Below are positions 1 through 32,944 of a DNA stretch of 32,944 bases, piece by piece. Source of the DNA: a virus. Lineage: Duplodnaviria; Heunggongvirae; Uroviricota; Caudoviricetes. The DNA is taken from the IMG/VR virus record IMGVR_UViG_2648501787_000007; one strand, given 5' to 3'. The notes beneath the pieces were generated by a model that was not told the origin of the DNA, did no database searches, and saw only the letters and a list, made by a program, of their open reading frames with translations. Positions within the stretch are counted from its first letter, which is position 1; each line of letters starts with the position of its first letter. The translations under genes and the position numbers were made by a program.

Positions 1-1549
1 CGGAGGATGGCAGCGTGATTTCACGGTCGAGCGTCAGCGTCCGGGTCTGGCTGTTCACCGCCAGCACGCGACCACCGATGCTGATACCGGCATAGTCATC
101 ATCGCAGATTTCAATAACATCGCCCGGCACATGGCGAAGCCCTTCTGCGCCCACGCTGAAATCCACGGTCTGCGTTTCCAGCAGTTCCGTTTTAATCAGC
201 CACAGCCCGGCTCGGTGTGCCTGCCCCCGACTGGTACAACCAAAGGCATCCATCTTCGTGACATTACGACCGTAACGGGCAATGGCCTGCGTATCTTCAA
301 CAAGCTCTGTCGCCGTCTCCCAGCCGTTATTCGGGTCAATCCAGTTCACCTCAACGGCATTATGGCGGTCCTTCAGGGCGCTGAAGCTGTAGCGGAACGG
401 CGCACCATCATCCGGCATCACCACATTACTGCGGTTATAGGTCCACACCTTATCTGATGGTCGGTCCTGCACGAACGTCAGCGTCTGCCCGTTCCATACC
501 GGCATACAGCGCATCGCCGAGCAGAAATCACTGAGCACATCCCACGCCTTGCGCTGTGTGGTCAGGTACGCATTACAGGTGATGCGCGGCTCCGTGCCGC
601 CAAAGCCGTCCGGCACCGACTGGTCGCAATTCTGGCCGATGACATACAGCGCCCATTTATCCACATCCGCCGCACCAAGACGTTTCCCCATGCCGTAGCG
701 CGGATGGGTCAGCATATCCCACAGACACCAGGCCATGTTGTTGCTGTATGCCGGTTTAAACGTTCCGTCCCAGATACCGCTGTATTGCCGCGTCTGCGGG
801 TTATAATTCGACGGCACCTGCAGAATGCGCCCGCGAAGATGATAATTACGGCTCACCTGCTGGCTGCCGAACTGCTCCGAGTCCACCTGTACGCCGACCA
901 GTGCCGTGTTCGGGTAGCCCTGTTTCACATCGATGATTTCGGTGTATGACGACCAGAGCGTTTTGTTCTGCAGCTGGTCTGTGGTGCTGTCCGGCGTCAT
1001 TCTGCGCATCCGGATATTAAACGGGCGCGGCGGCAGGTTATCCACCACCACCGAGGCCAGATACTGCGAGGTGGTTTTGCCCTTAATGGTGATGTCTTTT
1101 TCCGTCACCCAGCCACCGTTACGCTGTATCTGAACCAGCAGGCGGACTTCCGACGGATTCCTGTCTCCCTTTGAGGTGGTTTCCACCAGTGCCTGTACAC
1201 CGAAGGTAAAGCGCAGACGGTCGATGTTTGCCGACGTGATGGTCCGGGTGATCGGCGTGTCATATTTCACTTCCGTACCCAGCACCGTCTCGGAACCGGA
1301 GGATTCAAATCCCTCCGGCGGTGACTGCTCCTGCTCACCTGCCCGGAACACCACCGTGACGCCGGAGATGTTGGTATTCCCCTCACTGTCCAGCACCGGC
1401 GTACTGTTCAGCAGCACGCTTTTTAATCCATCCACCGGACCTTCAATCGGCCCTTCGCTGATGGCATCAATCACACTCAACAGCTGCGTGGATTTCAGGT
1501 TATCTTTCGCTTCGCGCGGGGTATGCCCCTTACTGCTGCCTTTACCCAT
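1..1549 (-). CDS. J: Tail tip / host-specificity protein J, N-terminal ~516 codons (C-terminal part lies beyond the window start)
   Basis: Minus-strand translation starts MGKGSSKGH at 1549 and stays open to position 1 (ends ...VNSQTRTLTLDREITLPSS), matching lambda J; not in ORF track because truncated. Confidence 0.9.
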   Translation of the reverse strand, partial: MGKGSSKGHTPREAKDNLKSTQLLSVIDAISEGPIEGPVDGLKSVLLNSTPVLDSEGNTNISGVTVVFRAGEQEQSPPEGFESSGSETVLGTEVKYDTPITRTITSANIDRLRFTFGVQALVETTSKGDRNPSEVRLLVQIQRNGGWVTEKDITIKGKTTSQYLASVVVDNLPPRPFNIRMRRMTPDSTTDQLQNKTLWSSYTEIIDVKQGYPNTALVGVQVDSEQFGSQQVSRNYHLRGRILQVPSNYNPQTRQYSGIWDGTFKPAYSNNMAWCLWDMLTHPRYGMGKRLGAADVDKWALYVIGQNCDQSVPDGFGGTEPRITCNAYLTTQRKAWDVLSDFCSAMRCMPVWNGQTLTFVQDRPSDKVWTYNRSNVVMPDDGAPFRYSFSALKDRHNAVEVNWIDPNNGWETATELVEDTQAIARYGRNVTKMDAFGCTSRGQAHRAGLWLIKTELLETQTVDFSVGAEGLRHVPGDVIEICDDDYAGISIGGRVLAVNSQTRTLTLDREITLPSS

Positions 1550-1571
1550 TCCTCACGCTCCATAAACGACA

Positions 1572-1591
1572 AAACCGCCCGCAGGCGGTTT
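1572..1591 (-). terminator. GC-rich hairpin (AAACCGCC-TGCG-GGCGGTTT) followed by a T-rich tract between I stop and J start; possible attenuator
   Basis: 8-bp perfect inverted repeat with 4-nt loop read directly; on the minus strand it is followed by TTTTGTCGTTTAT. Confidence 0.3.
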
Positions 1592-1609
1592 CACATAAAA
1601 CATTTTGCA

Positions 1610-2281
1610 TCAGCGACCAATCACCACAACCTGACCACCGTCACCTTCATCTGCCGTGCTAATCTCCTGAGAGACAACACGTGACCCCACGCGCATTTCA
1701 CCGTACAGAACGGGCAGAACATTGCCCTGGGCAACCATGTTATCCAGGGAGGAGAAATAGGTGTTCTGTTTGCCGTTATCCGTTGTCTGTGTACGGGGAG
1801 TTCTGGCTTTCGGTGCCAGCATCTGCGCCACACCACCGAGCACCATACTGGCACCGAGAGAAAACAGGATGCCGGTCATACCACCGGCCCCAATGGCTGC
1901 CCCCCATGCTGCAAGGGTGGCTCCGGCAGTAAAGAATGATCCGGCAATGGCGGCTGCTCCCAGGACAATCTGGAATACACCACCTGACTTGGCCCCGGCG
2001 ACTCTGGGAACAATATGAATCACAGCGCCATCAGGCAGAGTCTCATGTAACTGCGCCGTTAACCCGGACGTGCTGACATCCCGCCCGGCAATCCGTACCT
2101 GATACCAGCCGTCGCTCAGTTTCTGACGAAACGCCGGGAGCTGTGTGGCCAGTGCGCGGATGGCTTCAGCCCCCGTTTTCACACGAAGGTCGATGCGGCG
2201 GCCAAATCGTTGCAAATCCCCGTAAAGGCAGATGCGCGCCATGCCCGGTGACTCCAGAGGGAGTGTGTGCGTCGCTGCCAT
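1610..2281 (-). CDS. I: Tail tip assembly protein I
   Basis: 223-aa ORF MAATHTLPLESPGMARICLYGDLQRFGRR..., same length and near-identical to lambda I. Confidence 0.95.
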   Translation of the reverse strand: MAATHTLPLESPGMARICLYGDLQRFGRRIDLRVKTGAEAIRALATQLPAFRQKLSDGWYQVRIAGRDVSTSGLTAQLHETLPDGAVIHIVPRVAGAKSGGVFQIVLGAAAIAGSFFTAGATLAAWGAAIGAGGMTGILFSLGASMVLGGVAQMLAPKARTPRTQTTDNGKQNTYFSSLDNMVAQGNVLPVLYGEMRVGSRVVSQEISTADEGDGGQVVVIGR

Positions 2282-2922
2282 TTGTCGGTATACCTCTCTC
2301 GTTTACTCAGTTGTTCAGGAATATGGTGCAGCAGCTCGCCGTCACCACAGTAAATAGCGGCATGATTCGGCACCGATGAACCAAAGCAGCACAGCAGCAC
2401 GTCGCCAGGCTGCGCCTCTGTCAGTGCGACACGGTAAAAACCAGTCGCCTCCATATTGTCAAGATAGAGATTCTGACCGTTACGCCACCAGTCATCCCCG
2501 CGATGAAAATCCGGCATCTCAATTCCCGCCAGATGGTAAGCATCCCGGAACAGCGTGTAACAGTCCGTCACCCCGTGCTCAAAGCGCCGCCCGGTGAGAT
2601 GCGGCACACAGCGGAACTTGTGAATCGCCCCCCGGCAGACCAGCCACCACGGCAAATCACTCTGCACCTGCAGCCGCCGGTCGGCCTCACTCAGCCAGGG
2701 CAGACCACCGGGGTGACTGTGGACCAGCGCCACAATCTCACCCTGCATTTTGGCCTGCAGCCAGTCCTCCGGCGACATCCGGAAATAATCCTCCGGTTCA
2801 CCGGAGATATTCACGCAGGGAAAATATCTTTCCTCCTCCGGCGTTCTCACCACGAAGCCGCACGACTCCGCTGGCGCACATCGCCGGGCGTGCGCCAGAA
2901 TCGCTGATTCTGTCTCTGTCAT
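2179..2922 (-). CDS. K: Tail tip assembly protein K (NlpC/P60 plus JAB/MPN-type); the canonical 199-aa lambda K corresponds to 2179-2778, the ORF is open from an upstream ATG at 2922
   Basis: ORF MTETESAILAHARRCAPAESCGFVV...HSHPGG... matches lambda K; overlaps I by about 100 nt. Confidence 0.9.
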   Translation of the reverse strand: MTETESAILAHARRCAPAESCGFVVRTPEEERYFPCVNISGEPEDYFRMSPEDWLQAKMQGEIVALVHSHPGGLPWLSEADRRLQVQSDLPWWLVCRGAIHKFRCVPHLTGRRFEHGVTDCYTLFRDAYHLAGIEMPDFHRGDDWWRNGQNLYLDNMEATGFYRVALTEAQPGDVLLCCFGSSVPNHAAIYCGDGELLHHIPEQLSKRERYTDKWQRRTHSLWSHRAWRASAFTGICNDLAAASTFV

Positions 2923-2927
2923 GGGAT

Positions 2928-3626
2928 TTACTGCGAAAGTTTGTTAATGGAAAGGAAGCCGCCAAAGTTGCCGACGTTATTGCGGAACTTACAACCGCTC
3001 AGGCATTTGCTGCATTTATCCTTCGTGATATCGGACGTTGGCTGGTCATATTCATCCGCGACCGCCGGACCGTGATAACCGCACTCATCGCCGCGATAGG
3101 TCCAGGTGCAGGTGTTGGCCAGCATGATACGTCCCGGAAAAACAGCGCCGTCCGTTTCCGTCGGCGTGGACAGTACAAAAGAGGCACTCACCGCGCTCAG
3201 TTCGCTGCACTGCTCAATGCGCCAGCGGCTGATCACCTCCTGCTCCGGATCGGCGTCACTGTTTCCGTTGACGAAGTTCACCGCATCCAGAAAACGGGCG
3301 TAAACCTTACGCCGGACCACCGTTCCGCCGACCAGACTCTGCAGATCTTCCGCCATCCCGGTGACCATACCGTACAGGTTAGAAACCGTCAGCGTGGGGC
3401 GCGTACTGGTGCCTTTGCCATTCAGTTCAAAACCACTCCCCTGAATGGGATACGGCTGATACTGTCGCCCCTGCCAGGTGACCGGCTCACCTTTTTCGTT
3501 CTGCTCATTACAGAAAAAATAACGTTCTCCACCGACCTCTGTCAGATCGATTTCCCAAAGCACCACGCTGGCCGACTGCTCCGCACGGGTGCATTCATTC
3601 AGTGTTTCCTGCCGGATATCCTGCAT
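2928..3626 (-). CDS. L: Tail tip assembly protein L
   Basis: 232-aa ORF MQDIRQETLNECTRAEQSASVVLWEIDLTEVGGERYFF..., matches lambda L in sequence and length. Confidence 0.95.
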   Translation of the reverse strand: MQDIRQETLNECTRAEQSASVVLWEIDLTEVGGERYFFCNEQNEKGEPVTWQGRQYQPYPIQGSGFELNGKGTSTRPTLTVSNLYGMVTGMAEDLQSLVGGTVVRRKVYARFLDAVNFVNGNSDADPEQEVISRWRIEQCSELSAVSASFVLSTPTETDGAVFPGRIMLANTCTWTYRGDECGYHGPAVADEYDQPTSDITKDKCSKCLSGCKFRNNVGNFGGFLSINKLSQ

Positions 3627-3955
3627 CAGTTCACCACCTGTTCAAACTCTGCGCTGAACTCAACACGCAGCATACTGACCCGCGACGACCATTTTGCGCA
3701 GGTCACCTTTATCTGCCGCCACTCATAAGGCGGCGTCCACAGAAAGGCTTTCCAGCCCCCGTGCTCAGCCAGAAACGACTCAAGCGCCGTGGCCTCCCAA
3801 CGGGGAACAGAAAGCGTCACGCTGTACGTTTTCAGGTCGGCATTCAGCCCGGCAGGCGCTCGCTGGGAATAGCCATCACCAAAGCGCACCTTTCTTACGG
3901 AAGGGGCCGAAGCCACATCCATACCGGGTTTCACTTTCCAGCGGAAGGTTTTCAT
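3626..3955 (-). CDS. M: Tail tip protein M
   Basis: 109-aa ORF MKTFRWKVKPGMDVASAPSVRKVRFGDGYSQRAPAGLN..., matches lambda M. Confidence 0.95.
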   Translation of the reverse strand: MKTFRWKVKPGMDVASAPSVRKVRFGDGYSQRAPAGLNADLKTYSVTLSVPRWEATALESFLAEHGGWKAFLWTPPYEWRQIKVTCAKWSSRVSMLRVEFSAEFEQVVN

Positions 3956-6513
3956 CGTCCACCTCCGGAGAACAGACCACCATCGCGCATCTGCCCGGTC
4001 ACAACATCCATTGCCGCCTTACGGGCTACGTCATAAACCGCCTTCAGCGCCTGTGGCCCTATCTGACCGTTCGTGCCGTCGTTGTTAATCACCACATGGT
4101 TATTCTGCTCAAACGTCCCGGACGCCTGCGAGCGGCTGTCCGCCATGCTGCCCGGTGTACCGACATAACCGCCGGTGGCATAGCCGCGCATCAGCCGGTA
4201 GAGATTTCCCACGCCAATCCGGCTGGTTGCCTCCTTCGTGAAGACAAATTCACCACGGTGAACAATCCCCGCTGGCTCATATTTGCCGCCGGTTCCCGTA
4301 AATCCTCCGGTTGCAAAATGGAATTTCGCCGCAGCGGCCTGAATGGCTGTACCGCCTGACGCGGATGCGCCGCCACCAACAGCCCCGCCAATGGCGCTGC
4401 CGATACTCCCGACAATCCCCACCATTGCCTGCTTAAGCAGAATTTCTGTCATCATGGACAGCACGGAACGGGTGAAGCTGCGCCAGTTCTGCTCACTGCC
4501 GGTCAGCATCGCCGCCATATTCTGTGCAATACCATCAAAGGTCTGCGTGGCTGCACTTTTTACCTGCGACATACTGTCCGTGGCGCTCTCTTCCCACTCA
4601 CTCCAGCCGGACTTCAGGCCTGCCATCCAGCTCCCGCGAAGCTGGTCTTCAGCCGCCCAGGTCTTTTTCTGCTCTGACATGACGTTATTCAGCGCCAGCG
4701 GATTATCGCCATACTGTTCCTTCAGGCGCTGTTCCGTGGCTTCCCGTTCTGCCTGCCGGTCAGTCAGTCCCCGGCTTTTCGCATCAATGGCGGCCCGTTT
4801 TGCCCGTTGCTGCTGTGCGAATTTATCCGCCTGCTGCGCCAGCGCGTTCAGGCGCTCCTGATACGTAACCTTGTCGCCAAGTGCAGCCAGCTGGCGTTTG
4901 TACTCCAGCGTCTCATCTTTATGCGCCAGCAGGGATTTCTCCTGTGCAGACAGCTGGCGACGTTGCGCCGCCTCCTCCAGTACCGCGAACTGACTCTCCG
5001 CCTTCCACAAATCCCGGCGCTGCTGGCTGATTTTCTCATTTGCTCCGGCATGCTTCTCCAGCGTCCGGAGTTCAGCCTGAAGCGTCAGCAGGGCAGCATG
5101 AGCACTGTCTTCCTGACGATCGCCCGCAGACACCTTCACGCCGGACTGTTTCGGCTTTTTCAGCGTCGCTTCATAGTCCTTTTTCGCCGCCGCCATCAGC
5201 GTGTTGTAATCTGCCTGCAGAATTTTCCCGTCCTTCAGTGCCTTGTTCAGTTCTTCCTGACGGGCGGTATATTTCTCCAGCGGCGTCTGCAGCCGTTCGT
5301 AAGCTTTCTGCGCCTCTTCGGTATATTTCAGCCGTGACGCTTCAGTATCGCTCTGCTGCTGCGCATTTTTGTCCTGTTGACTCTGCTGTTCAGCCTTCTT
5401 TCTCGCGGCTTCAAGCGCAAGACGGGCCTTTTCACGATCATCCCAGTAACGCGCCCGCGCTTCATCGTTAACAAAATAATCATCCTTGCGCAGACTCCAG
5501 ATGTCGTCCGCTTTCTTAAACGCAGCCTCTGCCTTAATCAGCATCTCCTGAGCGGTATCAGGACGACCAATATCCAGCACCGCATCCCACATGGATTTGA
5601 ATGCCCGTGCTGTCCTGTCTGCCCAGGTCTCCAGCGTACCCATGTTCTCTTTCAGGCGGCGGGTCTGGTCATCAAATCCTTTCGTCGCGGCCTCGTTCGC
5701 CGCCTGCAATGCCCCGGCTTCATCGCCGGAACGCTGCAACTGAGCAACATACGCAATCTGCTCCGCCGTCACGTTATGGAACTGGCGTGCCATCGCTGTC
5801 AGCCCTGACGTCGGGTCTGTGGTCAGCTTCCCGAAGGCTTCAGCGACCTTGTCCACCTCCACGCCGGATGCAGAGGAGAAACGCGCCACACTCTGGCTGA
5901 TGGATGCAATCTGAGCCTCACCGCTTACTCCCGCCTTAACCAGTGCGCTGAGTGACTCGCTGGTCTGGTTAAACGTCAGCCCTGCCGCCTGCCCGGCTCT
6001 GGACAGGACCAGCATACGATCTGCCGTCAGACCCGACTGATTGCCGGAAAGGACCAGCGTTTTGTTGAAATCGGACAGGGTTGAGTTGCCCTGATACCAG
6101 GCATACGCCAGCGCACCGGTCGCCACCGCCAGCGAGGTGGCCCCGACCATCGGCAGGGTGATCGCACCGGCAAGCCCCCTGAACATGGGGATCATCCCGC
6201 CGAAGGAGTCCTTCACCTGACCACCCTGTTGCAGCAGGATCAGCCACGGACTTTGCCCGCCTGCAAGCTGCGTGGCCACGTCGGTGAACTGCGCAGGCAG
6301 CATACGCATGGCAGCTTTATACTGCCCGACGGAAATCCCCGCTTTCTGTGCAGCCAGTGCCTGTCGCCTCAGCGACTGTTCAACGACTGCCGCTGTTTTT
6401 TTCGCATCACTTTCCGTACCGGAAAAATGACGCCTGACTCTGGCCATCTGCTCGTCAAATCTGGCCGCATCCAGACTTAAATCAACGACCAGATCGCCTA
6501 CCGGTTCAGCCAT
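3952..6513 (-). CDS. H: Tail tape measure protein H
   Basis: 853-aa ORF MAEPVGDLVVDLSLDAARFDEQMARVRRHF..., coiled-coil and Gly-rich C-terminus, same length as lambda H. Confidence 0.97.
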   Translation of the reverse strand: MAEPVGDLVVDLSLDAARFDEQMARVRRHFSGTESDAKKTAAVVEQSLRRQALAAQKAGISVGQYKAAMRMLPAQFTDVATQLAGGQSPWLILLQQGGQVKDSFGGMIPMFRGLAGAITLPMVGATSLAVATGALAYAWYQGNSTLSDFNKTLVLSGNQSGLTADRMLVLSRAGQAAGLTFNQTSESLSALVKAGVSGEAQIASISQSVARFSSASGVEVDKVAEAFGKLTTDPTSGLTAMARQFHNVTAEQIAYVAQLQRSGDEAGALQAANEAATKGFDDQTRRLKENMGTLETWADRTARAFKSMWDAVLDIGRPDTAQEMLIKAEAAFKKADDIWSLRKDDYFVNDEARARYWDDREKARLALEAARKKAEQQSQQDKNAQQQSDTEASRLKYTEEAQKAYERLQTPLEKYTARQEELNKALKDGKILQADYNTLMAAAKKDYEATLKKPKQSGVKVSAGDRQEDSAHAALLTLQAELRTLEKHAGANEKISQQRRDLWKAESQFAVLEEAAQRRQLSAQEKSLLAHKDETLEYKRQLAALGDKVTYQERLNALAQQADKFAQQQRAKRAAIDAKSRGLTDRQAEREATEQRLKEQYGDNPLALNNVMSEQKKTWAAEDQLRGSWMAGLKSGWSEWEESATDSMSQVKSAATQTFDGIAQNMAAMLTGSEQNWRSFTRSVLSMMTEILLKQAMVGIVGSIGSAIGGAVGGGASASGGTAIQAAAAKFHFATGGFTGTGGKYEPAGIVHRGEFVFTKEATSRIGVGNLYRLMRGYATGGYVGTPGSMADSRSQASGTFEQNNHVVINNDGTNGQIGPQALKAVYDVARKAAMDVVTGQMRDGGLFSGGGR

Positions 6514-6940
6514 ACCGGACTCCTCCTGCGATCCCTTCTGATACTGTCATCAGCATTACGTCATCCTCCGTCATGTCTGCCACATCCGGGGAAGCGGGGA
6601 TAACTTCATTCCCGTCCGGGCCAAAGCGGACACCTCCGCCAAGCCCTGCCGCTTTCTGCATCAGCACATCATCTTCAGGCTCTTCGTCAGCCTCGCGCTG
6701 GTTCAGCAAACTGAAATCCAGCGGATGCATATCCGGATCGCTGAAAAACAGGCTGAGCACGGTGTACGTCAGCCCGGAAAAGTGCATATCCAGCAGAACA
6801 TCATGAAAATAATGGGTACTGTAAAAGCGGTGCCAGTCGGCATACTCCGTGGATGACATCCCGGCAAGCATGGCACGCCAGTCGGGTCGCCCCATCTCAC
6901 GCGCCAGTTTCAGGGAAAAACTCAGCTCACCGTCGAACAC
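6506..6940 (-). CDS. T: T-frame part of tail assembly chaperone G-T (made only as a G-T fusion by -1 frameshift)
   Basis: Open frame (M)FDGELSFSLKLAREMGRPDW... starts without ATG directly at the G slippery site; matches lambda T. Confidence 0.85.
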   Translation of the reverse strand: MFDGELSFSLKLAREMGRPDWRAMLAGMSSTEYADWHRFYSTHYFHDVLLDMHFSGLTYTVLSLFFSDPDMHPLDFSLLNQREADEEPEDDVLMQKAAGLGGGVRFGPDGNEVIPASPDVADMTEDDVMLMTVSEGIAGGVRYG

Positions 6941-7344
6941 TTTCCCGCAGAAACAGGCTCTGCAGGCCCGGCGTCCTCTGCCTGTTCAGGGGCATCATTC
7001 ACCACAAACTCATACATACCGGACAACCGGTACACCACGTTTTCAGCATGAGAAATTGCCTCTGTGGGCCAGGTGGTAAGCACTTCCTGCTCAATCTGTT
7101 TAACGGCTTCATTCATGGAAGGCTGCTTTGTCTTCTGCGGATGGTTATGCCACAGGGACATAGCCACCACAAAAGCACCGGTTCTGATGGCGTCTTCCAC
7201 AGTAAACTTCCGGTTGCTGTCTGACTCCGCCTGTTCTGCCTGCCGTTTCATCAGGGCGAGATGCTCAATACGCTGCAGGGCTGACAGTTCAGAAAGCGTG
7301 ACGGTCACGCCGTTATGTTCAAATGATTCGGTTTTCAGGAACAT
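6922..7344 (-). CDS. G: Tail assembly chaperone G
   Basis: 140-aa ORF MFLKTESFEHNGVTVTLSELSALQRIEHLALMKRQ..., matches lambda G. Confidence 0.92.
   Translation of the reverse strand: MFLKTESFEHNGVTVTLSELSALQRIEHLALMKRQAEQAESDSNRKFTVEDAIRTGAFVVAMSLWHNHPQKTKQPSMNEAVKQIEQEVLTTWPTEAISHAENVVYRLSGMYEFVVNDAPEQAEDAGPAEPVSAGKCSTVS
6940..6946 (-). promoter_or_regulatory. Programmed -1 ribosomal frameshift slippery heptamer G GGA AAG joining G and T
   Basis: Minus-strand GGGAAAG sits 6 codons before the G stop, and the T frame opens at the same site in the -1 frame. Confidence 0.8.
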
Positions 7345-7359
7345 CGCTGACTCTCCGGA

Positions 7360-8100
7360 TTAACTGTCGGTGACAGTGATTTCTGCAACCGCAGCAAGTT
7401 CACCATTACCGGATACAACCGGAATGTTGACCTTACCTGCAGCAACGCCTTTCACGGTGATGGTCATACCACTGACCGACACGGTGGCTTTTGTTTTATC
7501 CGCTGACACCGCACGGAAGCTCTTGTCAGTTGCGCCCTCCGGCTGGAATGCCACGGTCAGCGTGGTGCTCTGCCCTTTCACCACCGAGGAGCTGGCAGGC
7601 GTCACGGTCATACCGGTTGCCGCCGTCACCGTACTGCGATCTTCTGCCATTGACGGACGGCCCACATTGGTGATCTTCACCGTACGGGTGATCACTTCCT
7701 TCGCCGTCACCGCCTTACCGATACTGCTGACCCAGCCACGGAACACATCGACCGTGCCGTTCGGGAAGCGGATTTTATAGGCACGGGTATCACCTTTATT
7801 AAACCACACCAGCAGCGCCTGCTGCCCCTGCTCTCCGGGCATCCACGCCAGCGTGAAGCTGGTATCTCCGGCGGATTTTTGCCCCTGTCCGGTCGCGGTC
7901 CAGTCTGCATCTTCATCATCGAGATAACTGTCGTCATAGGACTCAGCGGTCAGTTCGCCGGGCGTCAGGTCTTTAACTTTAGCCAGACGCGACCAGTCAA
8001 CGTCTGAAAGCGGGTTCGCATAAGGGTCACCGTTCCCCTGATAAACCCACAGTGTGGTCCCGGCACCTTTCACCGGCATTACAGGATTTGGTACAGGCAT
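7360..8100 (-). CDS. V: Major tail tube protein V
   Basis: ORF contains [31 protein letters not shown]... matching lambda V (246 aa); start set at the lambda-equivalent Met, ORF track extends 10 codons upstream to 8130. Confidence 0.95.
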
Positions 8101-8107
8101 ATCGTCC

Positions 8108-8503
8108 TCACATTTCATAGGTAATGACATAAGTCAGATCGGCAGAACTCCACAGGCCCGCATCATCGTCGCGCCGGTAGTCATAGCCGCTGGCCACCAT
8201 ACTGGTGATCAAATCTGACAGTGCAGGGATATCGCTCATCACCGGATAAATCCGGGACTCCATCCACGCATCCAGCTCTGAATCCGGCACCTGAGCAGGC
8301 AGGAAAACTTCGATATGCAGCTCCGCCTGCCAGGTATCGCTATCCAGCTCTTCGCCCGTGTATTCAGCGCCGGTGAGATAAACGGCAACTGCCGGAAAAT
8401 CCGCCTCATCAAAAACAGCGGGGCGACCATCAAAAAACGTCGCTCCGGTGTCATGCTTCTCCAGTGCATCCAGTACGGCTGCACGGAGTTCAGTATGTTT
8501 CAT
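8108..8503 (-). CDS. U: Tail tube terminator protein U
   Basis: 131-aa [55 protein letters not shown]..., matches lambda U. Confidence 0.95.
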
Positions 8504-9078
8504 CGCTTTATTACCATCCTCAGTTGATGCTGCAGCGCATAGCCCAGCTCTTTCGGAAGACGCTCACGCCGTATCCGCTCAATATTCTGTTTAAACGCCG
8601 TGGTCAGCGGCACCGCCATCGGGATTTTCACCACATCAATGGGGTAACGGTTTTTCCCGGCCACACGCTGCATGACATGCCAGCGGCCATTTTTCAGTTG
8701 CTGAATAAACGCGCCGGGAATACGACGGTTTCCCACCACAAGCACGCTGCCGCCACCTTTCAGGGCTGAACGCTGCCCCTTTTTACGACGCCTGCGTCGG
8801 GACAGGACAACCCGCGCGTTACCCAGCCTGATTACGGGCAAATCCCCCCGGTTAATTTTGATTCTGGCCTGCGGATTTTTGACCGTGGCCCTTTTCAGCC
8901 AGGCCCTTTCCTTTACCAGTTTCCGGCGTACCTTTGTCTCACGGGCAACCTGTGACGCCGACTGCGATATCGCGGATGAAGCAACGCGGTTAATGGCCAT
9001 TGCGGAGGCACCGGGCACCGCCGTTTTGCTGATACGGCTGAGGTTTTCAACGGCCTGCTCAAGACCCTGTATGGCCAT
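8500..9078 (-). CDS. Z: Tail completion protein Z
   Basis: 192-aa ORF MAIQGLEQAVENLSRISKTAVPGASAMAINRV..., matches lambda Z. Confidence 0.95.
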   Translation of the reverse strand: MAIQGLEQAVENLSRISKTAVPGASAMAINRVASSAISQSASQVARETKVRRKLVKERAWLKRATVKNPQARIKINRGDLPVIRLGNARVVLSRRRRRKKGQRSALKGGGSVLVVGNRRIPGAFIQQLKNGRWHVMQRVAGKNRYPIDVVKIPMAVPLTTAFKQNIERIRRERLPKELGYALQHQLRMVIKR

Positions 9079-9089
9079 ACATCCCCCTT

Positions 9090-9443
9090 TCAGCGGCGAC
9101 GGTTAACGGCAGGCGGTACGCCCCGTCCAAGCCAGAGATGACAACTTCCGCCATCATCTGGCGAAACCCGATCTACCCAGAAATTTTCCTCACCGATGGT
9201 CAGCGTGTCTCCACGCCGCAGCTGCCGCACCTCATCAGTCCGGACAAACAGGGACGGGCTGGAGCCTTCAACGCGCACGCCCTGTCCGGCATAGCTGATA
9301 TTTTCAGGGTCATCAAAAACACCACGTATCACCGCACCTGACTGCTCACCGGATGTCATGGTGGCTGACGTTCCCATGTACCCGCGTATCGTTTCATCGG
9401 CGCGGGCAATGGCAGCATCGAACAGGTTATCGAAATCAGCCAC
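9090..9443 (-). CDS. FII: Head-tail connector protein FII
   Basis: 117-aa ORF MADFDNLFDAAIARADETIRGYMGTSATMTSGEQSG..., matches lambda FII. Confidence 0.95.
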   Translation of the reverse strand: MADFDNLFDAAIARADETIRGYMGTSATMTSGEQSGAVIRGVFDDPENISYAGQGVRVEGSSPSLFVRTDEVRQLRRGDTLTIGEENFWVDRVSPDDGGSCHLWLGRGVPPAVNRRR

Positions 9444-9454
9444 AGCGCCTCCCG

Positions 9455-9853
9455 TTATTGCATTCTGGCCAGGCCGCGCTCTGTCATTTCGGCTGCCACA
9501 CCGGCAGAGACACGAAACGCCGTTCCCGGCAGCACAAATGCCACAGGTTCATCCCGCGTGACGTGAAGTGCATCAGTATGCAGCTTCACCAGTGCCACGA
9601 CCGTGACCAGTTCAGACGTATCCAGAATCACGGTATCCGGCTGCGCTGATCCCACCTCATTTTCATGTCCGGTCAGCACATTTTCCCGGCTGAGAGGGGT
9701 GTCCTGACCGGCAGTTTCATCCGTGTCATCAAGTTCCTCTTCCAGCTCTGCCACACGGAGCGCCAGTTCTTCTTTCGTCCCCGTCAGGCTGACATCACGG
9801 TTCAGTTGTTCACACAGCGAGCGGAGACGGGCAATCAGTTCATCTTTCGTCAT
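9455..9853 (-). CDS. FI: DNA packaging protein FI
   Basis: ORF contains MTKDELIARLRSLCEQLNRDVSLTGTKEELALRVAELEEELDDTDE... (132 aa from internal Met; ORF track starts 13 codons upstream at 9892). Confidence 0.9.
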   Translation of the reverse strand: MTKDELIARLRSLCEQLNRDVSLTGTKEELALRVAELEEELDDTDETAGQDTPLSRENVLTGHENEVGSAQPDTVILDTSELVTVVALVKLHTDALHVTRDEPVAFVLPGTAFRVSAGVAAEMTERGLARMQ

Positions 9854-9894
9854 GGACTCCTCCACAGAGAAACAATGGCCCCGAAGGGCCATGA

Positions 9895-10920
9895 TTACGC
9901 CAGTTGTACGGACACGAACTCATCAGGGTCAGCCAGCAGCATCAGCGGTGCTGACTGAATCATGGTGAACTCACGCGCCGGATCGCCGGTGGTCACCCAG
10001 TTTTTCGGGTAACGGGCAGAGGCGTTAATGCCTTCGCGCTGTGCGTCCGCATCCTGAATGCAGCCATAGGTGCGCAGACCGCGTGCATGAGTGTTACCCA
10101 GCACCATCGTGTTGTCCGGCAGGAAGTTCTTTTTGACGCCGTTTTCCACGTACTGTCCGGAATACACGACGATGGCCACATCGCCATACATTCCCTTATA
10201 AGACACCGCTTTGCCCAGGTCTTTTACCGCTGTCTCCAGTTCGGAATGAGAGCCGCGACGGGTATCCAGCTTCTCCCTGACGGCTTTGAAGGAACGGAAC
10301 AGCGCCCAGCCTTTCGGATCGAACACGATGATATTCACCACACCGCTGGCATTCAGCGCGTAGGCTTCGATATCGTCGGTCGGGTCATACGTGGACTTGT
10401 CACGCTTGCTCCACTCCGTGCCGCCGGACTGCGTGATGTTATTCTCCTCACTGCGGCCCATATCCACCTCAACCGGATCGAAGGCTTCACCGGTCATGGT
10501 GTATTTGCCCTTAAGCACGGCAGAAACTGCCTGCATCTCTTCGACCTGAGCAATGGCCAGCTCTTCGTCACGCATGTTCTGCATGATGATGCGACGGCGG
10601 CGGTAAGCCGGGTCCGCCAGATTCTGCGGATCTTCATCCGGCAGGCGACGCAGGGTCATCTGCGGATTCACTTCATGCTTCGGCTTGACATATCCCGGCG
10701 TAAATTCAGAGGTGGAGCCGCCACGGGAACGGATAACCTCACCGGAAACAATCGGCGAAACGTACAGCGCCATGTTTACCAGTCCCGGAATTTGTGAGAG
10801 ATAGACTTTCTCCGTGGTGAAGGGATAGCTCTCACGGAAAAAGAGACGCAGAAACAGCGGATCAAACTTAAATTTCTGCTCATTTGCCGCCAGCAGTTGG
10901 GCGGTTGTGTACATCGACAT
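9895..10920 (-). CDS. E: Major capsid protein E
   Basis: ORF contains MSMYTTAQLLAANEQKFKFDPLFLRLFFRESYPFTTEKVYL... ending ...DEFVSVQLA (341 aa from lambda-equivalent Met). Confidence 0.96.
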   Translation of the reverse strand: MSMYTTAQLLAANEQKFKFDPLFLRLFFRESYPFTTEKVYLSQIPGLVNMALYVSPIVSGEVIRSRGGSTSEFTPGYVKPKHEVNPQMTLRRLPDEDPQNLADPAYRRRRIIMQNMRDEELAIAQVEEMQAVSAVLKGKYTMTGEAFDPVEVDMGRSEENNITQSGGTEWSKRDKSTYDPTDDIEAYALNASGVVNIIVFDPKGWALFRSFKAVREKLDTRRGSHSELETAVKDLGKAVSYKGMYGDVAIVVYSGQYVENGVKKNFLPDNTMVLGNTHARGLRTYGCIQDADAQREGINASARYPKNWVTTGDPAREFTMIQSAPLMLLADPDEFVSVQLA

Positions 10921-10975
10921 AAAAAAATCCCGTAAAAAAAGCCGCACAGGCGGCCTTTAGTGATGAAGGGTAAAG

Positions 10976-11308
10976 TTAAACGATGCTGATTGCCGTTCCG
11001 GCAAACGCGGTCCGTTTTTTCGTCTCGTCGCTGGCAGCCTCCGGCCAGAGCACATCCTCATAACGGAACGTGCCGGACTTGTAGAACGTCAGCGTGGTGC
11101 TGGTCTGGTCAGCAGCAACCGCAAGAATGCCAACGGCAGCACCGTCGGTGGTGCCATCCCACGCAACCAGCTTACGGCTGGAGGTGTCCAGCATCAGCGG
11201 GGTCATTGCAGGCGCTTTCGCACTCAATCCGCCGGGCGCGGTTGCGGTATGAGCCGGGTCACTGTTGCCCAGCGGCTGGTAATGGGTAAAGGTTTCTTTG
11301 CTCGTCAT
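10976..11308 (-). CDS. D: Head decoration protein D
   Basis: ORF contains [52 protein letters not shown]..., matches lambda D. Confidence 0.95.
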
Positions 11309-11317
11309 AAACATCCC

Positions 11318-11713
11318 TTACACTGGTGTGTTCAGCAAATCGTTAACGGCATCAGATGCCGGGTTACCTGCAGCCAGCGGTGCCGGTGCCCCCTGCATCA
11401 GACGATCCAGCGCAGTGTCACTGCGCGCCTGTGCACTCTGTGGTGCTGCGGCCAGAATGCGGCGGGCCGTTTCCACGGTCATACCGGGGGTTTCTGCCAG
11501 CACGCGTGCCTGTTCTTCGCGTCCGTGAGCCTCCTCACAGTTGAGGATCCCCATAATGCGGCTGTTTTCTGCCGCAACCGCTGCGGTGATCTGCGCGTTC
11601 ACGTCCGGCTGCGCCGCGCTGGCGTTTTCGCCCTCCGTCGCTGGCACCACGTCAGTAACGTCAGCCTGCGAAGCAGTGGCTGAAACAGTTGTTGATTGAG
11701 TCTCTTTGGTCAT
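11318..11713 (-). CDS. Nu3: Scaffolding protein Nu3, in-frame internal start within C
   Basis: Internal ATG at 11713 gives 131-aa MTKETQSTTVSATASQADVTDVVPATEGENASAAQPDV... in the C frame, as in lambda. Confidence 0.8.
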   Translation of the reverse strand: MTKETQSTTVSATASQADVTDVVPATEGENASAAQPDVNAQITAAVAAENSRIMGILNCEEAHGREEQARVLAETPGMTVETARRILAAAPQSAQARSDTALDRLMQGAPAPLAAGNPASDAVNDLLNTPV

Positions 11714-12617
11714 TCGCCCTCCTGAGAGACGGGATTTACGTGCATCCAGTGCATCACGCATGACGGTGATCGCATCGGTGCTGTTAACAAGTTCATCAGC
11801 CAGTCCGGCATCAATGGCCTCCTGACCGCTGTACACTGCAGCCTCGGTATCCAGCACAGCCTGCACGGACAGGCCGGTATATGCCGACACCTTCTGCGCA
11901 AACATCTGGCGGGTTGCGTCCATCCGGGACTGCAGTGTCTCCCGGACGTCATCCGGAAGATGGCTGTAGGGGTTGCCATCCACCTTATGGCTGCCGCTGT
12001 AAATCAGCGTGATTTCCACACCCTGTTTCTCCAGCGCAGCACCGTAATTACTGTGAGCCATCATGACGCCGATGGAGCCTGTCCGGGCGGTCTGCGTGAC
12101 CAGACGCCGGGAGGCGGCACTGGCAAGCAACTGACCTGCACTGCAGTTCATGTCGTTGGCAAGCGCCCATACCGGTTTTATGTCACGCACACGGGCGATG
12201 ATGTCAGCGCAGTCAAATGCCCCCGCCACCATCCCGCCGGGCGTGTCCATATCGAGCAGAATGCCGTCCACCATCGGATCGCTGGCAGCCTGTTGCAGAC
12301 GGGCGATAATGCCGTTGTAACCGGTCATCCCCGAGTACGGCTGCAGCGCCCGCGTCCGGCTGACCAGCGTGCCGGACACCGGCAGCACGGCGATGCCGTT
12401 CATGACCTGATAACTGCGGGTCTGTCGTGGTCCGTCATCATCACCGGATAATGCCAGCGTCGCGAGTGCCTCCTGGGCAGTCAGGCTGTCGCCGGACACC
12501 GCATCCGTCAGGCGGCTGATCCCAAGCTGGCCTGCAAGCGCACAAAAGAAAACCCGCGCATAGGCGGGTTCAAGCATCAGCGGCTCATTAAAGGCCATGC
12601 TGGCAATATGCGGGAGA

Positions 12618-12637
<20 letters not shown>
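11318..12637 (-). CDS. C: Capsid assembly protease C (start taken at the lambda-equivalent codon, GTG here)
   Basis: ORF 11318-12772 contains (V)TAELRNLPHIASMAFNEPLMLEPAYARVFFCALAGQLG... matching lambda C. Confidence 0.9.
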
Positions 12638-16318
<3,681 letters not shown>

Positions 16319-16344
<26 letters not shown>

Positions 16345-16864
16345 TCAGCAACCCCGGTATCAGTTCATCCAGCGCGGCTGCTTTGTTCATGGCTTTGATG
16401 ATATCCCGTTTCAGGAAATCAACATGTCGGTTTTCCAGTTCCGGAAAACGCCGCTGCACCGACAGGGGGATCCCGTCGAGAATACTGGCAATTTCACCTG
16501 CGATCCGCGACAGCACGAAAGAACAGAATGCGGTTTCCACCACTTCAGCGGAGTCTCTGGCATTTTTCAGCTCCTGTGCGTCGGCCTGCGCACGCGTAAG
16601 TCGATGGCGTTCGTACTCAATAGTCCCTGGCTGGAGATCTGTCTCGCTGGCCTGTCGCAGTTCTTCAACCTCCCGGCGCAGCTTTTCGTTCTCAATTTCA
16701 GCATCCCTTTCGGCATACCATTTTATGACGGCGGCAGAGTCATAAAGCACCTCATTACCCTTCCCACCGCCTCGCAGAACGGGCATTCCCTGCTCCTGCC
16801 AGTTCTGAATGGTACGGATACTCGCGCCGAAAATGTCAGCCAGCTGCTTTTTGTTGACTTCCAT
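16319..16864 (-). CDS. Nu1: Terminase small subunit Nu1
   Basis: 181-aa ORF MEVNKKQLADIFGASIRTIQNWQEQGMPVLRGGGKGNEVLYDSAAVIKWYAERD..., matches lambda Nu1. Confidence 0.97.
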
Positions 16865-17060
16865 TGTTCATTCCACGGACAAAAACAGAGAAAGGAAACG
16901 ACAGAAGCCAAAAAGCCCGTTTTCAGCACCTGTCGTTTCCTTTCTTTTTAGAGGGTGTTTTAAATAAAAACATTAAGTTACGACGAAGAAGAACGGAAAC
17001 GCCTTAAACCGGAAAATTTTCATAAATAGCGAAAACCCGCGCGCCTTCCGCCCCGTAACG
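16865..17060 (-). other. cos: cos region: cosN near 17042-17053 plus cosB terminase-binding region upstream of Nu1
   Basis: Minus strand reads ...CGTTACG GGGCGGAAGGCG CGCGGGTTTTCGCTATTTATGAAAATTTTCCGGTTTAAGGCGTTTCCGTTCTTCTTCG..., nearly identical to the lambda left-end/cosB sequence as recalled. Confidence 0.7.
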
Positions 17061-17232
17061 TTCTGGATCGCCGGAAAGGACCCGAAAATGATAATACATA
17101 TCAATTACACTTAAAGGGGGGGGGTTAATTTGTTCACATCAACACTCCGGACCCCAATGGCCTTCTACTCTGGTTTTGCCATAAAATAGTCCTGATACAT
17201 ATTCATATCAGTTAGTCATATACGGAAAAAAT

Positions 17233-17559
17233 ATGGGCATTACTATTTTCAGCAGTGAAATACAGGATGTTGATAGCGAAGCGATGTACAAGAGTTGGCT
17301 AGCAACCCATTCCGATGGATTCGTTATTAATCTGCTTAAGTCGGCCAGCGGGAAAGGCAGAAAAAATGATGCCAGATTTACGCGGATTCATCGAGCCTCA
17401 TGCAAATCAATCAACCCGTTAATCAGCCCAAAAAATCACGCCGGCTTTACTACTGGCCGATACCAAAAAGTATGTGTTCTTACGCTTGACGAGGCCGAGT
17501 CCACCGCAGGCCAACTAACAGGACTGCCAACCATCCAGAGATGTCATTGGTGTATATAA
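17233..17559 (+). CDS. Hypothetical 108-aa protein in the cos-proximal AT-rich island
   Basis: ORF MGITIFSSEIQDVDSEAMYKSWLATHSDGF...IQRCHWCI; no recognisable family, weak ribosome-binding site. Confidence 0.35.
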   Translation: MGITIFSSEIQDVDSEAMYKSWLATHSDGFVINLLKSASGKGRKNDARFTRIHRASCKSINPLISPKNHAGFTTGRYQKVCVLTLDEAESTAGQLTGLPTIQRCHWCI

Positions 17560-17603
17560 GATACTGCAGTTACGATGGGCCTGCCCATGATGACGGAATA
17601 ATA

Positions 17604-17622
17604 AACCGCCAAAAAGGCGGTT
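17604..17622. terminator. Bidirectional intrinsic terminator-like hairpin between convergent ORFs
   Basis: AACCGCC-AAAAA-GGCGGTT inverted repeat flanked by T-rich tracts on both strands, between the ORF ending 17559 (+) and the ORF ending 17624 (-). Confidence 0.45.
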
Positions 17623-17623
17623 A

Positions 17624-17911
17624 TTAAATTTGACCTCTTGACTTTTCTATTTCATAAAGACCCACTCCATCTCCTGCATCAAGCAATGCATAATATTCAG
17701 GGTCTTTAATTCGATCTATCTGATTTGAAATTTCAAGTAACTCATCCTTTAAAGAATCTACTTCAGAGGCTAATCTTTCATTTTCATCCCTCAGCTCCCT
17801 AACTTCTTGCTGTAAAGACAGTAAGCTCTTCCCGGTTGCTGGAAATCGGTTTATCTCATGCCAGATTGCAACTATTAAAGCTAATACCGCAACGGTTAAA
17901 GATGTCATCAT
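17624..17911 (-). CDS. Hypothetical 95-aa protein, N-terminal transmembrane helix plus coiled coil
   Basis: ORF MMTSLTVAVLALIVAIWHEINRFPATGKSLLSLQQEVRELRDENERLASEVDSLKDELLEISNQIDRIK...; hydrophobic N-terminus then heptad-like charged segment. Confidence 0.4.
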   Translation of the reverse strand: MMTSLTVAVLALIVAIWHEINRFPATGKSLLSLQQEVRELRDENERLASEVDSLKDELLEISNQIDRIKDPEYYALLDAGDGVGLYEIEKSRGQI

Positions 17912-18018
17912 TGGTCTCCCTTTACTTTACAGGATATAGCACCATCACAGACACTCTACGAGATCCTGTGATGGTGAGATTAGAATGGAGGCTGTCTATG
18001 GTGATGCACCTGTGGATG

Positions 18019-18558
18019 TTATGATTTTTCGATCATTTTTATTACATTTTTGGCTGGCTTAATTTTCATCGTATCGCCGGTAGCAAGGTGCACAAGCAAC
18101 ATTAATTTGCGAACGTTGCCGCCCTGTTCCCATATCTTATTTTTCATATCTCTGGCCCAGTCGCCATTAGTATCATTTTGAATAAAGAAAAATGCATATT
18201 CGCCATGCTCAATTTTTTTTGGTAAATCGTCACCAAACCCACCCCCCAGAATCTGAAGTAGTGAGTTTTTTGTACCGAACGTCCATGTTACTGAAGTTAT
18301 AGTTGCGGTTTGAATGCCAACATTTGCAATGTTGATCGTAACTCCAAACGTGCTCACATTTTGGCCTGTGATGCCCCCAAGCGATACTGTTCCTCTTAAC
18401 TTCGGTCGAGGTCGACGGTTAGAAATATATAAAGTCAGGCATACTGCCATAAAGGTTGCAATGCCTGAAAACCACGTTCCTACCATTGACCAAAAAGCCC
18501 ATTCTGCTGTATTTCTAGTGGCAACCAATGATTCGTAAGCTATATAATCTGCGTTCAT
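18019..18558 (-). CDS. Hypothetical 179-aa membrane-anchored protein
   Basis: Internal ATG at 18558 preceded by GAGGTG Shine-Dalgarno; MNADYIAYESLVATRNTAEWAFWSMVGTWFSGIATFMAVCLTLYI... with one predicted TM helix; the ORF-track N-terminal extension to 18762 crosses a GC-rich segment that is probably non-coding. Confidence 0.45.
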   Translation of the reverse strand: MNADYIAYESLVATRNTAEWAFWSMVGTWFSGIATFMAVCLTLYISNRRPRPKLRGTVSLGGITGQNVSTFGVTINIANVGIQTATITSVTWTFGTKNSLLQILGGGFGDDLPKKIEHGEYAFFFIQNDTNGDWARDMKNKIWEQGGNVRKLMLLVHLATGDTMKIKPAKNVIKMIEKS

Positions 18559-18876
18559 CTTCACCTCATTTATCGATGAAGTGATTGTAACTAAAAGCAT
18601 TATCGCAAGCACTAAGTGAATGCCAACCACACTCTCGCAGTAGCTGCGCTCATTCCCTTGAGGCCATGTGTCAGGGGTATCTCGTGAATCCCTCACCACT
18701 AACCGGAAGCTGACTGGCGACCAGCCTGGAGTACCGGTGCGCTTCTTCCCGTTACCCCTCACCAGTACGCCCTCAGCTTTTTACCTGAGACTGGCTACCC
18801 GCAACTTTGGGTATTCGGGGCAGCATCATGACTGCTGCATTGGCGCCACTTGCCACGGTCCGTCCGCTTTACTGCT

Positions 18877-19134
18877 TCATAGCTTGATCCTCTCTGCTTC
18901 AATTTTTCGAATATCAGCTTTATCTCGGTTACAGGTCGCCAGCGCGGAAAGCAGACTGACATTCAAATCCAGACTGCCCCCATAGGTCAGCGGATCAGGA
19001 ATAACTGGTTGTGGGGTCTCAGTGGTCAGATTCGCCGGTAGCGGTACCGCTGGAACTGGTACGTAAACTGTCCGCGTACCGGCGCAGCCGTTCAGCTGCA
19101 CGAGCAGGAACAGGACGGGCAGCGCAATCATCAT
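18877..19134 (-). CDS. Rz1: o-spanin (Rz1-like outer-membrane lipoprotein), overlapping the 3' end of Rz in another frame
   Basis: From internal Met: MMIALPVLFLLVQLNGCAGTRTVYVPVPAVPLPANLTTETPQPVIPDP...; signal peptide, Cys lipobox-like site, proline-rich, starts inside Rz. Confidence 0.6.
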   Translation of the reverse strand: MMIALPVLFLLVQLNGCAGTRTVYVPVPAVPLPANLTTETPQPVIPDPLTYGGSLDLNVSLLSALATCNRDKADIRKIEAERIKL

Positions 19135-19411
19135 TCGCAACAGCCGTTTTGATATCTGTCTGGGTTCTCTGTGACTCCAGTGCAATCTGCTGTTTTGCAT
19201 GCTGGCTAGCCTCCAGAACTGTATTGACGATTTGCAGTGATTGCAGGACGTTATTGGTAATGACAGTTGCCGATTTGGCATTTTGTACAGCCTCATCAGC
19301 ACGTTTCTTTTCGTGCTGATATTTGCTGTAGTAGTGGTTGGCAGACCAGATGAAAGAACCGATGACAGTAACGAGAAAAGCAGCGATAACCAGCTTATAG
19401 CTCAACTTCAT
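19019..19411 (-). CDS. Rz: i-spanin (Rz-like), N-terminal TM helix and coiled coil
   Basis: 130-aa ORF MKLSYKLVIAAFLVTVIGSFIWSANHYYSKYQHEKKRADEAVQNAKSATV... immediately downstream of the endolysin. Confidence 0.8.
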   Translation of the reverse strand: MKLSYKLVIAAFLVTVIGSFIWSANHYYSKYQHEKKRADEAVQNAKSATVITNNVLQSLQIVNTVLEASQHAKQQIALESQRTQTDIKTAVANDDCAARPVPARAAERLRRYADSLRTSSSGTATGESDH

Positions 19412-19871
19412 TTACCACCCCACCAGCCTCTTTAAATCGGGAAATCAGGTCACCGATTTTATGTTCATACTGACCGTAACCTGCTCCGGGTAACGAAGCC
19501 CAGATATTGCTGCAACAGTCGATTGCCTGACGGATGTCACCGCGATCAATCATTAGTAAAGCACCACGCTCCTTAATCTGCTGCAATGCAACAGCATCCT
19601 GGCTTTTAGGAGAGAAGTCTGTCAGCCCTAACTGCTTGCGGTAAGCATCCCACCAGCGTGAAAGAAGTTGATAACGGCCTGCGGCTGTTGATTTGAGTTT
19701 CGGGTTTAGCGTGACAAGTTTTCGAGGGTGATCGGAGTAATCAGTGAAGAGTTCGCCACCGACAATAACGTCATAACCGCGGTTACGTGTCGGTTGTCGC
19801 ACGTTATCCGTTCCTTCTGACCACGCCAACATATCGAGGAAAGCTTTACGCTGAGGATTAAGATTTTGCAT
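19395..19871 (-). CDS. R: Endolysin R (lambda-type lytic transglycosylase)
   Basis: 158-aa ORF ...QRKAFLDMLAWSEGTDN...GYDVIVGGELFTDYSDHPRKLVTLNPKLKSTAAGRYQLLSRWWDAYRKQLGL..., matches lambda R. Confidence 0.95.
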   Translation of the reverse strand: MQNLNPQRKAFLDMLAWSEGTDNVRQPTRNRGYDVIVGGELFTDYSDHPRKLVTLNPKLKSTAAGRYQLLSRWWDAYRKQLGLTDFSPKSQDAVALQQIKERGALLMIDRGDIRQAIDCCSNIWASLPGAGYGQYEHKIGDLISRFKEAGGVVNEVEL

Positions 19872-20175
19872 TTTTCACCCCTGTCAGTCGTTCCCAGAAG
19901 TACGTCAGTGCAACCGAGCCCATCGCACCACTAATCCCCGCTGTCGCGAGAATCATGTAAATACTGAATCCACTTTCGATACTGATCAGGCCACCAATAA
20001 CACCGGTGAATCCCGATACCACTATCTGAGCCAGAGCATTTATCCAGCTCCACGTTGCTTTACTTTGCTTCACATCTATCAGATAGCGGACCAGACCGCC
20101 CCAACCTGCGATGATCAGCAAAACGAGCCAGAACGCTCCGGCAAGGCTCTCTTTTTCGTGCATATGAATAGCCAA
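19858..20175 (-). CDS. Holin (not lambda S by sequence; possible dual start MAIHM)
   Basis: 105-aa ORF with three hydrophobic segments, immediately upstream of and overlapping the endolysin start. Confidence 0.65.
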   Translation of the reverse strand: MAIHMHEKESLAGAFWLVLLIIAGWGGLVRYLIDVKQSKATWSWINALAQIVVSGFTGVIGGLISIESGFSIYMILATAGISGAMGSVALTYFWERLTGVKNAKS

Positions 20176-20391
20176 TGTTTCGCCGCCGACGAAAGGCCGG
20201 GACGCTAATGATTAAAAACTTACATGGGAAATATTGTTATAAACAGTCAACTCAAAATAACTAAAAAATCTTATAACTAAGCGAATGGCCTTCAAAAGCC
20301 GATCCATGCAACTTGCATAAAACGATCTTTATCAATGAGTTACATGTGTGGTTAAATACCATGCTTTAAGGACTAAGAGCATTACCAGCAG

Positions 20392-21195
20392 ATGACAGAA
20401 AAAGATAACATTGGTAAGTTAATTTGGCATATTGCTTGCGATGAATCTGGCATTGATGGGCAACGTTTCTACGGCTTTGGCAGTCTGTGGATGAAGTACC
20501 AACGCCGTGGGGATTTCTGTCAACTAATCAGAGAACTACGTAGCAAACATGGTTTTTTTGAAGAAATAAAATGGCAAAAAGCCCATTCAAAAAGATACTC
20601 TGAATTTTATCTTGAGCTGATCGACTTATTCTTTAGAGTTCCTTGGCTAGCTTTTCATTGTATCGTGGTTGAAAAATCAATAGTAAACAAGACATTTCAT
20701 AATGGGGATTATGACCTGGCAAGGAGAAAGCACTTCACAAATCTCATTACCACAAAAATTAGCTCTGTAATTTCTGCACACCCTGAAAGAGACAGTTACT
20801 TCAGGATTGAAGTTGATCCTATCGCATCTCGTTATAAAAAGGCCGATGAAGAACTAAATGTTATTGCCAATAACATATTGAATAGAAAATTTGGTCGTAA
20901 AGGGATAATCAGCAGTGTAGTGACAAAAGACTCTAAAGCATCTGAAAACATTCAGCTAGCCGATTTTTTCTTAGGTGCGGTTATGTGCGCATATCAAGGA
21001 AAAGCTTCATCTGAAGCCAAAATAAGAGTATCAAACTATGTTGCTTCATATTTAGGCTGGGATCATTTGCAATATGATACATGGCACACTGAGAGAAAAT
21101 TTAATATCTGGTATTTTTATGATAAAACTCGAGGGCCACGAGATATAGAAACTCAAAATGTTAGCTTAAAGTATCCACTTCCCCAAAAGAAATAG
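20392..21195 (+). CDS. DUF3800-like protein (putative RNase H-fold hydrolase), moron gene antisense to the late leader
   Basis: 267-aa ORF MTEKDNIGKLIWHIACDESGIDGQRFYGFGSL... with N-terminal DESG and C-terminal IQLADFFLGAV motifs recalled as typical of DUF3800; AT-rich; opposite strand to all flanking late genes. Confidence 0.45.
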   Translation: MTEKDNIGKLIWHIACDESGIDGQRFYGFGSLWMKYQRRGDFCQLIRELRSKHGFFEEIKWQKAHSKRYSEFYLELIDLFFRVPWLAFHCIVVEKSIVNKTFHNGDYDLARRKHFTNLITTKISSVISAHPERDSYFRIEVDPIASRYKKADEELNVIANNILNRKFGRKGIISSVVTKDSKASENIQLADFFLGAVMCAYQGKASSEAKIRVSNYVASYLGWDHLQYDTWHTERKFNIWYFYDKTRGPRDIETQNVSLKYPLPQKK

Positions 21196-21314
21196 ACGTC
21201 GACCTCTCAGCCGACACGGTTGGAGTCCCAGACCAATTATCGAGTCGAAGTTACCAACTTGGCGGTTATCTTTTGGGAGCCGCCCCTTCATTCCCAAAAC
21301 CTTTATTGCAGAAA

Positions 21315-21343
21315 AATCTATATCCTGGAAATTGGATAGTCAA
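21315..21343 (-). promoter_or_regulatory. Late promoter pR'-like: -35 TTGACT, 17-bp spacer, -10 TAGATT, downstream of the Q-like gene
   Basis: Minus strand TTGACTATCCAATTTCCAGGATATAGATT read directly; resembles the lambda pR' -35 TTGACT as recalled. Confidence 0.5.
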
Positions 21344-21416
21344 CCCTTACGACACCTACGAACAGTTGCACATACAACATTGGCAAAATATCAGATTTAC
21401 ACGGAATATATGCCTT

Positions 21417-22106
21417 TCAATCCAGTTTTGCAATACTTTGCTGTGAAAATGTCGTCTTTTGTTTTGAACGTGTTCTCGTTACAAGCAATAAAGCTTCGCT
21501 ATCAAGCTGTAGAAAAATGTGCTTCATTGCAACCCAGCGTTCAGTAAATGTCTCAGACCAGTTTTTTGATGTCACTCCCACCAGTGATGCCAGCTCCTGG
21601 TATTCATAGGTCTTACGCCCTGCCAGCTCGTTCTTCACATCCTGTGCCGCCAGCCAGATCAACTTCTTCAAACGTTCCAGTGTCTTACCTGCAATTTTTC
21701 TGGTACCCAACAGAGTCTTAAACTCGCTCCATGCCCACTGCGTTATGGTGACCTGATGTTCCCAGCGAACACTTTCGCTGTAACTCCACAGCAACCACGC
21801 TTTCTGATGTTCTTCGAGAGACAGAACCGCGCGGCGCCATGACGAGGTTGAGAACTCAACCTGGCTTACCAGTGCAATGGATGAACCTTTTGCGTACGAC
21901 TGCTTACCGGAAATCGGCGGATTATCCAGCGTAATCATCCTGCCAGTTACCTCATCCAGAATGCGCAGCTTCTTTCGTTTGTATTTACCAGTATCAAATT
22001 GTGCATGCTCCAGCCAGGCTTCAAGCTGTCCTTTCGTTGCTCCGCTCAAATCAGCGGTAGCCACAATGAGTTGCTCGCGGACATACTGTAAATATTGGGT
22101 ATTCAT
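21417..22106 (-). CDS. Putative late-gene antiterminator Q (not lambda Q by sequence)
   Basis: 229-aa ORF MNTQYLQYVREQLIVATADLSGATKGQLEAWLEH... between rusA and a pR'-like promoter and lysis cassette; assignment by position, not by sequence. Confidence 0.55.
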   Translation of the reverse strand: MNTQYLQYVREQLIVATADLSGATKGQLEAWLEHAQFDTGKYKRKKLRILDEVTGRMITLDNPPISGKQSYAKGSSIALVSQVEFSTSSWRRAVLSLEEHQKAWLLWSYSESVRWEHQVTITQWAWSEFKTLLGTRKIAGKTLERLKKLIWLAAQDVKNELAGRKTYEYQELASLVGVTSKNWSETFTERWVAMKHIFLQLDSEALLLVTRTRSKQKTTFSQQSIAKLD

Positions 22107-22239
22107 GCGGCAGCTCCTTTCAGTGTTTTGGCGTAATTCTTCAGTATCCGGTAATCGGTCAAAACAGAACCAGGAAAACGATATAAGCGCAGGCGCACCC
22201 AGCGGCGGCGAAGACGCTCTGCCATATAAGACTCAAACA

Positions 22240-22602
22240 TCATTCATTCCCCAGTTCAGTGATGGTCAGTTCCAGCCTCCCACCTTTGGTAACAGGCATC
22301 TTCACAACGCGGTAATCAACGACCTGAGCATCATCCAGCCAGAAACCTGCTTTAGTGAGTGCGTCAAAAGCGGCTTTTTGCAGATTATCCAGGTCACGGC
22401 GACGGCGATCCGGCATGTGGCACTCAATGCGGATTTTCACAGGCATAGCCAGACCGATATCCAGCATTGAGCCTTTAATGATTCGGGCGACGTTATCACG
22501 GTATGCCTGCCCTTCTGCGCTGATGTGCGTGCGCCCGCGATTATGCCTGTAGTAGCGGTTATTGCTCGGCGGCCAGGGTAGTGTGATGTGGTAAGTATTC
22601 AC
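22240..22602 (-). CDS. rusA: Holliday junction resolvase RusA (start taken at GTG, 120 aa)
   Basis: ORF contains (V)[103 protein letters not shown]..., near-identical to E. coli RusA. Confidence 0.9.
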
Positions 22603-22889
22603 GCCTTGATTACCCCCTCTTTCAGCCAGATAACCTGCGTTCTCGCCATACCTTCCAGCGCGCATTCTTTTGCGTACTCAGCATCGACAAAATGCGTGCG
22701 GCGGTCGATTTCGTCGTGACAGGCAGAACAGGCAATGGTGGCAATAAGGTCTGGCGGTTTAATACCGGTGCCGCACAATCCAGCCAGCCGGATATGTGCC
22801 AGTACAGACGTTTCAGGGTTGCCATTACATACGCCAGGGATTCTTACCTGGCATTCCCGACCACGCGCTGCTTTTCTCAAATCAGCCAT
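22599..22889 (-). CDS. ybcO: YbcO-like DUF1364 putative nuclease
   Basis: From internal Met: [64 protein letters not shown]..., matches DLP12 YbcO (96 aa). Confidence 0.85.
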
Positions 22890-23052
22890 GATTCCTCCTT
22901 GCTGCCAGTCGCAACCATTTTTTATCAACCAGGCTGGCGGTATATCCGAGCAGTGTTGGTATTTCGGAAGGCTTCAGCTCAGGTTTACGCTTACGACGAT
23001 TTGGTACTCTGTAAATGTGCCCGTTCATGACACGAATAAGCGGTGTAGCCAT
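22882..23052 (-). CDS. ninE: NinE (56 aa)
   Basis: Manual minus-strand translation [56 protein letters not shown]; ATG overlaps ybcN stop and its stop overlaps the ybcO start; below the ORF-track length cutoff. Confidence 0.7.
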   Translation of the reverse strand: MATPLIRVMNGHIYRVPNRRKRKPELKPSEIPTLLGYTASLVDKKWLRLAARRNHG

Positions 23053-23507
23053 TACGCCTCCTGTTTGTCGCGGAGCTGCTGGAACTCGCAGCTCTGCGGA
23101 ATAGTCAGGTGGCAGCCAATATTCATCGCCCAGGCTTCAACCTTACACAGGAAGACATACATCTCTCCGGTATCAAGATCAGAGGTATGGCGTAACGACT
23201 GGATAGTGGTGATATCACCGGTTACGACATCAACCAGGTCTTTGGTTTCATAACCGAGATATGTGTGTTTGAGAGCATCTTTTACCCAAGCTGGAGTGGC
23301 GAACGTTTTACCCCTGCTGATGAGGTATTCACTGATTTCGCTGTACCACATGTGGCTGAGTGCATTCTGGGAAAGACTGCGTTTCTCACGCCACGGTTTA
23401 AGCACCATGCGAAAGCATTTGCCGTCCTCCAGATAAGGCTGGATCTGCTGACCGATAGCGGTGAAGTTACCGCGATGCAGTTTGATGCCATCTTGTGGTA
23501 GGTTCAC
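23052..23507 (-). CDS. ybcN: YbcN-like protein (DLP12 YbcN homolog, 151 aa)
   Basis: 151-aa [65 protein letters not shown]...; same length and nin-region position as DLP12 YbcN. Confidence 0.75.
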
Positions 23508-24063
23508 GCTTCACCTCCACAGAGGTCAGACGCTGGATGCAAAAAAACGCAGGTGCATTTCTGCATCTGTGAATGGAGAAGAGAGTTTGGATTGTATGTG
23601 CGCATAAACGTCCCCGTTTAGCGCAGAAGTCACCGGAGTTGTTCAGGCTCCGATGACATTATTATGGCATTTTGATTATTGGATCTCAATTTTGTATTGT
23701 TAAATTAGATGATTAGTTTCACAAATTAATAATTTCAGTCTAACATCATGTTAGCAAACAGTAAAAATGATGAATGTTGTAACAAAGGGTGTTAAAACAT
23801 TTAACAAACGTTCATCTCAACCATAAAAACTCAAAAAGAAAACAACCCCAATATAATAAACAGCCCATCAAAATAGCAGTTCATAATTTAATCTTGACCA
23901 TAAGCTTATTCTAAATAGCATGCCCCCTACAAGAAAATGCAGGGAGCTTGCATTGTGATATTATTATTTCATTAACATCAAATACGTTAAATATAACTCA
24001 CGAGTTCAACAACATCTCAATATTGGGAAAAATCACCAAATTAAAAAATAACCCCATAAAGAA

Positions 24064-24087
24064 CTCCAAATCATTAAAAATTTGGAG
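24064..24087 (-). terminator. Intrinsic terminator-like hairpin just after the HAD gene stop
   Basis: 8-bp stem CTCCAAAT/ATTTGGAG with 8-nt loop, followed on the minus strand by TTCTTTAT. Confidence 0.35.
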
Positions 24088-24098
24088 CCTGCACATGC

Positions 24099-24935
24099 TC
24101 ATTTCAAATTCAGCAGCTCTGAAAAACTATTAACAACATAATCAGGTCTAACATTGGAGAATGCTTTTCTAAGTTGTTCCTCCCTCTCCACATCTGCATC
24201 TTTCCAGTGTGTGATTTTCACTAAAACTTTCCACAATTCAGGTGAAAACTGTCGCCCATAATTAGCCCAAACAGCAGTAACCCCCACAGCTTTAGCCATG
24301 GACATATCTTTAGTTATAGAATCGCCAATGTATACCGCATCTTCAACACTAACTCCTTCAAAAGAACATATGTGCTCAAGCAATTTAGGGTTTGGCTTTG
24401 ACTCAGCGCAGGACAATCTAATTACAAAGTCATCCTTCACAGGTATTTTTTTTGCATTTTTGGGATTCGGGTGGATATTATGAATATCTTCTAATGTATA
24501 AAGATGATCAAAAAAATCAATTATACCAAGCTTATTCAGACGATATAAAGAATTAAACTCCAAAGCTTCAGTATGCCCTACAATTTTTACCCCCCGTTTC
24601 TTCAATAATTCCAGCGTTTCTTTTACAGTAGGATACAACATTAATGTCTGGTTACGTTTTGTGCTAAACGCCTGAAAAACATTAGTAAGTTTTTCCTGCA
24701 AAATCGTTTTATCATTAGTTCCAAAGTAAGATATCACAGATGGTAGCTCTAAAGTAGCAAATGGTTTTTCTGAGTTACCAAACTTCTGATGAATTGTTTT
24801 ATATTCTGACAGGAGCGTATCCAAAGGCACATCAATATCCTTAGATAATTGCTCTGCCATGGCACTAAATGACTGGGAGTAAAAACTCACCCAATCGTAC
24901 AGTGTATTATCCAAATCAGTAATAAGTAATTTCAT
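24099..24935 (-). CDS. HAD-superfamily phosphatase/hydrolase
   Basis: 278-aa ORF with HAD motif I DLDNTL (DxDxT) at residues 7-12 and motif IV-like GDSITKD near the C-terminus; AT-rich; start overlaps the upstream gene stop (ATGA). Confidence 0.8.
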   Translation of the reverse strand: MKLLITDLDNTLYDWVSFYSQSFSAMAEQLSKDIDVPLDTLLSEYKTIHQKFGNSEKPFATLELPSVISYFGTNDKTILQEKLTNVFQAFSTKRNQTLMLYPTVKETLELLKKRGVKIVGHTEALEFNSLYRLNKLGIIDFFDHLYTLEDIHNIHPNPKNAKKIPVKDDFVIRLSCAESKPNPKLLEHICSFEGVSVEDAVYIGDSITKDMSMAKAVGVTAVWANYGRQFSPELWKVLVKITHWKDADVEREEQLRKAFSNVRPDYVVNSFSELLNLK

Positions 24936-26578
24936 AATAAACCTTCAACAATATAAGTAGCCGCCACTTTTTCTCCGCTCTGTTTATCAAGCTTGAAAAA
25001 ATTAAAAGTTAGCTTTTCGCCAGAAAAATCCAGTACGCATGCATAGTTAGCACAATCCTGACTTGGCAATTCCGAACTAACAACTCCTGAACTTCCCAAA
25101 GAAACAATTTGGAATGTATGTTCAGGATTTGAATCCGTCACTGGTTCTAACGGAGATAGTTTTTTTGTTATTGTAATAAAACTACTTCTGTGCATATGAC
25201 CATGCAGAATATAATCAACTTTATGCCTTACTACCCAACGTAATAATCGCTCTGCATCTAATGTTACACTATATCTTGAATCAAGATAGGCATCTTCAAC
25301 TTCATTAATAGAAGTTAGGTGATGGTGAAGCATAGCAATTCTTATAACACCTTTCTTTTTGAGTATATCTCCTCCGCTATCATTCATCCATCCCATAGAT
25401 TTTGCAACATCACTGAGTTGTTGCTCACCGACAAATCCCATGCCCAAAAATGAATCTTTTACTTGTTGTAATACGCATGAGTTCAATGCGGCTATTTCAA
25501 CAACTTTATGGCCACCTAGTAAAAATTTCCTTCCTTGTGATAAATTTTCTTCAGGTTCCCTTTGAAAAAAATCTCGATAAAATTTTATATAATTAAGTTT
25601 ACTTTCGCTATGGTAGTTTTCCGCCAGAATTTTCCATGGTTTATCCGTTACAGGCTTACCAACGATTTTAAAGTACTCATCTTTAGAAACCAGACCTACA
25701 TCGTGATTCCCAGGACAAATAATTATATCATCCGTTGTCAGACTAAGAGAAGAACTAACATCTTTGATAAAATTCAAAGCTTGCTCGAATCCCTCTTTCT
25801 GTGACTGCCACGTCAAATCACCTGAAATAGCCAACCCAGCACATTTACTCCCATTATTATATTTTCCAGCCAACTCCACCACTCGAGAGGATAAACATTT
25901 TAGCTGATCATTATCTTGTGTCGGAAATGCATGTTTCCCATTTCCGCCATCAAAATGAATATCCGAAAGCCAAATTATAAACTCCCCTTTTTTTTGGCTA
26001 TACTTCCGACTGAAATTATAAGGAACATAATGAGATGCTAATGACTCATGCTGTAAATCTTTATCATTTGCAGGTCTAATCTTCCAAATAGTTCTATCTT
26101 GTTTTTTTAATTCAGCTGAAGAAAAGACAATTTTGTTGAAAAGTTGCTCATCTAAATCTTTATTACCTGCAAACAATGCATCCAATGGAATATATGTGAA
26201 TTTTTTGAGGATATCACAAGCATCAATTTCTATAATCTCAGAAACATTTAACCATCCCAGCAACTCATTCTCATTATAATATGCTGGGGTTCTGCGACCA
26301 TCCTTAGGAGATTGCTTTTTTATATCCCCTAAAGCTGACGAGCAGGTATCCTTTAATACAGCGGTATAAAATTTAAGCCGCCCTGAATCAAAAAAATATA
26401 TTTGTTTATTTTTTTCTGCCGCATTTTTTAGTTCCAGTGATGGGAAACGCTCACCAGATTTAGCCCACCACCCCCACCAAACATTCCCTTCTTGGCGAGC
26501 AATGTTATTGTGTTGCTCGATGGTAAATCCTTCACTTTTTCCTAGGTCACGGAACCTAAAAATATAGGTTTCACACAT
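24932..26578 (-). CDS. Calcineurin-like metallophosphoesterase with ~190-aa N-terminal domain of unknown function
   Basis: 548-aa ORF with ordered metallophosphoesterase motifs SDIHFDGG, SGDLTW, GNHD, MLHHH, HGHMH; N-terminal region contains VWWGWW and no recognised motif; AT-rich. Confidence 0.8.
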   Translation of the reverse strand: MCETYIFRFRDLGKSEGFTIEQHNNIARQEGNVWWGWWAKSGERFPSLELKNAAEKNKQIYFFDSGRLKFYTAVLKDTCSSALGDIKKQSPKDGRRTPAYYNENELLGWLNVSEIIEIDACDILKKFTYIPLDALFAGNKDLDEQLFNKIVFSSAELKKQDRTIWKIRPANDKDLQHESLASHYVPYNFSRKYSQKKGEFIIWLSDIHFDGGNGKHAFPTQDNDQLKCLSSRVVELAGKYNNGSKCAGLAISGDLTWQSQKEGFEQALNFIKDVSSSLSLTTDDIIICPGNHDVGLVSKDEYFKIVGKPVTDKPWKILAENYHSESKLNYIKFYRDFFQREPEENLSQGRKFLLGGHKVVEIAALNSCVLQQVKDSFLGMGFVGEQQLSDVAKSMGWMNDSGGDILKKKGVIRIAMLHHHLTSINEVEDAYLDSRYSVTLDAERLLRWVVRHKVDYILHGHMHRSSFITITKKLSPLEPVTDSNPEHTFQIVSLGSSGVVSSELPSQDCANYACVLDFSGEKLTFNFFKLDKQSGEKVAATYIVEGLL

Positions 26579-26701
26579 TTACTTCATCCTCAAATGAAAA
26601 TTGCTCTACAATTCTTTTGTTTTATCAGTAAATTATAGTAAATTCAAATAATAAACTCTATCTTTTGAAGTGTGGGAGAGAAGGAAATCACCTCATTACT
26701 T

Positions 26702-27412
26702 TCATCCACTAAACCTTTTCCCTCTACATAATCCATGTTTAGCACGCAATTGTTTAATTTTTTCCAAGCTCTGAACACGATTAAGCGGCCTGCCGCCCAT
26801 GACAGGAAGTTGTTTCACCGGTTCAGGGATCGCTTCACCACGGTTAATTCGCGCGGTCATACAGGACAGTTCATCGGCAGCCATGCGCCGTAATTCCGCG
26901 TCAGTCAACGCATTGGCCCGCATGTTCTGGTACAGGTTGGTAACCAGCCAGTAGTGCGCGTTTGATTTCCATGGATAAGACTCTGCATCTGGATACAGGC
27001 CACGCTTCCGACAATACTCATAGACCATATCAACCAGCTCGCTGACGTTTGGCAGCCCGGCGTTAACGGATGCTTCTTCCCGGCACCAGGCGACAAACTG
27101 CCCGGGTGATGGCAGGAATGGTCGATTCTGCCGACGGGCTACGCGCATTCCAGCGTTAACCTGTTCCATCGTGGTGATCCCATTTTCCCGGAAAGCCAGA
27201 ACCCACTGGCGGCGGATTTCGTTCAGTTCATTCTGGTCCCGGTTAGCCAGGCTCGCCGGGAAAGTTGCCAGTAACTGGCTGAACACACCATTGATAATCT
27301 GCGCTACCTGCTGTACCTGCGGCTTTTCGTCGTACTGTTCCGGCATGTTATTGGCGATCCGGCGCATCTGCTCACGGTCAAAATTAACCATCTGTGCGGC
27401 GATGTTTTTCAT
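26702..27412 (-). CDS. P: Replication protein P (DnaB helicase loader)
   Basis: 236-aa ORF MKNIAAQMVNFDREQMRRIANNMPEQYDEKPQVQQVAQIINGVFSQLLATFPASLANRDQNE..., near-identical to lambda P. Confidence 0.95.
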   Translation of the reverse strand: MKNIAAQMVNFDREQMRRIANNMPEQYDEKPQVQQVAQIINGVFSQLLATFPASLANRDQNELNEIRRQWVLAFRENGITTMEQVNAGMRVARRQNRPFLPSPGQFVAWCREEASVNAGLPNVSELVDMVYEYCRKRGLYPDAESYPWKSNAHYWLVTNLYQNMRANALTDAELRRMAADELSCMTARINRGEAIPEPVKQLPVMGGRPLNRVQSLEKIKQLRAKHGLCRGKRFSG

Positions 27413-28338
27413 AGCTCCACCCCGTAAATCCAGTCAGTGTTCGTCAGGTCGAGTTTTGGTTTTCCGGCTGTCACGCCAGCCTGTTGCTTGTTACGGTTGA
27501 TTTCGAGCTGGGTCCACTTGTCGCGTAGTTTGGCCGGACTCAGCACGTTACCGGACCAGAAGTTGTCCTGGCAGGCCCAGCGGAACAGCACGCACATGTC
27601 GCGGTGGTTACGTCCGTCACGTTCACGCATCAGGCGGATATCGTTAGCCCACCCTGCAAAATTCGGTTTTCTGGCTGATGGCGCGATGGTCTTCACCATG
27701 TCAAACATCCACTCTGCGGCAGTCAGGTCTTCTGCTGTCCCCCACTTGCTGCCGCTCTGAATCGCAGCATCCGGTTTCACCACAGGAAGGGCATTTTCTG
27801 GCTGGTCAGAGGATTCGTCAGAATTCTCGGACGAAAAAGGTTTTATATTGTCTTTTGTTAGTTTGTCTTTTGTGTTTACCTGATTCGGGTAAGTGCCTTT
27901 ACCTGATTTGGGTAAACTTTTCTTACCTGATTCAGGTAAATTTACCTCTTTCAGGTAAACTTTATTTTTCTTACCTGATTCGGGTAATGTTGACCATTCA
28001 CTGACCACATTATTGATGCCGATATTCCGCCCGCTCTGAATAAGAATCCCACGCTTTACCAGAACACTTTTTGCAGCAGAACACTTGTGCGGCAATATCC
28101 CGGTTAATTCGGAAAGTTGCTCGTTGCTAACCCAATCCAGTTTTTTATTAAAGCCATATGTTTTGCGCATGACAGCCAGAAAGACCAGAAGCTGGTGCTG
28201 TGTTAATCCGGCCAGCATCACAGCTTCCAGCAACTCATTTGCAATGCGCGTATAACCATCATCGAGATCTGCCACGCGCGGCTCCTTTTGTGCCGCATCC
28301 GGCACTGGAAAATTGAATATCTCAGCAGTGTTTGCCAT
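27409..28338 (-). CDS. O: Replication initiator O (start taken at MANTAEIF with GGAGG Shine-Dalgarno; ORF open to 28428)
   Basis: ORF contains ...VADLDDGY...KTYG(F/W)NK...SEW... resembling lambda O; the ori iterons lie inside the gene. Confidence 0.9.
   Translation of the reverse strand: MANTAEIFNFPVPDAAQKEPRVADLDDGYTRIANELLEAVMLAGLTQHQLLVFLAVMRKTYGFNKKLDWVSNEQLSELTGILPHKCSAAKSVLVKRGILIQSGRNIGINNVVSEWSTLPESGKKNKVYLKEVNLPESGKKSLPKSGKGTYPNQVNTKDKLTKDNIKPFSSENSDESSDQPENALPVVKPDAAIQSGSKWGTAEDLTAAEWMFDMVKTIAPSARKPNFAGWANDIRLMRERDGRNHRDMCVLFRWACQDNFWSGNVLSPAKLRDKWTQLEINRNKQQAGVTAGKPKLDLTNTDWIYGVEL
27875..27986. repeat. Replication origin iterons: five copies of a 17-bp palindromic O-binding site TTACCTGATTCGGGTAA, followed by an AT-rich tract
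   Basis: Direct repeats at about 27875, 27898, 27922, 27941 and 27970 with 1-4 mismatches, inside the O coding sequence as in lambda ori. Confidence 0.8.
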
Positions 28339-28424
28339 AATTCCTCCCGCAATGAGTGTGTTACGATTTGCACCTGAAAGTCGGTTCTGTTCGCGCAGAC
28401 CGGCTTTCGCCATTTCCGAACCTG

Positions 28425-28970
28425 TCATATTGCCCCCAGCATGGTGGTGACCATCGCCATCAGTGGACCAGCCAGATCCGGGTCCACACGAAACATCGAC
28501 ACAATGCCTTCACTCATCTCCTTCAGTTTCTGGTGGCGTGGTGCGTTGAGAATGACAGCCTGTTTTGCCTCACTGAGTTCCTTTTCCATTTCAGCCAGCC
28601 GAGCCATGAAGCTATCCTGCTCAACCAGGTGGCCGCGATATTCCAGCGGTAGTACCGCCAGAATTGCCGGGGTCAGTTCACGCACGTTATTTCGGTATTT
28701 TTCAGAATCGAATTTGTTATCGAGGAAGCGGAACAGCTTCTGGCGTGCACGGCTGACATCATCAGGGAAATCGATGGTGCCGCCGCCCTGCTCCCGATAC
28801 TCATTCACAATGAGTGCGGCAACAACATCCTGATTATCTGCAGCCGACCAGGCGCGGACGGCATCACGGATTTTTTCGTGGCCTGGAGCTTGTTTTGTTT
28901 GAGAACGATTTATCACCGCAGTCGGGCTAAATCCGCTAGTCTGTTGGTATGTAAGTGGTTGCATAGTCAT
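28425..28970 (-). CDS. YdaT-like protein at the cII position (Rac-type immunity region)
   Basis: 181-aa ORF with EYREQGGG and TPAILAVLPLEYRGHL segments resembling Rac YdaT as recalled (uncertain recall); stop overlaps the O ORF start. Confidence 0.5.
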   Translation of the reverse strand: MTMQPLTYQQTSGFSPTAVINRSQTKQAPGHEKIRDAVRAWSAADNQDVVAALIVNEYREQGGGTIDFPDDVSRARQKLFRFLDNKFDSEKYRNNVRELTPAILAVLPLEYRGHLVEQDSFMARLAEMEKELSEAKQAVILNAPRHQKLKEMSEGIVSMFRVDPDLAGPLMAMVTTMLGAI

Positions 28971-28994
28971 TGCCTTATCAGTTAACGCCGCAGA

Positions 28995-29222
28995 TTAGGC
29001 GGCAGAATTACTCGCGTTAAACAATGGTGCGAGGTCGGGACGAATATCTGCTGGTTTAATCTTTCCACCAGTGGCTGAGACAATTTTCATTACATAGCGG
29101 GCATCAATTCCGCCACCGTGTAGCCAACGCCAAACAGTGGGCTGGGCTACACCGCATAGATCTGCCAGTCGCTTTTGACTACCTGTAATACTGATTGCGA
29201 GTTGAATGGTTTGATTTGTCAT
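28995..29222 (-). CDS. Cro-like repressor (YdaS-type HTH), ATG at 29222
   Basis: MTNQTIQLAISITGSQKRLADLCGVAQPTVWRWLHGGGIDARYVMKIVSATGGKIKPADIRPDL...; divergent from the cI-like gene across an operator region; the ORF track starts at TTG 29228. Confidence 0.6.
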   Translation of the reverse strand: MTNQTIQLAISITGSQKRLADLCGVAQPTVWRWLHGGGIDARYVMKIVSATGGKIKPADIRPDLAPLFNASNSAA

Positions 29223-29228
29223 TATCAA

Positions 29229-29296
29229 TTCCTATTGGTATTGCAATGAATGAATAATAGCAATGAGTATTAATCCAAGCAATAGCAAAACGTGTT
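29229..29296. promoter_or_regulatory. Right operator region (OR-like) with three related sites ATTGCAAT / ATAGCAAT / ATAGCAAA between cro-like and cI-like genes
   Basis: Repeats at about 29240, 29257 and 29282; the same CAATAGCAAT core recurs at the OL-like region near 31678 and 31703. Confidence 0.5.
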
Positions 29297-29323
29297 TTGA
29301 CCATCAATACGCAAGCGTATAAA
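29296..29323 (+). promoter_or_regulatory. Promoter for the cI-like gene (-35 TTTGAC/TTGACC, -10 TATAAA), giving a near-leaderless transcript
   Basis: TTTGACCATCAATACGCAAGCGTATAAAT ends about 10 nt before the ATG at 29333, with no Shine-Dalgarno. Confidence 0.45.
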
Positions 29324-29332
29324 TTAAAACTT

Positions 29333-30025
29333 ATGAAAAAAGAAACTCTTGCTGATCGCTTAAACCTAGCGATGGAACAATCTGGAATGTCTCAAGGCGC
29401 TCTTGCAAAGGCGTCTGGCGTAGCTCAACCCACAATCTGGAGACTGACAAGCGGCAACGCGCGCGGCTCAACAAAAATTGTTGAAATAGCTAATGCATTG
29501 GGTGTTCGAACAGAATGGCTCTCATCAGGCATAGGCCCGATGAGAAATGACGGTCAACAATCAGGGAAGCCTGCTGTCAGCCATTCCAAATACTTCAAAA
29601 TTGACGTTCTTGATATAGAAGTCAGTGCCGGGCCGGGAGTCATCAACCGTGAGTTTGTAGAAGTTCTACGCTCGGTTGAGTACTCGTTTGACGATGCTCG
29701 TCACATGTTCGATGGCAGGAAGGCAGAAAATATCCGCATCATTAACGTGCGTGGTGACAGCATGTCAGGAACGATCGAACCAGGTGATCTGCTGTTCGTT
29801 GATATCACGGTTAAATCTTTCGACGGTGATGGTATCTATGCATTTCTGTACGACGACACCGCCCATGTAAAGCGCCTGCAAATGATGAAGGATAAACTGC
29901 TGGTTATCTCTGATAACAAGAGCTACTCACCGTGGGATCCTATCGAGAAAGACGAGATGAACCGGGTGTTTATCTTCGGGAAAGTTATTGGGAGCATGCC
30001 GCAGACCTACAGGAAGCATGGGTAG
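29333..30025 (+). CDS. CI-type prophage repressor (N-terminal HTH plus C-terminal S24 LexA-like autopeptidase)
   Basis: MKKETLADRLNLAMEQSGMSQGALAKASGVAQPTIWRL... HTH, then GDSM (catalytic Ser) and a conserved Lys in HVKRLQ; the ORF track starts at an upstream TTG 29297. Confidence 0.85.
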   Translation: MKKETLADRLNLAMEQSGMSQGALAKASGVAQPTIWRLTSGNARGSTKIVEIANALGVRTEWLSSGIGPMRNDGQQSGKPAVSHSKYFKIDVLDIEVSAGPGVINREFVEVLRSVEYSFDDARHMFDGRKAENIRIINVRGDSMSGTIEPGDLLFVDITVKSFDGDGIYAFLYDDTAHVKRLQMMKDKLLVISDNKSYSPWDPIEKDEMNRVFIFGKVIGSMPQTYRKHG

Positions 30026-30060
30026 GTAGTATGTAAAGAATTACCTTTGGTTGATTTGTA

Positions 30061-30090
30061 ATAGCTACCGATTACGTTATCGGTAGCTAT
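30061..30090 (+). terminator. Perfect 12-bp stem hairpin (ATAGCTACCGAT-TACGTT-ATCGGTAGCTAT) 36 nt after the cI stop; terminator/attenuator or RNA processing site
   Basis: Inverted repeat read directly; followed by AAGAAATTTTTATGTCTTT. Confidence 0.35.
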
Positions 30091-30364
30091 AAGAAATTTT
30101 TATGTCTTTACTGTGTTTATTTATTCAATACTAGTTGGACTATAGCAATGAAAGATAACAGACAAAACTATACTTTTTGGGCAACTGGTTTTATTTGAAA
30201 AAGACAAAAGCCAGTCTCTATTAGAGCTTAGTGATAATGTTAAATTTTATGACATTAACTCCATCACGTCTAATGATATAATTATTGATGGAGATAAACG
30301 TAGTGACAAAAAAAGAGAGTTTGTAGATTCAATTTTATATTTTGGTGTACTAAACAACCATGTC

Positions 30365-30991
30365 ATGATCGTTCAATCCACATCGCTTCGAGCAAGGGAG
30401 CTTGAGGCGCATTTGAATTGGCTAATTAATACATTCACAGATGAAAAAGAATCTGTGTTAATGCTTCAAGATAAGCCATCCGAAGAAACGATGAAAAAAA
30501 TGGAGAAAGCACCAGCCAAGAGCATAAAAATTGGTGGATTACCCATTACTTCAGAAGTTAAAAATTCAGAGAACCAAACACCCTCCTTTTCAAATGGTTC
30601 GGTGAAGACAATAAAATACCGCCCAATAGGGAAAGGAGGTGCGCTACTAAAAGCATTTTTTGGCGATAACTGGGCAAATGATATAAACATTAAAGATTCA
30701 TTAGATGAGGCCAATTTACAAGTAAGCCTCGAGATTACATACTTCAGAAAAACAAATGATAGCGGTCAAGCTGTTATAGACAGTATTGCTACCTCACTAC
30801 GACATCTAGATGAGGATGATATTAGCATCAAACTTCAAGGCGGTGGGGAAATAACGGGAAAAGAGATAAAATTATCCGGAAAAATTAGCGTTGAACATAA
30901 CAATGGCATTATTGATGAAAATGATTTATTCTTAAAAATGCATAAGTGGCTGTTCTCAAAACTTGATGCCGGAGAATTGGTTGCAAAATAA
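30365..30991 (+). CDS. Hypothetical cytoplasmic protein in the rexA position; frame is open upstream to 30152 and may be a frameshifted ~280-aa gene starting at ATG 30148
   Basis: 208-aa ORF MIVQSTSLRARELEAHLNWLINTFTDEKESVLMLQDK...; AT-rich; no Shine-Dalgarno before 30365; 71 stop-free in-frame codons upstream. Confidence 0.5.
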   Translation: MIVQSTSLRARELEAHLNWLINTFTDEKESVLMLQDKPSEETMKKMEKAPAKSIKIGGLPITSEVKNSENQTPSFSNGSVKTIKYRPIGKGGALLKAFFGDNWANDINIKDSLDEANLQVSLEITYFRKTNDSGQAVIDSIATSLRHLDEDDISIKLQGGGEITGKEIKLSGKISVEHNNGIIDENDLFLKMHKWLFSKLDAGELVAK

Positions 30992-31012
30992 CCTACCAAA
31001 AGGAGGGCGATA

Positions 31013-31519
31013 ATGAAATCGAACATCATCCACCTTATTGGTATGTTGGTCTTCTATGTTGCTGGTTACTTTTTGTTCAAGTCAGCATTGGGCTATATTA
31101 CACCGGGTGTTGTCCTAACAGCTCCGTGGGCTGTGGTTGGACTCATGCAATTGCCATTATCATATTGTATACAAGCCATTTTTAAGGCAAATGAGGCCAA
31201 TGACCACTCGTCTTTAACCCCTAGTGAGGTTAGGCGATTAGTGCCAATAGTCAAATCCAAGAGACTGAAATTGGTTTTATTATTAGCTTTCTATGTATTT
31301 TCAACTTTGTTTGTAATCTTGGGGTTAATAGCAAGCACAAATGATCAAGCCCTACTCTTCAGGGTCTTAAAAATTTCAGGTGGATTACTCTTTATTTCTC
31401 TCTATACCAGTGTATTCGTTCATAAAATAATGGTTGAGCTTCAAGAGTTTAAAGCGTTATTAAACCGAAGAGAATCAGAGAAGAAGGAAAGAGAGTCACT
31501 CCTTGATAGATTAAAATGA
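31013..31519 (+). CDS. Hypothetical 4-TM membrane protein in the rexB position
   Basis: 168-aa ORF with four hydrophobic segments and a charged C-terminal tail (RRESEKKERESLLDRLK); strong AGGAGG Shine-Dalgarno; 21 nt after the preceding ORF. Confidence 0.65.
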   Translation: MKSNIIHLIGMLVFYVAGYFLFKSALGYITPGVVLTAPWAVVGLMQLPLSYCIQAIFKANEANDHSSLTPSEVRRLVPIVKSKRLKLVLLLAFYVFSTLFVILGLIASTNDQALLFRVLKISGGLLFISLYTSVFVHKIMVELQEFKALLNRRESEKKERESLLDRLK

Positions 31520-31527
31520 CCCCCCTC

Positions 31528-31554
31528 CCCGGCCGTCGTGCCGGGTTTTCTTTT
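31528..31554 (+). terminator. Intrinsic terminator ending the cI/rex-like operon (CCCGGC-CGTCGT-GCCGGG followed by TTTTCTTTT)
   Basis: GC-rich hairpin plus T-tract 9 nt after the stop of the membrane-protein gene. Confidence 0.7.
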
Positions 31555-31639
31555 GCCTCCCCTCATCACACACCGTTCAAAAAACCACCATGCCCCTGCT
31601 TCAGTTATCGCTATGCGATGCAAGTCACAAAATTAATTC

Positions 31640-31721
31640 TTTTTGCTATCAAACATTTAATATCAAAACACATCAGTCAATAGCAATAAGTATTGATATC
31701 ACCAATAGCAATAGCTATTAT
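31640..31721 (+). promoter_or_regulatory. OL/pL-like region: -35 TTGATA (31693-31698), 17-bp spacer, -10 TATTAT (31716-31721), with CAATAGCAAT operator repeats at about 31678 and 31703 and an inverted TTGCTAT at about 31643
   Basis: Read directly; the operator core is the same as in the OR-like region. Confidence 0.5.
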
Positions 31722-31797
31722 CATCATATCGCAACAACACAACGATACGGCAACCACCTGATTCACCGTTGCGATGACCGCTTAGATCCGTAGCTTG

Positions 31798-31868
31798 AAT
31801 TTCAGCAGGCTCCGGGAAGTGCGAGGGGTGAAGCGGACGCGTGAACGTCGGTGTGACCAGCTGAAATT
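31798..31868 (+). promoter_or_regulatory. Structured RNA element downstream of the pL-like promoter (9-bp closing stem AATTTCAGC/GCTGAAATT enclosing a GC-rich 53-nt core); possible antitermination or terminator element
   Basis: Inverted repeat read directly; internal GACG-CGTGAA-CGTC hairpin; about 75 nt downstream of the -10. Confidence 0.3.
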
Positions 31869-31914
31869 AACTCAACATTTCATACCTCAGTCGCTTCAAC
31901 GAGGCGGCTTAGTT

Positions 31915-32205
31915 ATGACAACCGGCGGCCATCCACCGCCTGAATACGCGCAGAAGTCTTTATATGTTCAGCAGCCCAGCTTACGGGCAGGAGTTTTTAT
32001 GGTTCATCAACATTACGGAACGCAGACCGTTAATCGCGGTGCGGTCATGCCAGGAATGCTGGTCAAACACAAAGATGGTACCTGGACAGCATCAGCTAAT
32101 TTACGCGGACGGCTATATCTGCATCGCGGCATCGAGCGCACTTATACCCGTGATTTGCTCGTGGAAGTTTTTCTCGACGGACGAGGCAACGGCCTGAATC
32201 ACTAA
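31915..32205 (+). CDS. Hypothetical early protein immediately upstream of gam (possible Kil-like host-killing protein)
   Basis: ATG at 31915 preceded by GAGG; MTTGGHPPPEYAQKSLYVQQ...TWTASANLRGRLYLH...; the ORF track starts at TTG 31795 with an Arg-rich extension that crosses the hairpin element; the Kil resemblance is from uncertain recall. Confidence 0.3.
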   Translation: MTTGGHPPPEYAQKSLYVQQPSLRAGVFMVHQHYGTQTVNRGAVMPGMLVKHKDGTWTASANLRGRLYLHRGIERTYTRDLLVEVFLDGRGNGLNH

Positions 32206-32280
32206 TCCCCTTTCCTGTTTTCCTAATCAGCCTGGCATTTCGCGGGCGATATTTTCACAGCCATTTTCAGGAGTTCAGCC

Positions 32281-32577
32281 ATGAACGCTTATTACATTCA
32301 GGATCGTCTTGAGGCTCAGAGCTGGGCGCGTCACTACCAGCAGATTGCCCGTGAAGAGAAAGAGGCAGAACTGGCAGACGACATGGAAAAAGGTCTTCCA
32401 CAGCACCTGTTTGAATCACTCTGCATCGATCATTTGCAACGCCACGGGGCCAGCAAAAAAGCCATTACCCGTGCATTTGATGACGATGTTGAGTTTCAGG
32501 AGCGCATGGCAGAACACATCCGGTACATGGTTGAAACCATTGCTCACCATCAGGTTGATATTGATTCAGAGGTATAA
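32281..32577 (+). CDS. gam: Gam (GamS form), RecBCD inhibitor
   Basis: 98-aa [63 protein letters not shown]..., near-identical to lambda GamS. Confidence 0.92.
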
Positions 32578-32582
32578 AACGG

Positions 32583-32944
32583 ATGAGTACAGCACTCGCA
32601 ACGCTGGCAGGGAAGCTGGCTGAACGTGTCGGCATGGATTCTGTCGACCCACAGGAACTGATCACCACTCTTCGCCAGACGGCATTTAAAGGCGATGCCA
32701 GCGATGCGCAGTTCATCGCATTGTTGATCGTCGCCAACCAGTACGGCCTTAATCCGTGGACGAAAGAAATTTACGCCTTCCCTGATAAGCAGAACGGCAT
32801 CGTTCCGGTGGTGGGCGTTGATGGCTGGTCCCGCATCATCAATGAAAACCAGCAGTTTGATGGCATGGACTTTGAGCAGGACAATGAATCCTGTACATGC
32901 CGGATTTACCGCAAGGACCGTAATCATCCGATCTGCGTTACCGA
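32583..32944 (+). CDS. bet: Bet (Red-beta single-strand annealing recombinase), N-terminal 120 codons; continues beyond the window end
   Basis: ATG at 32583; MSTALATLAGKLAERVGMDSVDPQELITTLRQTAFKGDASDAQFIALLIVANQYGLNPWTKEIYAFPDKQNG..., near-identical to lambda Bet; not in the ORF track because truncated. Confidence 0.95.
   Translation, partial: MSTALATLAGKLAERVGMDSVDPQELITTLRQTAFKGDASDAQFIALLIVANQYGLNPWTKEIYAFPDKQNGIVPVVGVDGWSRIINENQQFDGMDFEQDNESCTCRIYRKDRNHPICVT

Follow-up and report, generated by a model that had tools for sequence, protein, structure and literature searches.

Three conserved small gene families in an AT-rich accessory island between the lysis genes and cos of a lambda-like Escherichia coli prophage

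An AT-rich island between Rz/Rz1 and cos

The DNA analyzed here (the window, 32,944 nucleotides, IMG/VR record IMGVR_UViG_2648501787_000007) contains a lambda-like Escherichia coli prophage with an insert of about 1.5 kb that separates the lysis genes from the DNA-packaging site. The GC content falls to 0.38 to 0.44 over positions ~17000 to 18650, against 0.52 to 0.58 on either side, so that the composition differs from that of the flanking phage genes, and the AT-rich island near cos proposed in an initial annotation is evident from the drop relative to both flanks. The limits of the island were set by comparison with other genomes. On the left, the match to other lambda-like cos regions ends at about 17110 to 17115, and on the right, similarity to other prophages restarts at about 18620, which places the island at 17116 to 18620, flanked by cos/Nu1 and Rz/Rz1. 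This slot, between Rz/Rz1 and cos, is indeed the one in which lambda has bor. Three small open reading frames (ORFs), ORF108, ORF95, and ORF179, lie exactly where they had first been placed, and the island consists of three genuine, conserved, uncharacterized small genes that are ordinary prophage cargo.

Table 1. Features of the island and of its borders (positions in the window).
Feature	Coordinates	Strand	Remarks
G9 run	17116..17124	.	Cos-side island edge; 9 G here, 8 G in SCU-301, interrupted in C4
Sigma-70 promoter-like site 5' of ORF108	17176..17203	+	TTGCCA-16-CATATT, 9/12; consensus match only
ORF108	17233..17559	+	108 aa; predicted soluble; transcribed against the late operon
Bidirectional intrinsic terminator	17604..17622	.	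Common to both convergent units
ORF95	17624..17911	-	95 aa; hydrophobic anchor, leucine zipper, C-terminal motif
ORF179	18019..18558	-	179 aa; predicted single-pass inner-membrane protein
Sigma-70 promoter-like site 5' of ORF179	18599..18626	-	TTGGCA-16-TG-GATAAT, 10/12; extended -10
Conserved structured RNA	18625..18844	-	220 nt; outside the island, forms its right-hand border
Three-codon mini-ORF	18869..18880	-	ATG AAG CAG TAA; overlaps the Rz1/LysC stop codon, abuts the RNA element
Rz1/LysC	18877-19200
Rz	19019-19411

The three genes would be read in two convergent units. The first, in the late-gene direction, would run from the promoter-like site upstream of ORF179, which spans the right island boundary, through ORF179 into ORF95, and the second, in the opposite direction, from the other promoter-like site into ORF108; such sites are no more numerous in the region than in shuffled sequence. 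Both units would end at the bidirectional terminator already suspected between the convergent pair, a GC-rich hairpin of 7 bp (AACCGCC-AAAAA-GGCGGTT) followed by a T-rich tail on either strand.

A structured RNA at the right-hand border

The RNA element that borders the island gave an nhmmer E value of 1.6e-55. Its 59 pairs form 13 helices, a pseudoknot included, and 94% of cells are paired. Compensatory changes occur at 18 pairs, compared with 9.4 in shuffles, none of which reached 18 (0/500), and slid controls gave 4 to 10 compensatory pairs. The element occurs in the sense orientation after PL, after Q, or after Rz1, and it has a conserved leader mini-ORF of 2 to 3 codons, with an equivalent of the one found here in 18 of the 25 unique copies.

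Among the 4227 covariance models of Rfam, none reached its gathering score across the whole window, and under permissive filters no match was better than E = 0.8, those obtained being to snoRNA and miRNA models from eukaryotes. The HK022 put element was considered and rejected at the sequence level. A second pattern scan of IMG/VR retrieved no new members; the core sequence was found in none of the papers searched, and a paper on a prophage sRNA (Pas) does not mention it.

ORF179, a membrane-anchored Ig-like protein found past the spanin gene

ORF179 begins at an ATG inside a 247-aa ORF with a GTG start (P0001). The longer version was ruled out because homologues begin at the internal ATG and because the extension overlies the RNA element, and the lengths of the homologues (176 to 190 aa) identify the 179-aa start as the true one. 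The good Shine-Dalgarno sequence attributed to this gene corresponds to GAGGTG, located 4 nt 5' of the ATG. Hydropathy reveals one hydrophobic segment (residues ~20 to 44), in agreement with the single-pass architecture first assigned to the protein, which is composed of a short acidic N-terminal tail, a transmembrane (TM) helix, a basic RRPxPK linker, and an Ig-like β-sandwich of 130 amino acids. The helix is rich in Gly, Ser, Thr, and Ala, is the best-conserved part of the family, and probably mediates oligomerization. Across 60 family members, the mean number of Lys and Arg residues is 0.67 before the helix and 3.8 after it, and by the positive-inside rule alone the Ig-like domain would be cytoplasmic.

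An exhaustive search placed the size of the family at 976 or more clusters at 50% identity. Forty-three of 60 diverse members match PHROG 16957 (best E = 2.1e-14), a phage family of unannotated function that includes members of the ORF179 family, and ORF179 itself matches it in the TM region only (E = 4.8e-7). A scan of genome contigs retrieved only 3 loci, and a cluster look-up of distant relatives recovered almost no taxonomy. Structure comparison returned generic Ig-like folds only, and a profile search of the PDB gave nothing significant.

Members of the family usually lie directly after the spanin gene, as in Citrobacter, Raoultella, Pantoea phage AH07, and many IMG/VR contigs. In four other phages the homologue starts 24 to 100 nt past the spanin gene and no promoter-like site of its own was found, which fits late cotranscription better than expression in the lysogen. 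This raises the possibility that ORF179, perhaps with ORF95, is an unrecognized accessory of the lysis cassette, made late from pR' together with holin, endolysin, and spanin, which through its TM helix would adjust the triggering of the holin, the release of the endolysin, or membrane events during lysis in the manner of an antiholin or releasin. We consider this reading doubtful. It is consistent with the lack of detected promoters in those phages and the conserved helix, and with most independent contexts, where the gene points the same way as the lysis genes and is the first or second ORF past the spanin, upstream of the terminase, on lambda-like, HK97-like, and P22-like backbones; in one contig (L024), a strong terminator follows immediately 3' of it. 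Phage Mu also encodes a releasin with a single TM domain downstream of its spanins. However, at least three contigs (L034, L070, and L074) carry the gene in the tail-gene moron slot, between the major tail and tail-chaperone genes, which argues for cargo and against a core lysis part. The lysis cassettes beside the family also vary widely, with holins of several families, endolysins of the canonical and SAR types, and both GH19 and GH24 enzymes, and a near-identical prophage in E. coli strain C4 has the same holin and GH24 endolysin without ORF179, so the gene is not needed by that cassette. In the window, moreover, ORF179 is separated from Rz1 by 320 nt and has a promoter-like site of its own.

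ORF95, an anchored leucine zipper

The N-terminal TM helix and coiled coil originally assigned to ORF95 are matched by a single hydrophobic segment in its hydropathy profile (residues 2 to 16, within an anchor assigned to residues 2 to 17) and by a perfect heptad pattern. The zipper comprises six heptads with d positions L33, L40, L47, L54, I61, and I68 and a positions V37, N44, V51, L58, and I65; the zipper is GCN4-like, and an invariant Asn occupies one a position. The protein also carries an IWHEINRFPAT motif and a conserved C-terminal motif, DPEYYxLLDxGDGxGLY. The family counts 22 homologues, with 21 members aligned and a dN/dS of 0.07, and homologues occupy the same slot with other partners, DUF6953/DUF2158 among them, in Citrobacter, Enterobacter, and E. 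coli prophages. These features suggest a membrane-anchored, parallel dimeric leucine zipper. No Lys or Arg precedes the anchor, whereas R22 and K28 follow it, and the zipper may be cytoplasmic because no basic residue stands before the anchor.

Given its resemblance to the divisome proteins FtsB and DivIC, ORF95 could in principle mimic them, enter the FtsQLB complex, and block or delay division of the host. All 21 family members match Pfam DivIC (PF04977), the commonest family among the matches (best E = 1.9e-6), and the family profile aligns with solved FtsB chains over ~60 residues (8bh1_E, E = 0.007; 25hr_E/8p1u, E = 0.013). FtsB is also of the same size (~95 to 103 aa) and shares the layout in which a leucine zipper comes after an N-terminal anchor, and the DPEY motif follows the zipper roughly where FtsB and DivIC have their own C-terminal motif, although the motifs themselves differ. 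Nevertheless, every DivIC match is below the Pfam gathering score (ORF95 scores 23.0 bits against a cutoff of 28.9), and the matches are no stronger than those to generic coiled coils such as NEMO, C/EBP, and GCN4. An NCBIfam scan returned FtsL (E = 0.025) and FtsB (E = 0.15), and hhalign against E. coli FtsB, using an approximate sequence, gave a probability of only 30% over 36 columns. The charges on either side of the anchor give no sign of an N-in/C-out topology like that of FtsB, and a cytoplasmic zipper would be on the wrong side for FtsQLB. Mimicry of FtsB is therefore kept as an alternative of low probability. An Rz-type i-spanin was rejected, since the Rz-like PHROG matches reach only E = 0.03 to 0.09 and the phage already has Rz and Rz1/LysC.

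ORF108, a soluble Cys/His protein

ORF108 has no hydrophobic segment by hydropathy. Its C-terminal Cys/His cluster, noticed from the outset, is real: the protein ends in QRCHWCI, and H53, C57, C81, C104, and C107 are invariant (His/Cys4). ORF108 would be a soluble α/β protein, with zinc binding suggested by this conservation alone. Its fold is confidently predicted, but no relative of it could be detected in either the PDB or BFVD, and a profile search of the PDB gave nothing significant. Homologues adjoin Terminase_2 or are located near ParB/Mom genes, and ORF108 is present without ORF179 in E. coli C4, in prophages with the Leclercia-named P0024, and in Klebsiella and Yersinia.

ORF179 and ORF108 might also be considered a functional pair, for example a membrane effector with a cytoplasmic zinc-finger regulator or sensor, with ORF95 as an unrelated passenger. 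Both families are rare, and divergent copies of the two lie within 1 to 2 kb of one another in three backbones, those of the window, of a Raoultella contig (L006; 43% and 53% identity), and of a Cedecea contig (L032; 37% and 50%). The two genes are nonetheless always on opposite strands, in variable order and spacing, and each is more often found apart than together, ORF179 occurring without ORF108 in Citrobacter, Pantoea, and many IMG/VR contigs. A common insertion hot spot is enough to account for their co-occurrence, and we find a functional pair improbable.

Conservation of the three families

Each ORF has full-length homologues with 33 to 99% identity and conserved motifs, and dN/dS is 0.07 to 0.32 across the ORFs wherever dS is unsaturated, showing that they are beyond chance; AF2 models are confident (pLDDT of 85 and 90). 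Conservation across relatives, whose absence had been named beforehand as grounds for abandoning these genes, is thus present for each of them. ORF108, ORF95, and ORF179 are three unrelated protein families under purifying selection. As had been anticipated, none is recognizable in the libraries: scans of Pfam, NCBIfam, and PADLOC gave no family match, and with PHROGs included, nothing informative appeared beyond the coiled-coil matches of ORF95 and PHROG 16957. A tblastn search of annotated phage genomes found one relative of ORF179 (Pantoea AH07 gp56) and one of ORF108 (Klebsiella ST846-OXA48phi9.2), both labeled "hypothetical protein," and none of ORF95. That the ORFs are chance frames in AT-rich noncoding filler, or decayed remnants, might be argued from the lack of Pfam families and from ORF108 being left unannotated by RefSeq in several genomes, but the homologues, the dN/dS values, the confident models, and the 976 ORF179 clusters contradict it, and the conservation data already refute this reading.

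A probable accessory-gene slot at the junction of lysis and packaging

The whole island is present in 5 of 5426 complete E. coli genomes. Three further genomes, C4 included, have only the ORF108 segment, intact, at this site; the flank in C4 is 97% identical. In other relatives the RNA element is followed by different cargo, and in unrelated temperate Enterobacterales phages each family is found again between the lysis and terminase genes, with other partners. We moderately favor the explanation that the island as a whole occupies a mosaic slot for accessory genes (morons) where the lysis cassette meets the packaging region. The proposal of a moron set is upheld as to morons by the foreign composition, the presence/absence pattern, and the recurrence of the slot, but fails as to a single set, as the three families are independently mobile. 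They move separately among temperate Enterobacterales phages, nearly always into the same slot.

As to function, our guess is that the gene products are not essential and work on the cytoplasmic side of the inner membrane or, in the case of ORF108, within the cytoplasm, where they would interfere with other phages by exclusion or abortive infection or would adjust a late stage of the phage's own infection. ORF179, anchored in the inner membrane, would present an Ig-like protein-binding sandwich to the cytoplasm. None of the three ORFs has similarity to characterized exclusion or defense proteins; in PADLOC-DB 2.0, ORF108 and ORF179 had no match and ORF95 had only a weak coiled-coil match (LmuB, E = 0.005). 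An envelope-modifying role, the other suggestion of the initial annotation, is disfavored by the lack of a signal peptide, lipobox, or enzyme domain in any of the three ORFs, by the flanking charges that put the globular domain of ORF179 in the cytoplasm, and by the solubility of ORF108.

Accessory genes that change the fitness or virulence of the host, or its resistance to phages, are known to settle where the lysis and packaging genes of lambdoid prophages meet, and the island adds three conserved protein families that are unannotated in every library searched. The ORF179 family is large, and its almost constant position directly after the spanin suggests a specific and testable role in lysis or exclusion. 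We hold it rather unlikely that ORF179 represents a large unrecognized single-pass phage family forming a new lysis component or late effector and that, independently, the RNA represents a new class of lambdoid riboregulator. If so, ORF179 would be a fourth, undescribed component of the lysis cassette in phages of Gram-negative bacteria or, alternatively, a widespread late-expressed membrane effector, habitually the last gene after the spanin. The practical value of the island is a short list of cheap targets for cloning and for exclusion and lysis-timing assays, and the neighboring unannotated RNA may be the more unusual object.

Comparison with known systems

By analogy, ORF179 could plausibly act by keeping DNA from crossing the inner membrane. 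SieA of phage P22 is an inner-membrane superinfection-exclusion protein with three (or four) predicted TM domains and an FxRYPxEAxxFNK motif (PMC10883804). It resembles ORF179 as a prophage-encoded inner-membrane protein of ~160 to 180 aa without a signal sequence, but it has three TM domains instead of one TM domain and a β-sandwich, and there is no sequence similarity between the two. ORF179 and ORF95 have one hydrophobic segment each, and the motif is in neither. The gene for SieA lies in immI, not behind the lysis genes.

In fold, the sandwich of ORF179 is closest to ApaG/DUF525 and other Ig-like β-sandwiches; this likeness does not extend to membership of the ApaG/DUF525 sequence family. 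Archaeal type IV pilins and FlaF/FlaG, with an N-terminal helix followed by a sandwich, are among the closest known systems in layout.

The island as a whole is most readily compared with lambda bor and with the lambdoid morons of the Hendrix/Juhala concept, such as HK97 gp15 and lambda lom, with which it shares foreign composition and presence or absence among relatives; its small, presumably nonessential genes are also flanked by a clear terminator and by promoter-like sites. HK97 gp15 is an annotated moron product with its own terminator; at 62 aa it was ruled out as a relative of ORF179, and it is unrelated to the island genes. None of the three N termini, read directly from the sequences, has the basic n-region followed by L-x-x-C of a Bor/Iss lipoprotein, and ORF95 contains no cysteine; lacking a lipoprotein signal or lipobox, the island genes are unrelated to Bor in sequence and architecture. 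Unlike lambda bor and HK97 gp15, the island stacks three families in two convergent units.

Organization and limits of the island

The stretch is a lambda-like prophage with its late genes on the minus strand. The late-gene order, read from the ORF calls and from RefSeq's annotation of an identical prophage, places the island between Rz1/LysC and cos, and thus where lambda has its bor gene. The island has a GC content of 0.38 to 0.44, against 0.52 to 0.58 in the flanks. Comparison with other genomes set its limits: homology to lambda-like cos regions ends at about 17110 to 17115, at a run of nine guanines, and homology to other prophages picks up again at about 18620. The run lies exactly at the cos-side limit and differs among strains (eight guanines in SCU-301, interrupted in C4 as GAGGGAGG), which suggests a possible hot spot for slippage or recombination.

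Every element described in the initial annotation was found, including ORF108 (a soluble 108-aa protein), ORF95 (a membrane anchor and leucine zipper), and ORF179 (a single-pass membrane protein) at their assigned positions. Between the convergent ORF108 and ORF95 stands a GC-rich hairpin that has a T-tail on each strand, and GAGGTG precedes ORF179. The promoter-like sites upstream of ORF179 and ORF108 are candidates only, because the total number of such sites is not above the shuffled expectation.

The o-spanin gene is of the overlapped (LysC-like) type, starting within Rz and ending 142 nt past the Rz stop, in contrast to lambda Rz1, which is fully embedded in Rz. A second accessory insert, an AT-rich (GC 0.35 to 0.39) DUF3800 gene opposite in strand to the late operon, lies between Q and the holin gene and has a match (E = 7.8e-35) to PDC-M04A, a candidate defence model in PADLOC.

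Coordinates of features in and around the island
Feature	Position	Strand	Remark
Terminase large subunit	14419-16344	-	late gene
Nu1	16319-16864	-	late gene
cos	about 16900-17110		downstream of island in late order
Run of nine G	17116-17124
Promoter-like site	17176-17203	+	9/12; upstream of ORF108
ORF108	17233-17559	+
Hairpin	17604-17622	both	T-tails
ORF95	17624-17911	-
ORF179	18019-18558	-
Promoter-like site	18626-18599	-	TTGGCA-16-TG-GATAAT, 10/12; upstream of ORF179
RNA element	18625-18844	-
Mini-ORF	18869-18880	-	at 5' edge of RNA element
Rz1/LysC	18877-19200	-	late gene, overlapping Rz
Rz	19019-19411	-	late gene
GH24 endolysin	19395-19871	-	late gene
Holin	19858-20175	-	late gene
DUF3800 gene	20392-21195	+	second insert
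Q	about 21417-22106	-

Three conserved gene families

ORF108, ORF95, and ORF179 are real genes. They have 18, 23, and 10 full-length homologues, respectively, whose alignments show clear conserved motifs, and dN/dS, taken only where synonymous divergence is unsaturated, is 0.14, 0.07, and 0.13 to 0.32. RefSeq annotates ORF95 and ORF179 and often misses ORF108, which is intact yet unannotated in strain C4 and others. In SCU-301 (locus L001, 6133-6501, corresponding to 17233-17601 here), the ORF108 stop codon TAA is replaced by TCA, which adds 14 residues to give 122 aa.

An exhaustive profile search with ORF179 retrieved representatives of 976 clusters at E <= 1e-3 and of 234 at 1e-10; almost all are 165 to 200 aa long and alike in layout. 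Among 60 sampled members, none has a meaningful Pfam domain and 43 match PHROG 16957, whose function is unannotated. In these 60, lysine plus arginine averages 0.67 in the short segment before the transmembrane helix and 3.8 in the 15 residues after it, so that by the positive-inside rule an N-out/C-in topology is predicted, with the sandwich domain in the cytoplasm. The helix is the best-conserved portion of the family (consensus W..GTW.AG.AT..AV..SL), and the spacing of its small residues suggests that helices pack against each other within the membrane.

In ORF95, the strongly hydrophobic residues 2 to 17 are followed by a nearly invariant IWHEINRFPAT motif and by six heptads with Leu or Ile at d positions 33, 40, 47, 54, 61, and 68 and V37, N44, V51, L58, and I65 at a positions; a conserved DPEYYxLLDxGDGxGLY motif closes the protein. 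In GCN4, an asparagine buried at the a position promotes dimers that are parallel and in register, and by analogy the invariant N44 would favour the same arrangement for ORF95.

Distribution of the island genes

The whole island is present in 5 of 5426 complete E. coli genomes, and the ORF108 segment alone in 3 more; in strain C4, the one of these three that was checked, the intact 108-aa ORF stands alone between nohD and Rz. In public assemblies, all three families occur in unrelated temperate phages, in the gap between lysis and terminase genes, and their neighbours differ. ORF95 relatives follow the lysis genes, usually with a convergent DUF6953/DUF2158 pair next. ORF108 relatives always lie on the anti-late strand, often about 50 nt from and divergent to the small terminase gene, with ParB-like and Mom genes intervening in Yersinia. 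Relatives of ORF108 and ORF179 co-occur in this prophage and in loci from Raoultella (L006) and Cedecea (L032); in all three the two genes are on opposite strands and in differing order, and each family is commoner alone. We therefore read the island as three independent cargo genes in one common hot spot, not an operon or system.

A structured RNA borders the island

The 320 bp separating Rz1 from ORF179 are not filler and hold a conserved segment of about 220 nt, found in 18 of the 5426 E. coli genomes and in 32 IMG/VR contigs. Phage mEp237, in which it lies unannotated between Q and gp56, is the only isolated phage with a full copy. An alignment of 25 distinct copies supports 13 helices and one pseudoknot (94% of cells paired), with compensatory changes at 18 pairs against a mean of 9.4 in shuffles (0 of 500 reach 18) and 4 to 10 in register-shifted controls. 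No Rfam 15 family matched it, and HK022, which carries put antiterminator RNAs, has no copy.

The element is always sense-oriented and occurs in three contexts in lambdoid prophages: at the very beginning of the PL transcript, ahead of boxA and an N gene; downstream of Q; and downstream of Rz1. A Shine-Dalgarno sequence and a mini-ORF of two to three codons ending exactly at its 5' edge are present in 18 of the 25 copies; in 11 copies these are closely preceded by an intrinsic terminator. The 3' end of the element marks the island's right limit and overlaps the -35 hexamer in the promoter-like site before ORF179.

In two IMG/VR contigs (L047 and L064), a 17-nt direct repeat, ACTCACCAGGACGGTGA, flanks the element between the PL start and nutL boxA, which suggests that the element came in as a discrete unit, by insertion or recombination. 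The last ~37 nt alone, comprising two 3' hairpins, are matched at 95 to 97% identity in Klebsiella phages phiKO2 (50768-50804), RothC, and RothD and Providencia phage PSTCR7lys (2221-2259), and this part may be an independent module.

Possible roles of the island

The proposal that the island is a moron is well supported. None of the three proteins is similar to any known exclusion or defence protein; the putative role in superinfection exclusion is a reasonable guess. The companion suggestion of envelope modification is unlikely: signal peptides, lipoboxes, and enzyme domains are all absent, and the predicted location of the only domain of any size is cytoplasmic.

In the main rival reading, ORF179 would serve the lysis cassette as an accessory with late expression. 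Synteny speaks for it: relatives of ORF179 follow the spanin gene, in the same orientation, in Citrobacter HK97-like prophages, a Raoultella P22-like prophage, one metagenomic contig, Pantoea phage AH07 (gp56), and about 10 distinct IMG/VR contexts, whose terminases are of the lambda, HK97, and P22 types. In four other phages, the gene starts 24 to 100 nt past the preceding lysis-region gene with no promoter-like site before it, so in these phages it is probably co-transcribed late, together with the lysis genes. However, ORF179 is missing from sister prophages with the same lysis cassette, and family members also occur among tail genes. That ORF95 mimics FtsB is improbable: every family member matches DivIC (PF04977) and the family profile reaches solved FtsB chains, but these scores are below curated thresholds and no better than those of NEMO, C/EBP, or GCN4 matches.

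The region is a genuine accessory island, if an ordinary one, with three unannotated gene families, of which the large post-spanin ORF179 family, together with the neighbouring RNA element, most deserves experiment. In at least three contigs (L034, 3100-3636; L070 and L074, about 3870-4507), the ORF179-family gene is instead flanked by the major tail protein gene on one side and the tail assembly chaperone/tape-measure genes on the other. The gap between major tail protein and tail chaperone is a classic moron slot, and these copies are near the position at which HK97 carries gp15.

Follow-up and report, generated by a model that had tools for sequence, protein, structure and literature searches.

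A minority natural allele of the cosN cohesive end, changed within the overhang's right half, at a lambda-type cos site

Natural variation in cosN, the cohesive-end nicking site, has been documented in several lambda-like phages, and differences at bp 7-12 are described as common among them: N15 and phiD326 depart from lambda at positions 9 and 12, and the Salmonella phage Gifsy-1 at positions 8, 9 and 11 (Feiss et al. 2015, PMC4669245). As far as the earlier genetic work is cited in PMC4669245, mutations of bp 7-12 have a minimal phenotype and symmetric changes in the left half are severe (Xu & Feiss 1991), and this asymmetry between the halves of cosN depends on the proximity of cosB (Hang, Catalano & Feiss 2001). 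The flanking CG dinucleotides and cosQ, a conserved 7-bp site, are maintained in lambda-like phages, whose packaging specificity resides in Nu1-cosB, and the yields obtained with the lambda-specific and the N15-specific terminase are equal whether cosN is of the lambda or the N15 type (PMC4669245). Segregation of mismatched cohesive-end heteroduplexes has also been seen experimentally, with a 2-bp end mismatch lowering the viable yield about 4-fold and both alleles segregating (PMC4669245). The published tolerance data span single changes and, at most, two together, as in the 2-bp N15 allele, and stop short of a combination of five.

The DNA analyzed here, hereafter the window, is a 32,944-nt stretch of the IMG/VR record IMGVR_UViG_2648501787_000007 and comes from the interior of a lambda-like prophage, with tail, head, terminase, cos, lysis, Q, nin, replication and immunity regions. 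At the position of lambda cosN (GGGCGGCGACCT), the minus strand of the window, read from 17053 to 17042, gives GGGCGGAAGGCG, which is the predicted 12-nt 5' overhang and occurs only once in the whole window. The entire cos region aligns colinearly with lambda, this 12-mer included, so the 12-mer occupies the homologous position and is not a chance match. The overhang differs from that of lambda at positions 7 (C>A), 8 (G>A), 9 (A>G), 10 (C>G) and 12 (T>G), turning CGACCT into AAGGCG; all differences are thus confined to bp 7-12, positions 1-6 and 11 are the same as in lambda, and the left half, GGGCGG, is kept at its homologous position. The 16-bp cosN (17040..17055, minus strand), delimited by alignment and by the CG conservation criterion of PMC4669245, includes two CG dinucleotides at the predicted nick sites (CG/GGGCGGAAGGCG/CG), and both are retained in the context ACG/GGGCGGAAGGCG/CGC. 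The original prediction had described the 12 nt at the cohesive-end position as changed in five of the last six bases, and the cos alignment bears this out. The lambda overhang given there is correct, being both the first 12 bases of NC_001416 and the bases labeled 'cos site' in phage DE3, and the refutation that had been foreseen, a lambda reference matching the window at these positions, is set aside by the five real differences in the NC_001416 alignment.

The sequence on either side of the overhang is that of a lambda cos region. The packaging termination signal, cosQ, reads GGGTCCT at 17077..17083 (minus strand), the same as lambda bp 48473-48479, which we take to be cosQ; no indel lies between it and cosN, it stands at the lambda spacing, and lambda bp 48472-48485 on this side are identical in the window. 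Toward the terminase genes, lambda bp 13-72 are identical and the distance from cosN to R3 is conserved, as are the R3 contact bases (lambda bp 55-63, window 16991-16999; contact range taken from PMC9026076). The cosB segment, comprising R3, I1, R2 and R1, is located between cosN and the small terminase gene at about 16888..17005 (minus strand; about lambda bp 49-165), with outer limits that are approximate and placed by homology, and was compared as one stretch rather than site by site. Six differences from lambda precede the Nu1 ATG (bp 73, 97, 105, 134, a deletion at 137, and 149), in agreement with the earlier statement that the approximately 90 nt toward Nu1 are nearly lambda-identical. 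The terminase small subunit Nu1 (181 aa; 16319..16864, minus strand) is identical to lambda Nu1 at 178 of 181 residues (98%), and the large subunit A (641 aa; 14419..16344, minus strand) is identical to lambda gpA at 638 of 641 (99.5%), the substitutions being A239T, I459V and T466I. Both genes, the downstream head genes and the morphogenetic ORFs are intact; the features by which a lambda-like cos is recognized, namely the cosN left half, flanking CG, cosQ, cosB and adjacent Nu1 and A, are all found.

In comparing the site to lambda, architecture and spacing are shared, and the differences amount to the five overhang positions, the six small changes in cosB and a lower two-fold symmetry of the 16-bp cosN, which extends to 8 positions in the variant versus 10 in lambda. 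Given this drop in symmetry, some loss of nicking efficiency for the variant is conceivable. The sticky end is self-complementary in the usual way, 10 of 12 overhang bases are G or C in both phages, and the calculated nearest-neighbor free energy of the annealed ends is -17.8 kcal/mol for the variant versus -18.2 kcal/mol for lambda. The N15 overhang, confirmed as GGGCGGCGTCCG, and that of phiD326 resemble the window allele in being natural ends that differ from lambda in the right half only, including the change of T to G at position 12; however, N15 differs at two positions where the window allele differs at five, and N15 has its own cosB and terminase, with a gpA about 65% identical to that of lambda, whereas the window allele sits in a lambda-type cosB and terminase context. 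The cosN of Gifsy-1 is another documented right-half variant, although its changes are described at the different set of positions given above (PMC4669245). The window allele fits every published rule on cosN variation (PMC4669245).

The window very probably holds a functional lambda-type cos site with a minority natural cosN allele. The changes fall only where the packaging enzyme of lambda is known to accept substitutions, so the variant is very probably an ordinary polymorphism, and neither an error nor a new packaging specificity. By homology to lambda, Nu1 would bind the R sites of cosB, with IHF at I1, and the resulting Nu1-cosB complex would position gpA on cosN, where gpA is expected to place nicks 12 bp apart in the two strands, each at the junction of a conserved CG with the overhang and at the same position as in lambda. 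The predicted products are 12-nt 5' ends, 5'-GGGCGGAAGGCG-3' and its complement CGCCTTCCGCCC, in place of the lambda end. The right half of cosN (bp 7-12) is the half nearest to cosB, and nicking there would be directed by the cosB-anchored terminase in a largely sequence-independent manner, so that no change in terminase would be needed. The likeliest consequence is therefore a change in the sequence of the sticky ends, with their stability equal to that in lambda, and not in packaging specificity; a variant end and a lambda-type end would fail to pair at 5 of their 12 positions.

The allele is widespread. An allele-specific 40-bp megablast, in which the query for one allele is unable to seed on the other, placed the variant at 185 sites in 170 of 5,426 complete E. 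coli genomes and the standard allele at 7,414 sites in 4,101 of them, making the variant about 2.4% of the lambda-type cos sites in complete E. coli genomes. The exact variant with its downstream context is also present in 78 IMG/VR viral contigs, in 23 PLSDB plasmids (from E. coli, Shigella sonnei, E. albertii and E. fergusonii) and in two deposited phages, YDC107_1 and PhiR46_1. Most carriers are prophages. No record or contig starts at the variant overhang, which is internal in the 78 IMG/VR contigs and in both phage records; the standing of PhiR46_1 as an isolated plaque-forming phage comes solely from its GenBank host field, and literature searches on PhiR phages returned no paper describing it. 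In the open-access literature, no paper giving the 12-mer as a phage end was found, and the strings GGGCGGAAGGCG and its complement occurred only in unrelated plant and Streptomyces papers. A scan of one genome per species gave 11 matches, a single one of them the variant (Escherichia sp. E1V33), too small a number for a taxonomic picture. Four of the matches are lambda-type cos sequences in non-enteric assemblies: Raphidiopsis brookii D9 (L215), Aeromicrobium sp. (L216), Archangium violaceum (L217) and the Alicyclobacillus fastidiosus plasmid unnamed3 (L218). The haplotype on the cosQ side is exactly that of lambda in L215, L216 and L218 and differs in L217; these four probably represent lambda or cosmid/control-DNA contamination of the assemblies.

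This distribution bears on two readings raised by the cluster of changes. In one, the overhang would be a sequencing or assembly error, or the decayed cos of a defective prophage that is no longer packaged; the tightness of the cluster recalls some assembly artefacts, and the cos of a defective prophage is no longer under selection. Such an origin is extremely improbable, as the exact 12-mer recurs within its 40-bp context in 170 independent genomes as well as in the contigs, plasmids and phage records listed above, a recurrence that refutes a private error and disposes of the earlier suggestion of a sequence error at the former genome ends. The intact flanking functional elements and morphogenetic ORFs, and the high frequency of the variant on N15-like phage-plasmids, also weigh against decay. 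Moreover, chromosomal prophages of several E. coli strains are about 97% identical to the window over 25 kb, and these closest relatives carry the variant too, which makes it an inherited allele and not a lesion made in the window prophage. An effect on packaging specificity had been suggested in the original prediction; the other reading takes the changed cosN as a sign of changed terminase nicking or packaging specificity, with a co-adapted terminase for which a lambda-type enzyme could not substitute, and vice versa. It would account for five of six adjacent bases being changed inside the nicking site with everything around them conserved, and two of the three gpA substitutions, I459V and T466I, lie in the C-terminal half. 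Among loci with a lambda-type terminase and a full-length gpA or Nu1, however, the difference in frequency between the alleles is 0.3 or less at every residue (gpA, 36 standard and 39 variant loci; Nu1, 50 and 46), and the two allele groups have four gpA sequences and four Nu1 sequences in common that are exactly identical. Both alleles are found with diverged terminases (about 65% gpA identity) as well; terminase type was assigned by tblastn of Nu1 and gpA together with alignments, ungapped cosB identity being misleading owing to a 1-nt indel. With no gpA or Nu1 residue tracking the allele, terminase co-adaptation was rejected. Nu1-cosB, the seat of specificity, is conserved here, and the published indifference of the lambda- and N15-specific terminases to cosN type and the minimal effect of right-half changes point the same way (PMC4669245), leaving a change in specificity very unlikely and without support from these comparisons.

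In addition to the two main alleles, further natural forms of cosN exist. A scan with all 12 overhang positions free gave, among the matches listed from up to 120 contigs, 121 standard and 2 variant sites and three singletons (GGGCGGAGACCT, GGGCGACGACCT and GGGCGTCAGGCG), and a scan for alleles with a base other than T at position 12 gave GGGCGTCAGGCG (13), GGGCGGCAGGCG (4) and GGGCGGCAGACG (3), with one each of GGGCGGCTGACG, GGGCGTCAGACG and GGGCGGCGACCG. The alleles of this second scan are all in cos contexts with GGGTCC upstream, and GGGCGGCAGGCG is one step from the window allele. Natural alleles vary mainly in bp 6-12, keeping GGGCG and the flanking CG, and the right halves form a graded series (CGACCG, CAGACG, CAGGCG, AAGGCG and T-CAGGCG) that links the two main alleles. 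Three viral contigs (L224, L230 and L247) show a more distant cos-like layout, with CACGGGTCCT(C/T)C upstream followed by ACG, GCGCGAAACGAC and CG.GGGTTTTCGC; this arrangement may represent a divergent cos family whose 12-mer is very different.

The variant is not tied to a single genetic background. More than 20 different cosQ-side haplotypes bear it, the standard allele is also found on several of these, and five variant loci have a 165-bp flank identical to that of a standard-allele locus. The clearest case is a pair of loci, L011 (IMGVR_UViG_3300045988_154548, standard) and L270 (variant), which are 99.59% identical over a common block of 3,898 bp; the block has 15 mismatches, five of them those within cosN 7-12, and no other falls between -165 and +721, a clustering with a window-corrected probability of about 1e-7. 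A neighbor-joining tree of a 945-bp flank from 153 loci requires at least 8 allele switches versus about 46 for shuffled labels, although these loci come from scans with different patterns and form a biased sample, and trees of recombining sequence are only indicative. As the switches are repeated yet far fewer than for shuffled labels, the allele appears from these alignments to be mostly inherited with its lineage while being exchanged repeatedly as a 6-bp cassette on otherwise identical flanks. The earlier idea of a recombination at the genome ends therefore stands in part, as evolutionary exchange on identical flanks, and falls as a lesion made in the window prophage, whose close relatives share the allele. 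The swap could have occurred by ordinary recombination in the conserved flanks or by segregation of mismatched cohesive-end heteroduplexes, and it has carried the allele from one lineage to another several times as a single compact unit.

Phage-plasmids carry the variant at an unusual frequency. In complete E. coli genomes it is found at 16 of 35 plasmid sites versus 169 of 7,564 chromosomal sites (2.2%; Fisher p = 2e-17), an enrichment that may reflect the descent of one phage-plasmid lineage. The L270 locus mentioned above belongs to this group: NZ_CP101200.1, with cos at 19801-19840, is an N15-like phage-plasmid with a protelomerase, RepA-type replication and SopAB. The variant-bearing N15-like phage-plasmids (L270 and also H228-H250) are about 46 kb in length and have Nu1/A of the lambda type, not the N15 type, together with lambda-type structural genes, and PhiR46_1 and YDC107_1 have the same gene layout. 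These observations invite a further explanation, in which the right half is a selected, exchangeable type of cohesive end that insulates lineages from one another and spreads, plausibly after cos-to-cos packaging of recombinant concatemers, through segregation of mismatched cohesive-end heteroduplexes. In its favor, the two dominant alleles differ at five of six positions with intermediates rare, switches are seen on identical flanks (L011/L270, and on the flank tree), the plasmid-prophage enrichment is strong, and a 2-bp mismatch is already costly in yield and segregates both alleles (PMC4669245). However, relaxed constraint combined with homologous recombination in highly conserved flanks gives the same pattern, the enrichment may be clonal, and the samples are biased in the manner noted for the tree, so that a selected role for the right half is improbable. 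Were it true, the allele would act as a compatibility barrier, and N15-like phage-plasmids would be unable to form viable chromosomes with the ends of a co-resident lambda-type prophage.

Taken as an ordinary polymorphism, the variant is a previously undescribed yet widespread member of the known right-half class of cosN variants, with little consequence for phage biology. It extends the documented end variation of lambda-like phages from the two or three changes of N15, phiD326 and Gifsy-1 to five of the six right-half positions, and the occurrence of five changes beside an essentially lambda terminase agrees with the functional asymmetry published for cosN. A chromosome packaged from one type of cos to the other would have ends mismatched at all five variant positions, and the exchange of the block on identical flanks parallels in nature, on a small scale, the mismatch segregation seen in the laboratory by Feiss. 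In practical terms, tools that seek the literal lambda cos 12-mer miss about 2% of the lambda-type cos sites of E. coli and, on phage-plasmids, almost half of such sites.

Several other features of the window were observed. A run of nine C on the minus strand (17116-17124) lies about 35 bp upstream of cosQ in a segment unrelated to lambda, and may be liable to vary in length or to be misread in sequencing. The interval of about 2 kb between cos and the lysis genes, which is a typical moron/accessory position, has three ORFs, at 17233-17559 (plus strand), 17624-17911 (minus strand) and 18019-18762 (minus strand), for which Pfam and PHROG scans gave no useful match. One ORF, of 108 aa, is on the strand opposite to the late genes, another encodes a 95-aa protein with a membrane anchor and a coiled coil, and the third, of 247 aa, has weak PHROG matches to families of unknown function. 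Further along, a gene for a DUF3800 protein lies on the opposite strand at about 20392-21195 (plus strand), with Q and the holin on its two sides, where Stx phages have stx, and a HAD-family hydrolase and metallophosphoesterase pair is found at about 24099-26578 (minus strand), between the nin region and the replication genes. These assignments were made by homology to an annotated relative (L208; window position approximately equal to L208 position minus 8000), and the DUF3800 gene and the HAD/metallophosphoesterase pair are possible accessory or defence cargo.

Follow-up and report, generated by a model that had tools for sequence, protein, structure and literature searches.

What is encoded between the lysis genes of this phage and the open reading frame that follows them? 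In the window, by which we mean the whole stretch of 32,944 nucleotides that was analysed, the segment 18559-18876 lies between the stop codon of Rz1/LysC and the ATG of an ORF of 179 amino acids, and a sequence-only reading had proposed three options for it: a structured non-coding RNA, a remnant of a tRNA-like or other RNA gene, or a degraded coding remnant. The Rz1/LysC o-spanin gene (18877..19200, minus strand; Pfam LysC, E 5e-17) is embedded in Rz (19019-19411). The 179-aa ORF (18019..18558, minus strand) is a predicted membrane protein with its own ribosome binding site (GAGGUGAAG AUG at 18556-18567) and no family assignment, and in other loci it is not kept beside the RNA described below. 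The segment had also been described as GC-rich within an AT-rich island, which holds in part: the GC content is 0.56-0.57 over 18600-18899, but AT-rich sequence (GC 0.36-0.45 over 17600-18599) borders it on one side only. The lysis-gene side (18900-19199) is likewise at about 0.55 GC, so that the segment forms a GC-rich margin of the lysis cassette beside an AT-rich cargo island.

That the segment is non-coding was borne out. The ORFs across it matched no Pfam or PHROG family, RefSeq has no CDS annotated in it, and a protein homologue spanning it, which had been named as one finding that would speak against an RNA, was not found in Pfam or PHROG. Gap runs among the homologues are mostly not multiples of three (16/19 and 107/150 distinct runs), and because of these out-of-frame indels a coding frame read through past the stop of the mini-ORF at the 5' edge was rejected. 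Together with the lack of a protein family match they also speak against a protein-coding gene and the degraded coding remnant. The remnant of a tRNA-like or other RNA gene fared no better: ARAGORN found no tRNA or tmRNA gene in the window, no Rfam family matched, and the copy is full-length. What stood was the structured RNA, as the comparison of homologous prophage regions that the same reading had suggested revealed compensatory changes in the alignments.

On its minus strand the segment encodes a conserved, structured RNA of about 250 nt that is non-coding. The decisive evidence for this is comparative; the predicted fold of the single sequence (minimum free energy -94.6 kcal/mol) does not stand out from dinucleotide shuffles (z-score -1.07). 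A covariance model of 270 positions and 54 base pairs, R1, matches the whole RNA at 18616..18891 (minus strand) over model positions 1-270 of 270 with 229.1 bits (E 1.9e-65), a match that arises by construction as the window sequence is part of the seed; it is the only match in the window, the second-best score being 6.6 bits. R1 also has exactly one match in each of 100/100 other phage loci (32-220 bits). In the family alignment of non-seed sequences (92 distinct sequences) 90.8% of the cells are paired versus 30-36% in slid controls, compensatory changes occur in 35/54 pairs versus 7-20, and the covariation score is 0.182 versus 0.011-0.026. In the alignment of the window's own type the corresponding figures are 91.7% paired versus 32-38%, and 23 compensatory pairs versus 7-12. 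G-U pairs are frequent in the non-seed family alignment; this settles the strand and favours RNA over duplex DNA.

In the fold, twelve helices are arranged round a multi-helix junction; it further includes an H-type pseudoknot, the linker of which is rich in purines, and a 3' domain that is invariant (CUCAAGGG-AUGAGCG-hairpin). The core helices span 18626-18867 (all features of the RNA are on the minus strand and are given from its 5' side). The hairpin H1 (GCGG-ACGGA-CCGU, 18855..18867) is paired in 96.6% of cells with compensatory changes in 3/3 pairs. The next hairpin, H2 (18842..18854; 82.5% paired, 2/3 pairs compensatory), is the weakest helix, its register in the window being unlike that of the majority, and its loop, GNRA-type in most relatives, is longer in the window. 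H3 (GCAGCA-GUCAUGA-UGCUGC, 18820..18838) is paired in 97% with 5/5 pairs compensatory and a loop consensus of GUNRUGA. The junction formed by H4-H7 (18756..18819) is placed by coordinates and family covariation. It includes H7 (CCC/GGG, 18817-19 with 18756-58), in which CG is replaced by UA in 21 sequences, and holds the hairpin H4 (18796-18813; 3/4 pairs compensatory), H5 (CCAG/CUGG, 18791-94 with 18762-65; 4/4 pairs compensatory, AU:39 and UG:38) and the hairpin H6 (CTCAG-GTAAAAAG-CTGAG, 18772-18789; 3/5 pairs compensatory). Some members have GU-ACG-AA in the H6 loop, and a mimic of an anticodon loop was considered and rejected because H6 is variable and absent from most relatives.

The pseudoknot pairs GCGU in the H5 loop (18767-18770) with GCGC (18739-18742) across the A/G-rich linker GGUGAGGGGUAACGGGAAGAA, and in the window-type alignment 4/5 of its pairs have changed on both sides (CACAC/GUGUG, UACGC/GCGUA, GCGU/GCGC). 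It is followed at 18703..18737 by H8 (CCGG/CCGG, 18734-18737 with 18703-18706; 99% paired), a bulge, UACUCC, and the hairpin H9 with the conserved loop CGCCA. Within the window-type set G-U wobble is the sole variation of H8; in the wider family 2/4 of its pairs are compensatory. Five central pairs of H9 covary (GC/UA, GC/AU, CG/GC), and the GCCA of its loop recalls the loop of type I-E CRISPR repeats, but the idea of a repeat mimic was set aside. Three of the four inverted repeats listed in the sequence-only reading (GCAGCA, CTCAG and CCGG) are thus the helices H3, H6 and H8, while GGTG...CACC falls outside the supported structure; H3 and H6 are compensatory in both the window-type and the wider family alignment. 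The pseudoknot, the 5' start within the final codons of Rz1 along with a ribosome binding site and mini-ORF, and the large family are observations beyond that reading.

Towards the 3' end, 18664..18702 is occupied by a variable module of type B1, UUAGUGGUGAGGGAUUCACGAGAUACCCCUGACACAUGG, which is near-invariant in the subtype of the window and replaced by other modules in most relatives; B1 marks a minority subtype of 33 IMG/VR loci. It is followed by the domain that is invariant throughout the family (18626..18662), made up of H11, the linker CGCA and H12 and recognised by invariant alignment columns. H11 (CUCA-AGGGAA-UGAG, 18649-18662) is paired in 99.7% of cells and never covaries, and the hairpin H12 (18626-18644) covaries in the window-type alignment (CG/GC/UA).

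What follows the RNA differs between copies. The window has a partial copy of a 3' hairpin, H13, with GAUAAUGC and a U-run (GCAUUCACUUAGUGCUUGCGAUAAUGCUUUUAGUU) at 18589..18623 (minus strand). The GAUAAUG motif of H13 is present in 26/113 unique 3' flanks, and in 10 of these a long covarying hairpin could be folded. A sigma-70-like site of the window (TTGGCA-16-TGcGATAAT; 10/12 matches) overlaps the H13 region, but the count of such promoter-like sites is at chance level. Most copies have no promoter of their own. Intrinsic terminators come directly after the RNA in 15/113 unique flanks, and with a looser scan downstream terminators were found in 21/119 flanks versus 60/374 control windows. 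The GCUUUGGGGUG motif, which opens the N-leader hairpin of lambda, follows in 23/113 (the closing strand was checked in L053 only), and in 46/113 copies there is no recognisable element that would form a 3' end.

The RNA belongs to a large and new family that Rfam lacks, that is not annotated in genomes and that is not described in the literature searched. The invariant 3' domain motif occurs in at least 120 viral loci, and a second pattern run against viral contigs, CCGGTACTCCAG...CGGTTAG, gave no further loci. The carriers are temperate lambdoid phages of at least 12 genera of Enterobacterales, named ones including mEp213, mEp237 and Stx2c-converting phages, and about 2% of complete E. coli genomes have the RNA. 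Other prophages and phage mEp237 share the segment of the window at 72-93% identity, and in all of them it is unannotated. Full-text searching of the literature gave no description of the RNA, and a paper on 224 motifs does not mention it. The Rfam covariance search that had been proposed as a check returned no family at the gathering or the E-value threshold: the 4227 models of Rfam 15, which took in riboswitches, ribozymes, group I introns, 6S, Y RNA, GOLLD, ROOL, HEARO, C4, DUF3800 motifs and prophage sRNAs, gave 0 matches in the whole window at the gathering threshold and only chance-level ones (E above 1.9, eukaryotic snoRNA and miRNA models) at relaxed E, and in 11 diverse members nothing matched at the RNA.

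Several more specific identities were also considered and rejected. The DUF3800 gene of the window (20392-21195) is 1.5 kb away on the opposite strand; no Rfam DUF3800 motif matched, and none of the individually inspected relatives has a DUF3800 neighbour. A mimic of rRNA was suggested by a visual resemblance to the 790-loop and 910 regions of 16S, but nhmmer and blastn against an rrn operon failed to support it, the best match being a 12-nt antisense stretch with E 0.13. An antisense or sponge role found no footing either, as the invariant segments against 16S, 23S, 5S, tmRNA, M1, 4.5S and 6S stayed within shuffled controls (z -2.0 to +2.1). In the case of a group I intron there is no Rfam match, the helix order is unlike P3-P8-P7, and an intron in a coding gene was rejected because terminators or independently initiated genes with their own ribosome binding sites follow the RNA.

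At its 5' edge the RNA is joined to a very short reading frame. A Shine-Dalgarno-like GAGAGGA (18888..18894, minus strand) within the last Rz1 codons lies 7 nt upstream of a mini-ORF, ATG AAG CAG TAA (M-K-Q-stop; 18869..18880, minus strand), the ATG of which overlaps the Rz1 stop as ATGA and the stop of which is 1 nt before H1. The position of the ribosome binding site is kept across the family with a spacing of about 8 nt, and a Shine-Dalgarno sequence with a mini-ORF was found in 101/125 unique copies. The mini-ORF was present in 63/81 copies (~78%) versus 24/1620 random positions (1.5%). It has 0-4 sense codons and ends 1-8 nt before H1 (1-2 nt in 46/63), and the start codon swaps among ATG, GTG and TTG while the peptide is unconserved. 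Copies that start near +1 of PL are without it; that of the Stx2c phage keeps it downstream of nutL despite being in the PL leader.

Copies lie in three cargo sites of lambdoid phages, with unrelated neighbour genes: in PL/N leaders (L014-L034, Stx2c phage, mEp213), after Q and tR' (mEp237, L042) and after the lysis genes (the window, vB_EcoS-733R5). Their orientation is sense within the lytic operons, and the RNA of the window would ride the Q-dependent late transcript, right after Rz1. About 110 loci have 48 upstream and 65 downstream protein clusters, the downstream gene being at -5 to 457 nt and in some loci on the opposite strand. A partner protein gene was rejected because the neighbours are too diverse. 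The RNA adjoins tRNA cargo in phage RothC, but tRNAs lie within 2.5 kb in just 4/152 loci and never overlap the RNA, and an association with tRNAs was not upheld. The phage tRNA cargo of the hot spot between Q and lysis in lambdoid and Stx phages shares with the RNA the insertion sites, the read-through from phage promoters and the independence of neighbours; acceptor or CCA features are lacking in the RNA and the structure is unrelated.

Among known phage RNAs, GOLLD and ROOL, large structured RNAs that prophages often carry near tRNAs, are likewise orphan covarying cargo RNAs, co-transcribed, sometimes beside tRNAs (as the RNA is in RothC) and with no partner protein nearby. These are roughly 580-800 nt in size, in contrast to about 250 nt here; their Rfam models are unmatched, tRNAs are rarely adjacent, a mini-ORF is present and the family has so far been seen only in lambdoid phages of Enterobacterales. 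The copies in N-type leaders (23/113) are directly 5' of the hairpin shared with lambda, and in the Stx2c phage boxA/boxB elements resembling nutL were recognised by eye upstream of the RNA. Lambda itself has merely about 20 nt at this site, and the RNA is an insertion into that leader and not part of the canonical nut/RNase III apparatus.

Taken together, we tentatively favour, with a confidence that falls somewhat below even, that this is a self-contained RNA of lytic growth which binds a host factor via its invariant 3' domain, with a ribosome on the mini-ORF shielding its 5' edge. It would be autonomous cargo, comparable to phage tRNAs, rather than a module that regulates its neighbours. 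The RNA would be made in lytic growth only, and its 3' end would be set by a terminator or by a long processable hairpin. The invariant and largely non-covarying 3' domain may bind a conserved host macromolecule, the likeliest target being a component of the apparatus for translation or RNA decay. The mini-ORF can be read in several ways; in one of them the ribosome on it would keep the upstream mRNA from disturbing the folding, and would also guard the 5' edge against 5'-end-dependent scanning by RNase E; copies that begin at the PL start, which lack the mini-ORF, would need no such shielding. In this reading the RNA would act in trans. The operon-start positions, in the PL leader and the late leader, suit action in cis on the transcribing polymerase equally well.

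Possible, though clearly less probable, is a cis element acting on the transcribing machinery by antitermination or anti-pausing in the manner of HK022 put, by exclusion of Rho, or as a stabiliser of the polycistronic mRNA. Put is also a structured RNA in lambdoid lytic operons that needs no adjacent protein gene, and some copies of the family begin no more than about 20 nt from where a lambda-like PL starts transcription, as putL does. The orientation is always sense within long lytic operons, with many copies at operon starts and many right after tR' (upstream terminator in 33/119 versus 16% of control windows), others preceding structural genes, and a terminator directly 3' in 15/113. However, the same operons are already served by phage N with nut, or by Q, with which the RNA co-occurs, and the placement relative to promoters and terminators varies, being up- or downstream of nutL, mid-operon in mEp213, and also after lysis genes. 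Put measures about 70 nt, forms two stem-loops and has no translated mini-ORF beside the polymerase-binding RNA; the RNA of the family is about three times as large, follows a mini-ORF, and has a different fold of twelve helices and a pseudoknot. HK022 was absent from its BLAST matches in the phage collection. Membership in put was rejected on size, fold and sequence.

Rather unlikely, but deserving mention beside the RNA binding a host factor, is a new class of phage RNA that works with the ribosome it recruits. The mini-ORF would bring a terminating ribosome to the foot of the pseudoknotted RNA, where the invariant 3' domain would capture or modify it, or else a factor of translation or RNA decay that accompanies it. 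Such a device could reprogram or protect translation in the host during the lytic cycle, for instance when a translation-targeting defence is at work.

A self-cleaving ribozyme, or a dedicated processing signal cutting the polycistronic lytic transcript, is improbable. The size, the pseudoknotted and junction-rich fold and the invariant core are typical of ribozymes, small ribozymes are plentiful in phage genomes, and the RNA sits between functional blocks of the operon. Yet no Rfam ribozyme matched, even with the limit relaxed to E 10 (window segment) or E 5 (11 other members), there is no mark of a cleavage site, and RNA ends are already supplied by the flanking terminators or long hairpins. 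We give slightly less credit still to a riboswitch-like or ribosome-sensing leader that would control the downstream gene by ligand or translation state. Its highly conserved unpaired nucleotides amid covarying stems resemble an aptamer, a leader mini-ORF beside a structure recalls attenuators, and a terminator or ribosome binding site follows some copies within 50-70 nt. The downstream genes, however, form 65 unrelated clusters among 113 loci at the variable distances and orientations given above, terminators in only 15/113 are near the background of the same loci and would be ignored by Q- or N-modified polymerase, and no known riboswitch model matches; neither a consistent class of downstream gene nor an expression platform was found.

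The mini-ORF itself might be the active part, with the RNA only stabilising the transcript or setting the context of the stop codon, so that abortive translation would sequester peptidyl-tRNA or ribosomes, and this we hold to be just as doubtful as the riboswitch. The bar minigenes of lambda, ORFs of two codons, are a precedent in the PL operon, and what marks a bar-like minigene, a strong Shine-Dalgarno sequence and an ORF of one to three sense codons on the lytic transcript of a lambdoid phage, is found here as well, with optimal spacing and a stop in front of a structure that the ribosome must unwind. Unlike bar, the mini-ORF has a fixed position beside a large conserved RNA and ends 1-2 nt ahead of H1. 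The copies at the PL start retain the whole RNA without the mini-ORF, the conserved information (270 model positions) is far above what a stabiliser needs, and the final sense codon may be that for His, Gln, Lys or Leu, or be missing, so that no particular tRNA is targeted. Finally, the absence of any function (a decaying coding or RNA-gene remnant, a recombination scar or a site acting at the DNA level) is hardly credible, for while the single-sequence fold is no more stable than shuffles, a 16-17 nt duplication brackets two copies and other E. coli prophages hold truncated remnants (L040), unlike the full-length copy of the window, it is contradicted by both alignments, with compensatory changes in 35 of 54 pairs over 92 distinct sequences, by strand-specific tolerance of G-U, by indels out of frame and by the spread over at least 12 genera.

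The results have applicability in annotation, since a recurrent "non-coding GC-rich" stretch is explained, the covariance model R1 could be used to annotate it, and spurious hypothetical CDSs, as in Klebsiella phage RothC, can be removed. The function is directly testable, since E. coli K-12 supports the growth of mEp213 and mEp237. Few genetic systems have been studied as closely as the lambdoid phages, and still this RNA is unannotated in their N leaders, behind Q and tR' and behind Rz/Rz1. The covariation, the invariant domain and the mini-ORF locked on to it point to a specific function in lytic growth that lies outside the current models of lambda-type development.

The window represents a lambdoid E. 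coli prophage which, over the stretch tested, is identical to strain FHI_NMBU_03 and to four further genomes. Its late genes lie on the minus strand in the order Q, holin, GH24 lysozyme, Rz (19019-19411), Rz1/LysC (18877-19200, Pfam LysC), the flagged segment (18559-18876), a 179-aa ORF directly downstream of the RNA (18019-18558, predicted membrane protein), a 95-aa ORF (17624-17911, predicted coiled-coil protein) and Nu1/terminase. Neither of these two ORFs has a Pfam family, and PHROG gives weak matches only, with function unknown there; in one other locus (L025) the RNA is followed by a protein distantly related to the 179-aa one. Between Q and holin, on the opposite strand, lies a DUF3800 protein gene (20392-21195, plus strand; Pfam E 1.3e-10) that scores E 7.8e-35 against PDC-M04A, a candidate defence family of PADLOC, and is probably prophage-borne defence cargo in an after-Q hot spot.

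The segment had been described from the sequence alone as GC-rich within an AT-rich island, and this holds for one side: GC is 0.56-0.57 at 18600-18899 against 0.36-0.45 in the 1 kb downstream on the minus strand. The lysis-gene side has a similar GC content to the segment, which is thus the GC-rich edge beside an AT-rich cargo island. That the segment is non-coding agrees with the lack of a RefSeq CDS in it and of Pfam or PHROG matches for the ORFs across it, and with the indels among its homologues, which are mostly not multiples of three; the same family searches and out-of-frame indels speak against both a coding sequence and a degraded coding remnant. A remnant of a tRNA or other RNA gene is likewise not supported, as no tRNA or tmRNA was detected in the window, the segment matches no Rfam family and the copy is complete. 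The proposed hairpins could not be proven from the lone sequence, which folds no better than shuffles (z = -1.07), and it was comparative alignment that placed helices on the minus strand.

Twelve helices and one pseudoknot were derived from the alignments. In 26 window-type sequences aligned with MAFFT, independently of any covariance model, 91.7% of cells pair, compared to 32-38% when the partners are slid by 1-3 columns, with both-side changes in 23 of 59 pairs (7-12 in slid controls) and a covariation score of 0.200 (0.03-0.065). The covariance model R1 (270 positions, 54 base pairs) was built from this alignment, and the window is therefore among its seed sequences; it gives a single match in the window, at 18616-18891 on the minus strand (229 bits, all else at most 6.6 bits), and exactly one match in each of 100 non-seed loci. 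The non-seed alignment of 92 distinct sequences was fitted to R1 and is thus biased in favour of the structure; in it 90.8% of cells pair (30-36% when slid), 35 of 54 pairs are compensatory (7-20) and the covariation score is 0.182 (0.011-0.026). The conclusion on structure is nevertheless safe, since the controls are exceeded so widely and the MAFFT alignment agrees independently, and compensation in homologous prophage regions well above the slid controls bears out the suggestion of a structured non-coding RNA. The pseudoknot joins the H5 loop to a strand 25 nt downstream in three fully compensated versions (CACAC/GUGUG, UACGC/GCGUA and GCGU/GCGC). G-U pairs are common (AU:39, UG:38, GU:8 in one H5 pair), which places the structure on the minus strand only, as an RNA would show.

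By BLAST, other E. coli prophages contain a counterpart of about 18620-18880 that is 87-93% identical and again follows Rz1, with different downstream genes. Phage mEp237 has an unannotated copy (73% identity) just past a tR'-like terminator, with the antiterminator Q on one side and the first late genes on the other. A 21-nt invariant core was found in 33 IMG/VR loci and in two GTDB species representatives, Citrobacter youngae and Pectobacterium polonicum. The 3' motif common to the window and the diverged copy of Klebsiella phage RothC was found in at least 120 IMG/VR loci, with 115 unique versions among the matches listed; as it finds many more loci than the core, the window subtype is a minority of a much larger family. 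As a BLAST query, a majority-type member matched 131 of 5426 complete E. coli genomes (the window type 32), all unannotated save two rows overlapped by a hypothetical-protein CDS. Carriers include phages mEp213, mEp237, vB_EcoS-733R5, two Stx2c-converting phages, Hafnia phage yong1 and Providencia phage PSTCR7lys, and plasmid records of Pantoea, Rahnella, Yersinia, Erwinia, Lelliottia, Enterobacter and Klebsiella. Decayed copies shortened to about the first 95 nt, the mini-ORF included, lie after Rz1 in a related group of other E. coli prophages (L040 2500-2600 and L041; AR_0061, ET358 and ~12 more genomes). In RothC (L044 2456-2792, PP934563.1) two hypothetical-protein CDSs, XDI99236.1 and XDI99235.1, are annotated on the other strand from the RNA, probably in error; the RNA is flanked there by Q and by two tRNA genes with the annotations Ile and Arg, the first of which ARAGORN reads as Met.

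Two regions are exchanged among relatives, the H5/H6/pseudoknot arm, which has four versions, and the module between H8 and H11, which is type B1 in the window (GGUGAGGGAUUCACGAGAUACCCCUGAC) and type B2 in most members. In B2, two half-sites co-vary in parallel, AGCGGC...AGCGAC switching jointly to GGGCGGC...GGGCGAC in the family alignment (e.g. L066, L047), which suggests, as judged from the alignment, repeated binding sites or a triplex rather than a hairpin. H6 is absent in most relatives and has an 8-nt loop in the window; in L004, L010 and similar loci it consists of five base pairs capped by a 7-nt loop (GU-ACG-AA or GU-CCG-AA) resembling an arginine tRNA anticodon loop. Nearly invariant are H3, the CCCGAG junction, GAGCC, GGUNAGGGUUAAU and the H9 loop GCCA, and most invariant is the 3' domain with its ACUCAAGGGCAUGAGCG-Y-GGCCAC hairpin, where H11 never covaries, indicating selection on sequence beyond shape alone. 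In L017 and L034 a 16-17 nt PL-leader hairpin, ACTCACCAGGACGGTGA, flanks the RNA on both sides, the upstream copy in place of H3, and looks like an insertion footprint or recombination joint.

Directly 5' of H1, most copies have GGAG/GAGG, a spacer of ~8 nt, a start codon (ATG, at times GTG or TTG), 0-4 sense codons and a stop, encoding MKH, MKQ, MHQ, M, ML, MK or other peptides. In the model alignment, 63 of 81 unique copies show this mini-ORF with its SD, compared with 24 of 1620 positions chosen at random; in 46 of those 63 copies the stop ends 1-2 nt ahead of the first base pair of H1. The window's SD, GAGAGGA (18888-18894, minus strand), lies within the last Rz1 codons, and the ATG of ATG AAG CAG TAA (18869-18880, minus strand) overlaps the Rz1 stop as ATGA. 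The usual ribosome footprint is large enough to span the H1 5' strand from the mini-ORF stop, so a ribosome stopped there is predicted to cover it. The mini-ORF is absent in L014, L017, L024 and L034, in which the RNA starts ~20 nt past a lambda-like PL start (lambda sequence as reference).

The nearest same-strand proteins of ~110 unique loci fall into 48 upstream clusters (Q-type antiterminators, CI-type repressors at PL leaders, Rz/Rz1) and 65 downstream clusters (varied small cargo genes, holins, N-like proteins), and the RNA is not tied to any one gene; tRNA adjacency is rare (4 of 152 loci). The RNA recurs in PL/N leaders (before nutL, or after nutL and before N in the Stx2c phage), past Q and tR', and past the lysis cassette, as in the window, all three being sites at which lambdoid phages classically insert cargo. 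In mEp213 it precedes a second N-like gene; the PL operon of this phage (L158, NC_019720.1 30879-32636) has two N-type antiterminator genes, gp51 and gp47, with the RNA directly preceding the latter. In the Stx2c phage Stx2_EH1904, an IS3-family element, recognised by its ALIL pseudoknot (L159 3262-3378, Rfam RF01497, 120 bits), has inserted just after the N gene. The 3' flank has the GAUAAUG motif of the hairpin H13 in 26 of 113 unique loci (a long covarying hairpin folded in 10), the GCUUUGGGGUG... motif present in the lambda N leader in 23 (closing strand confirmed in L053 only), an intrinsic terminator in 15, nutL in three and nothing recognisable in 46. In the window an incomplete H13 (18589-18623, minus strand) precedes UUUUAGUU. 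A sigma-70-like site, TTGGCA-16-TGcGATAAT (18599-18626, minus strand; 10 of 12 matches, extended -10), lies a short way upstream of the 179-aa ORF and overlaps this degenerate H13, sites of such quality being as numerous as by chance; it could drive the 179-aa ORF and may allow lysogenic expression of the cargo gene, or GAUAAU may merely be a conserved RNA motif.

The window copy and 11 diverse relatives match no Rfam family, and neither relatedness nor complementarity to host rRNA, tmRNA, M1, 4.5S or 6S RNA was detected that would indicate a mimic or antisense. The put RNA, at 70 nt with two stem-loops, differs in size and fold from twelve helices and a pseudoknot and has no similarity. No matching family, annotation or paper was found, with thin literature coverage of subscription journals, so an earlier description is possible.

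Comparison among relatives establishes a conserved, strand-specific, pseudoknotted RNA with an invariant 3' domain, in sense orientation in lytic operons independently of its neighbours, and a mini-ORF, predicted to be translated, locked to its 5' edge; all functional statements on it are inferred from sequence. We tentatively favour an autonomous RNA cargo. Its main rival, action in cis on the elongation complex or on mRNA stability, seems rather unlikely to us; it draws on the operon-leader positions of the RNA. Riboswitch-like control, a ribozyme or a function centred on the minigene are less likely. As autonomous cargo, the RNA would be made by read-through from PL or pR' in lytic growth, have its 3' end set by a downstream terminator or processable hairpin, and act through binding of a conserved host factor. 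The ribosome on the mini-ORF would shield its folding from the upstream mRNA and stop 5'-end-dependent decay, and needlessness of such protection at the transcript 5' end would explain the copies lacking the mini-ORF there.

Follow-up and report, generated by a model that had tools for sequence, protein, structure and literature searches.

Within the window (the whole stretch of 32,944 nucleotides that was analysed), the region between the antiterminator gene Q and the holin gene is occupied by a horizontally acquired, AT-rich cassette, which has taken the place of the terminator-bearing part of the late leader in a lambdoid E. coli prophage of the phage 82 type. The cassette consists of two convergent genes: a DUF3800 protein gene on the plus strand and a gene for a structured small RNA on the minus strand, the latter lying on the late-transcription strand immediately downstream of the late promoter pR'. 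The following features have been identified at the locus:

21417..22106, minus strand: antiterminator gene Q of the phage 82 type (Pfam PF06323, Phage_antiter_Q, 8e-95)
21373..21433, minus strand: phage 82-type pR' together with the pause and Q-loading region, mapping to published 82 pR' properties
21315..21343, minus strand: most likely the small RNA promoter, TTGACT-17-TAGATT, the site called pR'-like in an earlier, sequence-only reading
about 21308 to 21186, minus strand: gene for a structured small RNA, facing the DUF3800 gene in convergent orientation, both ends predicted
20392..21195, plus strand: DUF3800 protein gene, 267 aa, ATG start, RNase H-like predicted fold
20320..20357, plus strand: conserved block 5' of the DUF3800 gene, kept across Enterobacterales loci with differing surroundings
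20209..21372, no strand: replacement segment, blastn break points 21373 and 20208 against phage PhiR47_2
19858..20175, minus strand: LydA-type holin gene, the first late gene (Pfam PF16083, 8e-22; phrog_785 holin; RefSeq start 20163)
19395-19871: endolysin gene, downstream of the holin gene and followed by Rz/Rz1

At the nucleotide level, the Q gene is 98% identical to that of phage 82 (X92588). The pR' promoter is composed of a -35 element TTGCAA (21433-21428), a spacer of 17 and a -10 element TATATT (21410-21405), with +1 at 21398; the -10/-35 block (21433..21405) overlaps the Q stop codon. The initial region contains an extended TG at +6/+7, a -10-like TATTTT at +9..+14 (21390-21385), GCC at +15..+17 and, at the pause, U at +25 (21374). 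Mapping against the published textual description of 82 pR' (PMC5001585, PMC4914094) revealed all of the characteristic features given there: (i) a promoter right after Q; (ii) a pause element; (iii) GCC; (iv) an AT-rich stretch at +18-25; (v) U at +25. The block is shared with phage PhiR47_2 as far as +26, where the blastn homology ends. The sequence-only reading had taken TTGACT-17-TAGATT at 21343..21315 (minus strand) for the late promoter. These promoter elements are indeed present, but the real pR' is located at 21433..21405, and the site in question corresponds to +56..+84 of the pR' transcript, that is, it lies within the late leader and is not the late promoter. Across the region as a whole there is no excess of promoter-like matches (2 found versus 4.2 expected from shuffles). 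The orientation described in that reading stands: Q and holin are both encoded on the minus strand and the ORF on the plus strand, hence the ORF in the Q-to-holin slot is antisense to late transcription. As had also been proposed, late transcription must cross the DUF3800 gene antisense, there being no other minus-strand promoter-like site before the holin gene.

The ORF begins with ATG at 20392, ends at 21195 and includes both motifs pointed out previously, IACDESGIDG and NIQLADFFLG. Its expected low GC content was confirmed (0.36-0.38, versus about 0.49-0.55 in the Q, nin and lysis genes on either side). It is not a chance frame: homologues at E<=1e-5 number 498, and the best 120 of these range in identity from 100% down to 53%, nearly all with a length of about 260-290 aa. 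The profile phrog_3732 matches the ORF at 1e-136. The suggested membership of DUF3800 was recovered by the Pfam check (PF12686, 42.6 bits at a cut-off of 21, E 1.3e-10, residues 16-197), and structure prediction likewise returned the RNase H fold that had been anticipated, in its RNase H2-like form. DUF3800 is described by a DE motif near the N-terminus and a QxxD motif near the C-terminus (PMC7736814). Both are present here (D17-E18 and Q188-L-A-D191) and unchanged across 28 homologues. The invariant positions are the acids D17, E18, E58, D142, D152, E153, D180 and D191, all of them candidate catalytic residues, together with S19, G20 and Q188. The protein has an RNase H2-like predicted fold with an intact acidic motif set. 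Compared to type 2 RNase H (RNase HII/H2A), the sequence identity is about 13%, and the DUF3800 protein possesses an additional, strongly conserved C-terminal part of about 70 residues. DUF3800 has been reported to have a rearranged catalytic layout relative to type 2 RNase H (PMC10910872, PMC7736814).

The conserved block in front of the gene contains TATCAAnnnnTTA at 20330-20342, which resembles the IHF consensus, an extended -10-like TG-n-TTAAAT at 20349-20357, which is without the usual A at position 2, and TTATCA at 20329-20334 as a possible -35. We infer that this block is a promoter combined with an IHF site.

A moron is an extra transcription unit carried by a phage between genes that lie side by side in a relative, with a deviant base composition and its own promoter and terminator. 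Several of these traits are found at the locus, namely presence/absence polymorphism with respect to PhiR47_2, low GC and, in the conserved block, a putative promoter of its own; a plus-strand terminator-like site 3' of the ORF was not found in a scan of the region. The relative PhiR47_2 is "empty", with a 232-bp leader containing two canonical terminators in place of the 1164 bp of the cassette segment. As judged from the aligned genomes, 1164 bp have been exchanged for 232 bp, which makes the segment a replacement and not a simple insertion. The motifs TTATC/TATCAAC at both ends of the cassette were considered as direct repeats or att and dropped as too weak. The gene earlier designated a moron does not stand alone; a convergent structured small RNA gene travels along.

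The small RNA has a predicted length of about 110-120 nt, and its covariance model matches the window at 21193-21303 with 111 bits. Helix P5 (21299-21292 with 21278-21271) and helix P4 (GGCGG 21284-21280 with CCGCC 21265-21261) form a predicted H-type pseudoknot, followed by helix P3 (21258-21254 with 21223-21219), which encloses the P2 hairpin within 21250-21227, and finally by the P1 hairpin (21215-21198), with a GAGA loop and a U-rich tract that reaches to about 21186 and covers the stop codon of DUF3800. The RNA has been found in 88 loci, in all of them on the same strand and in the same position relative to DUF3800; RNA-like sequence is present in 88 E. coli genomes, and among the 30 rows listed 28 lie at an annotated DUF3800 gene. 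Marine homologues of the protein gene have a conserved 3' element of a different kind. In the alignments, 97.6-99.1% of cells are paired and compensatory changes occur in 11-13 of the 23 pairs, against 0-6 in slid controls; none of 500 shuffles reached the pairing and covariation values. Many differing versions of P5 exist among the copies, each of them complementary, and the P1 loop is GNRA in 54/54 sequences. The single-sequence folding energy is ordinary (z = 0.12), therefore thermodynamic stability is not counted as evidence for the RNA. Among other identities considered for the element, no tRNA or tmRNA relic was found, and a protein-coding sequence was rejected, as the copies differ in length modulo 3 and not all of them have an open frame. 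A search of Rfam 15 at the gathering threshold over the whole window gave no relevant match for the small RNA, nor was there a match to the Rfam DUF3800 families at 19900-21700 (E<=10) or to the small RNA in 25 related loci. On this comparative evidence the minus-strand element is a structured RNA gene without an Rfam match, and as a gene facing DUF3800 it is previously uncatalogued.

Watson-Crick covariation is compatible with both strands, and the element might instead be read on the plus strand as a 3' UTR, a cis-regulatory or stability part of the DUF3800 mRNA, to which two invariant terminal G.U pairs on that strand would correspond. However, wobble pairs (G.U and U.G) that are available on the minus strand only outnumber these, and sit inside helices in 44/44 distinct sequences; the GNRA terminal loop, the promoter and the U-tract also occur on the minus strand only, which makes a plus-strand element hardly probable.

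A sigma-70 promoter of its own (at least 8/12, with the -10 ending 5-15 nt before the RNA) precedes the small RNA in 15 of 18 non-redundant loci, in comparison with 2.6 +/- 1.4 loci (maximum 7) in the shuffled control and 0-1 at other offsets. The promoter at 21343..21315 therefore most likely drives the small RNA, as far as its conserved position can tell. The L143-L149 phage group lacks a dedicated promoter for the RNA, and a simple model of an RNA made in the lysogen does not fit that group. At the other end, the hairpin at 21215-21198 (-8.4 to -9.9 kcal/mol) is followed by GUCUAUUUCUUUU, an interrupted U-tract, and represents a modest putative terminator, weaker than the canonical tR' present in 12/16 other Q-slot contexts. 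According to a terminator scan, P1 is the only terminator-like hairpin with a U-tract between pR' and the ORF; with the native tR' missing, no other intrinsic terminator-like site precedes the holin gene. P1 would stand in for tR' in this phage.

The terminator shape of P1, at the very point where a terminator is needed, and the promoterless copies of the L143-L149 group would also suit a DUF3800 gene acting alone, its 3' element being a mere insulator or terminator against convergent transcription. A terminator requires about 30-40 nt, though, versus the roughly 105 nt that are conserved, and would not account for the four further helices, the covariation in the pseudoknot, the unvarying single-stranded segments and the promoter kept at a constant position; this explanation is considered quite unlikely. 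Another possibility is a cis-acting antisense RNA, similar to type I systems, which would anneal to the DUF3800 mRNA at its 3' end and cause its degradation or termination with no RNA-protein complex involved. The rigid convergence over the stop codon in 88/88 loci points in this direction, as does the DUF3800 mRNA, which in view of the plus-strand terminator not found after the ORF should run through the RNA gene. On the other hand, the pseudoknot, the GNRA loop and the invariant wobble pairs exceed the needs of antisense pairing, and the RNA is without complementarity to the DUF3800 5' region: its pairing with the 5' UTR or RBS was tried and rejected, duplex energies being no better than those of shuffles (z -2.2 to +1.7). 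An antisense role of this kind is unlikely.

Through comparison of the RNA-bearing loci, the same cassette, slot and orientation are seen to recur across many unrelated lambdoid phages. A Q gene is located just past the small RNA in 55 of the 88 loci, always on the RNA's strand; shared ancestry inflates such orientation counts, and the conservative number is 16 of the 33 distinct flank clusters, with Q genes of three Pfam families (PF06323, PF06530 and PF03589). On the opposite flank of the cassette, the lysis genes that could be recognised are antisense to DUF3800 in 34/34 cases. This strong, orientation-specific tie to the Q-to-lysis slot could mean that the cassette works in late-gene control of the phage itself, for instance by RNase H-like processing of the leader or of R-loops at convergent transcription, rather than defence or addiction. 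Such a role is very unlikely, given that a recognised Q gene is absent in 17/33 flank clusters, that the close relative PhiR47_2 is wholly without the cassette, and that the cassette is also carried by P2-like phages, a P4-like island and chromosomal islands. Outside late leaders it is found next to a TIR protein, beside an AAA_15/21 ATPase pair in the P4-like island, with DUF4062 and at the ends of P2-like prophages; these neighbourhoods constitute a defence-type context.

The neighbouring genes of DUF3800 in other loci are variable, with no conserved partner protein. ORFs of about 87 aa upstream of the DUF3800 homologues in phages Chuche and PHL101 were rejected as a small protein partner, being mutually unrelated and with no PADLOC match, and no credible small ORF lies in either DUF3800 flank of the window. 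As to other cargo in the slot, partial E. coli matches turned out to be IS1-truncated prophage remnants. The DUF3800 protein is matched by PADLOC PDC-M04A (PDLC04353) at 7.8e-35. PADLOC PDC entries are phage defence candidates only (bioRxiv 10.1101/2024.01.29.577857), and PDC-M04 is a multi-gene candidate of which the cassette shares component A only, no PDC-M04 partner having been found among the scanned neighbours or the other accessory genes of the window.

Judged from the sequence, the cassette would most likely be a nuclease module under the control of its RNA, serving defence or addiction, expressed in the lysogen and off under Q-driven read-through. In the lysogen, DUF3800 would be transcribed from its own conserved upstream block, and the small RNA from its own promoter and additionally from constitutive pR' transcripts, both kinds of transcript ending at the small RNA terminator as a substitute for tR'. 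The promoter pR' is described as constitutively active and its terminated RNA as potentially functional in Stx phages (PMC7547250). Upon induction, Q82 would load at the +25 pause and RNA polymerase would pass the small RNA terminator, transcribe about 1 kb antisense to DUF3800 and then reach the holin gene. This read-through may turn DUF3800 off via collision and antisense RNA, and at the same time make the RNA-containing transcript abundant. The small RNA is proposed to bind or restrain its partner nuclease, and the fixed orientation would let the phage disarm the module in its own lytic growth. Expression in the lysogen with silencing in lytic growth, which the sequence-only reading had also put forward, is a reasonable inference from this gene order. 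For the explanation as a whole, namely an acquired two-gene cassette, lysogen-on/Q-off operation and an RNA-controlled nuclease module, a probability of roughly 0.45 is estimated. A bolder and more doubtful version holds that this is a new kind of RNA-governed nuclease module, wired into the late leader with Q antitermination as its switch. It would be armed in the lysogen, and Q read-through would both silence the nuclease gene and flood the cell with the restraining RNA, the phage therefore being immune to its own weapon. If true, this version would explain the function of all DUF3800-associated RNAs, open since 2017.

DUF3800 proteins occur in retrons, in Cas12a2/a3 loci and beside at least eleven unrelated structured RNAs, and the present locus offers a tractable E. 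coli lambdoid-prophage system for asking what DUF3800-associated RNAs do. Q82 and pR'82 are among the antitermination systems best characterised in vitro, thereby tests of termination, read-through, binding and exclusion are straightforward. The recurrent placement between Q and the lysis genes, in fixed orientation and with three Q families, suggests a general way in which temperate phages may carry a potentially self-harmful gene, by wiring its shut-off to late transcription. It is also worth noting that annotation gives only "DUF3800 domain-containing protein" and misses the RNA gene, and that a reading from sequence can take the small RNA promoter for pR'.

Known lambdoid late-operon morons include stx, which occupies the Q-to-S slot, and bor of lambda. 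In common with both, the cassette brings an accessory gene of foreign base composition into the late transcription unit; similarly to stx, it lies between pR' and holin, and similarly to bor, DUF3800 is antisense to late transcription and hence presumably lysogen-expressed. In contrast to both, the cassette combines a protein and an RNA, takes the place of tR' instead of being situated further downstream, and is associated with three Q families in one orientation. In the ToxIN type III toxin-antitoxin system, found on mobile elements, a nuclease is held by an adjacent structured, pseudoknotted RNA; this antitoxin is a tandem-repeat RNA, upstream of and co-transcribed with the endoribonuclease toxin. 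The small RNA described here occurs in a single copy and in convergent orientation, with the protein gene upstream of it, which places the cassette outside the type III class, and the protein fold differs as well; a ToxIN-like restraint of DUF3800 by RNA serves as a working analogy only.

DUF3800 genes are linked to Cas12a2/a3 loci, are included in type VII retrons (PMC7736814) and are associated with 11 other RNA motifs, DUF3800-I to -XI (Weinberg et al. 2017, PMC5737381). Like these motifs, the small RNA is structured and genetically tied to DUF3800, and the Weinberg RNAs can be situated on the opposite strand, often before an intrinsic terminator; unlike them, it is fixed, convergent and placed over the DUF3800 stop codon. 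The comparison was made through Rfam, where DUF3800-I and -IX were confirmed, so that the small RNA may be identical to a motif outside Rfam. StxS (PMC7547250) likewise originates from constitutive pR' transcription stopped early in the lysogen, which yields a leader small RNA. However, StxS is a native leader RNA acting by base-pairing, whereas the cassette supplies an imported structured RNA gene with a putative promoter of its own, linked to a predicted nuclease gene.

The prophage in the window is lambdoid and lies integrated adjoining icd. Its minus strand carries the genes for NinB, YbcO, RusA, YlcG, the late antiterminator Q, holin, endolysin and Rz and, after these, lambda-like genes for head and tail, and the Q gene shares 98% nucleotide identity with that of phage 82. 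E. coli FHI_NMBU_03 is identical to the window over the 2.4-kb Q-to-holin stretch searched. Between Q and holin lies a cassette of two convergent genes, arranged as follows.

21417-22106, minus strand: Q gene
21433-21405, minus strand: late promoter pR'
21343-21315, minus strand: predicted promoter of the RNA gene
about 21308-21186, minus strand: predicted structured small RNA
20392-21195, plus strand: DUF3800 protein gene, 267 aa
19858-20175, minus strand: holin gene

The sequence-only reading described a 267-aa DUF3800-like ORF with DESG and QLADFF motifs in AT-rich DNA, and this part of it stood. As a whole, its observation is confirmed in part, and so is the support for its interpretation partial. 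The ORF with both motifs is present, GC content is 0.36-0.38 across it against about 0.5 in the flanks, and the Pfam model for DUF3800 matches at 42.6 bits (curated threshold 21). The family phrog_3732 matches end to end (1e-136); the best 120 of 498 homologues are 100% to 53% identical and nearly all about 260-290 aa long, and the invariant residues include D17, E18, S19, G20, E58, D142, D152, E153, D180, Q188 and D191. On these grounds the ORF is coding and belongs to DUF3800, with a predicted RNase H-like fold, as proposed earlier for the family (PMC7736814; PMC10910872). No established function for DUF3800 was found in the literature. RefSeq annotates the protein as DUF3800, and it is an ordinary member of that family.

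Comparison of the flanks of DUF3800 homologues from unrelated contexts revealed the second gene. The approximately 105 nt directly after the DUF3800 stop codon are 77-96% identical at the nucleotide level; protein identity at these loci is only 64-87%. Compensatory changes are visible in the alignment for one hairpin (GTCG/CGAC, GCCG/CGGC, GCCA/TGGC, GTAG/CTAC) and for a second (GAC/GTC, GGC/GCC, GTC/GAC). A covariance model derived from 14 sequences finds the element, in the same position and on the same strand, at 17 loci of Enterobacterales and 4 of Pasteurellaceae (genomes or phages), as well as at 67 of the 75 viral loci from IMG/VR; the others mostly end at a contig edge. On two alignments, which were fitted to the model and are thus biased towards it, 97.6% and 99.1% of cells are paired, and two-sided changes occur in 13/23 and 11/23 pairs (slid controls, 0-2 and 0-6); the observed covariation was reached by none of 500 shuffles. 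A 5' helix absent from the model still shows many complementary versions: UUUUGGGA/UCCCAAAA, UUUUGGGG/CCCCGAAA, UUGAGAUG/CAUCUCAA, CACAAAG/CUUUGUG, CACGAAG/CUUCGUG, UCAGG/CCUGA and UCCAG/CUGGA. Inside it an invariant GGCGG has a downstream partner CCGCC, forming an H-type pseudoknot.

The strand is indicated by features present on the minus strand only: a GNRA loop on the terminal hairpin (GAGA, GUGA, GAAA, GGAA or GGGA, 54/54) and invariant G.U and U.G pairs within helices. The U-rich tract after this hairpin, with which it forms a predicted terminator, is complementary to the last, Lys-rich codons of DUF3800 and to its stop codon. At 15 of 18 non-redundant loci, a sigma-70 promoter agreeing with the consensus at 8/12 positions or more has its end 5-15 nt ahead of the RNA (shuffles, 2.6 +/- 1.4; other offsets, 0-1); in the window this promoter is TTGACT-17-TAGATT. 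Protein coding by the element was ruled out, as its lengths vary modulo 3, and the families of Rfam 15 gave no match to the element in the window and 25 related loci. Taken singly, the sequence folds with unremarkable energy (z = 0.12). The evidence is therefore comparative, and from it the second gene of the cassette is a structured small RNA with predicted ends.

A recognisable Q gene lies just past the RNA at 55 of 88 RNA-bearing loci, on the same strand as the RNA in 55/55; these represent 16 of 33 distinct flank clusters and Q families PF06323, PF06530 and PF03589. On the opposite flank 34 lysis genes are recognisable, all of them antisense to DUF3800, and the holins come from different families (LydA-type, holin_8, lambda S-type, P21 S-type). 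In 12/16 clusters a canonical GC-rich terminator, tR', lies between Q and the RNA. At locus L116, for example, the order is a lambda-type pR' with AACGATGGGTTAATTCGC, terminator, TTGACT-17-TAGATT and RNA. In one phage group of IMG/VR contigs (L143-L153, L161, L162) the RNA lies immediately against the U-tract of tR' and lacks its own promoter, and therefore could arise only by read-through from pR'. The window is among the minority without a separate tR'. The same Q-RNA-DUF3800-holin block occurs with a wholly different structural module in L089 (NZ_CP172337.1, 44.8 kb), a mosaic phage with HK97-type head and contractile tail, assembled as a circular "plasmid"; it also carries Avs2, the bor homologue Iss, which lies antisense beyond Rz, and, following the repressor, a gene with a Panacea domain.

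The late promoter was located with the aid of PhiR47_2, a relative without the cassette whose Q and holin are the same as those of the window, with only 309 bp between them. Homology runs from Q up to 21373 and again from 20208 onward, so that 1164 bp in the window take the place of 232 bp in PhiR47_2. Within the shared part, TTGCAA-17-TATATT (21433-21405) overlaps the stop codon of Q. With +1 set at 21398, it is followed by TG at +6/+7, TATTTT at +9 to +14, GCC at +15 to +17, an AT-rich stretch at +18 to +25 and U at +25. For 82 pR', PMC5001585 describes an extended -10-like pause element lying between the insertion sites +9 and +15, a discriminator GCC at +15-17, AT-rich sequence over +18-25 and pausing at +25/26 with a terminal U; PMC4914094 places the native pause at +25. 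Mapped onto this published description, the 21433-21373 block matches all features, and since homology to PhiR47_2 ends where they end, the mosaic joint lies immediately downstream of the Q-loading site. What the sequence-only reading had called pR'-like, at 21343-21315, is instead most likely the RNA promoter, at +56 to +84 of the transcript from the true pR'. The terminal hairpin of the RNA (21215-21198) is the only one with a U-tract between +26 and the ORF.

The anatomy and orientation of the cassette are shown by the results above; its mode of operation is inferred from known lambdoid biology. As stated in PMC7547250, pR' is constitutive and its transcripts end early in the lysogen. In the window, the RNA's terminator should then stop minus-strand transcripts that start at pR' or at the promoter of the RNA, which would leave DUF3800 open to transcription from its own upstream block. 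Polymerase becomes resistant to terminators once Q has loaded at a pause near the promoter. No other promoter-like site was found ahead of holin on the minus strand of the Q-to-holin region. After induction, Q82-modified polymerase would have to pass the RNA's terminator, and then about 1 kb antisense to DUF3800, on its way to holin. Such read-through would suppress DUF3800 and yield an excess of RNA-containing transcript. The rigid convergent overlap suggests that a cis component of control is also present; pairing of the RNA with the 5' region of DUF3800 mRNA was looked for and not found.

Upstream of the ORF, Enterobacterales copies share TATCAAnnnnTTA, a putative IHF site that fits the consensus WATCAANNNNTTR, and then TGnTTAAAT, a candidate extended -10. 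The consensus was matched by eye in 11/13 Enterobacterales loci (window copy 20330-20342), the IHF-like block occupying the -35 position. The moving unit therefore comprises the upstream block, the ORF and the convergent RNA gene. It is found in 33-37 distinct flank contexts, including the following.

P2-like phages Chuche and PHL101 (in PHL101, gene in the same direction as CI)
the end of a P2/186-like Salmonella prophage
a P4-like island at ssrA, adjoining an AAA_15/21 ATPase pair
DUF4062-carrying islands

No conserved protein neighbour was found across the compared DUF3800 loci. RNA-like sequence occurs in 88 of 5426 complete E. coli genomes, with an annotated DUF3800 gene at 28/30 among the matches listed. 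A Vibrio homologue adjoins a TIR protein, and the RNA model has no match at its locus. In decayed prophage remnants adjoining icd and trkG (E. coli J31 and T16R), IS1 truncated DUF3800 or removed all beyond its upstream region, stranding the lysis genes. In a Salmonella locus (L007) the known Hfq-binding sRNAs STnc490 and IsrN (7368-7491 and 8304-8446) lie about 0.5-1.5 kb past the cassette, distinct from the DUF3800-linked RNA at 6804-6911. In six Colwellia, Ferrimonas and Psychromonas loci (L026, L027, L031, L035, L036, L075) the conserved 3' element, about 110 nt after the DUF3800 stop, is a different one, such as UAACGCC..GGCUAAAAU..GAGGCACGA, with a long, apparently covarying hairpin; it matches neither the RNA model nor Rfam and may be another DUF3800-linked RNA class.

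Our hypothesis is that the RNA holds the nuclease in check or guides it, with the module serving in defence or addiction. This is based on its mobile and defence-island contexts, a PADLOC match at 8e-35 to a phage defence candidate (PDC entries being candidates only), the association of other DUF3800 proteins with retrons, Cas12a2/a3 loci and structured RNAs, and the single orientation permitted in late leaders.

Other accessory regions of the window are listed below.

24099-26578, minus strand: two-gene AT-rich cassette (GC 0.33-0.39) in the nin region
30365-30991 and 31013-31519, plus strand: two AT-rich ORFs directly 3' of the cI-like repressor, same direction (rexAB-like position)
16866-18762: AT-rich island between small terminase subunit and Rz
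17624-17911, minus strand: coiled-coil-like ORF of this island
18019-18558, minus strand: ORF of this island
17233-17559, plus strand: ORF of this island

The nin-region genes encode a HAD-family hydrolase (PADLOC model "Hydrolase", 5e-57) and a PUA-like plus calcineurin-like metallophosphoesterase protein with weak PADLOC "Effector/Endonuclease" and PDC-S60 matches; this cassette looks like another defence-type accessory module. Pfam and PADLOC searches gave no match for the two ORFs at 30365-31519, where the otherwise identical FHI_NMBU_03 prophage has a 341-aa gene. Family searches gave no confident assignment for the island ORFs; the island lies at the position of lambda bor.

Four elements of this analysis appear to be new: a DUF3800-linked RNA class without an Rfam match, which the Weinberg motifs DUF3800-II to -XI outside Rfam may include; recognition that a protein gene and an RNA gene together make up the cassette; its recurrence, in one fixed orientation, in the Q-to-lysis slot with three Q families; and the window variant with the RNA's terminator in place of tR'. 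The DUF3800 gene resembles lambda bor, the textbook case of an antisense accessory gene within the late operon, and the cassette occupies the same Q-to-holin slot that is used by stx.

Follow-up and report, generated by a model that had tools for sequence, protein, structure and literature searches.

The window, by which we mean the whole 32,944-nt stretch of DNA that was analysed, is a lambdoid prophage that hardly differs from Escherichia phage Perceval, which resides in E. coli LF82 as a prophage. The hairpin considered here lies within the 123-nt leader that runs from the cI repressor gene to a cassette of two genes, A and B, and is located 57 nt ahead of the start of gene A. The features around it, in plus-strand order, are these.

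29227-29296: three operator-like sites at OR, from a motif search
29333-30025, plus strand: cI repressor with HTH_3 and Peptidase_S24 domains; stop codon TAG at 30023-30025
30026-30060, plus strand: 35-nt spacer from the cI stop to the hairpin, with which the cassette-specific leader begins
30148-30991, plus strand: gene A (phrog_3482), inactivated in the window and encoding 340 aa when intact in relatives
31013-31519, plus strand: gene B, a hydrophobic membrane protein of 168 aa at the RexB position
31528-31555, plus strand: tImm-like intrinsic terminator, called by the terminator scan, with stem CCCGGCCGTCGTGCCGGG at 31528-31545 and then TTTTCTTTTG
31635-31719: three operator-like sites at OL, from a motif search

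The order cI-gene A-gene B-tImm-like terminator-OL is laid out like the cI-rexA-rexB-TIMM-OL region of phage lambda, in which cI-rexA-rexB is transcribed from PRM, PLIT serves rexB and TIMM stands at the end (bioRxiv 10.1101/2021.04.19.439022). The tImm-like terminator sequence is also present after the cI region of phage Turner. The first-pass annotation had placed the hairpin between the repressor gene and a rex-position cassette, and this placement holds on either side, with a cI gene of the HTH and S24 type upstream and the downstream genes situated between cI and the tImm-like terminator and OL. The cI gene shares homology with those of more than 2,000 other E. coli prophages and of 17 phages as far as position 30025, the end of the cI stop codon and no further, and the spacer and hairpin thus belong to the cassette module rather than to cI. 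Among phages that share the cI C-terminus, unrelated sequence follows the stop and no comparable hairpin was found. Alignment to loci that bear a linker (described below) suggests that the spacer at 30026-30060 may be what is left, in decayed form, of a cI 3' end together with linker.

The family of gene A counts about 130 members, uncharacterised proteins of Gammaproteobacteria, and in many prophages gene A takes the same rex position with its gene B partner, behind different repressors. In the window, gene A has lost 179 bp between ACAAAA repeats (around 30161-30167) relative to Perceval and E. coli FHI_NMBU_03, and the resulting frameshift leaves a stub of 16 codons, the next in-frame ATG being at 30365. 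A query with the deletion junction listed ten E. coli genomes, all with intact gene A. Searches of Pfam, PADLOC and the PDB (the last with the family profile) gave no sequence match to gene A. An AlphaFold model built on a 41-sequence alignment (pLDDT 70, pTM 0.67) was compared with the PDB by Foldseek, and the top match, which was also the only one below 0.001, was lambda RexA (8twq; E 9.6e-4, probability 0.97, TM only 0.28-0.33). Gene B is hydrophobic over its 168 aa, and no sequence similarity to RexB was found. The structural match of the gene A model, the hydrophobicity of gene B, the RexA/RexB-type position between cI and a TIMM-like terminator and the expression pattern described below together suggest that the cassette (30148-31519 in the window, 3349-4899 in locus L001) may be a very remote Rex-like (RexA/RexB) pair.

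Structure and rarity of the hairpin

The hairpin and its immediate surroundings comprise the following elements.

30053-30098, plus strand: extended imperfect helix, made up of the core stem, six further A-U or G-U pairs and two 1x1 mismatches
30061-30072, plus strand: 5' arm ATAGCTACCGAT, from sequence read, repeat finder and stem count
30073-30078, plus strand: loop TACGTT, from sequence read and RNA folding
30079-30090, plus strand: 3' arm ATCGGTAGCTAT, from sequence read and repeat finder
30098-30134, plus strand: T-rich tract beginning TTTTATGTCTTTACTGTGTTTATTTATTC, downstream of the hairpin, from sequence read
1,180,040-1,180,069 of the LF82 chromosome, minus strand: copy of the hairpin

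Sequence read and repeat finder agree with the first-pass annotation that positions 30061-30090 of the plus strand form a perfect 12-bp inverted repeat, ATAGCTACCGAT-TACGTT-ATCGGTAGCTAT, in which 12 of 12 pairs are of Watson-Crick type and the loop has 6 nt. From the cI stop (TAG 30023-30025) it is 36 nt to the first base of the stem, also as annotated. Five of the 12 pairs are G-C, none is G-U, and the base of the stem is rich in A-U. The repeat finder encloses the hairpin in a larger repeat, I2, with 22-nt arms of 86 % complementarity (30054-30075 and 30076-30097). The AT-rich setting that had been reported is borne out by a GC content of 37 % across 30026-31600, as compared with 50.7 % for the whole window.

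The description of the repeat as unusually long proved apt, for the hairpin is the sole perfect stem of at least 10 bp with a loop of 3-10 nt in the 32,944 nt of the window. First-order Markov shuffles yield 0.023 stems of 12 bp per window, and only 1.3 % of the shuffled windows contain one or more. The RNA folds with -18.7 to -18.9 kcal/mol (z = -5.6) on either strand, and the pair probabilities in a 300-nt context fold are 0.91-0.999. Given this rarity in shuffled sequence and this stability of the fold, the hairpin is real and lies beyond chance. Extension of the helix to 30053-30098 changes the free energy from -18.7 to -20.7 kcal/mol, the probability of the outer pairs being 0.63-0.70, and the extended duplex, 46 nt from end to end, consists of 18 pairs and two 1x1 internal mismatches.

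A T-rich stretch after the hairpin had likewise been annotated. It is present, yet it is offset from the perfect stem, whose 3' flank reads AAGAAAUUUUU: the hexamer AAGAAA adjoins the stem and the T-run (AAGAAATTTTTATGTCTTTA) begins 6 nt after it. Because of this offset the hairpin was rejected as a canonical intrinsic terminator, for which the U-tract would stand within 0-2 nt of the stem; adjacency is reached only if the weak imperfect extension forms. A TransTermHP-style tail score, with a usual cut-off of -2.5, was -1.65 for the core stem, -4.3 to -4.75 for the extended helix and -5.11 for the tImm-like site, and the terminator scan of the window called the tImm-like site and not the hairpin. 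A looser, home-made hairpin-plus-tail criterion returned about 75 hits in the window and, being that non-specific, carries little weight.

Two other repeats of the window were noted in passing. Its longest inverted repeat, at 16889-16945, has 26-nt arms that are 85 % complementary (about -17 to -22 kcal/mol), is flanked by A-runs and T-runs on both strands and has the look of a terminator working in both directions. Inside an O-like replication gene, repeats of the TTACCTGATTCAGGTAA type cluster at 27898-27987 and resemble origin iterons as in lambda.

Expression across the cI-cassette junction

Strain LF82 carries the identical hairpin, and its published transcriptome (GEO GSE154648) gives access to the activity of the locus. 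Perceval cI was there expressed 11-fold, and the gene B product ("transmembrane protein") 81-fold, above the prophage background, and gene A was not among the listed expressed genes (PMC9928086). The gene-level values in Table 1 and Tables S1/S4 of that study, expressed as log2(fpkm+5), with five conditions and two replicates per condition, are as follows (PMC9928086).

cI: BLB 6.23/6.35; B1 7.98/8.10; B6 7.05/7.19; MB1 7.84/7.90; MB6 6.67/6.83
gene A: BLB 5.19/4.15; B1 7.42/7.75; B6 9.59/9.57; MB1 6.95/6.93; MB6 6.48/6.39
gene B: BLB 9.66/8.44; B1 9.09/9.26; B6 10.19/10.36; MB1 9.49/9.64; MB6 8.96/8.95

Gene A was below cI in four of the five conditions, at about 0.2-0.9 times its level (log2 differences of -0.19 to -2.2; in overnight LB, 27 as against 78 normalised reads), and in B6 it reached about 5.5 times the level of cI. 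With a ratio of gene A to cI that varies from 0.2 to about 5.5, the cassette is not simply co-expressed with the repressor. Gene B exceeded both gene A and cI in all five conditions and is the most highly transcribed Perceval gene in LF82. This gene-level pattern makes it clear that the cassette is served by its own promoters. One strong candidate is a promoter-like site inside gene A at 30255-30282 on the plus strand (TTAACT, a 16-nt spacer, TATAAT and an extended TG), and further candidates occur near the 3' end of gene A; between the hairpin and the start of gene A, no sigma-70-like promoter was found. The site at 30255-30282 could explain the condition-dependent read counts of gene A in LF82.

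The first-pass annotation had considered that the hairpin might uncouple the cassette from repressor transcription or act as a stability element. The variable ratio of cassette to cI message in LF82 is compatible with this proposal; these data place no 3' end at the hairpin, and the cassette has its own promoters. The LF82 data fit a leaky barrier after cI, and as they are gene-level data the effect is not assignable to the hairpin as such. The structure, position and rarity of the hairpin are shown, as are the uncoupled message levels per gene; that the hairpin causes any of the uncoupling is what we infer.

The reading we favour, and hold tentatively, is that the hairpin is an intercistronic RNA stem-loop with the role of a weak attenuator or of a barrier to 3' decay. 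The palindrome would be transcribed in the PRM or PRE message reading through cI, and a very stable stem-loop would fold in the untranslated spacer between cI and gene A. It could then work as a leaky barrier in two ways: RNA polymerase may pause or weakly terminate at the U-rich tract that follows, and the stem-loop may block 3'-to-5' exonucleases, leaving the cI part of the message to survive longer than the AU-rich part from the cassette. Expression of the cassette would in that case come mainly from its own promoters, in the way that lambda rexB is expressed from PLIT. In favour of such a barrier, the stem-loop exists, would rarely arise by chance and dominates the fold thermodynamically, and a stem of such stability will form in any transcript leaving cI. 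In the cI-cassette transcription unit it occupies the sense strand, with 35 nt separating it from the cI stop and 57 nt from the start of gene A, and the extension to 30053-30098, for a gain of 2 kcal/mol, brings the helix up to the U-rich tail and the tail score to -4.3 to -4.75. The level of gene A below cI in four of five LF82 conditions agrees with it, as does the lambda precedent of a cI-rexA-rexB unit transcribed from PRM with PLIT and TIMM (bioRxiv 10.1101/2021.04.19.439022).

Several of the observations already given weigh against the RNA barrier. The U-tract is kept from the stem by AAGAAA, the stem base is A-U rich, the extension includes two mismatches, the terminator scan is negative and the loose criterion that accepts hairpin plus tail does so some 75 times in the window. 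The 12 Watson-Crick pairs without a single G-U are what would be expected of a palindrome arising at the level of DNA, and the gene-level RNA-seq can be explained by promoters and decay without any hairpin. Further counterweight comes from the distribution of the hairpin, considered in the following.

Distribution and origin of the palindrome

The hairpin is present in 42 of 5,426 complete E. coli genomes, at one locus each and in constant context. Its sequence is identical in all 42, in the IMG/VR copies and in four metagenome copies (the latter from a single metagenome scan whose matches were mostly chance), and the 123-nt spacer is at least 99 % identical across the E. coli copies. The only polymorphism of the spacer is an additional A at 30110 (CTTTAACTG), outside the hairpin, seen in four E. 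coli genomes out of the 42 and in one metagenome contig. A tiny open reading frame of 10 codons at 30102-30134 was discarded as a gene, not being credible when the additional A shifts its frame. Since all copies of the hairpin are identical, they offer no covariation in support of an RNA structure and no variation from which selection could be read.

Among 59 distinct regions upstream of gene A homologues, the 12-bp hairpin occurs in the Perceval type only. The 58 other leaders lack it, their best perfect stems having 4-8 bp apart from one AT-only stem of 11 bp, and the leaders of L012 and L015, whose cassettes are 81-82 % identical, fold no better than shuffled sequence. Searches of genome contigs with the protein and with a protein alignment found no relative. 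No structure is conserved across the homologous leaders with compensatory changes. The hairpin is thus lineage-specific and not needed by the cassette, and its absence from the homologous cassettes, as well as from behind the same cI C-terminus in other phages, weakens the claim of an important function. More distant homologues of gene A (73 % identical; L030/L031 at about 520-600, and L032/L033) have a GTG start and different upstream hairpins of their own, for example GTTGATAATTTA...TAAATATCAAC followed by TTTTT, with one apparent compensatory difference between the two locus pairs.

What the loci with cassettes at 81-82 % identity have in place of the hairpin is a conserved linker of about 35 nt, CGGCAAGGTGTTCTGGTCGGCGCATAGCTGGTA, which lies shortly after the stop of very different repressors and just before variable rex-position cassettes. 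In lambda it is found at 37,190-37,226 (1690-1727 of L163, on the minus strand of that locus) and in L012 at 2911-2940, and it is also present in phages 434, HK544, mEpX1, VT1-Sakai, SfI, ev243 and HK639. The linker pattern was retrieved from 62-72 IMG/VR contigs (loci L164-L235), 5-60 nt after the repressor stop. The repressors ahead of it are lambda cI-like (34-100 % identity), of the window's cI type (45 %) or non-S24, and at least 10 unrelated genes stand directly behind it, rexA and the gene A family among them; homology breaks off right after ...CATAGCTGGTA.

The leaders of the closest cassette homologues (L012, L015 and L034) begin like the lambda cI-rexA spacer, GGTGTTCTGGTCGGCGCATAGCTGATA, and align with the window from the 3' arm of the hairpin onward, GTTGGTAGCTAC there corresponding to ATCGGTAGCTAT here; the 5' arm has no counterpart in this register. 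In a second register it is the 5' arm that aligns with the 3' end of the linker. The linker pattern TCTGGTNNNCGCATAGNTGNTA has no match in the window itself and aligns partially in the two registers, one of which gives identity at about 13 of 24 positions. About 19 nt of the palindrome, beyond the linker-like arm, have no counterpart in the related leaders or in the linker. As the palindrome occupies the linker position, with one arm linker-like and the remainder lacking a counterpart, the sequence comparison indicates that it is a derived feature, made at a recombination junction. The event that formed it would have been a template switch or an inverted duplication.

The main rival to the RNA barrier is built on this origin. 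It holds that the hairpin is a functionless scar, the by-product of a DNA event that joined the cassette to this type of cI (a template switch or snap-back that turned the linker end into a perfect inverted repeat, for example, or an insertion of about 19 nt), and that it has survived for no other reason than the youth and near-clonality of the whole module. We consider the scar possible, if somewhat unlikely. The joint is mosaic, the homology to more than 2,000 E. coli cI genes ending at the cI stop; of the two arms, a single one can be matched to related leaders or the linker, the remainder being confined to the lineage; and loci with cassettes at 81-82 % identity carry the linker, not a strong hairpin, where the window has the palindrome. 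The perfect pairing, all of it Watson-Crick, the monomorphic sequence in 42 genomes and in metagenomes, and homologous cassettes that do without the hairpin are all as a scar would have them. Other loci also bear signs of recombination at this junction. Remnants of a cI 3' end (cctgaagagacgtttgggtag, gaagcatgggtagctagc) are stacked with small membrane-protein reading frames between cI and the cassette at 2344-3000 of L015, and such remnants occur just after the linker in L173, L183 and others. Tandem remnants of this kind at several loci look like scars and are a sign that recombination between repressor and cassette has been repeated. Against a scar without function, a hairpin of -18.7 kcal/mol in a transcribed spacer is not physically inert and will impede exonucleases and may pause polymerase. 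Moreover, with two alignment registers possible the mutational path is not reconstructable, and although E. coli tends not to maintain long perfect palindromes stably, no copy of the hairpin is disrupted.

The linker could itself be a recombination linker or a functional element. If the latter, the palindrome might be its strengthened functional substitute, both serving as insulator or processing elements by which unrelated defence-type cassettes are plugged in without disturbance of the repressor, and at the same time as homology for their exchange. We regard this as improbable. A possible 6-bp linker stem, which contains G-U, shows one compensatory change from G-C to A-U and has a pair broken in 16 of 72 contigs.

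Further candidate roles and known systems

Processing by RNase III or another endonuclease, which would split the cI message from that of the cassette in the manner of the lambda sib and N-leader sites, is an unlikely role for the hairpin; an RNase III element was also among the options of the first-pass annotation. The extended duplex of 18 pairs over 46 nt, interrupted by two 1x1 internal mismatches, and its location between two cistrons with differing mRNA levels would suit such a site, a substrate of RNase III having about two helical turns of duplex RNA. The perfect duplex, however, amounts to only 12 bp, to which the extension adds only 2 kcal/mol, and neither conservation nor an Rfam match lends support. 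The best Rfam matches scored 14-19 bits against thresholds of 40-117 (E > 1), and a known RNA family was rejected because none came near its threshold.

We attach an equally low likelihood to a DNA operator, at which a dimeric regulator of host or phage would recognise the 30-bp palindrome and thereby govern a cassette promoter. As DNA the element is perfectly two-fold symmetric, its centre (central CG, one T.T mismatch) comes close to being palindromic as well, and binding of this kind would explain why gene A mRNA rises about 30-fold from LB overnight to B6 with cI little changed. The protein-binding palindrome that the first-pass annotation had offered as an option nevertheless fares poorly. 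The operator motif of the phage, AATAGCAATNAGTATT, when searched in the window with up to three mismatches, gave 8 hits (0.97 expected), confined to 29187-29296 and 31635-31719 and accounting for three sites at OR and three at OL, and the hairpin was not matched. Elsewhere in the window its half-site recurs no more often than chance would allow, and on these two results a cI/Cro operator was rejected. There is, in addition, no gene for a DNA-binding regulator in the cassette, no sigma-70-like promoter in 30026-30147 (the nearest, at 30255-30282, is inside gene A), and no such palindrome in related cassettes. A dispersed repeat or mobile element, of the REP/BIME type or as MITE ends, was also dismissed, the hairpin having a single locus per genome and no second copy in the window; searches of E. 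coli genomes and phages showed it in this context alone, and outside the Perceval-type phage, a pattern search of IMG/VR returned only unrelated chance hairpins with other loops and flanks. It is very improbable that the hairpin is an efficient intrinsic terminator bringing the cI transcript to a complete end: a stable hairpin does come soon after the stop codon with T-rich DNA downstream, but the tail next to the stem reads AAGAAA and scores -1.65, where the usual cut-off is -2.5, the scan misses the hairpin while detecting the tImm-like site, and gene A mRNA is at 0.5-0.9 times cI in several conditions.

On the whole, the hairpin is an ordinary, single-lineage element with no sign of an unknown mechanism, and it is best filed as an uncharacterised intercistronic stem-loop or junction scar. 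If it dampens read-through or stabilises the cI message, it would add one more case of prophages balancing their repressor against potentially toxic accessory cassettes, which would be useful to know and not surprising. The rex position emerges as a site of cassette exchange, flanked by the conserved linker towards cI and by the tImm terminator at its far end, and the linker and the Rex-like cassette family are more promising leads than the hairpin.

Comparison with known systems places the hairpin among several partial analogues. It shares with lambda TIMM and other Rho-independent terminators a stable stem a short distance after a stop codon, U-rich sequence downstream and location on the sense strand of a PRM unit; TIMM, however, stands at the end of its unit, whereas the hairpin is inside the unit and a separate TIMM-like terminator is found at 31528-31545. 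Intercistronic stem-loops can act as barriers to 3' exonucleases, REP in malE-malF being an example. The hairpin resembles such barriers in being stable and placed between two cistrons, the upstream mRNA being usually more abundant than the downstream one; REP-type barriers belong to a dispersed family, and the hairpin is single-copy. The RNase III sites of lambda at sib and in the N leader are, like the extended helix, long imperfect duplexes in an untranslated part of a phage transcript, but the helix has only 12 perfect pairs plus 6 weak ones and no sequence relation to them. Quasipalindrome correction works by template switching, and the window likewise shows a perfect inverted repeat in which one arm resembles the ancestral sequence and the other is new, although that ancestral sequence was no obvious quasipalindrome. 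For expression, the parallel is with lambda rexB, which is boosted by PLIT just as gene B in LF82 is always the highest of the three genes. By position the hairpin has a counterpart in the post-cI linker of lambda, 434 and others, which takes the same place as the hairpin and whose 3' end aligns with one hairpin arm; where the linker forms at most a weak 6-bp, G-U-containing hairpin, the window has a strong perfect palindrome that retains little linker identity.

Follow-up and report, generated by a model that had tools for sequence, protein, structure and literature searches.

RexAB of phage lambda was the first abortive-infection system to be discovered, yet how it is triggered and activated is still unknown, in part because few homologues could be recognised. 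The lambda pair also has roles outside defence: RexA tips the lysis-lysogeny switch to the lytic side, and RexB opposes this effect (Adams 2024; Thomason 2021). Pairs of a RexA-like protein and an unrelated partner with four transmembrane (TM) helices have already been described in Pseudomonas putida and in actinophages. In P. putida prophage P1, defence by RexABpp (PP_5643/PP_5644) needs both genes, overexpression of its RexA causes RexB-dependent membrane damage, and HHpred connects PP_5643 to RexA at 98% (Rosendahl et al. 2026, PMC12894663). The actinophage pairs (Sbash gp30/gp31, CarolAnn gp44/gp43, Butters gp30/gp31) combine a cytoplasmic RexA-like DNA-binding protein with a four-TM protein and exclude other phages; Butters is the reverse case, with a soluble effector that the membrane protein holds in check.

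Here we analyse a window of 32,944 nucleotides, the whole of a viral DNA stretch (IMG/VR record IMGVR_UViG_2648501787_000007), in which a sequence-only reading had noticed a soluble gene (here gene A) and a membrane protein gene (gene B) in the position of lambda rexA/rexB. This reading placed the pair in AT-rich DNA on the strand of a cI-like repressor, after the repressor gene and ahead of a strong terminator and an OL/pL-like region, and every feature that it listed is present where it was placed. The region is laid out as follows:

28995-29228, minus strand: cro-like helix-turn-helix gene, divergent from cI
29297/29333-30025, plus strand: cI-like repressor (open reading frame with helix-turn-helix and S24 peptidase; the RefSeq start is the ATG at 29333), left border of the cargo slot
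30026-31527, plus strand: AT-rich cargo cassette, with borders set by alignment to sister prophages carrying other cargo
30061-30090, plus strand: hairpin with a perfect 12-bp stem, ATAGCTACCGAT-TACGTT-ATCGGTAGCTAT, then a U-rich stretch (RNA fold z = -2.8)
31528-31555, plus strand: intrinsic terminator, stem CCCGGC-CGTCGT-GCCGGG at 31528-31545, then the T tract TTTTCTTTTG
31678-31721, plus strand: OL/pL-like region with AATAGCAAT operator-like repeats and a promoter-like TTGATA-17-TATTAT (31693-31721)

The order of cI, soluble gene, four-TM gene, terminator and OL/pL, with the pair on the cI strand, is that of lambda RexA/RexB (PF15969/PF15968; RexA PDB 8TWQ). The AATAGCAAT operator-like motif recurs at 29256-29290 in the cI/cro intergenic region, and the repressor is annotated in two related loci (L001 and L002) as XRE family or CI repressor. 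The cassette, with a GC content of 0.36 against ~0.50 in both flanks, measures 1502 bp in the window (1681 bp if intact) and fills the interval from the cI stop codon to the backbone terminator exactly. Among 716 E. coli genomes with the same cI, homology ends at the cI stop codon, and the terminator is common to sister prophages with different cargo, so that it belongs to the prophage backbone and forms the right border of the slot. On these alignments, the cassette is an exchangeable module between cI stop and terminator. Sister E. coli prophages carry the PADLOC candidate defence systems PDC-M63, PDC-M11 or PDC-S25 (SIR2) in the same slot; these proteins are unrelated to those of the pair and provide positional context only. 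Within the cassette, between cI and gene A, the hairpin may serve as a partial terminator or an RNA-stability element.

We compared gene A of the window with its intact counterpart, which spans 1023 nt (340 aa). Of 5426 complete E. coli genomes, 43 carry the cassette, and gene A is intact in 41 of these, including prophage Perceval of strain LF82. The window copy, by contrast, comprises the following remains:

30148-30198, plus strand: what is left of the start of gene A, a 16-codon reading frame from the native ATG up to a TGA made by the change of frame
30162-30167, plus strand: deletion junction, the sole remaining ACAAAA copy (alignment to the intact gene)
30162-30991, plus strand: out-of-frame remnant corresponding to nt 194-1023 of the intact gene

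The first gene had been taken to be frameshifted; it is indeed out of frame, because 179 nt between two ACAAAA repeats (nt 15-193 of the gene, codons about 5-65) are deleted, which ruled out a single-base frameshift and means that the gene is destroyed. The same deletion allele occurs in a related locus (L054). The conserved residues of the A family include Y11, R43, H131, E146, R278 and W327, and the deletion removes the conserved Y11, K12, L23, Q24, R43 and N60. The first in-frame start of the remnant is an ATG at 30365, which opens a 208-aa reading frame with no Shine-Dalgarno sequence. As the deletion both takes codons about 5-65 and changes the reading frame, the window has lost the sensor, and its two-component system is very probably inactive; the product of gene B may still be made.

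To follow the pair in a lysogen, we drew on published RNA-seq of LF82 (tables of Misson 2023), whose Perceval cassette is 99.7% identical to that of the window and has an intact gene A. Expression in the lysogen had been proposed from position, and these data bear it out: both genes are transcribed along with cI (log2 fpkm 8.4-10.4 for B, 4.2-9.6 for A and 6.2-8.1 for cI), far above the silent neighbours kil, gam and bet (2.3-3.4). The mRNA of B exceeds that of A by 1.5- to 20-fold, and B is the top-expressed gene of Perceval. That a lysogen transcribes both genes, and the membrane gene more strongly, is a further likeness to lambda Rex. In lambda, the excess of rexB over rexA arises from the additional pLIT promoter. 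We aligned E. coli with Klebsiella-type cassettes to look for a promoter of B within the 3' end of gene A, but the stretch that they share there also encodes the conserved peptide NGIIDENDLF...W, so that the comparison is uninformative.

We next turned to the fold of protein A. The predicted structure is of moderate confidence (pLDDT 70.7, residues 190-254 unmodelled) and contains a seven-strand sheet built from N- and C-terminal segments, with a four-strand, helix-flanked insert between them, a secondary-structure order that fits the split two-domain plan of RexA. [quoted passage not shown] By sequence, neither A nor 125 family members matched any Pfam family, RexA (PF15969) included, at E up to 10, while lambda RexA as a positive control matches PF15969 at 1e-97; hhalign of the A-family alignments against lambda RexA gave a probability of 0.2%, a weak test with a single-sequence target; the family profiles did not recover 8TWQ from PDB sequences; and A has no match to Pfam RdgC. 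The proposed profile and structure comparison with RexA therefore came out divided: no sequence or profile link was found, and the predicted fold of A matches the RexA plan. Protein A is longer than lambda RexA (340 vs 279 aa) and its unmodelled, variable insert of ~60 aa lies at residues 190-254. The RexA/RdgC fold also serves non-defence DNA transactions: RdgC (PDB 2OWL) and the kinetochore proteins IML3/CHL4/CENP-N act in recombination control or on chromatin and, unlike A, lack a membrane partner and are not carried by prophages as cargo.

Gene B, by contrast with gene A, is undamaged in the window:

31000-31006, plus strand: Shine-Dalgarno AAGGAGG of gene B, read from the sequence and conserved in Klebsiella-type cassettes
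31013-31519, plus strand: gene B, intact, encoding a predicted four-TM inner-membrane protein of 168 aa (open reading frame, AF2 model, hydropathy)

This Shine-Dalgarno sequence is strong and that of gene A weak, and gene B is 100% identical to gene B of intact cassettes. The earlier description of a 168-aa protein with four TM helices and a charged C-terminal tail agrees with an AF2 model of four long helices (pLDDT 84.8) and with the hydropathy of six homologues, which display four hydrophobic segments, with K and R abundant in the central loop and in the C-tail. The positive-inside rule, applied to these six and to lambda RexB, likewise agrees with four TM helices and cytoplasmic termini. 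Members of the B family are about 160-190 aa long and 20-33% identical to one another, and they conserve K83, E142, F146 and, in the basic central cytoplasmic loop, E72-x-R74-R75. Thus B resembles lambda RexB in its four TM helices, basic central loop and predicted cytoplasmic termini, and differs from it in length (168 vs 144 aa), in a longer central loop with the E-x-R-R motif and in a long charged C-terminal helix of ~30 aa that lambda RexB lacks. The four-TM bundle is small and a generic fold. Pfam and PADLOC contain no match for B, and hhalign against lambda RexB returned a probability of 0.1%, again a weak test against a single sequence; as a positive control, lambda RexB matches PF15968 at 8.5e-92. 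A fold search of B against PDB and BFVD produced generic helical bundles, none significant and none of them RexB; one match, U5P455 (108 aa, 32% identity), came near significance, and it is probably none other than the SfIV homologue truncated by IS1.

Like RexABpp, which is the best functional precedent, the pair has a four-TM partner lacking detectable RexB homology and lies downstream of a cI-like repressor; unlike PP_5643, which HHpred ties to RexA, A was not linked to it by hhalign against the single lambda sequence. RexBpp is also longer (>181 aa vs 168 aa). Seven published RexBpp residues (W25, F35, L55, T103, S145, G153, Y181) match none of 3,378 proteins and open reading frames compared, so by these marker residues the proteins are not near-identical to RexABpp, although they may be distant homologues. 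The actinophage pairs share with ours a prophage origin and the combination of a soluble and a four-TM protein, and differ from it in host phylum and in the absence of a sequence link among our searches; Butters-like reversed roles may apply to A and B as well.

To determine how far the pair extends beyond E. coli, we examined its homologues, which fall into about 790 gammaproteobacterial clusters at 50% identity. B directly follows A in 75 of 76 IMG/VR loci with enough downstream sequence and in nearly all GTDB loci, even where the A homologue is only 28% identical, and the pair is conserved in Escherichia, Pseudomonas, Aeromonas, Acinetobacter and Methylococcaceae. Judged by this conservation from Escherichia to Methylococcaceae, the pairing is more than chance. 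These observations bear on the idea that A is an RdgC-like modulator of recombination or replication of the phage's own DNA and B merely a co-transcribed membrane protein. Such a role would leave the strict A-B pairing unexplained, A scores far higher against RexA than RdgC and has no Pfam RdgC match, and the pair is expressed in a repressed prophage whose recombination genes are silent; we consider it extremely unlikely.

The sequence-only reading had tied the pair to prophage immunity regions. This holds for about a third to half of the sampled loci, in which the pair lies directly behind a cI-type repressor: a repressor-like reading frame stands within 700 nt upstream on the same strand in 34 of 74 viral loci and about 10 of 28 GTDB loci, the genera including Escherichia, Morganella, Methylobacter, Pseudomonas and Acinetobacter. 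The position is not universal because other loci lie in satellites, both PICI-like (between primase and capsid genes) and P4-like, or adjoin Q on the opposite strand, as in Klebsiella, SfIV and Stx2a phages. In this mobility, too, the module differs from lambda Rex. The pair could mainly modulate the lysis-lysogeny switch or maintenance of its own prophage, with defence secondary. Its RexA fold, its frequent place behind a repressor, its expression with cI in the lysogen and the roles described for lambda RexA/RexB (Adams 2024, Thomason 2021) would all suit such a function; its occurrence with no adjacent cI in satellites and beside Q, its exchange for unrelated defence candidates in the same slot, and the 673 of 716 E. 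coli prophages that have this cI and no pair do not, and we judge this reading decidedly improbable.

Gene B is intact in all copies with a broken gene A, which comprise at least 8 distinct lesions in E. coli and a Xenorhabdus locus retaining only the last 41 codons of A. Together with the mRNA excess of B, its rank as top Perceval gene and the contrast in Shine-Dalgarno strength, this raises the prospect that B acts on its own in superinfection exclusion or in protecting the membrane (for example by blocking the entry of DNA or by buffering stress on the envelope), with A as a dispensable accessory regulator. Yet A and B are adjacent and co-conserved across the whole family, an argument for joint action; broken copies were in part sampled by looking up the truncated reading frame; A is twice as long as B and rich in A-runs, and more lesions are therefore expected in it; and gene B of SfIV is itself truncated by IS1. 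We regard action of B by itself as unlikely. Somewhat less unlikely is a broader possibility, that the pair belongs to a large unrecognised defence family that spreads through prophage immunity slots, moron sites near Q and satellites and shares with RexA only an ancient DNA-clamp fold, with a membrane subunit unrelated to RexB and perhaps partly or wholly independent of A. Transcription of B up to 20-fold above A and its retention after A is destroyed mean that the logic could differ from that of lambda Rex. If so, the pair might follow the reversed arrangement of Butters, or B might exclude phages or protect the membrane by itself, and if B acts alone the 'broken' cassette of the window would still be functional.

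Sequence searches with A and B found nothing in Pfam, PADLOC, NCBIfam or PDB sequences, and only families of unknown function in PHROGs. PADLOC-DB v2.0.0 (including RexAB, Kiwa, and PD- and PDC- candidates) gave no match for the E. coli, Pseudomonas, SfIV, Stx2a and Acinetobacter homologues, with the sole exception of a weak generic '4TM effector' match (E 0.0014); in the record of one Acinetobacter phage, the A homologue bears the label 'DefenseFinder protein'. Our literature search, including the DefensePredictor supplements, found no paper on the cassette or its family. The earlier suggestion of an undescribed family is thus correct for the sequence family and overstated for the RexAB-type kind, which has been described. 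With defence-database matches not found, and with AT-rich cargo expressed in the lysogen and LF82 A transcription that is higher in DMEM and in macrophages than in LB, the pair might instead be a two-gene moron unconnected with defence, for instance one that works by addiction in the manner of a toxin-antitoxin pair or one that raises host fitness. The RexA fold, the cargo hotspots in satellites and prophages, the defence-candidate neighbours and the experimental precedent of RexAB-type systems point to exclusion instead. Moreover, A is lost and B retained with no evident lethality, which does not fit the idea that B is a classical toxin and A its antitoxin. We consider this explanation very improbable.

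Together, the anatomy of the locus, the conserved pairing, the genomic positions and the lysogen transcription, along with the predicted fold of A and topology of B, suggest that the pair is probably a new member, divergent in sequence, of the two-component exclusion systems of RexAB type, with a probably inactive copy in the window. We accordingly favour, as reasonably likely, the reading of the cassette as a decayed RexAB-type phage-exclusion (abortive-infection) module carried as exchangeable cargo of a lambdoid prophage. By its predicted fold, protein A (340 aa) would be the cytoplasmic sensor or activator, and protein B (about 160-190 aa in the family), with its four predicted TM helices and cytoplasmic termini, the membrane effector; both genes are transcribed in the LF82 lysogen, B in excess. 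If the pair works as lambda RexAB and P. putida RexABpp do, infection by a second phage would activate A, which by contact with B would trigger depolarisation or permeabilisation of the inner membrane, stopping growth and aborting the infection. The exclusion function proposed from sequence is therefore plausible for the family, given the PADLOC candidates in the same slot and the satellite and moron positions; the window copy, with A destroyed, is most likely non-functional.

A diverse family combining a RexA fold with a four-TM partner would supply hundreds of natural variants for comparing how sensor and effector are coupled. Members occur in medically relevant elements, among them a prophage of the AIEC strain LF82, Stx2a-converting phages, Shigella SfIV, and prophages of P. 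aeruginosa and A. baumannii, and the family may therefore affect host range in phage therapy. Finally, the slot that runs from the cI stop codon to the terminator, with its sharp borders and alternative defence candidates, is a practical site at which to mine lambdoid prophages for new systems.

The window is a lambdoid prophage in the lambda 'leftward' orientation, and the two-gene cassette under study (genes A and B, 30026-31527) directly follows its cI-like repressor.

Features of the immunity region (window coordinates)
28995-29228, minus strand: cro-like HTH gene, divergent from the cI-like repressor
29297/29333-30025, plus strand: cI-like repressor
30061-30090: perfect 12-bp hairpin with a U-rich stretch after it, between cI and A, part of the cassette
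30148 (ATG): start of the 5' ORF of gene A, 16 codons; the long open frame ending at 30991 is in a different frame
31013-31519: gene B, intact, 168 aa, with a strong Shine-Dalgarno sequence (AAGGAGG)
31528-31545: stem of an intrinsic terminator, followed by TTTTCTTTTG
31693-31721: promoter-like site TTGATA-17-TATTAT, right of the terminator
32281-32577: gam, following a kil-like gene, with bet next

The AATAGCAAT motifs found right of the terminator are also present between cI and cro, and the region right of the terminator is therefore OL/pL-like. From cI stop codon to terminator the cassette measures 1502 bp at 36% GC, with flanks of ~50% GC. A sequence-only reading of this DNA had the anatomy right: repressor, AT-rich two-gene stretch, terminator and OL/pL-like region are all present. 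The switch region (28425-29228 and 31795-32205) is of the YdaS/YdaT type, with a cro-like YdaS-family HTH gene and a YdaT-domain protein in the cII position; the kil-like gene is annotated as a phi80 Kil homologue in Perceval, a prophage of the AIEC E. coli strain LF82 with a near-identical cassette; and the interval from the pL-like promoter to that gene contains no N-like antiterminator ORF. Window 8000-32944 is otherwise mosaic, with 96-97% identity to ECOR-induced temperate phages over ~60% of its length; such phages, among them PhiR47_2 and PhiR68_2, hold other cargo between cI and terminator, in one case annotated with PD-lambda-1.

Homology to 716 complete E. coli genomes with the same cI ends at the cI stop codon and restarts exactly at the terminator. 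Sister prophages of E. coli with the same cI (L016 4311-5713; L017/L019 4310-5726; L018 4342-5943) have other genes in this interval. One version pairs a DUF6932 protein with a 310-aa protein, a second pairs a 353-aa protein with an ASCH protein, and the third has a SIR2 protein; PADLOC assigns each of the three to a phage-defence candidate (PDC-M63, PDC-M11 and, for SIR2, PDC-S25). By its sequence boundaries, the cassette is exchangeable cargo in a sharply bounded slot running from the cI stop codon to the backbone terminator. It was found in 43 of 5426 complete E. coli genomes, 41 of which, LF82 among them, encode full-length A.

Neither A nor B matched Pfam, PADLOC, NCBIfam or PDB sequences, and PHROGs returned unknown-function families only; in the same Pfam run, lambda RexA and RexB recovered their own models at 1e-97 and 8.5e-92. 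Comparison with lambda RexA and RexB by hhalign was likewise negative. The AlphaFold2 model of intact A (340 aa; pLDDT 70.7; confident at 1-80, 115-190 and 290-335, with residues 190-254 unmodelled) nevertheless found RexA as its best fold match (9.5), followed by RdgC (5.9), CHL4 (5.8), IML3 (5.4) and CENP-N (5.3). RdgC, IML3 and CHL4 are exactly the structural relatives of RexA in Adams et al. (2024), who divide RexA into a split globular domain of seven strands and, inserted in it, a dimerisation domain of four strands with four flanking helices; the strand and helix order of the A model appears to fit this plan. The B model consists of four long helices (pLDDT 84.8), and its fold searches recovered generic bundles only, without RexB. 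Hydropathy and the positive-inside rule applied to B homologues put short loops outside and basic residues in the central loop and the C-tail, by which both termini would be cytoplasmic, as predicted for lambda RexB. The sole near-significant fold match of B, BFVD entry U5P455, is probably the B homologue of Shigella phage SfIV (L059 3501-4324), which an IS1 insertion shortens to 108 aa.

At 90% clustering A has 129 relatives, in Enterobacterales, Methylococcaceae, Aeromonas, Pseudomonas, Halomonas and others, and a profile search of 1.84 billion representatives returned 788 clusters at E <=1e-3 and 294 at E <=1e-30. Single-sequence searches with B reached their detection limit at 66% identity. 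Downstream of every distant A homologue inspected lies a protein of 160-190 aa with 20-33% identity to B. These aligned partners have invariant positions E72, R74, R75, K83, G123, E142, F146 and R153, and a profile of them yielded 50 B-family clusters. HMMs of both families placed B directly 3' of A in 75 of the 76 IMG/VR loci that were long enough and in essentially every complete GTDB locus; an A homologue at 28% identity is still paired, with a partner that the B HMM missed. A-B pairs of 46-51% identity also occur on short contigs assigned to 'Actinomycetes' (L021) and 'Ureibacillus' (L029) MAGs; mis-binning of gammaproteobacterial or phage DNA, and not a real presence in Gram-positive bacteria, is the most likely explanation.

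A same-strand repressor-like (HTH/S24) ORF stands <=700 nt upstream in 34/74 viral and ~10/28 GTDB loci, counts drawn from partly non-independent loci; examples come from Methylobacter, Pseudomonas, Morganella and Acinetobacter phages. The remaining loci are in typical cargo sites: between primase and capsid genes in a PICI-like satellite, 3' of the primase in a P4-like Aeromonas satellite, and, in opposite orientation, adjoining the antiterminator gene Q of a Klebsiella prophage, of SfIV and of Stx2a-converting phages. In Stx2a_1447 (L060 3492-5055) a 34%-identical pair lies, again on the opposite strand, between Q and the methylase/tRNA/stx2 region, and the Q-proximal pair of the Klebsiella aerogenes prophage (L003-L005) adjoins HicAB. 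A Methylobacter prophage (L012) has A-B behind its repressor and, ~3 kb further on in the early-left operon, a true RdgC (Pfam PF04381; 10263-11174), and so combines two proteins of one fold class in its immunity or early region.

The window itself carries a defective copy. Alignment with E. coli FHI_NMBU_03 and Perceval revealed that gene A lacks nt 15-193 of the 1023-nt, 340-aa gene, a 179-nt deletion bounded by two ACAAAA repeats; the lesion taken earlier for a frameshift is this deletion, and a one-base slip is rejected. Codons ~5-65 are lost, with the family-invariant Y11, K12, L23, Q24, R43 and N60, and the sole in-frame start downstream, ATG at 30365, lacks a ribosome-binding site. With A destroyed, the pair in the window has most probably lost its activity; production of B may continue.

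The same allele occurs in L054. Further, independent lesions of A comprise one-base deletions at nt 162, 340 and 372, a 2-nt insertion after nt 133, an IS3 insertion at ~nt 410 (E. coli T309.Ta3, H140), a 5' truncation (SZQ1, H141, a 43-kb record), split IMG/VR copies (L076, L114, L115), an interrupted copy (L050) and a Xenorhabdus locus retaining the last 41 codons; besides the records just named, these lesions lie in loci L051-L053 and L055-L057. B is intact beside every one of these except at L050, where a B-family ORF was not detected, and its sole truncation is that in SfIV. Because the sample was partly picked by truncated-ORF look-up, and A, rich in A-runs, has twice the length of B, the repeated loss of A with B kept counts as a lead rather than as evidence of selection.

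Transcription in a lysogen, as the sequence-only reading had proposed, is confirmed for LF82 by the tables of Misson et al. (2023), an RNA-seq re-analysis: B (PERCE_42) reaches log2 fpkm 8.4-10.4 in all five conditions and A (PERCE_43) 4.2-9.6, against background values of 2.3-3.4 for the adjacent kil, gam and bet; cI reaches 6.2-8.1. In one of the conditions, 6 h in DMEM, A rises above cI, and in some others it falls below. This suggests that A has its own regulated promoter, in agreement with the hairpin at 30061-30090, which may partially stop cI transcripts. B exceeds A in every condition; the reason could be an internal promoter, a putative counterpart of lambda pLIT, or greater stability of the 3' segment.

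The family had been called undescribed. Its sequence family is indeed uncatalogued, and no paper on it was found in the literature; its kind, a RexA-fold sensor with a 4-TM effector in the rex position, is known. The A homologue of Acinetobacter phage phi1_092021 (L058 3483-4484) matches neither PADLOC v2 nor Pfam and is labelled 'DefenseFinder protein' by its submitter, and for this reason a current catalogue may already cover the family. Published marker residues of RexBpp, the membrane partner in the Pseudomonas putida pair RexABpp (PP_5643/PP_5644), match none of the proteins compared here, in a comparison by those residues. Intact copies of the cassette are most likely a RexAB-type abortive-infection or exclusion pair. 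Its logic could conceivably be reversed, as in the actinophage Rex-like pair Butters gp30/gp31; in the order we propose, A would sense infection and activate B, which would then depolarise or permeabilise the membrane.

Follow-up and report, generated by a model that had tools for sequence, protein, structure and literature searches.

A 179-bp repeat-flanked deletion, rather than a homopolymer frameshift, splits a putative RexA-like gene in a lambda-like E. coli prophage

The gene at 30148-30991 of the analysed DNA (32,944 nucleotides in full, hereafter the window) is very probably a pseudogene that arose by a 179-bp deletion flanked by short repeats, its intact form probably being of RexAB type. 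A sequence-only reading of the same locus had proposed a frameshift in a run of five T residues. The split of the gene is genuine, and in this respect that reading was right; it was mistaken, however, about the lesion, its mechanism and the length of the ancestral product. The loss of the gene in the window is ordinary gene decay, and the more useful result is an unannotated RexA-like cassette, not the answer to the frameshift question. The parts of the broken gene are as follows.

30148-30198, + strand: 5' remnant of the RexA-like gene, comprising the true start, codons 1-6 (MKDNRQ), 10 out-of-frame codons and TGA
30162-30167, + strand: deletion junction, the sole surviving ACAAAA copy, located by prefix/suffix overlap and alignment
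30164-30991, + strand: rest of the RexA-like gene, codons 66-340 and the stop codon, in +1 relative to its own start
30174-30178, + strand: T5 run, wild-type sequence, part of the Leu69-Phe70 codons and identical in loci L001 and L002 (LF82/Perceval)
30365-30991, + strand: 208-aa ORF, residues 133-340 of the intact protein, annotated in broken copies

All coordinates given earlier for the start codon at 30148, the stop at 30196-30198, the T5 run and the ATG at 30365 were confirmed when the sequence was re-read. The ATG at 30148 opens a 16-codon frame, MKDNRQNYTFWATGFI, which is ended by the TGA at 30196-30198. The +1 frame is closed by a TGA at 30149-30151 and has no further stop between 30152 and the stop codon at 30989-30991 (279 codons); according to the ORF listing, it holds no ATG, GTG or TTG ahead of the ATG at 30365. 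At the local base composition (38% A, 27% T) the probability of 71 stop-free codons is ~0.003, in agreement with the earlier remark that such a stretch is unlikely by chance. This upstream open frame is real coding sequence, since it equals codons 66-132 of the intact gene. With the upstream frame conserved, the locus does not correspond to a short intact gene that starts at 30365 behind unconserved DNA.

The intact gene (1023 bp, 340 aa) is found at the same position in 41 complete E. coli genomes and in phage Perceval. Megablast of positions 30030-31530 against 5426 complete E. coli genomes yielded 43 records with the locus, 41 of which carry the uninterrupted 1023-bp gene at an identity of at least 99.8%. 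In 41 of the 43 records the query was matched in two pieces, covering 1680 bases in the record versus 1501 in the query, and a 101-base query centred on the site reported a 179-base excess in 42 of the 42 records matched. The intact locus is annotated as a 340-aa hypothetical protein (WP_000654525 and WP_000654526). Direct comparison with the intact allele of strain FHI_NMBU_03 gives a common prefix of 20 nt (the first 20 nt of the window gene equal those of the intact gene) and a common suffix of 830 nt, which overlap by 6 nt; after the junction there are 0 mismatches (100% identity). The intact gene contains ACAAAA twice, 179 bp apart, each time inside an imperfect 10-mer ACA[G/T]ACAAAA. The deletion ends 7 bases upstream of the T5 run, and the missing 179 bp were not found relocated to the rest of the window. 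Most likely, the deletion would have occurred by replication slippage (slipped-strand mispairing) or by short-homology recombination between the two ACAAAA repeats.

Codons 7-65 are removed, and 179 equals 3 x 59 + 2. Because this is not a multiple of three, the remainder of the gene lies in the +1 frame, and translation from the authentic ATG thus stops after 16 codons. The gene is therefore disrupted, and pseudogenisation, which was among the explanations offered earlier, is borne out by the 179 bp missing in comparison with intact homologues. The deleted part includes 6 of the 29 family-invariant residues (Y11, K12, L23, Q24, R43, and N60). In the structural model described below, it takes most of strand 2-15, helix 23-31, strand 44-46, and strand 56-65, i.e., 4 of the first 6 secondary-structure elements, in the confidently predicted N-terminal domain (pLDDT 81-92 in this region). 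The intact allele matches phrog_3482 over residues 1-338 with an E-value of 3e-135. The window copy, with codons 7-65 gone and the rest frameshifted, gives no full-length match to this family and is, judged by its sequence, a pseudogene and non-functional member of phrog_3482.

Exact look-up of the 208-aa remnant protein revealed the identical deletion in an NCBI assembly (L005, GCA_049894145.1) and in a Logan assembly (L010, run SRR21136876), the flanks of which are 99.96-100% identical to the window. The deletion is thus documented in three assemblies, the window included, and at the level of assemblies rather than read pile-ups. Since it is present in at least two other independent assemblies, we take the deletion to be a real and clonally inherited allele.

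Among the alternative readings of the split, the one proposed earlier, a single-base insertion or sequencing error in the T5 run that divided a gene of ~280 aa, has a practically negligible probability. Deleting one T at 30174-30178 indeed restores a 280-aa ORF on paper; the fused MKDNRQNYTF-GQLV... protein, however, never existed. The intact homologue encodes 340 aa rather than an ancestor of nearly RexA size, and the 179-bp gap fully explains the frame change. In the intact frame the run belongs to CTT TTT GGG (Leu69-Phe70-Gly71), and in an alignment of 46 family sequences Phe70 is invariant and Gly71 is at least 90% conserved. All 41 intact copies have T5, since they match over 1023 bp without any indel; the comparison of T4 versus T5 among related loci, which had been suggested as a check, therefore returned T5 everywhere, intact copies included. 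A programmed +1 frameshift on UUU-U, or phase variation of the T tract, either of which would let the window allele give a full-length product, is likewise scarcely conceivable. UUU UGG with a following in-frame UUU would allow tRNA-Phe to re-pair in +1, and other rare broken alleles do occur at short homopolymers (A6->A8, A7->A6, G4->G3, and T4->T3). However, homologues read the protein in a single frame (more than 2000 contigs carry the gene in this form), neither the two-frame layout nor a slippery-site role is conserved among them, and a shifted product would still lack 59 conserved residues of the N-terminal domain. As for phase variation, five bases make a short tract for a contingency locus, and the length of the tract does not vary among close relatives, i.e., in the 41 intact genomes and in 8 of 8 related broken loci; rare length variants sit at other short tracts (A6, A7, G4, and T4) in a few percent of contigs. 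Thus, homopolymer error, T5 phase variation and programmed frameshifting are all unsupported, because the intact genes also have T5 and are read in frame through it.

That the gap itself is an assembly artefact, a collapse between short repeats, is highly improbable. No copy of the junction 41-mer was found in any of the 5426 complete E. coli genomes or in the scanned collections of genome, viral and metagenome contigs, which would speak for an artefact, but a 6-bp repeat is far too short to cause such a collapse, and the same junction with near-identical flanks appears in the NCBI assembly and in the Logan assembly of a different run. It is also very unlikely that the C-terminal 208-aa ORF (30365-30991) is expressed with a function of its own, for instance as a fragment consisting only of the dimerisation domain. 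Gene callers annotate this ORF on ~39 contigs, a whole PHROGs family (phrog_33638) is made of such fragments, and the region is transcribed in lysogens that have the intact gene. Against this, the sequence upstream of the ATG at 30365, GGTGTACTAAACAACCATGTC, has no AGGAGG-like motif near the ATG and hence no Shine-Dalgarno sequence, the methionine is not conserved (the family consensus is Val), and the product would miss half of the split globular domain. Moreover, five or more distinct lesions upstream all leave this ORF behind, which is what a by-product would show, and we regard it as a remnant. In PHROGs, phrog_33638 matches only residues 133-340 of the intact protein and phrog_29708 only residues 1-116; the two families appear to be a database artefact built from fragments of frameshifted phrog_3482 copies.

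In total, six or more independent lesions affect the first ~410 bp of near-identical copies; besides the 179-bp deletion, these are four homopolymer indels and an IS3 insertion.

A6->A8: contigs L008 and L009, 5' third of the gene
G4->G3: contig L004, 5' third of the gene
A7->A6: contigs L006 and L007, 5' third of the gene
T4->T3: contig L003, 5' third of the gene
IS3 insertion at ~nt 410: complete genome of E. coli T309.Ta3 (L011)

In all of these loci (L003, L004, L006-L009, and L011), the membrane gene that follows is predicted at the complete length of 168 aa. In L003 (positions 1997-2482) the cI-like repressor is called as 161 aa versus 230 aa, which may be a second lesion in the immunity region. 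Contig counts for the alleles are given below.

Intact 340-aa alleles: at least 1000 contigs for one allele, and 889, 111, and 20 for the others
208-aa remnant, two alleles: 14 and 25 contigs
N-terminal fragments: 118 aa in 22 contigs, 51 aa in 17 contigs, and 143 aa in 10 contigs

According to these counts, broken copies make up a few percent of all copies, and this low share fits sporadic decay of an accessory prophage gene.

The intact protein has ~130 full-length relatives of 340-360 aa across Gammaproteobacteria (Enterobacterales, Aeromonas, Pseudomonas, Marinobacter, methanotrophs, and others), nearly all of which are conserved end to end, down to ~40% identity. Neither this protein nor its membrane partner has a meaningful match in Pfam, PADLOC or NCBIfam, and a literature search found no paper mentioning the proteins of the cassette. 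With respect to lambda RexA, phmmer of the intact protein against PDB sequences reported no RexA match, the family profile matched none of the PDB sequences, and hhalign, run with the family alignment on the lone sequence of lambda RexA, found no relationship (probability 0.2). The AlphaFold2 model computed from 46 sequences is of moderate confidence (mean pLDDT 71, pTM 0.67), with the N-terminal 90 residues at pLDDT 80-92 and residues 190-255 modelled poorly. Among Foldseek results for this model, RexA (PDB 8TWQ; PMC11077077) is the sole match with an E-value below 0.001 (probability 0.99). The global superposition on RexA scores low (TM-scores 0.28 and 0.33), which could reflect a different angle between two hinged domains. 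The predicted model contains both the split globular domain and the beta-sheet dimerisation domain of the RexA/RdgC-type fold. Match to E. coli RdgC (PDB 2OWL), however, is weaker than to RexA, and RdgC is a chromosomal recombination-associated protein with neither a membrane partner nor a prophage context. We therefore infer that the 340-aa protein may be a remote structural relative of lambda RexA, a relationship placed at the level of predicted fold only, because sequence searches and hhalign find nothing.

The genomic position of the gene points in the same direction, and the earlier assignment of the gene to the rexA position holds: it has a cI-like repressor upstream and a membrane partner downstream, and the predicted fold of the intact protein is RexA-like. 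Here and below, A denotes the RexA-like gene and B the gene of the membrane partner. The surrounding features of the window are as follows.

29256-29304, unstranded: operator-like repeat, oR-side copy, between the divergent cro-like and cI-like genes
29333-30025, + strand: intact cI-like repressor (HTH and S24 peptidase), next to the broken gene on its upstream side, same strand
30061-30090, + strand: hairpin with a perfect 12-bp stem, AGCTACCGAT..ATCGGTAGCT core, located after the repressor stop codon and ahead of the RexA-like gene
31013-31519, + strand: intact membrane partner of 168 aa at the rexB position; four hydrophobic segments, charged tail at the C-terminus
31528-31545, + strand: terminator-like hairpin with a T run, which ends the repressor-A-B unit
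31679-31727, unstranded: operator-like repeat, oL/pL-side copy, just past the terminator and in direct orientation

L001 and L002 annotate the homologues of the repressor as XRE family regulators, and in related contigs these homologues have the Pfam domains HTH_3 and Peptidase_S24. The window and L001 have 2 differences in the 2.8 kb upstream of the junction. The 49-nt direct repeat, the copies of which are 73% identical and rich in AATAGCAAT and AATAGCTATT motifs, brackets cI-A-B, and the second copy overlaps a promoter-like TTGATA-17-TATTAT at 31693-31721. The stretches 29256-29304 and 31679-31727 probably represent the oR and oL clusters of operators for this immunity type; with copies on the oR and oL/pL sides, cI-A-B would lie between two operator regions. 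The region around the A start codon (30141-30155, TATAGCAATGAAAGA) is 87% identical to 29239-29253 (TATTGCAATGAATGA) beside the oR-like repeat, and this likeness may represent an operator-like half-site or chance. In 31546-31998, from the cassette terminator to the kil-gam-bet-exo genes, no N-like antiterminator gene is annotated or obvious, and related RefSeq records have nothing annotated in the corresponding 480 bp. The G+C content of the cassette is 36% versus 51% for the window.

The hairpin at 30061-30090 has a folding energy of -21.3 kcal/mol as RNA (z = -4.6), 0 of 200 shuffled sequences fold as well, and a T-rich stretch begins a few bases downstream. It may act as an attenuator or partial terminator of read-through from the repressor promoter. 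The arms of this hairpin contain AATAGCTA, which resembles the operator-like motif.

The gene of the membrane partner starts 21 bases after the A gene and is preceded by a strong Shine-Dalgarno sequence (AAGGAGG). In Aeromonas, Klebsiella and Pseudomonas, too, the A gene is followed by a homologous partner of 170-176 aa, with the same layout and 21-32% identity.

Aeromonas island: A+B pair next to a primase
Klebsiella aerogenes prophage (L015 and L016, positions 3047-5616): A+B pair between the Q antiterminator and the lysis genes, beside HicA/HicB
Pseudomonas prophage: A+B pair next to an S24-type repressor

In the window the pair is repressor-adjacent and has a small membrane partner, and in 2 of the 3 other genera the cassette is located elsewhere in the mobile element.

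Expression is available for the same locus in the LF82/Perceval lysogen grown in LB, where cI, A and B have 78, 27, and 578 fpkm, respectively, with neighbouring lytic genes at ~5 (PMC9928086, S1 table); the same study lists B as a moron, 81-fold above background (PMC9928086). The intact Perceval allele is therefore expressed in a lysogen, a result for LF82 and not for the window's strain. The hairpin at 30061-30090 might help to explain why A is expressed below both cI and B in LF82. The ~20-fold excess of B over A suggests either a promoter of its own for B or a more stable transcript, although no convincing promoter for B was identified. In lambda, rexB has a promoter of its own, pLIT, and the higher expression of the second gene here is reminiscent of this arrangement. 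Published RNA-seq for LF82_152-154 also reports a strong rise of the RexA-like gene in other conditions, with log2 values up to 9.6. Taken together, LF82 RNA-seq suggests that the genes of the cassette are regulated separately. The window has an intact membrane gene, expression of which probably continues; the premature stop in A could, through polarity, lower transcription that reads through from the repressor promoter.

In lambda, as here, rexA and rexB form a two-gene unit directly downstream of a cI-type repressor and on the same strand, cI-rexA-rexB lies inside the immunity region between oR and oL, the pair is expressed in the lysogen, and the second protein is small (with four hydrophobic segments here). 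The differences from lambda are a strong hairpin that parts the repressor gene from A, the broken state of A in the window, and the protein lengths (340 aa for A versus 279 for RexA, and 168 aa for B versus 144 for RexB); no sequence similarity to lambda RexA or RexB is detectable for the A or B protein. Hence RexAB-type pair is the most fitting description of the cassette: what it has in common with lambda is the position, the predicted fold, the type of partner and expression in the lysogen, without a likeness in sequence. DNA binding, partner activation and exclusion, which are putative activities of the present family, have been assayed in lambda and in Pseudomonas putida RexABpp (PMC11077077, PMC12894663). 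RexABpp of P. putida prophage P1 (PP_5643/PP_5644), for which phage defence has been shown, with RexB being a toxic effector activated by RexA (PMC12894663), offers the strongest precedent for applying the term RexAB-type to pairs this remote. The P1 prophage also has a HicAB module, as is found beside the Klebsiella copy of the cassette. PP_5643 is not among the relatives listed for the E. coli or Pseudomonas family members, so a shared sequence family with it is not established. Among the known systems close to the window locus is that of Perceval, an active prophage of LF82, in which the same locus (PERCE_43/PERCE_42) is 99.7% identical and has an intact A of 340 aa; its gene has the full 1023 bp, and that of the window is 179 bp shorter. 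The Perceval proteins are annotated only as hypothetical and transmembrane, without a link to RexA. Given that no paper describes these proteins and that PP_5643 is absent from the relatives listed, the cassette is putatively a new RexAB-type member, inactivated in the window.

By analogy with lambda RexAB and RexABpp, the intact 340-aa protein would be a cytoplasmic DNA-binding sensor/activator, and the membrane protein would, on the same analogy, be a growth-arresting effector. Together, A and B would abort infection by other phages as a RexAB-type exclusion cassette expressed during lysogeny out of the immunity region of the prophage, and A of this lambda-like E. coli prophage is thus a probable RexA-like anti-phage gene. 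In the window prophage the sensor/activator half would be dead and the membrane half intact, so that phage exclusion requiring both proteins would be lost. A further-reaching reading is that the sensor gene of the cassette is knocked out repeatedly and selectively while the highly expressed membrane partner is kept; apart from this, the cassette would be an unrecognised RexAB-type defence present in more than 2000 E. coli contigs. We consider this reading rather unlikely. Since the lesion sample is biased (only lesions leaving the 208-aa ORF were looked up) and broken copies amount to a few percent, selection for loss of the A gene is put forward as a hypothesis. If true, hosts or prophages would gain by disarming a suicide trigger and keeping a function that needs only the RexB-like protein.

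For annotation, the appropriate entry for the window locus is a pseudogene resulting from a 179-bp deletion, with neither a frameshift site nor a gene for the 208-aa ORF. More broadly, a common pair of E. coli prophage genes, so far annotated only as hypothetical and absent from Pfam, PADLOC and NCBIfam, appears to have the predicted fold, position, partner and expression of RexAB, and natural alleles in which the putative sensor is dead and the putative effector intact would be ready material for testing each half.

Follow-up and report, generated by a model that had tools for sequence, protein, structure and literature searches.

The window, that is, the whole stretch of 32,944 nucleotides that was analysed, holds at its right end the immunity and early region of a lambdoid phage, in which pL reads rightward. 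The genes and signals of this region are the following:

cro (YdaS-type), 29228-28995, minus strand
YdaT/"CII-like" gene, 28970-28425, minus strand
O, P and nin genes, leftward
Q-like antiterminator gene, 22106-21417, leftward
cI (HTH and S24 peptidase), 29297-30025, plus strand
two low-GC open reading frames with no assigned function, in the rexAB position
intrinsic terminator closing the cI-side (rexAB-position) transcription unit, 31528-31555, plus strand; hairpin CCCGGCCGTCGTGCCGGG followed by the T-run TTTTCTTTTG, located by the scan at 31528-31545
oL/pL, 31678-31721, plus strand; -35 TTGATA at 31693, -10 TATTAT at 31716, overlapping operator half-sites CAATAGCAAT
kil (KilR-like FtsZ/cell-division inhibitor, 68 aa), 31999-32205, plus strand; Shine-Dalgarno (SD) sequence AGGAG at 31989-31993
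gam (RecBCD inhibitor), 32281-32577, plus strand; phrog_259 (E 1.2e-60), with the same annotation in relatives
bet, from 32584, plus strand, directly after gam

The interval from pL to gam very probably represents the beginning of an early-left operon, that of a lambdoid phage without N and with Rac-type (YdaS/YdaT) immunity. In this operon kil comes first, and the untranslated leader of 271 nt between pL and kil combines a lineage-specific conserved core RNA at 31762-31868 with a pan-lambdoid hairpin block at 31880-31960.

The promoter lies downstream of the terminator at 31528-31555, and a promoter scan identified it as the sigma-70 type sequence TTGATA-17-TATTAT at 31693-31721, with 10/12 matches. 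Seven of the eight matches to the CAATAGCAAT half-site in the window fall in two clusters only, one at 31678-31718 and the other in the cro-cI intergenic region (29228-29289). As pL sits inside a cluster of half-sites that is found elsewhere only between cro and cI, it is a repressor-controlled pL. Its transcript would start at about 31728. The gam start codon lies 559 nt past the -10 element, in agreement with the distance of about 560 bp given in a preliminary description of this DNA. Among 116 IMG/VR loci, four distinct operator/promoter types precede the same leader. In alignments across immunity types, the predicted transcription start is exactly where homology sets in, except in two further operator types, in which 31728-31761 is replaced and homology starts at 31762.

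The sole ORF between pL and gam is kil, and the earlier statement that no recognisable N gene is found in this interval stands. The same description had reported a 96-aa ORF of no known kind, which has now given way to a gene of 68 codons at 31999-32205. This ORF matches phrog_294 (Kil) over residues 1-68 (E 1.3e-37) and the NCBIfam profile NF008465 (KilR/FtsZ-inhibitor) over profile positions 1-70 of 73 (E 1.8e-17). Its score against NF008465 is 63 bits, under the curated subfamily cut-off of 92 bits, so that the product is best regarded as a relative of KilR and not as an equivalog. Position 1 of NF008465 falls on Met-31999 with either the 68-aa or the 136-aa form as input, the SD sequence AGGAG is located 5 nt upstream of this ATG, and the same 207-nt gene is annotated by RefSeq in phage 4A7, and its PGAP name is 'phage encoded cell division inhibitor protein'. 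The gene thus shares its family with Rac KilR and phrog_294 Kil, and the Rac-like immunity with YdaS/YdaT is a further likeness; it differs in being the first gene after pL. Database lengths for kil are inconsistent (68, 93, 96, 125 or 139 aa), and the present analysis corrects this annotation.

The longer forms arise from in-frame read-through upstream of kil, the 96-aa form starting at ATG 31915 and the 136-aa form at TTG 31795. The position of this upstream ATG is corrected here from 31916. Nucleotide diversity by codon position is 0.017/0.019/0.072 in kil and 0.022/0.020/0.030 in the upstream extension, where it is flat and shows no periodicity. Moreover, among 64-98 distinct homologous sequences, the upstream frames are broken by indels: one nucleotide is lost at 31920, two are lost at 31952-3, and five are inserted after 31866. 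The Arg-rich extension had been suspected to be an artefact, and both the indels in homologues and the absence of codon periodicity bear this out: the Arg-rich stretch is the translated look of a G-rich RNA. It has been considered that the 136-aa ORF could be an N-like protein fused to Kil, with the Arg-rich N-terminus RLREVRGVKRTRERR acting as an ARM. The frame is indeed open from 31795 to 32205, and RLREVRGVKRTRERR superficially resembles the ARM of lambda N. Nevertheless, such a protein is extremely unlikely, given that it would start at a TTG without an SD sequence, that the indels disrupt its frame in homologues, that its codon-position diversity is flat, that the Kil family profile begins at Met-31999, and that boxA and boxB are absent.

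The region 31520-32290 is 91-97% identical to Bievrevirus coliphages and relatives, including the isolated phages Perceval, 4A7, Lambda_4C10, the PhiR series, IdasGreatGrand and Turner. The compact order pL-leader-kil-gam is found as well in isolated phages (Perceval, 4A7, the PhiR series, IdasGreatGrand and Turner), in 116/116 IMG/VR loci, and in 2206/5426 complete E. coli genomes (~40%). The preliminary description had raised the possibility that the early-left operon was deleted. The compact layout is the natural state of plaque-forming phages of the genus Bievrevirus, and for this reason, together with its frequency in complete E. coli genomes, it is not a deletion remnant. A defective prophage that has lost the segment from N to cIII would explain why gam lies about 2.5 kb closer to pL here than in lambda. 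However, this explanation is very improbable, because the identical layout occurs in propagating phages and because the homology between immunity types starts at the transcription start, where no deletion scar is seen.

The leader consists of two constrained modules, the core and the hairpin block, separated by a neutral spacer. Its parts, with kil third positions for comparison, are:

variable 5' part of the pL transcript, 31728-31761, plus strand; pi = 0.116, sites not counted
core, 31762-31868, plus strand; pi 0.024-0.030, 5/84 to 7/107 sites polymorphic
spacer, neutral and with the recombination joint, 31869-31888, plus strand; pi 0.078-0.105, 5/20 sites polymorphic
downstream part, 31889-31998, plus strand; pi 0.007-0.014, 2-3/110 sites polymorphic
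H2, pan-lambdoid RNA hairpin, 31880-31918, plus strand; inner 9 bp at 31889-31909, outer helix UCAUACCU with UAGUUAUGA
H3, hairpin GGCGG-CCAUCCA-CCGCC, 31924-31940, plus strand; shared at the nucleotide level with phi80, HK639, HK225, CobraSix, S9-5, KO-TP1 and ENT1
conserved motif GCGCAGAAGTCTT, 31948-31960, plus strand; common to the same seven phages
kil third positions, within 31999-32205, plus strand; pi 0.053-0.073, 11-16/68 sites polymorphic

The variable part is predicted to form either a small 5'-terminal hairpin, AUCG-CAACAACACAA-CGAU (inverted repeat I2), or a helix of 8 bp between 31728-31735 and 31768-31775. The core and the downstream part together are less polymorphic than kil third positions, with Fisher p values of 0.0018 in 7 phages collected with the whole region as query, and of 1.2e-5 in 98 contig sequences, which were ascertained through an exact match to 31819-31841, a stretch omitted from the counts, so that linked sites may be biased. 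For the core alone, the corresponding values are 0.07 (7 phages) and 0.002 (98 contig sequences). In view of these values and of the way in which the larger set was ascertained, the constraint is strong on the downstream part and moderate on the core. In the same sequences, polymorphism is 2-4 times higher in the spacer, at kil third positions and between kil and gam than in the core.

The sequence of the downstream block, 31878-31960, is common at the nucleotide level to phi80, HK225, HK639, the Enterobacter phages CobraSix and ENT1, the Klebsiella phage KO-TP1, and the P22-like Salmonella phage S9-5, and the homology with phi80, HK225 and others begins at TTTCATACC. Within it, the H2 hairpin has 16 bp and two 1x1 mismatches, and its outer helix is predicted to sequester the AUG at 31915. 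Across eight phages, 96% of the cells of its alignment are paired, and in 7 pairs both partners have changed; the observed values were not reached in any of 500 shuffles, and slid partners pair in at most 51%. Its folding z score is -3.0. H2 is therefore a genuine conserved RNA structure, and its G.U pairs show that it belongs to the plus-strand RNA. The block does not encode a peptide, as its conserved nucleotides fall into three different frames depending on the phage. For this reason, and because of frameshifts, the leader peptide MTTGGHPPP has been discarded.

Some records connect this block with termination: H3 is a terminator in the HK639 annotation, and the "t-L1 regulatory signal" of an old phi80 record begins inside the block. 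In the window, a terminator scan revealed no site with a hairpin and a U-tract between 31546 and 32147. AACUCAACA comes after the closing stem of the core and UAGUUAUG, with 4 U in 8, after H2; neither H2 nor H3 has a proper U-tract. It is unlikely that the leader element is a plain terminator.

Comparison with the seven other phages that carry the block shows what usually occupies the space between pL and the block. In all of them, the block is directly preceded by a canonical hairpin plus T6 terminator of the tL1A type, and the order is pL, nutL or putL, gene(s), intrinsic terminator and block. A phi80-type nutL/boxA leader is present in phi80, HK225, KO-TP1 and ENT1, while putL is found in HK639, where it is annotated, and in CobraSix and S9-5, where it was identified with a covariance model. 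In the lineage of the window, the terminator, the early gene(s) and the nut or put element are all missing, and the core alone precedes the block. The joint corresponds to a TTT in the neutral spacer, a remnant of the T-tract that ends the tL1A-type terminator in relatives. The window thus shares with the nutL-N-tL1 arrangement of lambda and phi80 the same slot, from pL to the post-tL1 hairpin block and the kil region, and differs from it in lacking N, boxA, and the tL1A hairpin with its T-tract, of which only this remnant is left. In Citrobacter, Kluyvera, Silvania and Enterobacter, N-less prophages whose immunity is of the Rac type carry kil 75-165 nt after pL, behind unrelated leaders, one type of which has an 18-bp hairpin 10 nt ahead of the kil SD sequence.

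The N/nut system of lambda is the textbook model of processive antitermination, and to our knowledge the put RNA of HK022 is the only phage alternative. The latter suppresses terminators and pauses in cis, and its action is blocked by mutations in the zinc-binding domain of rpoC. No N-like gene was found elsewhere in the window with Pfam, PHROGs and NCBIfam profiles on the early ORFs, or in the annotated genomes of relatives; since PHROGs labels even phi80 N as 'unknown function', the absence of N rests on position and ORF content and not on profiles. Allowing up to 3 mismatches, boxA (YGCUCUUUAACAA) gave 13 matches in the window against 15.3 expected, none of them in the pL leader. With neither N nor a nut site in the early-left operon, whatever happens at pL is N-independent, in line with one of the two alternatives raised in the preliminary description.

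The preliminary description had also proposed, as one option, an RNA of the HK022 put type, and had suggested a covariance search as a check. A model was built from 18 putL sequences of IMG/VR contigs (model R1) with the published base pairing of put (PMC9378689), and was run with filters off and with HK022 putR held out. It gave 94 bits for HK022 putL, 88 for HK639 putL, 97 for CobraSix and 91 for S9-5, thus recovering putL in four phage lineages, and the held-out putR, the positive control, scored 40 bits (E 8e-8). In the window, in Perceval and 4A7, and in an O157:H7 copy, the scores did not exceed 10.8 bits, and no match fell within 31700-32000; the best one in the window (10.8 bits, E 0.76) lies at 14179, inside a structural gene. 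The put signature sequence and its two stems (GAACGGCGCG...AACCAUGCGUCGG; GGCGGG...CGGCAAU) do not occur in the window, and inspection by eye likewise revealed no homology to put. The element is thus not a put RNA.

The resemblance to put is one of placement and general form. Like the put RNAs of HK022 and HK639, the element is promoter-proximal on the pL transcript, ~70-110 nt in length and with multiple helices, in a lambdoid phage without N, and like that of HK639 it is confined to the pL side. The window holds no putR; HK639 lacks a putR annotation as well, so that this feature is not strictly defining. In contrast to put, the element shows no sequence or structure homology to this family, no put-type -10-like pause element was seen, and no terminator directly follows. 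That it is a divergent member of the put family is scarcely credible, since a model able to recover putR stays silent in the window and in three relatives.

The core is composed of a 5' segment of 36 nt and a predicted three-way junction of 71 nt. The latter coincides with a hairpin-rich element reported earlier at 31798-31868, in which the inverted repeat (arms 31798-31809 and 31857-31868, 12 nt, 92% complementary) is real. The folding energy of the element is unexceptional. Folded alone, 31796-31870 gives a three-way junction at -23.8 kcal/mol (z = -1.55), closed by the pairing of 31798-31806 with 31860-31868 and bearing two hairpins, a weak one at 31810-31825 and an irregular one at 31827-31858; 16/200 shuffles fold as well; it is therefore its conservation, and not its folding energy, that sets the element above chance. 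The common polymorphisms located in helices (31804 A/G, 31812 C/U and 31833 G/A) all remain paired, in a wobble-compatible manner, in the three-way junction. As double compensatory changes are absent, they favour this predicted fold only weakly. Two other pairings have been rejected. The long-hairpin minimum free energy fold of a longer sequence (31763-31844) is disfavoured, being broken by 31833 G/A, and the same change breaks a 7-nt anti-terminator pairing of 31829-31835 with 31892-31898, in which C31894 stays fixed.

The distribution of the core is narrow. In the phage database, blastn finds it in Escherichia phages only; a core profile (nhmmer) matched none of 15 related loci, and kil-anchored loci of other genera yielded unrelated leaders only. 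Rfam 15 gave no match in the whole window at gathering thresholds, and only chance-level ones (E of 1 or more) in 31400-32400. A BLAST search of the window for a second copy serving pR, that is, a putR analogue, found none. The core is always linked to the hairpin block and kil. It starts 34 nt past the predicted 5' end of the pL transcript and, in 116/116 loci spanning four immunity types, is the first element on that transcript.

In relatives, the pL operon reads kil-gam-bet-exo-orf60a-orf63-orf61, followed by GGAGCTACAGGCTCC-TTTTTT and then by a DksA-like gene, xis and int, and GGAGCTACAGGCTCC-T6 is identical in lambda, which is N-dependent. On the basis of its position, its constraint and this lambda-type terminator downstream, the core is tentatively proposed to be a cis-acting RNA that promotes N-free read-through, with a put-like role and no put ancestry. 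According to this proposal, the core would act in cis on the nascent pL transcript and the elongation complex, with no phage protein involved, allowing the RNA polymerase to pass the tL1-region block directly downstream and, further on, the hairpin plus T6 between orf61 and xis/int. It would thus do the job carried out by nutL and N in phi80 and by putL in HK639, CobraSix and S9-5, belonging to neither family.

Several observations are in line with such a role. The core comes first in the pL transcript behind all immunity types, and stands alone in the slot filled by nutL/boxA or putL in all seven block-bearing relatives. Polymorphisms are ~2-2.5 times scarcer in the core than at kil synonymous sites, a stretch of neutral spacer lies between core and block, and the common polymorphisms of the core retain the pairing of the three-way junction. 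N, boxA and put are absent, yet the pL operon of relatives includes the lambda-identical terminator; this architecture evidently works, as these phages are viable. A precedent is provided by HK639, with its single annotated put on the pL side only.

There are also observations that count against read-through. The core bears no likeness to put or to any Rfam family, and has no second copy for the pR operon. No canonical intrinsic terminator is found from the core to kil-gam-bet, so nothing nearby obviously needs suppressing, and the unrelated 75-165-nt leaders of N-less relatives in other genera indicate that N-less pL operons may need no such device. In addition, the stability of the core is unremarkable, its variation is too low for covariation, and its own constraint is moderate (p = 0.07 with the 7 phages, which form the unbiased set). 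As far as we know, protein-independent antiterminator RNAs are rare, put and EAR being the only ones described. That the core constitutes a third, unrelated class of these RNAs, replacing nutL-N, acting on pL transcripts only and present in what is perhaps the most widespread lambdoid lineage of E. coli, is a more far-reaching suggestion, which must be considered doubtful.

Nearly as likely as read-through is the possibility that there is no early-left antitermination at all, and that the leader serves in cis as a 5' UTR of the ordinary kind, setting the output of the toxic Kil and of Gam, Bet and Exo, whether by a stabilising 5'-terminal hairpin, by RNase III/E processing at the long hairpins, or by partial Rho-dependent attenuation. 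The constant linkage of the core to the block and kil would fit this function, as would the helix that begins at the predicted +1, the lack of a strong terminator from pL to bet, and the shape of H2, whose 16 bp and two mismatches appear similar to an RNase III substrate; other genera, too, have kil first after pL behind different structured leaders. Nevertheless, the core is ~130 nt away from the kil ribosome-binding site and does not pair with it, antitermination elements fill the slot in all seven relatives, and the passage of the pL transcript through the lambda-type terminator before xis/int would be left unexplained. It is rather unlikely that the core is a recombination joint or a decaying relic of little or no function, seemingly conserved through the recent spread of these prophages. 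Its confinement to Escherichia prophages at identities of at least 95%, the absence of covariation, its chance-level stability, and the p value of 0.07 against synonymous sites in the 7-phage set would be expected of a relic, but the neighbouring spacer, kil third positions and kil-gam intergenic region have accumulated 2-4 times more polymorphism in the same sequences, and the same core is maintained behind four promoter/operator types.

A function in trans is less probable still. The pL leader could give rise to an sRNA or decoy (a 5'-UTR-derived sRNA, a sponge, or an anti-defence RNA) ended or processed at H2, considering that it is a conserved non-coding RNA made first after induction and that H2 followed by UUAGUUAU could terminate weakly. 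Against this, no canonical terminator follows, the best complementarity between the core and the operon (-43.0 kcal/mol) is no better than that of shuffled cores, which give -38.4 +/- 2.5 with a minimum of -45.3, and no literature or Rfam record of such an RNA was found. The prophage sRNAs svsR, Pas and the anti-sRNAs are not equivalents, being encoded elsewhere in the prophage. A literature search on the leader, on Bievrevirus regulation and on leader sequences retrieved nothing.

The wider interest of the locus lies in that a plaque-forming lambdoid lineage, present in about two of every five complete E. coli genomes, has neither N/nut nor put and yet retains the lambda exo-xis module, including its terminator. 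The expression of the delayed-early genes in this lineage is for this reason a directly testable question, for which the 107-nt candidate RNA and the covarying hairpin block offer entry points. If the core were devoid of antitermination activity, the lineage would be an example of a lambdoid phage whose early-left operon functions with no antiterminator.

Other structured RNAs of phage early operons invite comparison. The immunity RNAs CI of P4 and C4 of P1/P7 derive from leaders and pair with repeated targets in the same operon. The core resembles them as a structured RNA from an early-operon leader and differs from them in the lack of significant complementarity to its operon in the window; antisense pairing of the P4 CI/P1 C4 kind, not being above shuffled controls, was rejected. 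In lambda, the leader of the N mRNA contains a hairpin processed by RNase III, and the early region of T7 holds RNase III sites. By analogy, H2 and the closing stem of the core may be likened to these sites, as long irregular hairpins in a leader or inter-cistronic region of an early operon, with the difference from the lambda N leader that in phi80 H2 lies downstream of N and not upstream.

Throughout this group of phages, and irrespective of whether they carry N, a put RNA or neither, the first nucleotides of the pL transcript, from the predicted +1, form a small hairpin whose loop is A/C-rich. In the window, this hairpin has the form AUCG-CAACAACACAA-CGAU, while phi80 and HK639 share the form AUCGA-AACGAAACA-UCGA. 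Further along the leader, a pan-lambdoid RNA block is found.

Window 31728-31746: hairpin at +1 of the pL transcript (about 2276-2294 in the phi80 locus, L005; about 1776-1794 in the HK639 locus, L004)
Window 31880-31960: RNA block formed by the covarying hairpin H2, the hairpin H3 and the motif GCGCAGAAGTCTT
L005 3005-3060, L004 2985-3052 and L006 3001-3063: the same block, also present in L264 (CobraSix), L265 (S9-5), L266 and L267

In phages with N or put, this block is always preceded by a tL1-type terminator. No Rfam family corresponds to it. Its possible roles are that of a processing site or of a component of a Rho-dependent tL1 signal. In KO-TP1, phi80 and HK225 the motif GTTCCGCYRGCCGGCGAYAAGGCAA recurs immediately 5' of the ribosome-binding site that comes first after the block.

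The gene kil is likewise the first one after pL in N-less prophages with Rac-type immunity from Citrobacter, Kluyvera, Silvania, Enterobacter and Pseudocitrobacter (L135-L142). Their leaders before kil are unrelated and 75-165 nt long, and one type holds an 18-bp hairpin located 10 nt 5' of the kil Shine-Dalgarno sequence.

RNAs of the put type have a wide distribution: at least 120 IMG/VR contigs (loci L144-L223 among them) contain the putL core pattern, and a covariance model identified putL in Enterobacter phage CobraSix (L264 2132-2205) and in the P22-like Salmonella phage S9-5 (L265 914-987). In one contig, putL stem I is joined to a boxA-like CGCTCTTTAACAA. Regarding N itself, the phi80 protein (L005 2686-2982) is a member of phrog_25091, a PHROG labelled "unknown function", and profile libraries are therefore unreliable for detecting N-type antiterminators.

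A hairpin followed by six T residues (GGAGCTACAGGCTCCTTTTTT) lies between orf61 and the next gene, before xis/int, and is identical in lambda (L268, about 30.67 kb), Perceval (L001 7183-7197) and 4A7 (L002). Since the latter two are N-less, this identity raises the question of how such phages transcribe xis/int from pL. As for the nin-Q segment of the N-less window phage, the gap that precedes ninB suggests that it may have its own promoter.

Window 23508-24098, minus strand: 590-nt gap upstream of ninB, with several promoter-like sites (23703-23661) and a terminator-like hairpin (23947-23922)

Two gene pairs have a possible link to defence.

Window 30365-30991 and 31013-31519, plus strand: low-GC pair in the rexAB position of the cI-pL interval (208-aa protein; 168-aa membrane protein)
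Window 24099-24935 and 24932-26578, both minus strand: two genes between P and ninB, matching PADLOC models of candidate defence systems

The pair in the rexAB position, a site where relatives carry different cargo (SIR2, HipA-like, ASCH), belongs only to PHROGs families of unknown function, has no match in Pfam, NCBIfam or PADLOC, and may serve in defence or exclusion in a way that has so far escaped recognition. The PADLOC matches of the P-ninB pair are Hydrolase PDLC03008 (E 4e-57) and "Effector endonuclease" / PDC-S60 (E 1e-9 to 5e-8).
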